A stretch of 64,000 bases of DNA from positions 76,198,001-76,262,000 of the forward strand of contig OX597828.1 of NCBI GenBank assembly GCA_951406725.2, given 5' to 3'. This DNA comes from Octopus vulgaris (lineage: Eukaryota). The notes under the pieces are model-generated. The model did not search any database. It was not told the origin of the DNA and was given only the letters and a program-made list of their open reading frames with translations. Both the position numbers and the translations under genes were made by a program. Position 1 is the first letter of the stretch. Every line of letters begins with the position of its first letter. This document shows positions 1 to 64,000 of this stretch, piece by piece.

Positions 1-159
1 GCTGTTGTTCAGCGATGGATGACGAAAGATGTTAACAAAAAGGATGGAATACAAGTAGAACGAGATGGATGTGGATACAGAAATAAAAGTCAAGCAAATG
101 AAGATGATGCGCACGTATACATGCAGAAGCATACGTACGTGCATCCATATATATCTATG

Positions 160-317
<158 letters not shown>

Positions 318-472
318 TATATATATATATATATGCACATGATATGCATATATATATATATATATATATAGATAGATAGATAGATAGACGCACATATGTA
401 TATGTATATAGATATAGATATATACGCATGTATGTATATATATTATATGTATATTATATATTATATACACGC

Positions 473-505
<33 letters not shown>

Positions 506-679
506 CACGTAGATTTTTGTTGTGTGCCCGTATATGTATATCAGTAATATAAACATGTGTATATATACTAACACATACATACATACATGTATATATATGT
601 ATATATATATATATGAAATATATATAAATATGTATATATATGTAATATGTATAATATATGTATGTATATATACATACAA

Positions 680-736
<57 letters not shown>

Positions 737-964
737 AGCAAGTATGTATATAAAGTGTTATATATACATTATGAGTGTATCAAAGATGGCTGTTATGCAA
801 GAAATCTAATTTCTCCACTCCATTCCTATGACCAACAACAACAACAACAACGGCGGCGGCGGCGACGACACTTCCCCCAACACAAAACTACTTTGATCTG
901 ATCTGTTTGGCATACGAAAGCGAAAACGTAAAACTCTCATCTTTTGATCTTCAATATTCATGAG

Positions 965-1019
<55 letters not shown>

Positions 1020-1238
1020 GAGAGAGAGAAGAGAGAGTAAAAGGGAGGCAGTGAGAATGAGTGGAAGGTAGAATTGAGATATGTAGGCGAGAGGGAGCGA
1101 ATAGGGAAAGAGAGAGAGAGGGGGGGAGCATAAAGGGATGCATTCGTTACTTTTATGGAAGACCATTGCGACGAGAAATACATCACGTCAATTAGTAGGT
1201 ACTTTTAAGGTTGGTGTTGGTGGTAGTGGTGGTACATG

Positions 1239-1322
1239 TGGCGGTGGTGCTGGTGGCGGTGGTGCTGGTGGCGGTGGTGCTGGTGGCGGTGGTGCTGGTG
1301 GCGGTGGTGCTGGTGGCGGTGT
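1239..1322. repeat. 15-bp GC-rich minisatellite (GGCGGTGGTGCTGGT)n, about 5.5 copies
   Basis: Perfect tandem units read directly from the sequence. Confidence 0.9.
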
Positions 1323-1756
1323 AAGTGGAGGTTTACTGTAAGGTGGGTGTCGGAAGGGCGGGAGACGGGGGGGAGGGGGAGGGGGAGGTGATTTTTATGT
1401 CTTCGCTTTTACTTGGATTCACACATGCATGACTTCTTCATTTGGAAGAGGCCGAGAAAGAGCGGGAACGGGGAGGAAGGGGAGAGGGAGAGGAAGAAAA
1501 AAAGTGAAGACGAAGGAAAAAGAAGAAGGAGAAGAACAAGAAGAACGATCTACAGGTTGTAGAAAATATATCAAGCGTTCGATAGAATCGATTACTACGT
1601 GTAGGCGGGGGAGGGGGTTGCTTTATATGGAATAATATATATTATTTTTATACACGCACACACATATGCATATATATTTATACGTACATGCACATACATA
1701 TGTGTGTATGTGTGTGTGTATATATGTATATATGTATACGTAATTATGTATGAGTA

Positions 1757-1802
<46 letters not shown>

Positions 1803-1852
1803 TATACACACAAACATCTACATATACTCGCGTTTGTGTGTGCTTGTATGAA

Positions 1853-1899
<47 letters not shown>

Positions 1900-1958
1900 G
1901 TGCGTATTTGTATATGTATGGGCGCACACACACACTCGCTCACACACACACACTCTCG

Positions 1959-1997
<39 letters not shown>

Positions 1998-2630
1998 ATG
2001 TAACCCATCAGCCCTATTGTTATAGATAGTATGTTAACATTGTTTATATAATTTCCTTCGCCATTTTTGACATGCACATAACTTAGAGATCAGAAACCGT
2101 TGCAATACTTCACTGATGGACGCACCATGAACTCCACCACTACCACCACCACCACCACCACCACCACCACCACTACTACTACTTCTACTACTACTACTGA
2201 CATTGTTATCACTTCTGGCACATAACACGAGCTCTATGTCATTTTTCACCAGCTTAGATCTATCTATCACTGCCAAAATCTTTATTTACAGAATGTGTGC
2301 ATGTCGTTACCATGCTATGGTCATGGTTGGAACGCTGTGATTATAAATGGATCGCTTGCAGGTCAAAACAACGACAGCCGACCGACGAACCCCGGCTCTC
2401 CATCGGTTATCCACGAGTGTTCAGTTGATTCGATCCCTGAAACAGCCTGCTCGCGAAATTAATATGCAAGTGGCTGAGTATTCCACGGACACCTAAACAT
2501 CAACGATCTTCGCTTTGCTATCTATAAGCAACAGTCACTGCCTTATCTGGTCTTCCCATTGAAACCTTTAACATCTCCCGTCATCTTCCGTATCCTGACT
2601 CAAGAAGTTGACCAATTAGAAATGGCACCC

Positions 2631-2857
2631 GGCGAGCTGGGGGAACCGTTAGCACGCCGGGCGAAATGTTTAGCGGTATTTTGTCTGCTGTTACGTTCTG
2701 AGTTCAAATTCCGCCGAGGTCGACTTTGCCTTTCATCCTTTCGGGGTCGATAAATTAAGTACCAATCACGCACTGGGGTCGATTTAATCGACTTAATCCG
2801 CTTGTCTGTCCTTGTTTGTCCCCTCTATGTTTAGCCCCTTGTGGGTAATAAAGAAAT
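2631..2857 (+). mobile_element. tRNA-derived SINE, family A (central domain resembles the Meta-SINE core)
   Basis: A-box-like GGCGAGCTGG, B-box GAGTTCAAATTCC, core GACTTTGCCTTTCATCCTTTCGGGGTCGATAAATTAAGTACC; related copies at 31370, 31659, 38882, 51270. Confidence 0.8.
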
Positions 2858-3884
2858 CAGAAATGATACCCTTTCTCCTACATATCACATTGTACTATCT
2901 TGAATAAAGAAGGCCGCGTTTAACCAGTGAGTCCTACATATCCTACAATAAAGCATTCTCAAAACAATTTGCTTATAAGTCATCCTTGTCACGGGTGACC
3001 AAGGGCTAAACAACAGCCATTCACCGTTCCGAGCACTACAAACACACTAGAATTCTAGCTCTGCCACGGAAATCATTACAATTCTACCGTGTCATCTTCA
3101 ATAGATTTTCACTGGTTTTTATTAAAGCATGCAAATAGTTTCAATAGTTTTCTATAACAAAAAGACACTCACATCCTTTCTTTTATCTAATGTAACATTT
3201 ATTTAGTTATATGTATGTGGGATATATATGTATATATATATATATATATATACATATATATCTATATATATGTATGAGTGTATATGAAAGTATGTGTGTG
3301 TCGCGTAATAGGTCAGTGTAGTTATTTGTGATGAACATCCTGTATAGACTAATAGACTAATAACAACAACAACAACCAAGTGTGTAAGTGAGCAAGCGCG
3401 TGCACACATGATATCACACAGTGCATAGCAAAGTGAAAACGTAACATAATAAAATAACTAACAACCGTGGACTTGAAGCTTTGTTGCTGGTTTAAATTAT
3501 GTTTTTGTGTTCGTGTTCACAATTCTTCATGAGGTGGGTTGGTTTGTGTTCTTATTCACGTATCTGTTGTCGGAAATGGCGACTTTAGAATCTTTCCCCT
3601 CGATAAATTCAGGGACAATGCAACCTATAATCAGCGCAGTGGGAAAGAATCACATTTCAACGCGAAATATAAACCTCTTGATGACACAACTACAAGGATC
3701 GTAGAATAATACTCATGCAAATATTGAAAACGATAGACATATTAAGAATAGTCGCTACCCATGGATTGCCTTAGAACAGTTCCTATTACTACTACTGCTA
3801 CAACCACAACAGGTCACTTTTAGGTCACTTGACCATTAAAGATAATTCCACGGGAACATCTACTACTGGGTCATACCACGCCCG

Positions 3885-3906
3885 TCTTCTTCTTTTTCTT
3901 CTTCTT

Positions 3907-3937
<31 letters not shown>

Positions 3938-4020
3938 TTATTATTATTATTATTATTTGTTCTTATTATTCTCCTCCCCTCCTCCTCATCCTCTACCTCC
4001 TTCTCATCCTTCTTTTTCTT

Positions 4021-4051
<31 letters not shown>

Positions 4052-4158
4052 TTATTATTATTATTATTATTAATATTATTATTATCATTATTATTATTCT
4101 CCTCCCCTCCTCCTCCTCCTCCACCCCTTCTCATCCTTCTTTTTCTTCTTCTTTTTTT

Positions 4159-4189
<31 letters not shown>

Positions 4190-4290
4190 TTATTATTATT
4201 ATTATCAATACTATTATCATTATTATTATTCTCCTCCCCTCCTTTTCCTCTTCCTCATCCCTCACCTCCTCTTCATCCTTCTTCTTCGTC
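3885..4290. repeat. Compound (CTT)n-(ATT)n-(CCT)n microsatellite repeated three times as a higher-order unit
   Basis: Junction strings ATTCTCCTCCCCTCC and CTTCTCATCCTTCTTTTTCTT recur about every 120-130 bp. Confidence 0.8.
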
Positions 4291-4680
4291 GTCGTCATCG
4301 TGTACTTCCTCGGCTGCTGCTGCTTAAACCGTTAAACTTTAGAACCAACCATTTCTCTGCACCCATGAACACTATTTATTCAGATATGCTACTACCTACC
4401 GAGCCTTCCCAAAAGATGAGGGGGAGAGAGAGAGAGAGAGAGGGGGGGGGAAATGCCCTACCTATTTGAAGACTATGGAAATATTTACAAAACATTTCAT
4501 TTAATGTTTTCTTCAATTTAATCATTTCTCTCGTTTTACTCTTTGTTGAAAAAGTCGAGGAGACTGGAACCGGGACCAAACTTTAAAAAATGTATTTCAT
4601 GATAAAATTATTTCAGCATTTTCTACCATGTGTTTATCTTCCTTATATATACATACATACATACATATATATATATATAT

Positions 4681-6307
4681 ATTATCAGAAAAATAAAAAG
4701 AACAAGCCAAAAAATTAACAAACTAAAATACTGCCAACAGCAACACACACATTCGACGGCTATCGCACTGCTTGAGTCCAAAAAATATAACCTCCAGCAA
4801 TGCATGAAGTCCCTAATCAATAACCAAAGATCAGCTGAGGAGAAGTGGGCCATTGAAAAAATCAAACTCAACCCCAAAGTGTTCTTTTCATTTGCGAGGA
4901 AACACAGGGTCACTGTCTCCATTGTTGGCCCTCTAATTGATGAAAATGGCACTCTCCAAGATAATGCCAAATCCATGGCCGAAATACTGCAGAAACAATA
5001 CTGCTCTGTTTTCAGCAATCCTGATATGGCCGATCTGGGCTATATCAGTGATGTCAACCCCCAACACACTATATCGGACATAACGTTTGGTGCCCCTGAT
5101 GTCTTAGCGGCGGTAAACGAAATAAAACACAATTCAGCAGTAGGCCCCGATAGGTTCCCTGCTTGTGTCCTGAAGGTGTGTCGACACCAACTTGCATCTC
5201 CCCTTGCTAATCTGTGGAGAAACTCACTGGATGCTGGCTATATTCCTAAAAACTTTCTGTCCCAGTCTGTTGTCCCAGTTTTCAAAAAGGGAAACAAGTC
5301 CCTTGCAGTGAACTACCGTCCGATCTCACTCACCTCTCATATCATCAAGGTATTTGAGAGGGTGGTGAGATCTCAAATAACCCAATTTCTGGAAAGCAAC
5401 AGACAGCTGATCTCTAACCAACATGGGTTCCGTAATGGAAGGGACTACCTAACGCAGCTCCTGCATCACTTTGATGACATTTTGAGAGCTTTGGGAGAGG
5501 GCTCCAACACCGATGTCATCTACCTTGATTTCAGCAAGGCCTTCGACAGGGTTGATCACAAGATCCTATTGAAAAAACTATCCAACATTGGTGTCTGGAA
5601 AGTTACTGAAATGGATTAAGTGTTTCCTGACAGACAGATCTCAACATGTTGTAGTTGAAGGGGTAAAATCAAGCCCAGACAAAGTTAGTAGTGGCGTTCC
5701 GCAAGGCACTGTGCTGGGCCCACTTCTTTTCATCATCTACATTAATGACATTAATGACATCATCAAGCACAGCAACATAAAATGATTCCAAGCTCCAGAA
5801 GGTCATAAATGAGGCGAGTGACCGGACATGCCTTCAGTCAGATCTACTGGCTGTTATCCAATGGGCAGAAAAAAACAATATGCTGCTGAACGCGGATAAA
5901 TTCGAGTTAATCCACTTTGGAAAAGAGGATGCCCTGAAACTCCCATACTTCCTTCCTTCAGGTGAAACTCTCGAGGCATCCAACAACATCAGCGACTTGG
6001 GAGTAGTTGTGGACAACAACATAAGCTGGGCCACTCATATAAACACCAAAGTTGACATGGCCCGCAGAATGTGTTCCAGGATTCTCAGAACTTTCCAGTC
6101 GAGAGATATCCACACCATTATCCTTCTCTTCTCCACTTTTGCCCGACCCCACATTGAATACTGTTGTCCACTGTGGTCTCCCCACACAAAACAAAGTATC
6201 ATAAAAGTTGAAGCACCTCAAAGGGCAATCACAAAAAGATAGATGGCATGACAGGCCTCGACTATTGGGGTCGACTAGAAAAGCTAAAACTTTATTCTCT
6301 ACAACGT
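4681..6307 (+). mobile_element. CR1/L2-group LINE ORF2 reverse transcriptase fragment, frameshifted and truncated at both ends
   Basis: Motifs GPDRFP, NYRPISLTSHIIKVFE, QHGFR, YLDFSKAFDRVDH, SGVPQGTVLGPLLFIIYIND, DLGVVVD, RPHIEYCCPLWSP across ORFs 4630-5619, 5588-5785, 5880-6242; YADD region deleted near 5785. Confidence 0.92.
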
Positions 6308-7297
6308 GTGTGTATATTATATATGTGTGTGCGTTGTGTATATGTGTGTGTTCTGTATGTGTGTGTGTTGTGTGTGTGTGTGTGTGTGTATATTATGTGC
6401 GTGTGTGTGTTGTGTGTGTGTATGTGTGTGACAAACAGACGCCGTCTGACCAGATGCTACGGGCACACAGACACATCTATTCACACTCACATACTCACTT
6501 CATGATAACCCCAAAATCATTGATGCTTGAAGGGAAGCCATAAACAGAACAAAACTGGGTACATTTCTCTCAATTTAACAGTTCTGCTAAAACGAACAGG
6601 TCAGTAAAAACAAACTCTCGCCTTCAATTCATAATATTCTGTACGGACTCTGAGATGTATAAAATATTCATTTTAATTTTTTCTGTCAATTTTTCAAATA
6701 TTCTCACCATACTATTGCACTTCCTTATGTCTTTAACATGTCCTTTCTACCAAAGACTGTATATATATACATGTAATGTGACAATTTGCAACAACCAATA
6801 ATTAACGCAACCAAATTTCCAATAATATATTTGTTTTATTCTTTTCTGCCAATTTTTCCAAATATTCTCATCACACTGTTGAACTCCTTTATGCCCTTAA
6901 CATATCCCTGTTACCAAACACTATATTTATACATGTAATGTGACAATTATGTAAAAAAAACTTTTTTGAATTCATAATATTCAATGTGGCAATTATGTAA
7001 AGAACTTTTTTGAATTCATAATATTCAATGTTACTTTTGACAATCTTTTTCCAAAGAGTGAAACCGGTTAAGTAAATAAACATCTTTTAAATTGCATTTT
7101 CAAACCTTCTTTCGTATATATATATATATAAGAAGTAGAAGAGAAGCGGTTTCAAAATTTACATTATTCGTTCGACAGCCATTTAATCAAGCATTCTTAG
7201 ATTACATCTTGACAAAAACTGACCATCGTCAGAAAAATATTAAACATATAAACAAGTAAGATATAATTAGATGACTAGTTCATATATACATACACAC

Positions 7298-7381
<84 letters not shown>

Positions 7382-9054
7382 CGTGCATAAATGTGTGTGT
7401 GTGTGTGCATGTATGTACGTAGATATGTATGTATGAACGGTCTAAGTTTTTCCAATATCAGAGTACGGTCTCATGGCGTCCTCTGGCACTTCACTCATTG
7501 AAAAAAATCCCCTTAAAGTCAATGGCGAATATCAACATGAGGTCGATTAATTCATGTGCTTCGGTGCTACCATCAGTGCTACAGGCCAGGCAAATATGAC
7601 ATACTTTGTGTATTTCGTTTTAATGAGACTAACCTTTAACTTACGTTGGAGATCCATATAACTGGAAAATTAATTCATCTGTCGAACGCTCATTTGCACG
7701 ATGCTTCGGAACGGCTCCGAGCCATGGTCAAAGAACGGCTCTATTGGTTTGGTCGCACACTGCCTTGTCTACAAAGTAAGGTGACGCTTGGTGGATTGTA
7801 CTGTGGCTTGTCCCGTTATGGCGAAAGATGCACAACTGAATACATGGATAGGTACTCATAAATTACTTCTTGAATTGTTATTTCATCGTTGTATATTTGA
7901 AATCCATTGCAGGAAATGTGACTCGTTTACGATCGTTTTGCTGGATGTCTCTGATAAACAGGCCTTGTCGTTCGGCTCTTGTAGGTGATGCCGTGAACTC
8001 CATGCTGGAGTCGGGTCACCTCAATCCATCAGAACGCCGAGAAAATAATAGTCAAGATCGTTAGATTACATAACTTTACAACTGACAGAAATCACATAGG
8101 AATTTCTCTATGTTCATCACGTCAGCTCAGCTGAAGTTAGTGGTATGTTTCCTAATGAAATATATCCATACCATTCTAAGGTATACACCTGTACATCACG
8201 ACAAGCCCCTTATTTGTACGTTATCTTTCGATGTACCAAAGTGAGCTGAAATTTTGAAATGTGCGATGTTGTCTTGTAAAAACTGTCGCTTTTGTTTTAT
8301 CCAGTTTTAAGTGTCTTCGCCATAACATAATTTGTAAACAATATCACCTTATCCTATTTTCTCTCTGTTATCCGTCATCTTAGGACTTCGTTTAAATCTA
8401 CATATATTTCATTTCTTTCTGTCGTTAATTCTTCCTCTACCTCTGTCCCTCACGTCCAGGCAATGAATTCGTATGCCTATTTTTCTGCCCTTTCTACTGT
8501 AGACTCTATTCACAAAACGTTGTTCGTATCCACTTACAAACAACATCTGAGCGATGTTATTTATTTTTCTATGAGGTTTACTTGTGCACGCTCGACGTAT
8601 CTTGTCATGGATTGAACGACATCCTTTATTGTAACATAATGTTTCAGGGTTTGTAACTTTTCAGAATATGGGCAGTCAAATATATTTTTCTACGCAGAAG
8701 GATGTATTTGACCGTGTGCCCATCACCATCAAACCTATAAACAAGTTACCATCGACTGGATCGAAACACTTACTCCTGCGCTTATAGCTTATTGATGTGT
8801 TTTGTTTCTCTTTTTTCTCTGACGAGATGATTACATTGTTTTACATCATTTTATTCCCTCAAGAATAATACCAATGATTTCTTCGAAACATATGTCGGAA
8901 GTATAAAGATTTGAAGAACACTTTCATTTTACTCCGTTTCTTAAAGTTATCGATGTTACTTAAAAATATTCCACTAAGCCCTGGAATTGCTACCTCTATA
9001 AGTTGGCTGTACACATTGAAAAACTATACATACGTTTCTATAAATATATATATA

Positions 9055-9451
9055 CTAGCAGTATCGCCCGGCGTTGCTCGGGTTTGTAAGGGAAATAACT
9101 ATATAAGCATTTTTAGAGAGTTATAGCCAAAAAATAGCAAAAAAAATGCATTAAAAATTGAAAAAAAATTAAGGTAAATTTTTTTTTAAATCGTTGACAC
9201 ATCGTAGATATTTTTAGAGAGTTACTTCCCTTATATAAAAGCGAAAAAATGCATTAAAATGGAAAAAATATGATGGTAATTTTTTTTTAAATCGTAGACT
9301 CATCGTAGACGCGCGCTAATACCCAGAAGGGCTCGATATGAATCACGACTATAGGATACCCACTTTTGGTTAAACTGCACCGCAAAAGGTGGGAGTAGTT
9401 ACGAATCTAAATCGAAGGAGACAGACACACAACTTCACTCTTATATAAAGA
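9055..9451 (-). mobile_element. Non-autonomous Helitron
   Basis: On the minus strand begins TC(TTTATATAAG), ends with hairpin CCCGAGCAACGCCGGG then CTAG; sits between A and T with no TSD; internal imperfect direct repeats. Confidence 0.85.
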
Positions 9452-10713
9452 TGCTTTTTTTTTCAGTCATAGAGTTAGATTTATGAAGGTCTTCAGTAGA
9501 AAAATCCTTCGAATTCTGACTCGCTGCTTGATATAATGAAATTCGTATCCATTTTTTGTCAGAATTACAAATTTTGAAAACACAATAGGAACAAATTTCG
9601 GAAAAAAAATCTCCCATAATTCACGGAATTAAAATTACACTTCGATTTTTGTACAAAACTGTAGTTGAAGTGTTTACGAAGTATAATACGTGTTTTCACG
9701 AATGTACTAAAGAGATTTACTCTGATATTCTCATTTAAATATGAATAGGTAAATTCGGGCGGTTTGGTAACGAAAGGGTTAAACGGATGCATACATTTAT
9801 TAATAACTATATATAAGTGTCGTCTGTTTATACATAAACACTGTTTCATACTGCAATTATATATACATATATCTATATATAATATTATATAATAAAATAT
9901 ATACAGAGTAAAATAAAAACCAATTTACCTTTTCTGTATTGTTATGGCAATTCCACCGTCCGTGTGTCTTTGCAAATGTGTTGGAATGATAAGTGAGTTG
10001 TGTTTTGGCGCCTTTTTTACTAATAACAAACACACACGTGTTTGTATGTAGTTGTTTGAAACGTTTGTGTTTGCCACTCTCATATATGTATGTGTATGCG
10101 TGTGTGAGGAATGACACACACACACTCACGCACGCACACATGTACATCAATGCTTTCGGAGTGAAATGTTAAAATATTGAGTTTTCTCGAATTTTGTCTT
10201 AATTGGTGGTAAAATTGAAAGAAATTTTTTATGGCATCACCCACTGGAAGTACTCTGAAAAATCATGGGTAAACTCTAATTGAACAAATTGTGTGAGGAG
10301 TAAATCGTTATGTATTTATTTGTTTCTGTTTGCTGTTTTTTTTTTTTTTAGTAGTGGTTTAAGGTACACTTCTCTCGTTTTATCGAATTAGTTTCACTTT
10401 AATCGCTGCAAACTTGCAATGAGAAAGTCGCAGAAATGAGTGATAGCGTGAGTGAATGAGATCACTCCCTTTTTGTGTGTGTGTGTGTGTGTGCGAGTGC
10501 TGTAGCCCATATTAAGAGAAGCATTTGACTCATACACCACAATGTGAGTTTTCTGTAAATTTTGCTTAATTGGGGTTGAAATTTTAAAAACTGGGCCTGG
10601 CTTGACCCGATTCATTCTACTCTTAAAAATGCTAGGTAAATTGTAATTGAAGAAATCCTATATTGTAGATTTCTATAACTGACAAAGGGAGGCAGATAAA
10701 ATCTGCCTTTTAT

Positions 10714-10757
<44 letters not shown>

Positions 10758-10759
10758 AT

Positions 10760-10813
<54 letters not shown>

Positions 10814-11936
10814 AAATGTGTGTTTGAATATCTATCTATATATATATACATAGATAGATAGATATTCATACACATACAAACACAAACACATTTGTAATTA
10901 CATATACAATATACATACAAATACTTGTACACACACACAAAACCACCAACACACACATACACACATACTTTCAAATAAATGTTCTCATTTGCTTTGTCTG
11001 TTTTACTTGTTTTTGTCCGTGCCTCATTCCGGATTTCCTTCCTTCATTCTTCTCTCTCTCTCACCCACTCCACCCCGCTTCCCCACCCCTTATCTTACAT
11101 TGGCGCTACTTTATTTACATGAAGTGTTTCTCTGTCTCGACCATTGCCTAGCTATATCTTAACAGTTACGCCATGTCTTGCTTTGAAACGTAACTGTCAG
11201 CTTTATCGTAGTTAAAGGTTTATCGCCAGCTAAAGCAGAAAGATTAAATCTTCCTTAGCGAATTTTTTTCCCAAGTCAATGTAAATCTAGACTACACTAG
11301 ACTGTTGTAATCGTTTGGATTTCATTACAACGAAACGAAGAAAATATTTATTACAGTCAGTTTGAATATAAATTTCTGAAGCTTTGCGCATTTATCAAGA
11401 CAGTGTAAGCTCCTGCAGAACATTTATTTGAGACGTTAATCTTCTAAACTATGATACCACTGAAACAACGTCCACCGGTGTACGGGAATACGCAAATATA
11501 GAAATATAATTTTAAGCAGTTCTCGAAAATAAAAGCCACGTAGTTAATACAATTGAACACATATTTAGACAAAAGAGTTAGATACGTAAAGTACTTGTCT
11601 CGAGGTTCAAAATCTCACCCTATTAAAACACCGAAACTTGATCTATAAATAACAGCAAAATCTCTTTAGGGTAAATCCTATGGTCTGCGATTTTACCAGA
11701 TAAAATCCGTTTCAAATATTGCGTCCGTCCCCCAGTTCCCACTGAATCAGTTACAGATATTTTCTTCGTTTTTCATGAGCAGATGTTGACCCAGATGCAA
11801 ACATTGCGCATAAGGTTAAACTGGCTGTTTGAGTACTTCGTGTGTAACTACGTGGATTCGGATCAATTCCACAATGTGACACCTAGGTCATGAGTCAGTT
11901 TACAAAACATTCTTTCTACTAAGGTTTTGTGAAGAC

Positions 11937-11970
<34 letters not shown>

Positions 11971-12137
11971 CGGAGATGTACTCGCATAACAAGATGCAGC
12001 ACGGACTTTGTCAGTGAACAGGTTGCGGATTTTAGCGACGAAAATATTTTGACAAATTAAACTTAAATGTTGAAGTGAATCGAACGGCTTTTGTGTGTTT
12101 CTTAAATGGCTTATAAACACCTTCCACGCTGCAATTG

Positions 12138-12180
<43 letters not shown>

Positions 12181-12254
12181 TAAGGAAAAATTTTTTTAAA
12201 AATGCAGAATGCTCAAATGAAAGAAAATTTTAATAAAATATATAAATATATATT

Positions 12255-12295
12255 TATTCAACCGGTTTTCGTCATTGTATGACTTGTCAAGAATA
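12255..12295 (-). ncRNA. Putative minimal hammerhead ribozyme variant in the Penelope 3' region
   Basis: Minus strand: UAUUC-UUGACAA-GUCAU(ACA)AUGAC-GAAAACCGGUU-GAAUA; U3/A8 covariant core, 5-bp stems I and II, palindromic stem III; register ambiguous by one A. Confidence 0.5.
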
Positions 12296-12935
12296 TTTAT
12301 GTTTTAAGAAGTTTTTTTAAAAATTAGAAAGGGGAAAAAAAGAAAATTGCATTGTTTTTTGTAAAAGAATAATGATAAAAATGTGCAAAAATAAAAAAAT
12401 AAAAAAATAAGTTCTCCGATACATTGTGAGTTCGTTGTGTATCTTGAGTTTTATGGTTGTTTACCAAAAAATTACCTTGAGGTGTTAAGATCCAAAGGGA
12501 TTAAGAGCATGTGATGTGTTGTGTTGTTAAATTCAGCATGTTGCAGGACAGGAAGTAGTAGTAATTGTGGTCCTGGTTCTTCAGTTCCTGTGTTGTGAGT
12601 AAGGGGAGACAACTCTTTTGAGTTCTTCAATAAAACCCAAATTATAAAACTATCATTTTAGCTTCATTTGCATTATCTTTTTTATATAATTGCTTGTTAA
12701 CTTAACTTTCAGATTTTAACACTTTATTTATATTATTTTCTAATAATATAAAACTGCATAGACAATTGCATTTCAAATTGTCATATCATTTATAATAAAA
12801 ATAATAGTAATAACAACAATAGTGAAAATGATATTTAAAGAATATAAGTTTTAGCTTGAAGTGATGAATGCATGGTATCTTTATATATTTGTGTTAGTCC
12901 ATCCATGAAGAGTGAGGTAGAGAAAGGAAGTTTGA

Positions 12936-15100
12936 TCAACGAGGAGTTTGCATATTAAGTTGTGTTTGGAATTTTTCAATAAAGAGATTCTCCTTGTTAA
13001 TTCTCTCCTGTGTGGTGATCCCGTCTTTACATTGGTAGAAGGGGAATATATAGAATTTGGGGTTTAAGTCTTTAGCACATGAGTCTAAGTGGTCACTCAG
13101 TGGAATTTGTCGGTATTCCGGGAGATTTATTTGTTCTTTATGCACCGTTACTCGTTTACGTAACGGGAGACTCGTTTGTCCAACATAATTATGTTGGCAA
13201 CCAGCGCATGTGAGAACGTAGATAAGGTTCTCGGAGGAACAGGAGAAGTTAGTCTTGATTTTAAACTTCGTACCTTGTTTGAAGGTAAATTCAGAGCCTT
13301 CAAGTAGAAAGGGGCAGGTACCACAGTTTGAGCGTGCACATTTTTTTACTGTTGGGGGTGGATGTGGTGTGTGAAGTTTGGCATTTGTCAAGAGTTTTTT
13401 TAAAGATTTGTGTTGCCTTTTGCATTTGAGGATTTTGTGTGTATTTATAATGTTTTTCATTTTTGGGTCTGTTGACAGTAGACTGAGGTTTTGTATGATT
13501 GTGGTGTATGCTTCGATATTTTTGGGGTTGTGGGTGGAAATGTATGGAAGTATTTTGAGGTTGTGTGTGGTGTTAGGTTGTGTGGTTATCAGTGTAGTGT
13601 TGTCTAGTTCTTTGGCGCGTTTTATTCCATACTCTATAAGGGTGGAGGGATATTGACGTTGTAATAGTGTTTTTTTGAGGTCTTGAAGGCGTATTTCTCG
13701 TGTTTTCGGATCCGAGACAATGGTGCATACCCTTTTAGCTGAATTGAAAGGGATATTTGTCTTGGTGTGTTTTGGGTGGCATGAACTAAAGAGGAGGTAT
13801 TGTTGTGAGTCTGTAGGTTTGTGGTAGATGTCTGTTATGATTTGGTTCTCAGGTGTTTTTATAATTAGGAGATCAAGGAATGGGAGATGATGTTTGCTTA
13901 ATTCCATAGTGAATTGGATGTTGGGATGTATGTTGTTTAGTATGGTTTTGAATTCCAGGAGTTTTTCATAAGGTTCTTTCCATATGATGAAACAATCATC
14001 TAAATACCTTTTCCAGTTTTCCATTAGGTAGGTGTGGAAAACATGTCCAAATTTCTGGCTTGATATTTCATAGAGTGACAGTTCGAAGTAACCCATTATG
14101 AGGTTCGCAAGGACTGGTGCAGCCTTGGTACCCATCGCAATGCCACATTTTTGACGGTAGTGTGTGTCGTCGAAGAGAAAAAATTGTTTGTCAGAATGAA
14201 CTTAAGAGATTCTGTAATAAAAGACTTGTTAATGCGGTCAGGGAATGTCTCTGGGTGTTTTTCTAGCCAGAAGTCAATTGCCTCTATACCATACTCATGT
14301 GGAATGTTGGTGTAGAGGTTGATGACATCAAAGGATACCAGGAGTGCCTCCTCGTTAACTGTTTTCGGGAGGTGTTTGAGCATGTCCAGATCATCCCTAA
14401 TGAAACTTTTGATGTGGGTAAGGAAAGGTTTCAAAAGGATGTCTAGGAAGTTACTCAGGCGGTGTGTTTCACAGGAGGTACCAGCCACGATGGGCCTTAG
14501 TTTTAGGTCCTCCGGTGCTTTGATGTTGATGTGGATGTCAGTGGAGAGTTTGCAGGCTTCGGTGATGTATTTGTTTTTATGGATTTTAGGAAGGCCATAA
14601 AAAAGGCTGGGCTTGCATTTGAAAATGGTGATATAATCCCTTTCTTTTTCTGTGAGTCCCTGACCGTGTTGGCGTATGAGTGTGGTGAGGTTTCTGATTG
14701 TTTTTTGCTGTTTGTAGTTGTTAATAACCTCATAGAAAATGTTATTGTTAAGCATGGAGAACACTAGGTGTTTATAAAATTCCGTGTCCATAAGGACCAC
14801 AGCACTCCCTTTGTCCGCTTCTTTGATGGTGAGGTTTTTATCCAGTTGTATGTCACGTAGGTTTTTCCATTCTTCCTTACTGAAATTGGATTTTACCTTG
14901 GTTTTGCTTGGGGTAAAGGGGAGACTCTGGATGTGTTTACAGAAATCGTCCAGTGTTTTATTTCTCCTTTTGGTGGTAGGAAGTTGCTTTTATTTCTGAT
15001 CAATGAGTCGTCCCCATTGTTGATATCTGTCAAAGCTTCTGTTAGGCGAAGTTTTCTGCAGAATTCAGAAACGTCATCCTTGACCTCCGGGGGGTCACCT
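12936..15100 (-). mobile_element. Penelope-like element (Neptune-type): RT + Cys-rich linker + GIY-YIG endonuclease, 5' truncated, frameshift near 14170
   Basis: ADKGSAVV, LRPIV, SFDVINLYTNIP, AMGTKAAP, WKRYLDDCF, LPFLDL, YHKPTD, CARSNCGTC, NLIYVLTC..YVGQT in ORFs 14096-14800 and 12936-14135. Confidence 0.93.
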
Positions 15101-15102
15101 TA

Positions 15103-15549
15103 ATTCTTATACAACAGGATTGTTTAAATAACCTATTTTATTACACACATGTGAGTGAGAACACTTTGAGATATTTTTGGTATCTAACATATGTCAGATA
15201 CTGCAAGCGCTGCTTTTGATTGGTCAATCCATGGTGATGACCCGATGTCACGGTGACAGCGCTGCTTCTGATTGGTCAATTCATGGTGATGACCCGAGGT
15301 CACGGTGACGGCACTACTTTTGTCATTCATAAGTTACAACTAAACGTGAAGAATTTAGTTATTGGGTTAATAAAATATGGTCGTTTATTCGTGTGTAATA
15401 AATAAAATACCAAACTCATTCCCTATGGATACCGTATTTATTACAACGAGTGGCTTGTAAACGAATCTAACGAGCTTTCGCTCGTTAGATACGTTTACAA
15501 GCCACTCGTTGTAATAAATACGGTATCCATAGGGAACTCGTTTGGTATT
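15103..15549. mobile_element. Non-autonomous hairpin-bearing DNA element (Crypton-like, tentative)
   Basis: Two ~52-bp direct repeats with TGATTGG (15207-15310), inverted TTATTACACAC/GTGTGTAATAA motifs, and a ~144-bp terminal hairpin 15406-15549. Confidence 0.55.
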
Positions 15550-16026
15550 CTCTCTCTCTCTATATATATATGCATGGCTTTGTGTATGTATCGATGGGTG
15601 CGTATATATGTGTATATGTAAATGTATGTATATACATATGTGAGTGTATGTATGTATGTATGTAGTTCATATTTGTGAGCGTAATCTCTTCAGTGGTGAA
15701 GATATTCCCTAAGATGTTCTGTATGTTTGTTTGGAGGTTCATCATATCAGACTGAATGACACTGTTTTATGCTTTATATTTATCGGGCGAGCGGTTCGCT
15801 GGTTGGTTGGAAGTAAGAATGAGTAGGTAAATAGAATTAGAGTAATGAATTAATTAATTAAATAGAGGAAATTAAAATATAGATAAGGTAAGAAAATAAA
15901 GTACATTTGTCAGTTGTACATAAATCTGGGAAAATTTGTATATATACAATTACACAAACACGTATATACGCGCGTGCATGCATTCATCTCTACGTCCATA
16001 TATATACATACATACATACATACATA

Positions 16027-16081
<55 letters not shown>

Positions 16082-16095
16082 AATGAGGGTGAGAA

Positions 16096-16131
<36 letters not shown>

Positions 16132-16830
16132 TTGTCAACCTAGTGGTTATCCCTATATATATATATATCAGAAAATAATTTTATTCTCAAACGTATGATA
16201 ATGCTAATAACATAGCTGTTGTGTCTGGGGAGGGTCATTCTTTTAACACACACACCGGTAACATTTCCACTCATATTATTTATTTTTCTAAAGTTTTCGT
16301 TGCTTCTTCCAACCTTTTCAGTACTTGTTGACTCTGACCGTTATTCAAGCCGTTCTTTTTCTTTGTTCTTTGTTTGTGCGCATGTGTGTGAGTCAGTGTG
16401 TGTTCGCATACACATGTATGCGCGTATGCATTCATACATGTAAGTGTGTCTATGCATGTATGTACGTGTGTGTGTGGATGTATATATGTATGCATGTGTG
16501 TACGTGTGTATGTATGTATTCTGCATCTTCATGTGTTTGCGTGTTTTTATGTGTGTGCGTGTGTGGGTGTTTGCATTTAGACTTTTTCATTATTCATCAA
16601 CCCTCAGAAGAAATTGATATAGATCAATGTTGATCAGTTAAATTCGATTGTTTAGTGGAATTTTAAATATTTATTTTACACTATAGCGTTTCTATGGAAG
16701 GGTAACTTATATTACGGCTTCTGAAATTGGTTATGTCTGAATTTACATGTGTGAATAATAAATGTCTATGTGTACATGCTTGCAAGCGTAGGTAAAATTT
16801 AATTATGGATATATATATATATGTGTGTAT

Positions 16831-16880
<50 letters not shown>

Positions 16881-16888
16881 ATACACAT

Positions 16889-16927
<39 letters not shown>

Positions 16928-16928
16928 C

Positions 16929-16963
<35 letters not shown>

Positions 16964-17122
16964 CGGAAATATACACATATACACATGCACACACACATAT
17001 GTATATACATACATTTACATACACTCACATATACATATATACATACGCAGACATACACATATACACATACATACGCACCCATCGATACATACACAAACCC
17101 ATGCATATATGCATATATATTA

Positions 17123-17162
<40 letters not shown>

Positions 17163-17461
17163 TGTTTCTAGATAGATAAATGCATACATACACTTACGCA
17201 TACACACCTACACAGTCGCATGAATATATGTACTCACGAAAATACATATACACATGCATACCTACGCACTTATAAGTATGTGCTAAAACCACTGCCCAGA
17301 TATAGGTGTATATATGTACACATACTGATCTTCGCTCATACAGGTATATACATAGATAAGCAAGTGTATCTTCTTACGTACATATATACTTGTACATAGT
17401 TACTTTCAGTATTTCCTTGGAGGACACCATCCTTTCATGAGACCAACATAAGGTTTACCTG

Positions 17462-17526
<65 letters not shown>

Positions 17527-17535
17527 CACACACAC

Positions 17536-17584
<49 letters not shown>

Positions 17585-17770
17585 CACACATACACACATA
17601 TATATATATACATATATATACACACACACACACATATATATATATACACAAATATATATATGTATATATATACATACATATATATATATATAATATCATA
17701 TTTATATATATATATATATAAAATATAATATGTATATATCAATATATATATGTATGCATATCTATCTATA

Positions 17771-17913
<143 letters not shown>

Positions 17914-18019
17914 CCCTCCTTCCCTCCTTCCCTTCTTTCCTGAGCGTCAATAATACTTTAATTGTTCCACGTCCTGCGTTGCTGGGTTTTTTTTTTTTGC
18001 TGTGTTTTCTTGTTTGGAT

Positions 18020-18059
<40 letters not shown>

Positions 18060-18202
18060 CCTATAAAATTCAGCTAAACGTGATATGAGGGTGACGTGAA
18101 TCATAATTGTGCAATGAATCAAGGCTGATATGGGGATAAACACCAACTGTAACGATACTCACACACACACACACACACACACAGACACACACACACATAT
18201 AT

Positions 18203-18235
<33 letters not shown>

Positions 18236-19696
18236 GGATATATAATCGTACACATGTGCGCGTGCACACAGACACACACATTAAACCTGGAGATTTGCAA
18301 AAAAATATTTGGTATTATTTATTCACAACTACACGTCTTCCATTTGTTAATAGCAGTTACAGAATTGAACATGTGAGAGAAACTTGTAAGGTATCTCCTA
18401 TAAAAAATTTCCTCCATTGTAAACTATCACTGAGAAACCTAGAAAGATCACTTAAAGCTGGTAATAGAAAAATATATTTTGTAAAAAAAAATTGTTTATG
18501 TAATACAAGATATTATTTCATTAAGGAATAACAGAGTAAAGTAGAATAATATCGAATGTCGTAAAGAATCTCATTCTGTATATGAAATAAATGACAAGAG
18601 TCTACAGGTTTAATGCAAATTGCAGTTGCTTTCTGAAACTGTGCAATTCTCTCGACCATAAGGACAACACACCTCTCAGAGGATTGTTCAAATTTTGAAG
18701 TGCATTTCATACTTCCCTTTCATTTGTTGTTGAGAACCCCTTCTCTTAGGAAATCTAACCAGAATTTCCAAGGCTTCAACAACCAGCATTTAAATCACCT
18801 CAATAAACAGCCAAATCAAAAGTTCCCTAACAGCTGATGCTGAACATTTTCACTTCCACACCAAGTGAATGTCTAATTAGTAAATTCATAATTTAATCTC
18901 ATTAGACCCATTCCGCAAATCCACAGCTGTCTCTAATGGATTACACACCCATCTTATTTTTCTACGATGAAATATTTTACAGCATGAACTTTTAAAAGAT
19001 AATACTCATAACATTATCTGTGAAGATGTGGCAAACTCCAAAATGTGTCTCTTTCGAAGTATAACGGAAACTGGATTTATCTGCTGCATGGATAACTACA
19101 TCTCAAATCACTATCAGATCCCGAAAACAAAAGTATGATCCCTTTCTTGCAGTGATAAATTCAAATATGGAAGCTTTGTAATCCAACGTGATGGTCAATT
19201 TAGCGCGATGAAGAAAGCCACCATCTCCGTTTTCATGTCGGTAAGAAATGCGAAGATTTTGATTTCTTTACAGAGTTTGAAAATCAGCGCTAGAATTGTC
19301 CACCTTTTAAATACCATCGAATTGAAAAAATTTAGTAATAAAGCTTCGTATTCGATAAAAAATATCTTCGTCTATCTGAAATAGGGAGTTGATTTCAATG
19401 CATGATTATATATAACTGATACAGTTAACATCTTCCAACAGTTTTTTCGATTAGATTGTTTTTCTTTCGTAAACTTCGATTCCAAAAACTGTCATTGATT
19501 TCCTGTGATTAATACAGTGAAAACTGATTAAATTGGAGAAACATGTTTCACCCGCACTTCTACACCTTACGGAAGCCACGTTACAGACGCAAATCCAACA
19601 TTATTAATCAGATTTGTCCAAGGCAAATCTAACTTTATCAAGAAAGTATTTATTTATTCGAGGCAACCGCAGAAATAAAGTTTAGCACAAAATAGT

Positions 19697-19726
19697 AATA
19701 ACAACAACAACAACAACAACAACAAC

Positions 19727-19778
<52 letters not shown>
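19697..19778. repeat. (AAC)n(AAT)n tract, 5' flank and target of the Dong element
   Basis: Direct sequence. Confidence 0.9.
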
Positions 19779-22700
19779 GGGTTACACGTAGTGAACCCTA
19801 AACTGACAGATCCATCTCCTAATATAAGAATGGATGCTCGTCATGCTTCAAGGTCAACAAATCAAACAATAAACCGCATTGGTCATTGCGCGGATTACAA
19901 AAGACCACGTACCCGAAAATTGAACCAAATCCTGATTGAAAAATCAGTTACTGGATCAAATCTTCCCAACACACAGGAGCTGGACGAACCCCACAACCGG
20001 AATATTCCAACAGATGGCCATCCATGCTCATCACCAAATAATCAAAAGAAAAAGAAGGAAAAATGGTCTAGGGAAGATAATAAAGAAGTTCTTGAGGCCT
20101 TCTACCATGCCATATATTTCCCCACAGATAAGTCTAGCACTGTACAAGCATACTTAAACTGGAGACAGAAACACCCTGAAGTAAGACCCTACATAGACAG
20201 TAACAAGCTTGCCAATGTTAGAAGAAACATTATAAAAAAGAAATTACTGACTGAAGTAGAGATTGATCAGGTTAGACAAGCAATATCGGATAAAATGAAC
20301 GAAGCTGCAGCTAGAGAAGATAATACAGAGGAAATGATTATAGACCAGCCCAGGGCGGATAAAAACGAAGAGAGGATTGAAAGAGTTAGTATAAGTGATA
20401 GGCAAAGTGAAATACGCCCTGAACCAATCATAAACACTAAGACAGATGAGCATCAAATAGATAAAGAAAGTCACACAAATATTGACCCAACAGAACTACA
20501 TGAGCTAAAAAATCAAATCATGATTGAATGGCTGAAAATTAAAGAAACCAGCATGGATGAGCGTGATACACTTCCTAAAATCCGCAACTCTAACCAAAAC
20601 ATGAAAATAATTGGTAAAATCCGGCTTGCACTTAAGGATATAATTTCAGTTAATGATGTTGATATCACAAACCTCAACCACCTATACTATGCATCCGCGA
20701 AAATCTCAACGATCCTATGTGGTGTAAAGATTAGAAAACGGCAACAGTCCCACAAAAAGCCTTCTTGGCAAGAGCGTCTGCAACAACAAATTAAAATATT
20801 TAGATCTGACATTGAATATTTGAAAAACCTTAAGGCTCACAAGATTACCAAACCTACAAAAACCCCAAAATTACTGAAAAAATACAATATGAAAACTATA
20901 CTTGATATTGATGCCACCATAGAAACCATCAAACAAAAGGTATCTGCCAAAGCTGCCCGCATAGCGAGGTATGAAAAGCGTGTTAGATTTTTCAAGGACA
21001 ACAACATGTTCAAAAATAACACCAAGAATTTTTACAGGAAGATGGGAAAAACAGCGTTTACTGCAGGGTCTGTACCATCAAAAGAAAAAGTGCAGAGATT
21101 TTGGAATAAAATCTGGGCAGAAGAAAAAACACACAACGAAAAGGCCCCCTGGATTGACAGAATATCTACAGAACTGGACCCCTTAGAAGAGCAAAAGTGG
21201 GAGGGTGTCAAGGTAGAAGATATAAGATCTGCTCTCAGGAGGTCAAGCAAATGGAAGTCTCCAGGAAAGGATAAAATTCCTAACTTCTGGCTGAATGCCT
21301 TCCCAGAGAGCCATGAACTGCTAACAGAACTGTACAATGATGTTTTGCAACACCCTAGTAGGATGCCTCCTTGGCTAGTTAATGGGTTAACATTCCTGCT
21401 TCCAAAAAGTGAAGAAACAAATGAACCAAAAAACTATAGACCCATAACTTGCTTAACAACTATGTACAAAACACTAACATCTGTCCTGACGGAATATACC
21501 TATAGTTTTTTAACAGACAGCAGCATATTCCCTAATGAACAGAAAGGATGTAAACGTGGATCCTACGGCTGTAAAGACCAACTACTCATCAATAAGATGA
21601 TCTTAGAAGATTGTCACAAACGACACAAAAACTTATCAATAGCCTGGATAGACTATAAAAAGGCTTTTGATAGCCTACCACATAGCTGGATTAGGAAATG
21701 CCTTGAAATGTATAAGATAGCACCAACTCTGCGAAACTTCTTGACTGTAAGTATGAGATCATGGAGAACCACACTAACTCTGAACAGTGACAGTGAATCC
21801 CTAAATGCTGGTGATGTAAAAATTTCGTGTGGCATTTTCCAGGGTGACTCACTGTCACCACTCCTCTTTTGTTTATCCTTAATACCTCTCTCAAAGCTGC
21901 TCAATGACGCGCAGTACGGGTATAAAATGTTTGATAAAAATATAAATCATCTCGTTTACATGGATGATTTAAAGCTTTTTGCAAAAAATGATCAACAACT
22001 CAAGGGCTTACTAGCGATAGTCAAACAATTCAGTGACGACATCAGAATGCAATTCGGCCTCGATAAATGTGCAAAGGCTACCTTTATCAAAGGAAAAATG
22101 ACAGAAACATCTAACGTTAACCTTGACCAACAGAATGTCATAAAAGAACTAGACCCAGCGGAGAGCTACAAGTACCTAGGGATAATTGAAGGGAACGGAA
22201 TAAGGCATTCAGAGATGAAGGAAAGGATCAGGAGAGAATGCTATCGAAGAGTGAGAGCAATACTCAAGACAGAGCTGAATGCAAGAAACAGGATCGAAGC
22301 AATCAATGCATTAGCTATACCAGTCGTGACTTACAGTTTCAATATTGTTAACTGGTCAATTACTGAAATATGTCAGCTCGACAGAAAAATAAGGAAACTG
22401 TTGACAATGCATAGAATGCACCACCCTAAGGCAGATACAGAACGACTCTATCTGCCGAGAAAAGAGGAGGCCGTGGTCTTTTGCAACTGGCAATAACAAT
22501 GAAGATTGCTACAATTGGCCTAGACACCTACCTGAAAAACTCTGAGGACTGGATGCTAAAACTTGTCTCAAAACATGAAAACAAGAAAGCATCATACTCA
22601 GTCACAAAACAGGCAAAGGAATATCTAAGTGAATTCCGAATACAACCAATTTCGGAATTAGAGATAGATATACAAGAAACAAGCACAGAAAAAGCTAGGC

Positions 22701-23740
22701 GCATGAAAACCCGTGCCAAAACTGCGGCCTTAGATATTCTGAATAATAAATGGCAAGAAAAACCTCTCTATGGCAAATACCCAAAGAGAGCGAATAATGC
22801 AGATATCGACAAAGCCCTGACCCATCAATGGCTAATGGCCTCTGGCTTAAAATCTGAAACAGAGGGGTTTATCATAGCAGCTCAAGATCAATGCCTACCA
22901 ACAAGAAACTACCAGGCCAACATATTAAAGATCAGAAGCAGTCCAACGTGTCGTGTATGCAAGCAACAAAATGAAACCATTGACCATGTGGTCTCCAAGT
23001 GCAGTCTTCTAGCGCCTACAGAGTATCTCAACAGGCACGATAGAGCTGCACAATATATTCACTGGGTAATCTGTAAAAACCTGGATTTGCCCCATGAAAA
23101 AAACTGGTGGGAACACAAACCACCCCAGTGCTTGAAAATGACCACATCTCACTCCTCTGGAACTTCACCATTCAAACTGACAGGAAGATAGATGCAAATA
23201 GGCCAGACATCATATTGAAAAACTTCAAACAAAGATCATGCCTCCTCATTGATATGACTGTCCCAATCGATATAAACGTATCTGTCAAGACCTACCAAAA
23301 ACTGAGCAAATATAAAGATCTTGAAATAGAAATCAGCAAAATGTGGAAGCTGAAGACTAAAACAATACCTGTTGTCATAGGTGCCCTGGGAATGATAGCA
23401 AAAGGGGCTGATAGCTACCTAACTCAGATACCAGGAAACCCAAAAATGGCAGAAGTTCAAAAGATAGTGCTCATGGGAACTGCTCATATCCTACGCAAAA
23501 TACTCTCTATGTAATCTCAAGGTTTAAAACAAATATAATTTTCGGTTTAAAAAAAAAAAAAAAAAAAAAAACCTTTTTTTTTTTCTTTTTAGACATTCAT
23601 TAGTACAACATCCCCACCCCCCAAATATATGGCACACTAGGCATAACAACAACATGAACTTCCAACCCTGTTGTCTCTTGAGGTCTCTGGGTGAGACTTG
23701 GAGCCAACTTGTACAAATATAAAGCAAAAGTCAAACATAG
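19779..23740 (+). mobile_element. R4/Dong-clade non-LTR retrotransposon (RT + CCHC + restriction-like endonuclease) inserted in (TAA)n, near full length
   Basis: KWKSPGKDKI, NYRPITCL, EQKGC, IDYKKAFDS, GIFQGDSLSPLLF, YMDDLK, CRVC..ETIDHVVSKC, RHD, RPDI..IDMTVP, KLSKYKDL; ~225-bp 3' UTR ending AGTCAAACATAG then (AAT)n. Confidence 0.95.
19791..23514 (+). CDS. Dong/R4 ORF split into three frames (19791-22496, 22481-23191, 23107-23514) by two single-base deletions
   Basis: Domain order is contiguous; breaks at AGAAAAGAGGAGGCC (expected RKEGGRGL) and CCACCCCAG (CCACCCCCAG in the copy at ~51835). Confidence 0.85.
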
Positions 23741-23763
23741 AATAATAATAATAATAATAATAA

Positions 23764-24243
23764 GGTCACAGAAAACGAGAAAGCAACCATACTCTGGGAT
23801 ATGCCGATACACACAGATAGAGAAATTAAGGCCAACTGACCAGATATAGTTGTCAGAGACCATAAGAAAAAAATGGTTTCTAATTGATGTATCAATACCG
23901 GCAGATGACATGTCTCTAAAAGAAATGGAGAAACTCTCAAAATACAAAGACCTGGAAATAGAGGTAACTAGAATGTGGAATCTGAAAACAGAAACAATTC
24001 CTATCATAGTAGGTGCATTAGGCATGATAAAAAAATATTCAGACAAATACATAACAAAAACACCAGGACTTACAAACACATATAACATACAGAAAATTAC
24101 ACTACTAGGCACTGCACACATCCTACGCAGAACACTTTCCATACAATAACCATCAGAGCATCACAACAAATCACAGCACATACCCAAGGTACACAGAGCT
24201 GCGCTCGGTAGTGAAGTGAAAGCACGCTATAAAAATAAAACTA

Positions 24244-24246
<3 letters not shown>
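23764..24246 (+). mobile_element. 5'-truncated 3' fragment of a second, diverged R4/Dong subfamily
   Basis: ILWDMPIHTDREIKAN*PDI, LIDVSIP, KLSKYKDLEIEVTRMW, PIIVGALG, LLGTAHILRRTL; different 3' UTR; (AAT)n on both sides. Confidence 0.9.
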
Positions 24247-24294
<48 letters not shown>

Positions 24295-24296
<2 letters not shown>

Positions 24297-24684
24297 TGTC
24301 CCTTAGTGGCTGACGATATGTGCATCTCTGATCACGAGCAGAAGTAGTGGGGGAGCATCATAGCCATGTGTTGAGAGGGATTCTTTGGGGTTTGAATAAT
24401 TCACCTCTGGAAACATGGGTGGTTCTTTCAACATCCTTAAACGACCCTTATTCAGGGACCTTTTGAGCGGGATGGGCTACTCAACCTGAAGAAAATTCTA
24501 ACTGGGCCCCACCTGCAAGGTCATGTGCTGTTTATCTTGATATAAGATCACCATGTCGCGCACATATGGTTGTGATGCATGTACCTGGTGTACCCTTATC
24601 AGACGGGTAGTCATGATAGGTATATTGGGCTTCGTATATTTTACCCCAGCGTCACTTTGATGGCATGAACTGCTCTCTCACTCA
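24295..24684 (+). mobile_element. Unclassified non-coding repeat bounded by (AAT)n tracts (probable retroelement 3' portion)
   Basis: GC-richer ~390-bp island with sharp edges between two (AAT)n tracts; no ORF. Confidence 0.45.
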
Positions 24685-25314
24685 ATAATAATAAAAATTA
24701 AAATAATAATAATTATAATAATAATAATAATAATAATAATAGAGCGCCAACCTTGACAGCGGCCGGACGTTTTCTTCGCTGCTCTGACCAATTAGTAGCC
24801 GAAAACAAAGAAACACTAATACAACCCAGCAGGACAACTGAGAAATAACTGTCAAAACTGGAATATCTGCAATTTCTTATGAGTATTTTAAATTTCCCTC
24901 AAAATAAGTTAAGAAACTTACATGTCTAACTTACATATCGAACACACTAACGATATTAAAAACTTTAATATCTACAGCTTCTGTGACTACGTATCCTTTC
25001 CTTTCTCCCTGAGTATTCGAAAATATAAACATCCTTTTATATTTTTCATATTAAGAACACTACAGTTTTATCTGTTCGGACATACAGAAGATCATCTTTA
25101 CTAAATTTTAAAACTTTTAATTTCTACAATTATCTGTGAAAATTTTGCCCACTTTTTCATTCCTTACCTTCCTCCCTGAGTGTTCGAAAATGTTAACACT
25201 CGAAAATGCAAAAGCTCTACAGTCTTCTCTGATCGGACATACAAAAGAACATCTCTAGAAAATGTTAAAACCTAAATATCTACACAATAAGCAAAATAAG
25301 CTGTGAGGTTTAAT

Positions 25315-25535
<221 letters not shown>

Positions 25536-26186
25536 AGATATATTTTAAAAGATTTTTTGGTAATACATTGACTGTTCATTTCATAAACTCACAAACATGA
25601 TTTTTGCAGTACGCCATTATTGCTCTTTATTACACGGTTGTGATGTATTATTATAAGCGACCAGGAACTGTAAAGAGTTTAGTAAATATATTTTGGGGCC
25701 AGAAGCAGAGTCTGTAAAACTTTACAAGTTTATTACCAATATATGTGGTTTCGAAAACATTTTAAAGATTTACGATTTTCATCCAAAAAAACAATTACTA
25801 GCATATATTCTGTCCTCATACATATTGCTATGCAATATAAATATCAGGGGAAAATGTATCCAAATTAAAGTTTTTTTTTCACAAGAATGACAATCTACAG
25901 CGTAAAGTCATTAAAAAGTTTCCAGTCTTGTTTTCACAACTGAAAAAAATAATACGACAAAACAACAAAAAAACAATGTAGGTTGTTTCACTAATTGGAT
26001 CGGAATCTACGGTGGATTGACAGATGTTATGGAGTGGCAGTCAACATACCTACAGTATTTAATGCAGGTCTTTTAAGTTCTGGGTTCAAATCCCGGCCAA
26101 TTCAGTCTTAGGCACACACACGCACACACACATTTTATCTATCTATCTATCTATATATCCATATATCTATCCATCCATCCATCTAT

Positions 26187-26217
<31 letters not shown>

Positions 26218-26230
26218 CCTACCTACCTAC

Positions 26231-26290
<60 letters not shown>

Positions 26291-26301
26291 GTGTCTGTCT
26301 G

Positions 26302-26366
<65 letters not shown>

Positions 26367-26436
26367 TTATCTATCTGTCTATCTATCTATCGATATATCT
26401 TTCTATCAATCCCTCCCTCACTTTCCTCTCTCTTTA

Positions 26437-26488
<52 letters not shown>

Positions 26489-26493
26489 CATAT

Positions 26494-26654
26494 CAGGAGT
26501 GGCTGTGTGGTAAGTAGCTTGCTTACCAACAACATGGTTCCGGGTTCATTCCCACTGCGTGGCACCTTGGGCAAGTGTCTTCTACTATAGCCTCGGGCCA
26601 ACCAAAGCATTGTGAGTGGATTTGGTAGACGGAAACTGAAAGAAGCCCGTCGTA

Positions 26655-26734
<80 letters not shown>

Positions 26735-26936
26735 CGTGTGTGTGTCTGTGCTAATCCCCCCAACATCGCTTGACAAACGATGGCGGTGTGTTTACGTCCC
26801 TGTAACTTAGCGGTTCGGCAAAAGCGACCGATAGAATAAGTACTAGGCTTCTAAAGAATAAGTTCTGGGGTCGATTTGCTCGACTAAAGGCGGTGCTCCA
26901 GCATGGCCACAGTTAAATGACTGAAACAAGTAAAAT
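26494..26936 (+). mobile_element. tRNA-derived CORE-type SINE, family B (octopus OR-like), with internal (TA)/(TG) microsatellite
   Basis: tRNA-like head GTGGCTGTGTGGTAAG..GGGTTCATTCCC, CORE-like CACCTTGGGCAAGTG, tail GGTGCTCCAGCATGGCCACAGTTAAATGACTGAAACAAGTAAAA; four further copies in window. Confidence 0.85.
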
Positions 26937-26948
26937 AGTGTATATACA

Positions 26949-27022
<74 letters not shown>

Positions 27023-27858
27023 AATGTCGCTCATTGCGGTGCTTATTCACAGAAAATTTTCCATGACAATTTGAATTGAGGCGAACGATGAGATTTTGTG
27101 CGAAATAAATAAACAATTGTTCGATTTGATGTCATTGTTTTTGCGATATTTCTTGTCCCTCTGGAGGATGTTATTGTTGATTGTGTTGAATCGCAAATAT
27201 AACCATTTGGAAGAAAACCTATGCATTTCATTGTGTTCTTGGTAATGCGGTTTTACTGCCATTTGACACCGGTGAATTGCATGCTGTTACGTATCTGAAA
27301 TGGCTAATGGCGATAAATCATAAATGCCACTAAATGTGTGTATGACTTCTTGATTCGTTAACAATTGCTAAAGAGGAATGTTCCTCTGAATAAAAGCAGC
27401 CAATTACTAGGGGCACGGAAATTTATTAGGGTCGTTTGTTTTCTCTTTTAATCAGAAGGGAAAGCAGTATCCATGACTTTTCATGTGCTCTCCATGACTG
27501 ATGGGAAGAAGATATCTTCAAACGGGAACCCTGGCCCGAATTCTTGAGACAAAACGGATTCAGCTAAATGCATTTAAAGCGCCAGTTTCAAAGCATTGAT
27601 AATAACCTGGGCGACGAGTTAAATGTATGTGAAATAATGAAATAGTAAGAATGTATCTCGATAATAACCCTAAAAAAGAAATATCTGTGTACATGTGTAT
27701 ACGTGTGTATTTATCTATATATGTGGGTCTACTTTTTAGTGTGTGTTTCTCTATACACATACATACAGATATATGTATACACATATAAGATGAGTAAACG
27801 AAAAAATATAAGATAGATATAAGGTACCCAGTGCTTATTCGGCAAAATATGTTAATAT

Positions 27859-27978
27859 GCTTACAGCCATATCACGTTGGAGGCACCGGTTCTCGACCGT
27901 TCAACGAAGTTAAGCAACGTCGAGCCTAGTTAGTACTTAGATGGGTGACCGCTTGGGAAACCTAGGTGCTGTAAGCGT
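27859..27978 (+). rRNA. 5S rRNA, full-length dispersed copy (probable retrocopy or pseudogene)
   Basis: 120 nt; GCTTACAGC/GCTGTAAGC helix I; box A AGTTAAGCAACGTCG; AGTACTTAGATGGGTGACCGC box C region; TTTT at 27985-27988. Confidence 0.92.
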
Positions 27979-27988
27979 CAAACATTTT

Positions 27989-28050
27989 AAAGGTGGTGCT
28001 CCAGCATGGCCACAGTCAAATGACTGAAGCAAGTAAAAGAATAAAATAAT
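27989..28050 (+). mobile_element. SINE family B 3' tail fused to the 5S copy
   Basis: AAAGGTGGTGCTCCAGCATGGCCACAGTCAAATGACTGAAGCAAGTAAAAGAATAAAA matches 26885-26936. Confidence 0.85.
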
Positions 28051-29284
28051 ATATCTGGTTGCGATGATTTCTTTTTTGTCAAGATGCCGTGATCTGTGTT
28101 GCTGTGGTGATCCAAGAACAAAAATGTTGGCAGTATTTTTACAAAAAGATTGTATTTACGCGGTCCTATGATTCCAGCGCTATTTTCAATCATTACTAAA
28201 TCAGCTCATGAAGCAGGGTCAACCGTAGTGTTTCACTAATTAATATTCACATCATTCGTCATTTCATTAATAGACGCCATTTTGCAAAGCATGTCATGTG
28301 CTTATTCATGGCTGTCTTAAACCGAGTACATTGTCAGATGTTTTGTTTCTTTCTGATGTGTGACGCTCGTTAATCCAGGTTTCACTTATTCAATACATTG
28401 TTGGAGAGTTCCTTGCGTCAAAACACTGCTTTACTTCTATTTTTATCTTTACCTTGAAGAATTCTCTCAGTAAGTTCCCTTCCTTGAATATCTTTAATCC
28501 ACAGAATAGAGCTGACAAGCCCTATAATTTTTTGCAGTAACAATAAGGAATACAGCCATGATTAAACACCTACTACGTAATTGACATTACACAGGTTCAA
28601 AGTAACACCTTTAACGATTGGACGAAGGGTACGTCTAGTGTTCCTCGTGCAAATAGTTTTCCGATGAATACAGAATGGATTTTATGCACAATGTCGATAA
28701 ATAATGGTTCCTCCTCGTATACATCAAGAAAGATTACATTATACATACATACACATATCTACGTTTATGTATATAAATACATATATATATAAACTACATA
28801 TATAAGAATGAGAGAGAGAGAAACAGCCAGTGAAATGACAATTGTATTTATTTCGTCATTTCTTTATTGTATTTAAATAATATAACCAGCAATTCCTATA
28901 ATGCATACTGTTGCATAATCTGCCGTGTAGCTGTCCAACTTGACTGTATTCCTGCTTAACGATCCACGCACATTGTTCGTTAAAGATGACACCCTATCTT
29001 ATGCCCATGACAGCTATGAAATATTCATGAGATAAAGCTTCGATTCTACTTTCCCCGTTATCTTTCAAAATTCAATATTACAATATATCTACGTTATCCC
29101 ATACCAGCTATCTCCATCCTTCAACATCCACCCGACCAACCCAGAGCACACCTTCTCATTTTGTCTCCCTTTTTATCTTCAGCATTTTTTCTTACTCATC
29201 CTCTTCCTAAACTTTTCTTCTCCCCTTTATCTTTAGCTCCCAAATCATTCTTTTATCCAAATTTTTAAACATGTTTGTACCTTT

Positions 29285-29321
<37 letters not shown>

Positions 29322-31369
29322 TATACATGCTTATTCCATTCTTGTTTTCAGTCTTTTTATCTTCATTTCTTCCTTTCTCTCTTTCTCTCTCGTCCTCTGC
29401 ATTATTTCTCTCTTTCCCTCACTTTGTATATTTTCAAACAATTTTCAATCATCTCTTTTGCCTTGTCATATTCTTTCATTCACTATACGCCTCCTGCTGG
29501 GAGTGAATATATTCTAGTATGCATATGTAAGTGCATGTATATATATATATCTATATATATATATATGACAAAAATGACATATGCAGACCGTTATTTTATC
29601 CTCTTCTTGCTCTCCACTGCAGTTATGGCTGAATATCATGGCAGCGGTAGGAGAATGTAATAACTGGTCTTTGTTTCACAAATTATTACATGCATACATT
29701 CAAGTCTCATGTAAGTCCTTCTTTTATCCAAGTCTGCAACAACTTTTCGGTTACAGAATACACTCTTCTTTGTTTTCCTGCAGACTATGGCTTTGCTTTC
29801 TTTAAATTTACAGATAACAAATACTTTTCTTACAGTTTCTTTCGTTCAAACATGTTTTATTGGTTCATTTATTACCTTTTTAATTCATTCTACTTAATCA
29901 GATCTTTATTGTCATTCTTCTCAGTTATTTTATTGCCATCTTATTTACATTTTTTATCAAATATTTTATTGCCAACGTTTATTTACAGTTTTAAACCAAC
30001 ATGCATCTATAGTGTTTTTTATGGCATTAATGCAACTCACCCCGTTCCTTAACCGTTTCCTCAGAAGTAACCTTATTTCGAATCATTCCGAGCAAATATT
30101 TATATATCTGTGACTCGATTCTCTTTCTCTTTGTGTTTCTTATTTTGCAGCACTTCTACCCGCCACTTCAAACTAAGCATTGAGTTCTTCTGATAAACAC
30201 CGTCTACGCATTCAGTTCTAACTAACTACTAATGAGAACTTCGTCTTTTTGACACCCAAATACGTTTTGTGCTTCATAATTCATTTCTTCACTTCTTTAT
30301 ATTTAAGCTCTCATTTCTTACATTCGTTTATTATTATCTCACACATGCTGCAAATTGTTTTTATTTTAGGCGTTATTGCTACATAGTAGTCACCCCGCCA
30401 CACAAACATATTGTGTGTGTGTGTGTGTGTGTGTGTGTAGGTCCCTCTAGTTTCTCCATTTTAAATCTGATTCCACCATCTTTTCATTTCGTTTTAATAT
30501 CATACACGGATCTCTCAACCACCCTGCCTATTGTTTCCCGCCTCAATCTTTCATTTGTTACTATTCCCAAGTTACCTACCACGTTACCTTTCTAATTATA
30601 GAACTAGTTGTCTCACCAGCATACTGGGTATTGATAGTTAATTATTTCTCTCTGACTCTCCTTCCCCGCCACACTTTCAACCTCCTAACTATCTATTTTG
30701 CATCTCTGTATCATACTTTCACACTTCGTCACATGTTTCAGCACAGCCATTGCTTTCTCTTTCATATTCCTATAGCATTACAAAGATGGATGCCTACAAA
30801 AAAAAAACAAAAGAAAGATGTGGGGGGGGGGGGCAATGTGACTTGCATATTGTCTTATTGATATGTTCATATACAAGTTCATACACAACTATGTGTGTGT
30901 TTGTATGGAAATGTATAGATGTGTGGACGTGTGCGTACATGCGTGTCTATGTATGCAGTTCTATTAAAGAACAGAAGGAAATCAACAGAATTGAGTTGCC
31001 TAAGGAAGAAAATTTGATATTTTTGATTCGCAAACTGAGAGAGAAATAATGAATAAATGAAATAGCATGGTAGCAACGACATCAGAAATAGCAACAAAGA
31101 CTGCAATAATCACAACAACAATAGCAACATCAGCAACAACAATAATAATGAAAATAATAATATTGATAATAATATTACTAATAATGATAAATAATAATAA
31201 CTGACTTGCTTTGTATCTAACATGAAGTTATTTTGTATTTTAAATTTGTAGCCCCATTTGCTATTGTCATGCGCATGGGTTTCACTTTGTTACGGCAAAT
31301 GTTTTCATGACTGTTCTTATGTTGTTGTTGTTGGCTTTGCCGTTATTGGCTCATTATTATTTTGTCTCT

Positions 31370-31577
31370 TCTACTCTAGGCACAAGCCCGAAATTTTGGG
31401 GGTGGGAACCACTCGATTAGACCGACCCTAGTACGTAACTGGTACTTAATTTATCGAACCCGAAAGGATGAAAGGCAAAGTCGACCTCGGCGGAATTTGA
31501 ACTCACAACGTAACGACAGACGAAATACGGCTACGCATTTCGCTCGATGTGCTAACGTTTCTGCCAGCTCGCTGCCT
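31370..31577 (-). mobile_element. SINE family A copy
   Basis: Reverse complement of the head and core seen at 2631 and 38882. Confidence 0.8.
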
Positions 31578-31658
31578 TGTTATTGGTTTATTATTGTTAT
31601 CTAAATGTGAACTATTGTTCCGTTTGATGTTGTTACTGTTGTACTATTTCTTGTCCCT

Positions 31659-31815
31659 AGGCGGTGAGCTGACAGAAACGTTACTTAGCGGTATTTCATC
31701 TGTCTTTACGTTCTGAGTTCAAATTCCGCCAAGGTCGATTTTACCTTTCAACCTTTCGGGGTCGATCGAGTGGCCCCATCCCCTTAAATTTCGGACCTTG
31801 TGTCTTGAGTAGAAA
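31659..31815 (+). mobile_element. SINE family A copy with internal deletions
   Basis: GGCGGTGAGCTGACAGAAACG..GAGTTCAAATTCCGCC..TCGGGGTCGAT. Confidence 0.75.
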
Positions 31816-31974
31816 AGAATATTTCTTGTCCCTGTTGTTGATGTTATTGCTGTGGTTTGGTTGCTGTTGGGTGTGGTTAACTCGTTCCAGCTGATGTACA
31901 CAAGGGGTGGCGGTGGGAATTGTGCCGATAAGATGGTTGGAGGGGTGCAGTATTTGACTTTTCCGTAGTGCAGG

Positions 31975-32670
31975 AGAGTGGTGGTGGTGGTGATGGTGGT
32001 GTTGATGGTGGTGGTGATAGCCATTGTAATGTCATAGTTGCGCTAATTGTTGTCATGGCAGTGCTGTTGTTGTTGTTGTTGGCAGTGGTGCTGGTAATAT
32101 GGGTGGTGTTGGTGGTGGTGTTGGTGGTTGTAGTAGTGGTGGTGGTTGTGGTACTGGTGTCAGTCTGATGGTAGTAGTAGGGATTGTGGTAGTGTTGTCA
32201 GTGTGATGGTGGCAGTGATGGTGTCTGTGTGGTGGTGGTGGTGGTGGTGATGGTGGTGGTGGTGGTAGTGGTGGTGGTGGTCGTGGAGGTCGTGGCGATG
32301 GTGGTATTGAATCCTCAATTGTAGCTGCGTCAGTGGTGTTGTTGTTGGCTGCAGCAGCGCTTCTGATGGTAGTGATGGTGGTGGTTGCTATGGTAGCTAG
32401 AGTGGCTGCAGTGGAGGTGGGTGTTCGGTGGTAGCTGTGTTGGTGTCGGTGGTGTCGGTGGTTGTGGCGTTGTGACGGTTTCGACTGATATCGTGACTTT
32501 TGACATAGTGATCATGGGACTGGCAAAGATAACAGCGACGATATGAAAGTCATTGAAGACGATACTGATGCTTCCGTCATGATGATGATGATGCTGAGGC
32601 GGAGGGGGAGGAGGATACTGATGGTGATATTGGTGATGATGATGATGATGATGATGATGATTCTAATAAC
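31975..32670. repeat. Degenerate (GGT)/(GAT)/(GTT) triplet low-complexity tract
   Basis: Direct sequence. Confidence 0.8.
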
Positions 32671-33365
32671 GATGTTACTGATCGTAGAGATGATAGGGAG
32701 CCGGAAGTGTTAACAGAAAGACCTATATTGTCGTCGGCAGTTTGGGAGTCATGGGCGATCGTTGCTCCTCAGCCGTGATGATGCTAAAGCTGATAGCGTT
32801 GTTGTTGTTGTTTTTGATATACATAACAGTGTCGTTGTTGTTGTTGTTGTTCATGTTAGTGTTATTTTTGCTGATGTATAACGTAGCATTCCTCGTGATT
32901 TTCTTTTATATTTTTATTTTAACTGTTTTACTTTTTAACATTCTTCTACTTAATTAGATTGTAAATGTCGACGATTTCCGGCATTTTCAGAGGTGATTCC
33001 TTTTCACTCCGCTAATATATCTACAACCATTTTGAAGGTTACATATTTCTTACGAAATTTTCTCACGTTCACACCTACACGCATATGTATATATATACAC
33101 ATACTTACACGTTACTTAAAAACGCATTCAGTGTTACGAACACTTACATAAACATACATATATACGTACACGTATATTTTCGTTGTCTAATTCATTTCCC
33201 TGATATAATACATACTTATAGACTTATATCCACACGCATACACACACATACACACTCACACATATCTATATATGTGTGTGTGTGTGCATCTATATATATA
33301 TATATATATGAAAATATATATGCTTATATATATGTATATATAGACATAATACATATGTATATCTA

Positions 33366-33532
<167 letters not shown>

Positions 33533-34031
33533 ACACCAGAACGTAAGCGAGCAATACAAATGAAGAGAAACAAAATATAGATTAATCATAAACTAGTTTC
33601 GCTATTAAAACTTACGCAAAATTACTTATGTAATTGTCTGTAGCTCTTCAGTATGATCGTCATTGCAAATATAATTTGCAGTACTATACACGAGACGTCC
33701 GCATGAGATTGAACATGGATACAGTTCTACCACTTAAACTTGGGGTTATCTTTCAAAAGTCTTCGTTTTGGCGCGCTAATATACCAGAAATATTTCTGCA
33801 GAAAATAATTCTCTGGATACATGTGGACAGATGTTATTTAAGAGTTAACATCACCATACAAATGTACGTTTTAGATTGAATTATAAACGCTACTATGATT
33901 TGTGTGCCAGAAAAACCGACAGTACCAGGCAGTGTTAAGATTATGTTGTGAACGAATATTGTGAAATGAGGGATATTTGTGTTATAATACCTGTATGAAA
34001 CACAAATACACACATGGGCATATGAATGAGG

Positions 34032-34082
<51 letters not shown>

Positions 34083-34099
34083 TGTGTTTGTGTGTGTGA

Positions 34100-34357
34100 G
34101 ATGGTTCTCGGTCAGTTACGACAGGGATTCGAATTGATCTAATCAGCAGAACAGTCTGCTCGTGAAAAAGCATGTGGCCGAGCACTCCGCAGACACGCGT
34201 ACCGTTAACGTGGTTCTCAGGGATATTCCGTGCGACAGAGAATGGGACTAGGCTGAGTGGACTGGAGTAAAGTGAAATAAAGTTTCTTGCTCAAGGACAC
34301 AACCCGTCGCCGGGAATTGACTCCACACCATTACGATCGTAAGTCGAATACGCTAAC

Positions 34358-34361
<4 letters not shown>
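34100..34361 (-). mobile_element. tRNA-derived SINE family C, diverged copy
   Basis: Minus strand AGTGGTTAGCGTATTCGACTTACGATCG head; 3' part shared with 34640-34785 and 2380-2492. Confidence 0.7.
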
Positions 34362-34395
<34 letters not shown>

Positions 34396-34409
34396 GTATA
34401 TATGTATAG

Positions 34410-34789
34410 AGGCGCAATGGCCCAGTGGTTAGGGCAGCGGACTCGTGGTCATAGGATCGCGGTTTCGATTCCCAGACCGGGCGTTGTGAGTGTTTATTGA
34501 GCGAAAACACCTAAAGCTCCACGAGGCTCCGGCAGGGGATGGTGGTGATCCCTGCTGTACTCTTTCACCACAACTTTCTCTCACTCTTACTTCCTGTTTC
34601 TGTTGTACCTGTATTTCAAAGGGCCGGCCTTGTCACTCTCTGTGTCACGCTGAATATCCCCGAGAACTACGTTAAGGGTACACGTGTCTTGGAGTGCTCA
34701 GCCACTTACACGTTAATTTCACGAGCAGGCTGTTCCGTTGATTCGGATCAACCGGAACCCTCATCGTCGTAACCGACGGAGTGCTTCCA
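34410..34789 (+). mobile_element. tRNA-derived SINE family C
   Basis: A box TGGCCCAGTGG, B box GGTTTCGATTCC, tail CACGAGCAGGCTGTTCCGTTGAT..GTAACCGACGGAGTGC; flanked by (TA)n. Confidence 0.85.
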
Positions 34790-34898
<109 letters not shown>

Positions 34899-36864
34899 AT
34901 TTATATATATACATGTATACACACACGCACGCACAAACACACGCCCACACAGACACACACACAAACACACAAACACACACGCACACATACGCACACACAT
35001 ATATATAAAGCCGCACACACGCATCAAGCTTACATAATTTCTTACTTTTACGTCTGTTGTAATTATTGCATTGCGGCCTTCCAGCCACCCCCTTCCTTGG
35101 AAGGTTTAGGCTTAGAACTTAATCTCCGTCCCTCCTACCGAACCATTAGATTGCAGGGAGGTAAAGAAACCAGCATGGGTTGTCAAGCTGCGGCTGGAGT
35201 ACAAATCAGAAACACACACAAACACAGACTTATACACGGGATGCTCTCAGTTGCCCTCAACGCTACTCACAGGTTTTGGGACGGTCCACCGAAGTTGCCA
35301 CACAGTGTGACGGAACTCGGAGCGATGTCATTGCGAAGTAATCTTCTTACTACAGAGCCACCCTACGCCGGCACCCATCCATACACAAACACACACGTGT
35401 GTGCGTGTGTACTCAATACATAAAAAGAAGTTTATTGATGAAATAGCGTCAATTAAAAATTTAATTCACAACGTTTGGGAATTCAAATTTCGTGTTTGCA
35501 CTTGCGGACATCAAGCAAGGAATTTATTACATAAACACCATTTATTGAACAAAATTGTGCCAAATTTATCTCATATCGTAAATTATTAATTTCATTCAAC
35601 TGTAGTAACCGACAGGCGAAATTGGTTTCGTAGAGGTGATAAACTGTCGTGAATTCTTGGAGCTATGATGCCCTGCTGCTCCTTGTTTCCCTCTGAAGCT
35701 ATCAACCATGACTGCGAATGGAGAGCAAGTAGCTTCATGAGTGTTATCAGCAGCGGCTGCGTGGAGACTTGTGGCTGGGAACATGAGCCGCGCTGTTCTC
35801 TGTTGACCTTGCAAATACTGGTTCTGATTAATGTGTTCGCTTAAATCTGTGAAGATTTTAATTATATTGCTCCACGTCGGTATCCCTTAACAGGACGGTA
35901 TCAAAAGGATCATCGCAGAAAGAACAGTTAAGATGCCTGAGCATCTGTTTGTTGTCTCCAACCTCCTCATTATATTTCTGCTCTCAGCAACGAAGACTTT
36001 GCATGCAATTTCCTTTTCGTATCACACACGGAACGGATGGCACGTCTCCGTCTCGGCTTCTGGGACACCAGTTTCGGCAACAAATTTAAGCAATGACAAT
36101 TCTTCTTTTAAACATTTGAAAATAGCATTCTAATTCTTCATGGTACATATATTAGAGTAAAAGTCTGCGGTGCTTTCCATTCTGCTGGTAATTTGAGGCT
36201 GTAGTTCTTACTTTTAATGAGTCTTTTTGTTTTTGTCTTCCTTACGATACTACTTTCTACCATATGTATCTTACGAACCTTCAATCATCACCAAAACCTC
36301 GCCCAAGTATCTTCCTTGGTCGACCCTCTTCCTGACTATAATCATATGTCAACCCATTCTTTGGCTCGCGGATGCGGGAACGTACATATATCTTATTTTA
36401 CTGGCAACACTGATAAGTCTGCGAGCAAATAATACCCTCTTCCACCGGGGTCTTCACGGAGTGCTACAAAACAAGTTTATATTACTTTCAGAGATGTGCA
36501 AACACCAAAAGAAAATCAATTGAAAATCGATACAAATCGCAAAGTCTCACTTTTATATTTATCACTCACCGAAGACCCAGCAATCAGAATCCCAAAGCAA
36601 GATGTTCGATAAAGAGTAGTATCGAAGAACAATAGCTACGATATTGATCTATTGGCATAAAAGTGAGAAAATATTAATTTTCGATTGTGATTGAGGATTA
36701 TCTTATTGAGTGAGCTTCATATTTCGAACATATTTGCTGAAATGTTGCTCATCCGACCCAGGATATACGTCACTCCAACATTGATAATCAACGATGGTCG
36801 CAAACCGGATTTGCTGATCGTCGCTATTTTAAATATCATTTATATTCTTTATACTCTTTTATTC

Positions 36865-37258
36865 TTTTCTTTGTATCAGTCATTTCACTGCGGCCATACT
36901 GGGGCGCTGTCTTGAAGGGTTTTAGTCGAACAAATCGACCTCAGGGTTTTTTAAAGCCTATTACTTATTCTATCGGTGTATTTTTGCCGAGCCTCTACGT
37001 TACAGGGACAGAAAAACACAGCGGTTGTCACGTGGTGATGAGGGAACAAACACATACACAGACACACATAGAAGAACACACACACTCACACACACACACA
37101 CACACACACATACAATGGATTTCTCTCCGCTTCAGTCTTAAAAACTCACTGACATGGCTTTGTTCGGCCCTAGGTTATAGTAGAAGACACATGCCTAAGG
37201 TGGGACTGAATACGGAACTATGTGGTTGGGAAGCAAGCTTCTTACCACCCAGCCATGC
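36865..37258 (-). mobile_element. SINE family B, diverged copy
   Basis: Reverse complement of tail, internal (CA)n and CORE-like block. Confidence 0.7.
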
Positions 37259-38881
37259 TTAGATATTGAAATCGAATAAAAGAGTATAGAAAATTTAAAG
37301 CCTAAAGTCCAGATATTGACAGTAGTGAATCTTATTTTAATATATAACAAATATTATTGAACATTGGCCATATCATCAATAGTCTTATTAATTCAAATAA
37401 GTATTTCATTCAATATTAGTCTTCGAGTAAAGTTCTTTGCACACTATTCTGTGCGTGTAGACTGGAATTTGCTATTAACTGAGCTCTTGGCATAAAATCT
37501 GAACTTACGGTTGAATATATCTCATGAACTACTCTGTTAGAACAAATATACTTACTCCAATTAAATAATTAACGTAAAGGGTTCGCTTTGGTTTGTTCCA
37601 TAAAGCAATCACTTGAAAATCATTATAACACACACGTACATCAACATGAAACATACACAAATACACACAGACACACAATCACGCACACACAAACGCACTC
37701 ATATAGGCCTTCTTGCCTGCCTACCTACCTACCTACCTACGCACCTACGCACCTACGTACGTACCTACCTACCTCCCTATATACATACATATATGCATAT
37801 ATACGAACATACATACACATATGTGTGCCTTTGTGTGTGTGTATGTGTTCACGCCCGTGTGTGTGTGTACATGTGTGTGCGTGTATATGTAAACAAAGAG
37901 AAAGTGACAGAGAGAAAGACGCACAATCAATAGAAATAAATTAAATAGACAGATATGAAAAAACTTTCTGCATTTTGAAAGTCACAACAATTTTAAACGA
38001 TCTCTGGATATCAAAGTAGCAATAACAGTAAGAGAGGATATCAAAATATTCTCCTGGAAACATTTGTTAGTTCCTTACATTTCGGGTAAAAAAAAATCTC
38101 TCAACGGAAGTAAAATACTAAAGGTGGTACAGAGAATAAATTACACGTCGATTCAGTTGTATTTCTGTTGTGTAACGCAAATATGCGTGGGTTTTCTTTC
38201 CAATTCTTTCCAATTAAGTAAATCCAGAAGACCGAGCAAATGTTCATTAAAATATTTAGTAGGTAAATATAGAATCAAGGATATTCTTTAGAGCATACAT
38301 TCCTTGAGGGCTCCAATGAGGAAACTTCCTCCTACTTCTCTTTCCACACTCTCATTGCATCCTGTTTATCTTCCCGCTTCATTTCTCCTCTAATCTTCCT
38401 TCTTTCTTTCCCTCCACCTTCCAATATGTTCATTTTGCTAGTCTTCGTTCCATTGTTTAACTTTAATAATGAAATTCGTGCCGACTGTTCTCCCACATTG
38501 GTTGTCACCGATGTTTAATAAATTACTACAGTGAACTCTGGTCATGTTTTTAAATATAGAATTAGGCGATTCTACTGCGTTGATGAAGTTGTAATAGTTT
38601 TGTTGTTTCTGCCGTGATTCTTGTTGTTTAACCCATGGCTAGTTTTGACTGAGCCAGCAGACTTATAAAAGTATTTCCTGCTCTTCTTGTTCCATATCTT
38701 ATGCAGATATAAACTGTGTAAAGCTAAACGATTTCAGTCACGGATTGAGTGAAATTGCAGCAAATGATGAGTTCGTCTTATTCCACCTCTTCCAATATTC
38801 AAAGAGAAACAAATTTCCCGAATCAATGCGATAATGTAAAAGTTGACAAAATTGTCTTTCTTTATCCTTTTCTGCTCTATA

Positions 38882-39092
38882 AAGGCGGCGATCTGGCAGA
38901 AACTTTAATGCACCGGTCGAAATGCTTAGCAATATTTCGTCTGTCTTTACGTTCTGAGTTCACTCTCCACCGAGGTCGACTTTGCCTTTCATCCTTTAGG
39001 GGTCGATAAATTAAGTATCAGTTGCGTACTCTGGTCGATCTAATCGACTGGCCCTCTCCCCCAAAATTTCGGGCCTTATGCCTAGAGTAGAA
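38882..39092 (+). mobile_element. SINE family A copy
   Basis: GGCGGCGATCTGGCAGAAAC..GACTTTGCCTTTCATCCTTTAGGGGTCGATAAATTAAGTA..CCTAGAGTAGAA. Confidence 0.8.
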
Positions 39093-39200
39093 CAGAGTGC
39101 TCTATTCCATAGTTTTCTTCGAAATTCATCTGTTGCAACACATACACACACATACACATACACAGACATACACACACACACATATATTCGTTATATATCG

Positions 39201-39261
<61 letters not shown>

Positions 39262-39270
39262 TATTTATAT

Positions 39271-39414
39271 AGGCGTGCTTGTGTGGCAAGTAGATTGCTT
39301 ACCAACCACATGGTCTTGCGTTCAATCCCTCGGACAAGTGTCTTCTACTACAGCCTCGGGCCGACAAAAGCCTTGTGAGTGAATTTGGTAGACAGATACT
39401 GAAAGAATCCTGTC

Positions 39415-39461
<47 letters not shown>

Positions 39462-39680
39462 TATTTTTTTTGTGACTGTGATTGTTCCCTCCATCGCCAC
39501 TATCTCTTGACGACCGATGATGGTGTGTTTACATCTCCGTAACTTACCGGTTAACAAAAGTACCGATAGAATAAATATCGGGCTTACAAAGAATAAGTCT
39601 TGGGGGCGGTTTCTTCCACATAAGGTGGTGCTCCAGTATGGCCCCAGTCAAGTGACTAAATTAAAAATAAAGGAATAAAA
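39271..39680 (+). mobile_element. SINE family B copy
   Basis: Head, CORE-like block, internal (TA)n and tail all align to 26494-26936. Confidence 0.8.
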
Positions 39681-39693
39681 GGATATACATATA

Positions 39694-39960
39694 TATATTG
39701 TATAAACGATTGTGAGTAAGGCCAGAACTACGTGAAGCAAATGCCAGGCAAATCGCAAGAAAAGAAATTTATGAATTAATGTAGACTTACCTTGTATCCA
39801 ATATTCCGGGGTTATGACCTCATTTTCAAGAAAGTGGGGTCATAATCCCGAAATTGAAAGTAAGGTAAGTCTACATTAGTTCATAAATTTGTTTTCTTGT
39901 AATTTACGTTGCATTTACTTCGCATTTTTCTGGCCTTCCCACGATCTTTTATACAATATA
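39694..39960. mobile_element. Fold-back MITE-like element (~267-bp imperfect palindrome)
   Basis: TATATTGTATAAACGATTGTGAGTAAGGCCAGAA vs TTCTGGCCTTCCCACGATCTTTTATACAATATA; inner AATGTAGACTTACCTT/AAGGTAAGTCTACATT and TTATGACC/GGTCATAA. Confidence 0.8.
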
Positions 39961-40046
39961 TTCTACACAATGTTTCATAGCAACTATTCCATATATATAT
40001 ACATACATATATATACATATATATATATTCATCTATATACATATAC

Positions 40047-40077
<31 letters not shown>

Positions 40078-40086
40078 CATACATAC

Positions 40087-40120
<34 letters not shown>

Positions 40121-40122
<2 letters not shown>

Positions 40123-40232
40123 TTTATTTTAAGCAGCAGGAATTTTCTGCTGCTTAAAATAAAGCATATTACTCTACCACTGGTATTTGAGTACTCTTTT
40201 TCCACCTTGTTTCACATTTATGTGTTTACTCC

Positions 40233-40234
<2 letters not shown>
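40121..40234 (+). mobile_element. Short copy of the Penelope-type inverted-arm element seen at 59011
   Basis: CTTTATTTTAAGCAGCAG/CTGCTGCTTAAAATAAAG palindrome followed by the same ~70-bp 3' arm ending TACTCCGG. Confidence 0.75.
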
Positions 40235-40301
<67 letters not shown>

Positions 40302-40613
40302 TCGTGTGTGTGTGTGTGTGTGTAAGGAAAATAAGGCAATGCAGAAAATGGTAAAATAATTTTATCATGGAGTTTCATCATAAAATTATTTCAGCATTGT
40401 CTACCTTGTCTTATATTCCTCATATATGTCAACTCGTGTGTTCATTTTCAAAATTCTACCTTTAACACTACTTCCAGATACAAACACACACACACATGCT
40501 ATCTCTCACTTTCTTCCCATTCATTACCCTCTTGTACTATCTTATATCCCTCCCCACCACTACACACTCAATAACACTATAAAAATGGTCAAATTTTCCC
40601 CAAGAACTTAATT

Positions 40614-40753
40614 CAATTTGAAAAATCCACCAGAATGGACGCAATTTGAAAACTCCACCAGAATGGACGCAATTTGAAAAATCCACCAGAATGGACGCAA
40701 TTTGAAAAATCCACCAGAATGGACGCAATTTGAAAAATCCACCAGAATGGACG
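40614..40753. repeat. 28-bp minisatellite x5 (CAATTTGAAAAATCCACCAGAATGGACG)
   Basis: Five near-perfect tandem units. Confidence 0.95.
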
Positions 40754-41616
40754 AAAGCGCTAATATATGACATATGATACATGATGTATAAAAACATGTA
40801 ATGTACAAATAGATATCTGTAAATATAAAACCATCCGAATTTCTGAGTACCTCCTTTCTTCTAATATAAAATACCTGTACCTCATCTCCAAACCTTCAAA
40901 TATATATAAGAGCAGAGATGGCATCTCTTACAATTAGTCTATTCTTTCCGTAATTAGTGCAGCCAGGCAACACGCTGATTTACTCTTTCTTGTTGTTGTA
41001 TTTATTTGTGTTGTTGTTGTGATTGTTATTTGGGTCGTTGTTGTCGTTGATGTTATTGTGTTATCGTTATTCAACACATATCTGCTGTTAATGGAAATAG
41101 TGATGGAATAGTATGTTGTTGTTGCTGCTGTTGTTGTTTTTGTGATGACAGTGTTGGTCTGATCTTGTAGTTGCTGGTGTTATTGTTGCAGAGTTGTCAT
41201 TGTGTCGTACTCGTGTTAATGGCCAGATTTGTTGTCTTTTAGCCTCAAATTAAACCTTTAAACATAAAATAGGTTCAAATTACCCCAGCCGTGAATATCG
41301 AATATTTAACAAAAATATACTTTATTATCTAACATGTCACTTCACCAGATACACTTGAACACTCTGATTTCATAAACGTTTGGCTGGTATTTCTAGCTAG
41401 TTAACTAGCTTACATTTAGTGGCACCATCAAGTCTCTACTAGCAGAAACAGGAATTCTGCTTAATTAATGCTCATTTTGTTAGTATGGCAGAACAGAATT
41501 AAGAACCGTCACGTGACAAAAGGTTACTGGTAAATAAAGGTTCAACGCAGTATATGCACTCGATAACCTGCAGAGCGATTTATCAACCGGTCCCTTTCCT
41601 ACAGCAGCCTTTCTTC

Positions 41617-41688
<72 letters not shown>

Positions 41689-41748
41689 TTTTATATGCAC
41701 ACATACACACGCACGCTCACACACAGCTACACACACAACATATATGTA

Positions 41749-41826
<78 letters not shown>

Positions 41827-42706
41827 TATATTGTACTCCACTTTCTCAACTTCTCTCGCTCTCTTTTTTCTTTCTCTTCCTCTACCCTCTCCTCGTATCC
41901 CTCCTGCCCAAACTATTTTCCTTAAGTATTTTCTCTTTTCAACCACTTACTATTCTCATTACCTCTCACTCGATCAACCCTTTACCGCCTCCAACTTTCT
42001 CTATATCTCTACCTTTCTTACCTCCCCGCACATTGCATCATTCTTATCTATAGCCTCACTCACTCCAGATGAATTTGTATCCGTTTTTTGTATCGCCATT
42101 CTCACAACTTCCTTTAATCAGATCCCCACCCCTTCAACAGTTGAAATACATGACAAAATTACTCCATTTATTTTCCTTGATTACTGGGTGTTTTGCAAAT
42201 ACGACAGCGCTCATATCAATTATCTACTGCCGGATTAAAAATGTGTTTTGGTGGAACCAAAATAGTTACAAATACCAATCCCAAACAGAGAAAAATGTGT
42301 TAATGATGATGATGATGATGCAGATAATGTTGATGAATGTCATCGACACCATCATCATCGATCATCATCATCATCATCATCATCATCGTCGTCGCCGTCA
42401 TCACCCTCGTCCTCCTCCTCCTCCTCCTCCTCCTCATCATCATCATCATCATCCCCGTGCCCATTAATTACTACAACACGTGATACACTATTTCTTATGT
42501 AATAGACAGATGCAGCCTGCGTCCACAGAACTTCGAGCAAAACAAACAAGCGCATGCGCACACATACACACACACTTATACTGAAGATACGTTCGTCCAC
42601 TTTCTGAGTTCAAGTCATGCCCGGTTTTCTTGAAAATATCCACCTTTCGTTGATCCTCAATGTGTATTGTACACACACACCCACGAGAGCACATAGATAT
42701 ATATAC

Positions 42707-42743
<37 letters not shown>

Positions 42744-43269
42744 GCTTAAAATAAGCAACAACAGAATATCAAGTTGTAATGCAGTACGACCGTTTCAAGC
42801 GATTCCATTTATTTGAACAATGCAATCATTACATTAATTTAAAGGCAGTGCTATCTTCAGCTGCACAAAATATAGAATTTTTTAACAGGTAATTTTTTCA
42901 GAGTAAGAAAATGCAAGAAATACACAAAAAAGAAGATATCGCAAAAACACACGCACACAAATAGCTCTGCACACACACGCAAATAGCTTTGCACACACGC
43001 ACACAATGACACACATAAACACACACATACACAAAAAAGAAAACCTCACGAAAACATATACACGCAGCTGGTGACTACACACATGCACACAGGTGGAGAC
43101 ACTCAAAAGAATACATCTAACACGAAGAAAAATCCTAACACTTTTTTCAAAAAGAGAAATTCTTCACAGCATACTCACCCATCAACTCACAGCTGGTCAT
43201 TTTTCAAAACATATTGAAAGGGCATTCAACACAATACACACACACACACACACACATACACACACACAA

Positions 43270-43300
<31 letters not shown>

Positions 43301-43608
43301 GGTACACAGTTGGACATAAAACTCACTCAATAAATACTTTTTAGCCACTCCCTTGACAGGAACACACACACATGTCTCATAGTCAATAGACATCCTTTCT
43401 CTCACTCTTCAACACTTTGAACTCAATAACAAATTACATTTAAAGAAGACTTCAACAAAAAATCTTCAGACATGTTCTTGACTATCAAGAAACTGTTTTT
43501 CCTGAAAATCTTTCAAATTTTTAAATAAATTTTTACTATTTGATAAGATGAAATACATCAAAACTGAAATATCTTAGACTTAAATCTGTGCTATTTCCAC
43601 CTCCATCC

Positions 43609-43719
<111 letters not shown>

Positions 43720-43747
43720 CGTAGATAGATAGATAGATAGATAGATG

Positions 43748-43821
<74 letters not shown>

Positions 43822-44379
43822 CGAATGTGGAAGCTTAAGTTTTCAGTTTAGTTTCTTGATTAGAAATATTACGACTAATCAGATGCTGTTTTAATCGTGG
43901 GTGGGTCAGTTTTCGAATAGAAAACACGTGCTCTGGTTATAATTTACCAGTTTGTTGCTTTACTTGTTATTAGTCAACTAATTAGCCAATTAAATAATCG
44001 ATTGCTTCATGAATTGTTCGATCAACCAATTAACTGACAATCAACACCATGTTATCTCTGACCCGAAAACGATGTTTAAATCAACTGACTGAACCATTTT
44101 AAGGAACTTGACATAGAGATCATATAAGACAGGATCTGCTAATATGGTAGCGATTCGGTGATCAAAATCTTCACTCAACTGATTAACAAATATCTGCGAC
44201 ATAACGAAACTCTTGAGGTTTGCCAAAATCTAACGGCGGAACTCATATACCGATATTAGCAACAACAGATCAATCAGATGGTTTCTTTTTTTTTCTTTTT
44301 TACGATTTTGCTCCGAACAAAGTTTGAGGGTGTAATAGTTTTAGGGACGGTAAAAAAGGGAAAGAAGAAGCCGGCAAAT

Positions 44380-44900
44380 TGAAAAGATGTCGATTGGCAG
44401 GAAGCTTAAATGACTGAATATCATAGATTAGAAGGAAAGAAGACGACGGTGGTACGTGCAACAGTTTAAAGAAAGAAAATATTAGAATAAAATGACTTAT
44501 GAGTTACAGGAAGCATAACCGAGAAACGGTGCTCCCAGGAAAAGAAGCGGGTGACACGTTTAAATGTCTGTACAGAGGGTACTAGATCAGAAAGTTCATC
44601 AAAAAAACAACCATTGAAATATTTATAGAACAGACACAACTAAGGTGCATATGGAAGCTTTGTCGCATATCATCCTGAAAAGAATATTATAAATCTCTAC
44701 ATGCCCAACATCACTAGAACAATCCCGCTTTTGAATAGGTTTCTCTACGAAGGATAATGTATTCAGAGTAAACCAGCTTCAGAGGGTTTATACAAGTACA
44801 AAATTCAACTGTGCTTTGATAATATCGATAATATCGATTCTGAGAATCAAAAGTATCGACCAGGCTTAAAGTAGCCGTGAGACGTCTGAAAGAGAATCGT
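44380..44900 (-). pseudogene. Degenerate 3' end of a CR1-group LINE ORF2
   Basis: Minus-strand translation LCLFYKYFNGCFFDELSDLVPSVQTFKRVTRF..HRFSV resembles CR1-group C-termini; many stops. Confidence 0.5.
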
Positions 44901-45152
44901 AAATGGTTCAGTTTAGAAAGTGGTGAAAGAAAAACGTACAAATATTGACAACAAGCAGTCGTTATCTAAATGAGGAGCTAACGTGAAGCCCCTTGAAGGG
45001 CATGCCATAATTTAGGGGAATTTGGGATACTGTTTGCAATAACTATCTAGGTCATTTGTTATCAACCTTCGTTATCAAATTTTTAAAACCTATAAACCCT
45101 TATTTACATTATTTACATTCAACGGATATTTGCCCTCATCTTGTTTGTTGTT

Positions 45153-45198
45153 AACACAACGTTTCGGCTGATATACCCTCCGGCCTTCATCGGGTGTC
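45153..45198 (-). ncRNA. Minimal type I hammerhead ribozyme motif (U4C variant)
   Basis: GACAC-CCGAUGA-A-GGCCG(GAGGGUAUAU)CAGCC-GAAACGUU-GUGUU. Confidence 0.65.
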
Positions 45199-45245
45199 TT
45201 AGGGAAATTTCGAACCTGGGTTCTCATTCCTAAGGTATTTTTCGA

Positions 45246-45294
<49 letters not shown>

Positions 45295-45367
45295 GTTGTT
45301 GTTGTTGTTGTTGTTGTTGTACTAACTCCAAGTTTCGAATTCGATTCCAAGCAGTGACCTGAACATA

Positions 45368-45447
<80 letters not shown>

Positions 45448-45514
45448 TGATAATAATAATAATAACATCGAAAAATACCTTAGGAATGAGAACCCAGGTT
45501 CGAAATTTCCCTAA

Positions 45515-45560
45515 GACACCTGATGAAGGCTGGAGGGTATATCAGCTGAAGCGTTGTGTC
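45515..45560 (+). ncRNA. Minimal type I hammerhead ribozyme motif (GAAG variant)
   Basis: GACAC-CUGAUGA-A-GGCUG(GAGGGUAUAU)CAGCU-GAAGCGUU-GUGUC. Confidence 0.65.
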
Positions 45561-46241
45561 AACAACAAACAAGATGAGGACAAATATCCGTCGAATCTAA
45601 ATAATGAAATTAATGTAAATAATGTACAGAATTCCTCATCTTTTAAATATAGAACTCTATAAAGCCTTCTAAATCATATTTTCCTCGGCTGGACTATCAT
45701 AACCATTCGTATTTAAAACATCCAATCGTATTTTTATAATTAAATATCATGATAAATTTTATTTTAAAAATTGTTAAAATATTATGTGTACTATTGTAAA
45801 AGTATAAGTTATTTATTTCACGTAATTTTAACAACAAAACATTATATGGTCCCCTAGGGGTCATGTAGACCCCGGGTTTATATGACGATTGAGGGTCATA
45901 TAATATTTAGCCAGTGATCTATATTAAACAGTGTATTGTTGTTTAGCTGCTCGTAATTCTTCACTGGAAGCCCTATGGTCATGGCTATTCCCATTGTGAC
46001 CATCCCGTTATTCTAGAACTATATAGAATGTTATTGTCTAACGTGAAACATCTTTATATATAATAGTAGAGTGGGATTTGAGAGAATGTGGTTGTTATTT
46101 CTAGCAGACCTAGCAACTATGAAGAGGCTCGCATACTGGATCGTAATGGTTAGTCTAAGATCATAATGGAGATCCAGAATGAAACGCCTTTAGACTCTGC
46201 GTGTGTATGTGTTTGCGTGTGTGTGTATATATATGTATGTA

Positions 46242-46278
<37 letters not shown>

Positions 46279-46984
46279 TTCATCACCTTATATGTCAATT
46301 TTTAAGTCTCTAAGCCGTAATTAGAGGGAGAATCCGGCTGGTGTTTCTAGAAGTTAATTGTGACTGTAATCCCCCTTTACAGTTAAACAGCCGATTATAG
46401 CCCCCACATCCTCGCCAACCCATTCCTTACACGTGGTGCTAATGTGTTTCCTAATGGAATTTCACGTGCAAAGCAAGGAATTAAGATTGCTAAAAGAAGA
46501 ATAAATACATATACAACATTCCATTGCTTCTGATTGGGAATTTTACATTTACAAAGAAAATCTGAAAGCGAAACAAAGCAAAGCATTATCTACTCAAAAA
46601 CTTCATTGTCAGAAACAACAGAATTGGAGGTACGACAGGAAAACCGGGTATTTGAGATAGCAACAATTAAGGTTGAACTTTAAGTTTTCAAATAAAACGA
46701 AAATCTTCATTTGTGCTTTTGAGGTTTTAGAAGAGGAAAAAGCGATAAATTAATCATGAGTTGAAGAAAGATTTTTCTTGTGAGAAACCAAATTACGCTT
46801 TTTTTTTTCGACGGTTTTAAACTTAGCGGTAAATCATTAAGTAATTGTATATTGTTCTGGGAAAGAAGACAGTATGGTCACGACTGGAACAAGTGCGATA
46901 AACAACAGTTACAACTACAATAACAAAATTAGCAATAATGAACAAGCCTGAAGATAAACCTTTAAATAACTAAAACCGTTTTTT

Positions 46985-47179
46985 TTTTACTTGTTTCAGT
47001 CATTTGACTGCGGCCATGCTGGAGCACCGCCTTTAGTCGAGTAAATCAACCCCGGGACTTATTCTTTGTAAGCCTAGTACTTATTCTATCGGTCTATTTT
47101 GCTGAACCGCTAAGTGACGGGGACATAAGCACACCAGCATCGGTTGTCAAGCAATGCTAGGGGGACAAACACAGACACA

Positions 47180-47227
<48 letters not shown>

Positions 47228-47351
47228 TATACAGTTTCCGTCTACCAAATCCACTCACAAGCCTTTGGTCGGCCCGAGGCTATAGTAGCTTGTTTACCCG
47301 GAAGCATGTGGTTGGTAAGCAAGCTACTTACCACACAGCCACTCCTGCGCC
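46985..47351 (-). mobile_element. SINE family B copy
   Basis: Reverse complement of head (GGCGCAGGAGTGGCTGTGTGGTAAG), internal (TG)n and tail. Confidence 0.85.
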
Positions 47352-47574
47352 TTACAATTATCTTTAAAAAAATTTAATGTATCATACAGATGTTAAATTT
47401 TCATGCTGAATCCGAGTTTATTTATTCCAGAAAAAAGTTTACAAAAATGTTTCAGGTGTTCAAAGTTCGATAGGTTTCAGAATTTCCAGGGCGTCCAGGC
47501 AACAGAGGGTTCGCTGCCTCTTCCGTCATCGGAGGGCACCCTCATATCAAAACATTAAACTAGCAACAGTAAAC

Positions 47575-47892
47575 TGAAAAACGTGAAAGCGTTCGCGAGC
47601 AAATTAAATATTTAAAACTTATGAACAAAGGAACAGGAGTTGCTAGAAATAACAGCCAAAACATTAAAATATGCACGAGCAAATTTAACATTAAAACATT
47701 CGCGAATAAATCAAATATTTAAAAGCTACGAACAAGTCAACAAGAGTTGCTAGAAATAACAATCAAAACATTAAGATATACACGAACAAAGTAATCAGTG
47801 AAAACAGTGAGAAACATTCGCGAACAAATTAATATATTTAAAAACTACGAGCAAACCAACAGAAGTTGCTAGAAATAACAGTCAAAACATTG
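47575..47892. repeat. Imperfect ~120-bp tandem repeat x3 next to the Merlin fragment
   Basis: TTCGCGA..AAAT..TATTTAAAA..GTTGCTAGAAATAACA..CAAAACATT recurs three times. Confidence 0.75.
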
Positions 47893-47923
47893 CTTAAGAC
47901 AGACATTTATTAGTTAAAGGAAT

Positions 47924-48115
47924 TCAAGACCAAAGGTTTGCAATACACTCTAGGATTTTGTAAAATAAATTACCTTTCTCATATCTTTTTCTCCACATAA
48001 ATTCACAAACATCAGAGTCAACCATGGAACGGCGTGTGCCACATCTGCATTTGTTTCCACGCTTTAAAGATGCCCAGGTACTCTCTATTTGTTGATTACA
48101 CGCTGTTTTGTGGGT
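47924..48115 (-). pseudogene. Merlin (IS1595/ISXO2-like) transposase C-terminal fragment
   Basis: NQQIESTWASLKR..CGTRR..DSDVCEFMWRKRY..FYKILECI fits the TQxIESxW..LK..G..EFxWR signature. Confidence 0.75.
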
Positions 48116-49755
48116 ACACTCCTTGTGCTCAAGCGCAGCATCTTTGATTACTATGGAAACAGAGTTCTTCGCCATGGTAATGTGTAAAATACTCGCTTCT
48201 GATTGGCTAAAATACCCAAATTTTGCAAATGTTAAAGGATCATAACTTTTTAATAATGGATTTATATAAAAATTAATTTCATTTTCATAATTAGTATACA
48301 AAACTTAATCCATATACCAAATTTAAAAACAACTGGAACAAAATTGTAAACAGTGTCGAAAACCAAATAGATCCACTGCGGCCATACTGTAGCAGTGCGT
48401 TAAATGTTATAGTCGAACAAATCTACCCCGATAGACTTTATTCGGCCCAAGGCTATAGTAGAAGACACTTGCCCAAAGTAGCGCAGATTGGGACTGAATG
48501 CGAGACCATGTGGATGTGAAGCAAACTTACTGGTTATACACTCCTTCCCTCGGCTGCCTCTTCTGAAAAATTAACTCTGAAGCCACTCCTAAGTTAACTA
48601 AACTAATTGACCAACGATGACGGAAATATCACTTGTAGCAAGTAAATATATCGACTAAACATAACTCTCGCCAGAAGTTGAAGTATCACTTGGGTTAACT
48701 ACAGAGAGACCAACCATGACAATAAATAAACCTCATCAAAATCAATAATGAATACTGAATATTCAGCATAAATGAAAGTAAATCGTAAATGGAAAACCAG
48801 AACACACAGCCTAAGTTAAACAACAATAGCGGCGATATCTGTTATTGACGACCAACACATCATCCCTTAGACACACAGACAGAGATATTAACACATTGTT
48901 TAATGTTGATAATGTGTACCATTTATCTGACAAGGCTGACCTCATTTAGAGATATATATTATGATAGATTTGACAAATACACTTGGATATGTAGTAATGT
49001 ATCAAAAATGATATATTTACTCATAGCACCGACCAAAATTTAAGTTACTAATAAAGGAAGTGCATTAGTAGCCATAGAAACCTTTTAGATAATTGCGACA
49101 CAAAATATGCTTTGGACGTTTAGCGACACATTGACCAGCTGTGGAATCGGAACAAACTTAGGACTAATTGTTCTGGAAATACTTTGACGTCTATTAAGAA
49201 GTAGCCATGGATACTTCTGAAATGTAGTTGAAATATGATATAGATGAAGAAAATTAGCACCAAGTCCTTTAGCTGAGAGAGAAGGCATCAAGGCAATCAC
49301 TATACCGTCTATAGAAATGCGGAATATATAAGCCAAATCATTGCCTTAATATATAATTTTAGATGTAGAGGTTTAAAAGAAAAAATATCTTTGATTATAA
49401 ATCTCCTCAATCAGCATTGGCCTGGGGTTAAATAGCAGCATTAGCAATAGTAATAATTCTCATATAAGATATCTAATATTACTATGGAAATATTTTCTGA
49501 GAAAAGGAATTGGTTGACTGATTGGTAATATTAGAGTAGAGAAGTGAAGTGGTTTAGTTTCTGGTGCGTGTTTAGTTGCTTTATTACTCGTAGTAGAAAC
49601 AGTCAGGGAAATATTTAATTGTTAACGAAATAATGATGCGTAAAGCAGCTCACTAGAACAGATGAGAATGTACAAGGGCAGATGACTGCGAAAGGTTCTA
49701 TAGAATCCTTGAAGCGAGATAAATTTAGTTTTATTTGCGGTTTAGTTCAGTAATA

Positions 49756-50014
49756 CAGGGTATTCAAAAAGTTACTCCGCAGTGAATTTTTTTCATCCTG
49801 ACTCCAAGAGACCGACTCTCCAAGATGTATTTCAAAACATGTGTAGAAGAGTCAAGTTACGTATTCAAAATGAAGGACGACACTTTCAACACCTCTTATA
49901 AAGTTTTTTAAAGCTTTGTAAAGTCTTAAATATTCTTTTGTAGTCTTATACCAACTAATAAATATATATTTTACAATAAAACACTTACTGCGGAGAGACT
50001 TTTTGAACACCCTG
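49756..50014 (+). mobile_element. Internally deleted Tc1/mariner element
   Basis: TIRs CAGGGTATTCAAAAAGTTACTCCGCAGT / ACTGCGGAGAGACTTTTTGAACACCCTG, TA on both sides, residual transposase end VFQNMCRRVKLRIQNEGRHFQHLL*. Confidence 0.88.
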
Positions 50015-51409
50015 TATATGAACAACAACATGAGATGTTAGAAGAATTGCGCAAGTTTATTGGTTATTTGATGTAAGGTTTTATCACGGACACATTCTGA
50101 CACAGGACAACAGATATTGAGCTTTGGTTCGCTTGGCAATAACAATCCGGATAATGGATGTCAGAAATGGATTAGTTCTGCTTAACGAAGAATTAGAGAT
50201 CAAATCTTCTATTATCGCTTCAAATCAATTAAAATACACCCGTCATATATCAGAATCGCCTTGTTCCCTGGTTGTGTTCATATTTATCTGTCACTCACTG
50301 AATCGGTTATATATAGTTGACAGATACGCATGAACGTAGTCAATCTTCGCGAACTATTTAAATTCTTAGAGAGCACAGCAATGAAACAGGTAGTCGGTGT
50401 TATGAATTTATGCCTTCGTAAATTATACAAATGAGAAAAATCCACTTAAAATATGCAATGTTAATCCCAAGGTACTCCATAGAACATTTAAACGGTTCAG
50501 TGACGCTTTGTCTCGTTAAGTGCTGTTAACGAAATATGCTTTTAGGATCACAATACAATGCCGCCAAGCCATTTCTTGCGATTAGTATAGAAATTAATCA
50601 GGAACAGACAAAAGATGAACCATGATATAAAAACAGTTTTACAAAGATAATGATACATAGTTTCAGAGGAATATATAACCTGGGACGTTACAATACCAGC
50701 TAGGGCTTATAAAGTATGATACAGGGAATGTAAATGTGCTTATTTAAGATATTTACTCCCTGAAGTTGCTCAATGACTAAACGTATAATCGGTGCTATAC
50801 TTTTATGCCTAAGTGACAAACATTTCTGCAAATTAATTCGAGATCGCAAGGGAACCGTTGAAAGCCCCGTAGCATTCTATGTGGTGTTATTTTCTATTAT
50901 TCCTTACATCTTAAAAACATCGGAAAATACATTAATCATTTTTGGAACACAAGGTCATGTGAGTATCTCCCCCTTACACAACAGCGAAGTCACATCTTAG
51001 AAATCGATCGATCTCGCCGAAACGGGTGAGCAAATTCTCCTTAAAATGATACTGAACTATGTTAAAAAGGAGGACACATTTGATTTTAGAAAGTTCTCCT
51101 CATTCCAGTATCATTTAAGAAAAACATTTGAGATGGTCACGGCCGGAGCATATTTGATCATAGGTATGCTGGGTCAAATCTAACTGTTCGCAGTTTTGCC
51201 AAAGACGACAGTCTATAGAATAAAATGGTAAACATTATTTGTGGCATTAATAAGGTAACCAGCAAGCAGAAGCGTTGGCACGTCAGACAAAATGCGGTCG
51301 ACTTTGCCTTACGTTCTTTCGGGATGGATTAAGTAAGTACCCATTGAACACAAAGATCACTGTAATTGACTAAACCTCTCCCTGCCCAATAATAATAATG
51401 ATGATGATG

Positions 51410-53577
<2,168 letters not shown>

Positions 53578-54779
53578 GTCACGCCTTCCGCCTATAAAAA
53601 AAAGGTGTGTTAATAGAAGTAGCCTCATCAAGGTTGGTCTTGAAGATTGTCGTGGCACGCTGAGTTTCATCCAAATAATTTTTTTAATATTTCCGTAACT
53701 TTAAAAGGAACTGTACAATAATCTGGTAATCAAGTACCTTGGGTGCTTGTAGACGATAATAATACGGAAATAGAGAGGTTTCTTCTTGTAAAGAATCAAT
53801 TAGTAAAACATATGAAGCAAAGTTCTTTAACTATGTATTGAAACCGTGGCTGTGTTTTAATTTCCTAAGAGATTTCTAAAACTAATTGTTGCGTGCTTTT
53901 CCTTCCCAACCCGAAAAGATAAATGTTTTACTCTTGTAAACATCTGCTTTCTAAGTAATGTCCTTTGACAGAGATCATAGCAATTTCCAAGTAGCAATAT
54001 TTACTAACAGATCATTCTATATGTGTTTGAAATTATTCTACGCCAAAATATACTTCATTTCACAAACCTCTAATAAAGATATCGTCGTATGTGCGAGACT
54101 AATACTGGCCACACACAAATCATCTTCTAAATGTAGATTTAACACGAGTGCAAAATACCCATAGGGAATTATTTCTCATGCAAATACAAGATGTAGGAAA
54201 TTTTTCAGTATTGTAGCACATGTTTCTCAACACCACATTGACGAAAATGAGATGCAAAAATAAAAAAGAAAGAAAAATGCAAATGATAAAGAGAATCAAA
54301 AAGAAAAATATCAAGCAAAAAAAAAAAACAGAAAAGAAATATACAAAAAAATGTAGAACATATTATTTTCTAATAATAAAGTGGTTTCGAAGAACCTCGA
54401 AAATTAAGAAACATTTCAACGGAATTCTTTAGAAAATTAAGTATCGTTATAAACGTGTTTACAAGAGTGGAATGTAGGCCAAGCTTAATAGAAACTATGT
54501 TTGAATATTCAGCCTATATGTTAGTTTAGATATCACTCTCTATGGTTTAATGGCGTCTCTCCATTAAACTGCAACATCTTTTAAAATGATTTTTCTGTAT
54601 TAGATACAATTCATACTGCAATTTTAAATTATATATCAATCAATTATTGGCCATATAAAATGTTTATACATATATACATACATGCATATATGTGTGTGTG
54701 TGTGTATGTGTATATATATATATATACATGCATAATTACATAATACATATATATGGATATATGTATATATGTATGTATG

Positions 54780-54893
<114 letters not shown>

Positions 54894-55049
54894 CACATAC
54901 ATAGTCGGTTGTCAGAAATATTCGTTCGCTTCTTCTTAATGTTATTTGAATTAACACGAAAAATATTTTTATCGCTGTGTTTTATGATAATTTGTATCTC
55001 AATTCTCTCTGTACAACATTTTTTTTAATTGTTTTTGTAGCTTGAATAA

Positions 55050-55828
55050 ATTTTATGTCTTTTCAGAGATATGACGATGGAATACCTAAGAGAAAAAGAA
55101 AAAAGAAGGTGGGTTTTCAATATATGCTTCCCTTTGCTTTCGAAGGATCCAGAACTGCCCAAACCATTCGAGACGTTTTCTGCTATGTACGGAAGATGTG
55201 CTACTTAAGAGAGATATGCAAAGTAACCGATTTCGAGCTTCAAGGAGGAGAGATTTCACCTCAAAATCTGTCCCCTTTGTGAACAATCTGTTGGCTTCCA
55301 CAGGGATCGATTAAACAAGCCCATCCACGAAGATCCATGCCCTGTAGAAGGGCTCTCATTCTCAGTAAAAGAGCTCTGCCGGCACCTTCACTCGGTCAAT
55401 TCAGCTGAAATGATAAACTCCCAGTGACTCGGAGAGCTTCAGCAAAATGACAACTCTCGCTTCGACGAGGCAAATCTGACCAAAGTCACCGTTCAAGAAA
55501 CTGGATTAGAAATCGTACCGCACGCATTGCATTCTCCTGATATAGCACCTTCAAACTATTACCGTTGTCGGCCGCTCTCCAACAGCCTGCGAGGCGATTC
55601 CTTCAATAACGACGTGGAACTGAAAATGTGGGTCGATGAATTCTTTGAAATAAAACCCGGGGATTTCTACACCGAAAGCAAGGACAAGCTCATGGAACGC
55701 TGGCAAGAAGTGAGGAACAACGAAGGACAACGTATGAATTATTGACTGATTTTCTAGCATTACTGATCAAAAATAAGGATGAAAATAATTAGAAAACAAA
55801 GAACGATTTTATTTGGCAAATTAATATA
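55050..55828 (+). pseudogene. Degenerate mariner transposase remnant
   Basis: HSPDIAPSNYYRCRPLSNSLRG..F..WVDEFF..FY..KLMERWQEV..NEG resembles the YSPDLAPSDY C-terminus; TIR-like TTATTTGGCAAATTAATA at the end; 5' limit approximate. Confidence 0.75.
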
Positions 55829-56489
55829 TATGACTTATTTACTTGAGTAAAAGTAATCCCATAATTCAATTTTACAGTACTTTTTATTACTACTATTTTT
55901 TCTGCTTGGACATGCATACATACATACATACATACACATACACATACATACATACACACATACATGCATACATACACATACACATACATACATACATACA
56001 TACACACACACATACATACATACATACATAAGTACATCCATCTATACATACATACATACATTTTTTGTGTTTGTGTGTGGCTGCGTCTGTGTATGCAGAG
56101 AATGGGCTTTGTGGGTTGTACTAGAAATTTGAATCTGTACTGGAGGGTGTGTAGAGTTCTGGACCCTTGTATGGACATTGTTCATATATTTATGTACCCT
56201 AACAGAGACGCAAATATGTATTATTGTTACTGTGTTTAGATCTATGAAATCCCTCTTTATTTCTATTTGGTAAATGATAAGATCCTTAATCCCTTCATAA
56301 TTTCTTTCAGAAATACACCCAACGTGTTTTAAACTGTATTTTAAACATCTTTAACTATAAAAGCTCACATTAAAATCACTGTATTGAAAATCAGAACCTA
56401 ATTCCTCGATATACAGAACCGTGAGTGATTCAAACGAGAAACCGCTATAGACCAGACAACGTTAACGTTCTGTTATGATTAGTGAAAGG

Positions 56490-57071
56490 CCATGATTTTA
56501 CTATAACCTTATGTTATTATATTGGATTCGATTATGCCATGTCCTTTACAAAGCAATTAATTGAACAAAATGGATTCTATCTGTCAGTGAGTGTCAGTGT
56601 CAGAGTTGTACTTCAGATCTCCCCATATCACACTGACATTTACAAATCAATTATTTCATAGTTATATACGCTCATTATTATCAAAATGAGCGTCTCAAAG
56701 GCGTCTGTCATGTTTGCCCTCCATCTTTGATTTTACTGTATTTAGTTTACAATTTTCGTTAACATGATTAACACACACACACACACGCGTACACAAACGA
56801 ACACTCACATGCATAAACACACTCACACACGAGATAACATATGCACGCACGTATATATTAGTGTATGTATATATTGACCCGGTTTATGTATACATCAAAC
56901 AGCATTTACAAATAAATATTGATAATTATATTCCTGTTCAAATATAAAGGCATATATATTGCTATATACAAACACATACATACGGACATATATATATATA
57001 TACACATACGTACATATAATTAAACACTTACATATAATATGAATATATACGTAATAACTCACGCAATTTAC

Positions 57072-57102
<31 letters not shown>

Positions 57103-58508
57103 ATTATACAAGAATGTAATATATATATATATGTATATATATACATACATACACATATACGTACATTTAGAGTCAAACACAAAACATACTCACACGCACA
57201 CTGACACACACACACACACACATATATATCCTTTAATTATTCTGCTTCTTGTCATACACATTGTTCTTATTATTGGCCAAACGACGATAACATTCTGTTA
57301 ACAAAAGTAAATGACTCCGGTGATATTATAACCTTATGTCATAACATTAAATCCGGCCGTGCAATGTCCTTTACAGACCAATTAATTTAACAGAGCCGAG
57401 TGTCGGTATCAGGAGAGTTGCTTCATATTTATCCATATTGCAGTGACATTTCCAAATCAATGAGTTCCTACTTATATCACATGCTAATTACCGACAAACT
57501 AATCATCTCAAAACAGTTTGACATGTATTTCATCCAGCCTTTATTCACACAATACACCACATATGCAGACTCACTTATCTCTCTCAATCTCCCCCTCTCT
57601 CTCTCTCTCTGTATGTATCTATCTCTCTCTCTCTATATATATATATATGTATATATACATATATGTATATATATATATATGTATATATATGTAGGCATAT
57701 AGACATATGCATACAAATATATAAATAGATGTATATATGTATACACATGTCTAATATATATACATATATATATATATATAATATATACATAGCTATATAT
57801 ACATGTATATATATATATATAATTATACAAGAATTTAATATATATATATATGTATATATATACATACATACACATATACGTACATTTAGAGTCAAACACA
57901 CAAACATACTCACACGCACACACATGACACAATATACAGGCACACATGTATATGTTTTTTAATTATTCATATTTAGTCATACACATTGTTCTTATTAGGC
58001 CACAACGACGAATTTAACATTCTGTTAACATACCAGTAAATTTACTCGGGTGATATTATAACCTTATGTCATAACATTAAATCTCGTGACTTACGTGCAA
58101 TGTCCTTCTACTAGACCAATTAATTTAAAAATGAGCCGAGTGCTCATATTTTGAGAGTTGCTCTATTTATCCATATTGCATCACCAAACATGTACACACA
58201 CACACTTATATATACACACATATACATTATATATATTATATATATAATTTATATATCATGTATAGGTATAATTGTATATATATAGATATATATATACTTT
58301 ATTTAAAGCAGCAGGAAATTCAACAAAACCTGTTACTCTGAGTTTCACTACTTTTCACTACACCCTCCTATATATATATATATATATATATGAGTGTATA
58401 TACATATATGTATATATATATATATGTATATATATGTAGGCATATAGACACATGCTTACAAATATATAAATAGATGTATATATGTATACACATGTCTAAT
58501 ATATATAC

Positions 58509-58539
<31 letters not shown>

Positions 58540-59060
58540 CATAGCTATATATACATGTATATATATATATATATGCATTACTCATTTTCATCGACAAAGT
58601 ATGCTTATATATTATAACCGTAGGTAGATACACACATACACAAACATGTGCACACACACACACATATGTAAATATACAGGCACACATGTATATGTTTTTT
58701 ATTATTCATATTTAGCACAAGCAAGAGAGACACAAGGGTTGACAATTTAATGCATTGGGACATACCAGTAATTTAACGGGTTTCATCAAAGCCAATGGAC
58801 GAAAATCTCGTGACTTACTCTGTTGCTTCTGCTAAATATTAACGTTAAAAATGTACATCTGCTCATATTTTGAATTCTCTTTTCCTCGTTTGCATCACCA
58901 AACATGTACACACACACACATTATATATACACACATATACATTATATATATTATATATATAATTTATATATCATGTATATGTATAATTGTATATATATAG
59001 ATATATATATACTTTATTTAAAGCAGCAGAAAATTCAACAAAACCTGTTACTCTGAGTAT
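56490..59060. repeat. Locally duplicated and mosaic region
   Basis: TATAACCTTATGT block at ~56500, 57327, 58057; 57640-57975 resembles 58400-58715; 58180-58345 resembles 58890-59058. Confidence 0.7.
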
Positions 59061-59236
59061 CCCGTTGCCGTTCGTCGGACAGTTTTAGCAGAACCTGCCC
59101 GACGAACGGCAACGGGAAACTCAGAGTAACAGGTTTTGTTGAATTTTCTGCTGCTTTAAATAAAGCATATTACTCTACCACTGGTATTTGAGTACTCTTT
59201 TTTCCACCTTGTTTCACATTTATGTGTTTACTCCGG
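59011..59236 (+). mobile_element. Penelope-type inverted-arm element with hammerhead-like motif in each arm
   Basis: ~70-bp near-perfect inverted repeat 59012-59165 plus 3' extension; motif CUGU-CCGACGA-ACGGCAACGG-GAAACUCAGAGUA-ACAG (consensus of both arms). Confidence 0.7.
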
Positions 59237-59513
59237 TATATATATATATATATATATAGATATGCATTTTTTTCTCTCTCTTTATGTGTGTGTATATATA
59301 CATATGCGAACGATATATGTATTCATATGTACATACATACACATTTGCCATAAGGTTTTAAATTGCTAATAAGCGACCTACATTAAATATACATGGGGCT
59401 AAATACCAGAAACATACGTCCCACCGGGGACTGCCACATGTTGGCAAATAATCATTAGTTTAGAGTACTGTAACTGAATGGCTTTCGCTGAGAGATTTAG
59501 AAATAATAATTAG

Positions 59514-59545
<32 letters not shown>

Positions 59546-59608
59546 GTGAGTGTGTGTGTGTGTAAATGTATATATATATAATATATACAAATATATATTC
59601 ATATATAT

Positions 59609-59643
<35 letters not shown>

Positions 59644-59681
59644 CATATAAGCATATGTATATATATATATATATATATATT

Positions 59682-59856
59682 TGATTTGAAACCCTCACTA
59701 GAATGGGAGAAAGCGCTAATACATGATCTAAGTTATATGATGTATAAAAACATGTAATATACAAATGAATATCTGTAAATATAAACCGTCCGAATCTCTG
59801 AGTACCTCATTTCTTCTAATATAAAATACCTGTACATCATCTCCAAACCTTCCAAT
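59682..59856 (+). repeat. Interspersed repeat homologous to 40726-40902
   Basis: AGAATGG..GAAAGCGCTAATA..ATGATGTATAAAAACATGTAAT..CTGAGTACCTC..CATCTCCAAACCTTC shared. Confidence 0.8.
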
Positions 59857-59923
59857 ATATATATATATATATACACATATATATGTATCGTTATATATAT
59901 ATATATATATATATATGCGTGTG

Positions 59924-60008
<85 letters not shown>

Positions 60009-60295
60009 AGTTTCTGGCTTTTGGGTAAAGGAAGATACGAGAGGATCGTTCCCAAGCGGGACTGCTAGGAGATAATCAGTATAATATATTTCCATCTCAG
60101 ATTCACATAGTCATTGCAGCGGTCCTTCAGGTATTCTTAGTCCTGTAAAAGAGCTCCAAAATTTGCGCCTCCAACCAAGCGTTTCGCGACACCCAAAGGT
60201 CGGCGACTTTTCACTACACCCTCCTATATATATATATATATATATGAGTGTGTGTGTGTGTGTGTGTCTGTATTGATATAGATATATATAAATAC

Positions 60296-60600
60296 GCATG
60301 GCTCAGTGGTTCGAGCGTCGGATTTAGAATCATGAGGTAGTGAGTTTGATTCCAGGACAGGCCTGTCTGTTGTGTTCTTGAGCAAAACTCTTTATTTGAA
60401 ATTGCTCCAATTCACTCAGCTGTAGAAATGAGTTGTGATGTCACTGGAATCAGCCTTTGCCTTTCCCTTGGATAACGTTGGTGGCATGGAGACGCGAGGC
60501 CGATATACATGGGCGACTGCTGGGCTTCCATAAACAACTTTACTCAGACTTGTACCTCGGAGCAGAACTTTCTAGGTGCTACCTCAGGGAGTTCTTAGCC
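60296..60600 (+). mobile_element. tRNA-derived SINE family D, diverged
   Basis: A box TGGCTCAGTGG, B-box-like GAGTTTGATTCC, TGTGTTCTTGAGCAA block after the head. Confidence 0.65.
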
Positions 60601-60771
60601 ACTACACATGCTTTATATTGTCTCCTTGTTTCTTCGTGTGTTCCTTTCTGTGGAAGAGCGTAGGCTCGAAACGTTAAAAACTTTTCACTTCCCGAGCGTT
60701 AAACTAATACATCTGTTTGTTGTCTACACCACCTGTCTTCGCCTTTTGTTCTGTTTGTGAATTCTCCCTAA

Positions 60772-60828
<57 letters not shown>

Positions 60829-61649
60829 TGTGTCTGTGTGTGTGTATGTGTGTGCATGCGTGCATGTGTGTACGTATGTGTGCGTGTGTTTATATATATA
60901 TATATATATACGTATATATCTATATCTATCTCTCTATTTATCTATGTATCTATGTATGTATGTATATATCTATCTGTCTATCTATCTATCTAGCTAGCTA
61001 GTCATCTATTATATGGGTTATATCATAATACAGCATGTATATATGAGCGTGTGGCTGTATGCATGCACGAATGAAAATATGTTACGTGTTAGTCCTTGCT
61101 ATTAATAACACATGTCAGAACTCTACCTCCTCACGTTATAAACTGCAAACTCATCTACACGCAGACATGCAATGTATGTATGTATATTTCTAGGTATGAA
61201 TACATATGTATGCATGTATACCTCTCTATTATGCATCTCTATAACTCTCTGCGAATCTGTCTCGTGATTTCACGTTCTTTCTTGTCTCTGGCACACAAGA
61301 CCACTTCAGCAGACAATTGTAATTAATATGGAAGTACTAAAAGTGATGGAAATAGCTGTAATGAAAGGAAAACCTTTACAGAGGTTTGAGAAGATACTGC
61401 TAAATAGGTGAGGGAAGGGAGCATCGAAAGTTACTAGAAGCATTAAGCTGTATTAATTGCAATTTTATGCTGTAAATTGTAAATCAGTGGTTTACGGGGT
61501 TTTCATTAACAATCATGCCGAATCAGAACAAACGTGCGTATGTTTATTTTCTTGTGATAGTGTAACTATGTGTGAACGTACGCGTGTATTTGTATACATA
61601 CGTCTGTATGTGCAGACATATATGCATATATCCCAACACACACGAACAC

Positions 61650-61690
<41 letters not shown>

Positions 61691-61787
61691 GACACACACG
61701 TATATAGTATATACATATGCACAGAATGATTTATGTATTCTTGTACATATTTATATATATGTATATATACATACATACATACATACA

Positions 61788-61866
<79 letters not shown>

Positions 61867-62249
61867 GTATGTGTGTGTATGTGTGTGTGTGTATGAGTGC
61901 CGCATGATTCTGTACGTATGTGTGTACACACAGACATGCACACACGTATGTATTTTCCCCTATTGTTCTGTAACATAATCTCTGTTTCTCTCCTCCCTCT
62001 CTCCTCTTCAATCCCATTTTCGCAATATCTGTAGGATAGAAGTCCCTACTAATTACATCTCATTCTAATTAATTAATGCTGAAACCACTACGCTCTTATC
62101 AATATAGCAAATGGAGGAAAATGTATTATGTATTAGAAGCACGACATCCATATTATGTAACTAGAACACATACTCACAGATGCGTATATATTTATACATA
62201 CCTACACACGTTTACCAACAGAAACACTCAAACACACACACACACACAC

Positions 62250-62314
<65 letters not shown>

Positions 62315-62544
62315 ATATATATAGAATACTGAGAGCATTGCTCAGGGATATCTCTGCTAGTTATTTAAAATTTGAATACCTGCTATCAATCCATACTTTT
62401 ATATGTACATATACATACATACACACACACACAGATATATATATATATATATATTACATACAATATATATAATACATATATATACATAGATACATACATA
62501 CATATATTTACTAACCAACGTAATCACTTATGTTTATATATATT

Positions 62545-62588
<44 letters not shown>

Positions 62589-62598
62589 CCTATATAAT

Positions 62599-62649
<51 letters not shown>

Positions 62650-63212
62650 TAACGTGGATATTTACGCATTTACATAATTATATCAATATACAGAGGCTCA
62701 CTGCTTCATGACTACATAACTACACTATTGCCTAACCCTTACGAAAAATGTACAAACCTAGATACCTATATAATTAGATACTTATACAGACAGACACACA
62801 CACGCGTTGGAGTGAGTGAATGTATTATTGCGTATATGTATATGTACGTATGTACGCATGCAGACATAAATTAATTAGAACAGGCGTGCAATATTCACTT
62901 AAACCCACATATAATGCTTCTTGAAACTCTATGAGCAGAATCTGTAGCGACAACAGATTAATGAAAGACATTGATGATGATAGTAAGAGACAACATGGCC
63001 GACACCAAAGCAATATATATGTATGACTTTCTCTCTTCGTTGCTTGTCGGAACGTTATGCAAATTATATATGCAAGAATGGTATTTATTAGTGGTGGCGA
63101 CGTGAGAGCAATCTAAAGCAGTATTAAGTTACCTGCAGAATATCAATTAAAACAATGAGGATTACCAACGAATCGTGTGTATAAGGTACGGCATTATATA
63201 TTCAGAATTATC

Positions 63213-63264
<52 letters not shown>

Positions 63265-64000
63265 GCACGAACACAAACGAGCAGATACACATACATAGAG
63301 AGACTCACACACCCCTACACAAACACATATACACACACAAACTTAATGTCAAGGGTACATGTATATATATATATATATATAAACACATACATATATATAT
63401 ATATATATACATATATAAATACATATACATATACATATACAAATATATATATATATATATATACATATACATGTATATATATATATATATATATACATAT
63501 ACATACATATATATACATATATATACATATATATATGTATGCATGTATAAATACATAACATACAAACATACATGCATATCCGTAAAGTAAGTGAATTTTT
63601 ATATACAATACATTCTATAATTTACAGACACACAAACACACACACACAGGCATCTTCAATAATTTTCACATCTTTAAAGTTTATCTGTAAACTCACTATT
63701 AACGTTTACAATTAACGTCACTATGAACGTTTACAAAAATAGACACACAAATATAATTGTCGATATGCTTACGTACATGCAGAAAGTCACATGAGCCAAA
63801 GCATGTGAGCTTATACATACATACATACATACATGAACACATACATACATACGTACATACATACATACATACATGAATACATACGTACATACATACATAC
63901 ATACATACATACATACATACATGAATACATACGTACATACATACATACATACATACATGAATACATACATACATACATACATACATACATACATACATAC

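Follow-up and report, generated by a model that had tools for sequence, protein, structure and literature searches.

To our knowledge, protein-coding retrotransposons use Pol II (or Pol I read-through), and the Pol III promoters known to us belong only to non-coding parasites, namely SINEs and Cassandra-type TRIMs. Pol III terminators are runs of four or more T's. Among Penelope-like elements (PLEs), the Poseidon protein nicks both strands and primes reverse transcription at two internal sites in the ORF start, which define the tail; insertion in vitro does not require cleavage by the hammerhead, which overlaps the ORF start (PMC11167929). Pairs of opposite-strand hammerheads 100-700 bp apart have already been listed as truncated PLEs, and a re-ligated circle has been proposed for PLEs (PMC4209133). 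For the TRIMp3 elements an origin by SINE insertion has been proposed, and a single transcript runs from repeat to repeat (PMC10886601).

The window analysed here is a stretch of 64,000 nt from Octopus vulgaris. A first-pass annotation had placed at 45100..45657 a short non-coding element that combined a Pol III-like remnant, an (AAT)n linker and a minimal hammerhead ribozyme in inverted-arm form, and had read it as a SINE/retrozyme hybrid. The near-palindrome is real: two inverted arms of 219 nt (45100-45318 and 45395-45613) are 91% complementary, and outside the microsatellite the arm-to-arm alignment covers 153 nt at 93.5%. The insertion stands as well, although the target duplication moves its bounds to 45102-45656 (Table 1). 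As proposed, the hammerhead is of the Penelope type and the insertion bears PLE marks. Each arm has the described layout, with stem I (GACAC/GUGUY), a C(U/C)GAUGA core, one extra A, a stem II of 5 bp (6 when G-U is counted) and GAA(A/G)CGUU. One lesion per arm had been listed, and both are present; C11.1U in the right arm had been overlooked. Both arms fail the core test for minimal type I hammerheads.

Table 1. Parts of the insertion at the window locus (positions within the window)
Feature	Position	Strand	Basis
Target-site duplication, left copy, 12 bp, one mismatch	45090-45101	+	22 of 39 inverted pairings in the family have such a duplication (score >=9) vs 35 of 1482 mismatched flank pairs
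Left arm: short-ended pLTR tail (start of the PLE ORF, ATG at 45227), stopping at the first family 3' end zone	45102-45250	-	
Left minimal type I hammerhead, U4C core lesion at 45192	45153-45198	-	
Left linker, reading (AAC)n(AAT)n in minus-strand sense; end of the left arm, which has no head	45248-45319	-	Sequence
3' half of the tRNA-derived head, from anticodon-loop remnant to 3' acceptor side; B box 45339-45348	45320-45361	+	Full head of other copies matches host-tRNA models
(AAT)n linker, head to ATG	45362-45465	+	Sequence; almost every copy of the family has the linker
Right arm: long-ended pLTR tail, PLE ORF codons 1 to 57, ATG at 45486	45463-45656	+	
Right minimal type I hammerhead, A15.1G at 45551 and C11.1U at 45547; predicted cut after 45555	45515-45560	+	
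PLE 'tail' extension, about 40 nt, one arm only	45614-45656	+	Bimodal 3' ends; one short and one long end in 33 of 39 inverted pairings
Target-site duplication, right copy	45657-45668	+	

The head remnant between the arms retains the B-box sequence TTCGATTCC at 45340-45348, with the preceding G changed to A (45339), and lacks the A box. The right cDNA would have halted midway through the head, and the left one inside the linker. This locus is almost certainly a single 5'-truncated, head-to-head insertion of a PLE pLTR, ordinary-looking and inert, the latter predicted because the A box is absent and the B box and the hammerhead cores are damaged. Ribozyme processing, which the first pass had envisaged, is unlikely at this locus, since neither core is intact and the arms lie in inverted orientation; read-through RNA would therefore fold as one long hairpin that buries the hammerhead. 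ADAR-type editing of the arms was considered and rejected, the base changes being mixed and without signature. Elsewhere in the window, an identical 66-nt stretch at 22829 and 51540 (+) is part of another repeat.

A search of the 2.8-Gb genome returned at least 2699 first-look candidates for the family tail. Exact 20-mers were counted 6611 times for the hammerhead, 4372 times for the head and 1078 times for the ORF end. Scaling the first two counts by the exact-match rates in ORF-bearing copies (5/29 and 6/29) suggests arm totals of roughly 38,000 for the hammerhead and 21,000 for the head, which are rough figures. The copies are about 5% diverged at non-CpG sites, and the family is therefore old in its host genome. 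At one locus (L009) the end of an ORF was found upstream of the head. Among 30 loci found with this ORF end, the head came next in 29 and the tail in 28. Among 30 loci found with the N-terminal part of the ORF, 9 had a direct-orientation 5' pLTR ahead of the ORF, and in 2 of those 9 it reached the head, starting at head positions 6 and 11. The unit accordingly reads head, (AAT)n, ATG, in-frame hammerhead, RT/GIY-YIG ORF, stop, 25 nt, and head again. The majority ORF comprises 838 codons (2514 nt) and opens at an ATG 29 nt before stem I of the hammerhead.

A natural piece of this ORF matches RVT_1 (E 5.8e-8), and GIY-YIG clusters match its C-terminal piece at a score of 0.97 (Pfam share 18-27%); Pfam GIY-YIG gave no match on two natural ORF pieces. 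All but two of 69 homologues of the protein contain PF26215, and most contain RVT_1. The majority protein is 57% identical to P0005 over 830 aa, and the N-terminus of P0005 likewise translates through a hammerhead-like codon run, with matching residues over the hammerhead. P0005 and P0006 are the nearest full-length homologues, and their source contigs (2758 and 2728 nt) are about one unit long; sister families of the P0001-P0006 type are 51-68% identical. In a quick tree that contained no named reference PLE, the family lies apart from a linker-cysteine PLE of the same genome; by its motifs it may belong to the Poseidon clade. No relatives were found among viral contigs. A second PLE family, at window 13173-14905 (-), is very young, with copies 99-100% identical and at least 1359 first-look candidates. 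It has frames of up to 764 aa, several inverted pairs and extra cysteines before the endonuclease; no tRNA boxes were found within 500 nt past its stop, and it served as a headless control.

The 3' ends of family copies are bimodal, falling at tail positions 143-160 and 193-201, two zones about 40 nt apart. The 39 inverted pairings, in 37 loci, mostly join one end of each kind (Table 1), and target duplications in the family measure about 9-14 bp. The tail includes a 9-nt repeat (window 45598-45625) of copy-variable number, which preserves the frame and lies at the first 3' end zone. The family thus has the features examined for EN+ PLEs: an ORF with RT and C-terminal GIY-YIG, a direct pLTR-ORF-pLTR arrangement, and inverted truncated copies with a tail. 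Since the head follows the ORF end in nearly every such locus and the hammerhead lies within the reading frame, the parts seen at the window locus are the pLTR of a high-copy, protein-coding Penelope/Poseidon element and not a separate small element. The non-coding label does not hold, because the tail is an open frame from the ATG of the right arm and the hammerhead belongs to the PLE ORF. The autonomous PLE with the same 3' repeat, for which the first pass had proposed to look, is this element. That annotation had also named a plain PLE terminal repeat as the outcome that would overturn it; a terminal repeat it is, but hardly a plain one, as it opens with a tRNA head.

The spacer sequence likened at first pass to a tRNA T-loop/B box is what is left of a tRNA-derived head that in other family copies is complete, has both an A and a B box, and stands upstream of the (AAT)n. 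Structure models built from 16 host tRNA genes match the head in 15 of 17 loci over its full length (73 positions; best 28 bits, E 2.5e-7), and sequence-only models from 16 host tRNA genes in 19 of 23. When the majority sequence of 32 full heads was aligned to 30 host tRNAs of six kinds, the tRNA-Arg genes came out best (z about 7). Its tRNA fold is interrupted by broken pairs in three stems (acceptor, anticodon and T). At E<=10, neither a hammerhead nor a tRNA family of Rfam matched the window region, L007, L107 or L248, and ARAGORN found no tRNA in the head majority with its threshold lowered to 70%; other ARAGORN matches at that threshold were rejected as noise. Because the models match despite broken pairs while Rfam and ARAGORN are silent, the head is, judged by its sequence, not a working tRNA but a degenerate one of the SINE kind, in which A and B boxes are present. 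The boxes were recognized by the A and B box consensus and head copies were counted by pattern matching; a stricter A/B pattern misses the family head, and the relaxed version detects it together with 3 chance places in the window.

Within the copies, the boxes (A 6.4%, B 2.4%) are not clearly better kept than the sequence between (4.2%) or after (7.9%) them. This is as expected under neutral decay and lends the Pol III model no support. Short and ORF-linked head arms (79 and 35, respectively) are equally diverged, have variants in common and show no diagnostic positions, so a separate SINE lineage is not shown. The family has the 5' tRNA-related head with A and B boxes of a tRNA-derived SINE, but is not a non-autonomous family sharing only its tail with a partner. 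We looked for a stand-alone SINE with the same head and another tail among 29 independent position-sampled heads and found none; heads lacking the tail are explained by truncation or by other insertions that interrupt the linker. The linker often contains 3' ends of other retroelements (L018, L019, L022, L028, L029, L038, L103 and L126), presumably Dong/R4-like by their motifs, and is therefore a landing site that separates head from tail.

Across the 116 family arms that span the hammerhead motif, the majority core is intact, as had been deduced from the two window arms; individually, 35 arms are intact. The majority has CUGANGA, one extra nucleotide, a stem II with G10.1-C11.1, GAAA, a palindromic stem III and a stem I (residue numbering after PMC4209133). 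A minimal-hammerhead descriptor gave 42 matches in 785 kb (loci plus window), 40 of them from the window-locus family, with none in the window copy itself and 0 in a block-shuffled control. Of 9 motifs from different families, 7 keep their stems paired although the stem sequences vary; the script did not resolve the other 2. Position N7, the sole free core position, is more polymorphic in the family (67 T, 18 A) than the positions around it, perhaps because master copies were under selection. Other families of minimal hammerheads, short, T-rich and mostly in (TA)n, occur at window 17912-18065, near 2913 in L037, near 2895 in L040 and in L271-L300. The pattern used for them has 2788 genome matches, some of which are the window-locus family, vs 17 for its reversed control. 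At 23 such loci of the genome no ORF was found within 1.5 kb, and an A/B pair upstream was absent from all 23.

Since the repeat opens with tRNA-derived sequence and the unit has no runs of four T's, the element is likely read by Pol III, and we lean towards the view that in this coding PLE with its T-run-free body the pLTR head acts as an internal Pol III promoter for the template RNA. The most serious competitor, though an unlikely one in our judgement, is an ordinary Pol II PLE carrying a passenger. In that case a master copy received a tRNA-SINE head just past its stop, the head became fixed in the pLTR, the start of the RNA or the edge of the pLTR fell there by coincidence, and TTTT is absent by chance in a T-poor strand. 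The lack of any stand-alone SINE with this head among the 29 position-sampled heads argues against such a passenger, whereas the location of PLE promoters in the pLTR (PMC2377424) is in keeping with it.

The 5' ends of copies bear on both readings. For 58 insertions not selected for the ORF, the 5' limit lies at head positions -3 to 10 in 38, at 11 to 26 in 19 and upstream in 1; the ungapped method used for this boundary mistook ORF-linked copies that carry indels (L118, L016) for head starts. In the 29 independent heads (30 loci taken in genome order by the head 20-mer), one copy extends into the ORF and one about 18 nt beyond the head, and the exact 20-mer count falls from its head to its ORF-end value over 71 nt. 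Of the ORF-selected copies, 14-17 of 29 continue 400-500 nt further into the ORF. The boundary coincides with the 5' edge of the tRNA, the expected start of a type 2 promoter, which the passenger reading must put down to coincidence. In its favour, another hammerhead family in this genome, which is headless, has tight 5' ends too (14 of 15 copies within 7-25 nt of an anchor), and a sharp 5' start is therefore not specific to Pol III. A small palindrome is present at the 5' edge of the head and might promote joining at that point. Among long copies L179 is exceptional, with 62 nt of the ORF end fused directly to the 5' pLTR tail without a head. At L020:1926-3198 a long ORF arm stands head-to-head with a short arm that begins at head position 10.

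Neither the majority ORF (21.8% T) nor the remaining unit contains a single TTTT. Protein-preserving, codon-aware nulls predict 5.0 in the ORF (P 0.0035) or, with the strict shuffle, 2.9 (P 0.029). The rate of T4 across 61 natural fragments (75 kb) is 0.41 per kb, that of C4 2.54, and no T4 site is found in more than three copies. The pooled controls from the same genome, four LINE families (1.7-5.3 TTTT per kb) and one headless PLE, contain 34 TTTT in 9132 nt, a mean of 3.7 per kb; one of the five control RT clusters (L203, a 93-nt frame) was left out. The headless PLE, young and of similar base make-up, has 9 TTTT in 2292 nt. Against the pooled controls 9.4 would be expected in the ORF, and the absence has P 0.014 against the lowest-rate control and P 0.0013 against the headless PLE, which speaks against chance under the passenger reading. 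On the other side, GGGG is absent from the ORF too (nulls 2.7, P 0.047, and 1.05, P 0.29), although it is rare in the controls as well (0-1.1 per kb), and under the strict shuffle the TTTT absence reaches no more than P 0.029.

Among metagenome relatives, 16 of 19 scored PLE loci have 2.5-13.9 TTTT per kb (5 of 24 loci, with short matches, were omitted from this scoring). The low three are L248, L250 and L251. L250 and L251 represent one family, whose sequence ends before the 3' end and has no TTTT, a point against the Pol III reading, though only about 2 are expected. L248, a tandem PLE on a metagenome contig, has an A/B-box-like motif and an AAT run between the stop and an in-frame hammerhead, at 2829-2894 and 5620-5685, and 2 TTTT per unit vs 5.3 expected. 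The motif has a shuffle rate of 0.001, was found in 1 of 11 segments, and was not detected by host-tRNA models, Rfam or ARAGORN. L248 is more distant in the tree than L247, a closer relative of the family which is headless, as the passenger reading would have it; from its sequence L248 may be an independent second tRNA-headed PLE. Other tRNA-like matches in metagenome loci, at L262:141-191 and L266:194-250 and 618-668, lie 100-125 nt upstream of truncated PLE fragments and are probably neighbouring SINEs.

Three unstranded raw RNA runs from a related organism show equal mate directions and a 2.5-3.8-fold step-up at the head. A DNA-type run shows the same step (3.3-fold), and the step in RNA coverage therefore reflects copy number and not the polymerase. 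These unstranded short reads have no start or end peaks on the element and show no cleavage ends, which reads of this type would hardly be expected to reveal.

Less probable again is a division of labour in which Pol III makes only short pLTR RNAs, with solo copies as SINE-like masters, and Pol II supplies the mRNA and the template of long copies. Such a division would sidestep the translation of uncapped RNA and suits the large excess of short over ORF-linked copies (upstream element sequence stands at 1-2 of the 29 position-sampled heads), but it leaves unexplained the ORF-wide absence of TTTT and the long copies that start in the head (2 of the 2 reaching it), and no private variants mark the short copies. 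The independent non-coding hybrid of the first pass, borrowing only the PLE 3' end and processed into circles by its ribozyme, is very improbable in spite of the full tRNA head, the Pol III-compatible body and the thousands of short copies, since the autonomous element has the identical head and linker, the hammerhead is coding, sampled loci contain no head-to-tail arrays of the short unit (copies are solo or inverted, and dispersed), and copies end 50-110 nt beyond the predicted cut and not at it.

In the Pol III reading that we prefer, transcription would initiate near head position 1-2 and, without a terminator, continue past the ORF to the second pLTR. A cDNA begun in the first pLTR (or on solo-pLTR RNA) would hit the RNA 5' end at 300-400 nt and give a short SINE-like copy, one begun in the second pLTR would give an ORF-bearing copy, and two cDNAs joined by their 3' ends would give inverted arms. 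The weakest step is the source of protein. The only ATG before the conserved N-terminus precedes the predicted cut, the next Met being residue 104, downstream of a conserved motif at 84; the message must therefore be uncut (here uncapped) RNA, RNA cut by the hammerhead and re-ligated into a circle, or Pol II read-through mRNA. Two published points run counter to Pol III: the only mapped PLE promoter known to us is LINE-like, internal and TATA-less (PMC2377424), and the processivity of Pol III has been argued to bar autonomous elements (PMC10886601).

More tentatively, it is possible that the whole autonomous retrotransposon has switched to Pol III. A terminator-free 2.7-kb RNA driven by the captured tRNA head would then be both template and message, cap-free translation would be made possible by the (AAT)n leader together with the hammerhead in the reading frame (cut, then re-ligated circle), and the element would shed tens of thousands of SINE-like copies of its first repeat. 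If this is true, an element that codes for protein yet has a tRNA head and an ORF free of T runs breaks the division between Pol II and Pol III elements and shows the birth of a SINE inside its own partner. Its protein would also have to be made independently of a cap, and the PLE hammerhead may thereby gain a role that can be tested. Annotation will list this single element under two names, 'SINE' and 'Penelope'.

The hammerhead, the inverted arms and the unequal ends are PLE traits already in print. What we did not find in the published literature searched is a PLE whose pLTR opens with a full-length tRNA-derived head; Repbase and Dfam lay outside that search and may list the family. The family resembles Poseidon of Anolis carolinensis (PMC11167929) and Penelope of D. 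virilis (PMC2377424) in its single ORF with RT and C-terminal GIY-YIG and in the pLTR-ORF-pLTR order. It also shares the hammerhead overlapping the ORF start and the tail of 30-40 nt that results from two internal RT start sites (PMC11167929), and, with PLEs in general, inverted 5'-truncated copies with a tail (PMC8557442). It differs from both in the tRNA-derived head and (AAT)n linker that open its pLTR, in a unit without TTTT, and in an ATG ahead of stem I, theirs being inside the hammerhead; the promoter mapped in D. virilis Penelope itself is LINE-like, with an intron (PMC2377424). The ribozyme does not differ from the minimal type I hammerheads of metazoan PLEs as described in PMC4209133, which likewise have an extra nucleotide between 9 and 10.1, G10.1-C11.1, a palindromic 15.2-16.2 and a short stem I.

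A Pol III-type promoter followed by a type I hammerhead within one repeat is also found in SM-alpha and Sj-alpha of Schistosoma. These are non-coding and often tandem, and their hammerhead frees monomers (PMC6765202), whereas the present repeat belongs to a coding element and is dispersed and inverted. The non-LTR retrozymes of animals are similar in that short hammerhead repeats are tied to PLE pLTRs, but they are headless, non-coding tandem repeats with a hammerhead per unit (PMC7229834; bioRxiv 10.64898/2026.07.22.740005). In the octopus family the motif is coding, and the dispersed solo or inverted short copies are solo pLTRs identical to the autonomous element's own. The capture in a terminal repeat of a promoter of small-RNA origin, a likely Pol III promoter here, is shared with the TRIMp3 elements Cassandra, Helenus and Ajax. 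Those are non-autonomous LTR elements of 0.3-1.3 kb, whose autonomous partners are argued to depend on Pol II (PMC10886601), while here the carrier of the tRNA-derived head is a 2.7-kb coding PLE.
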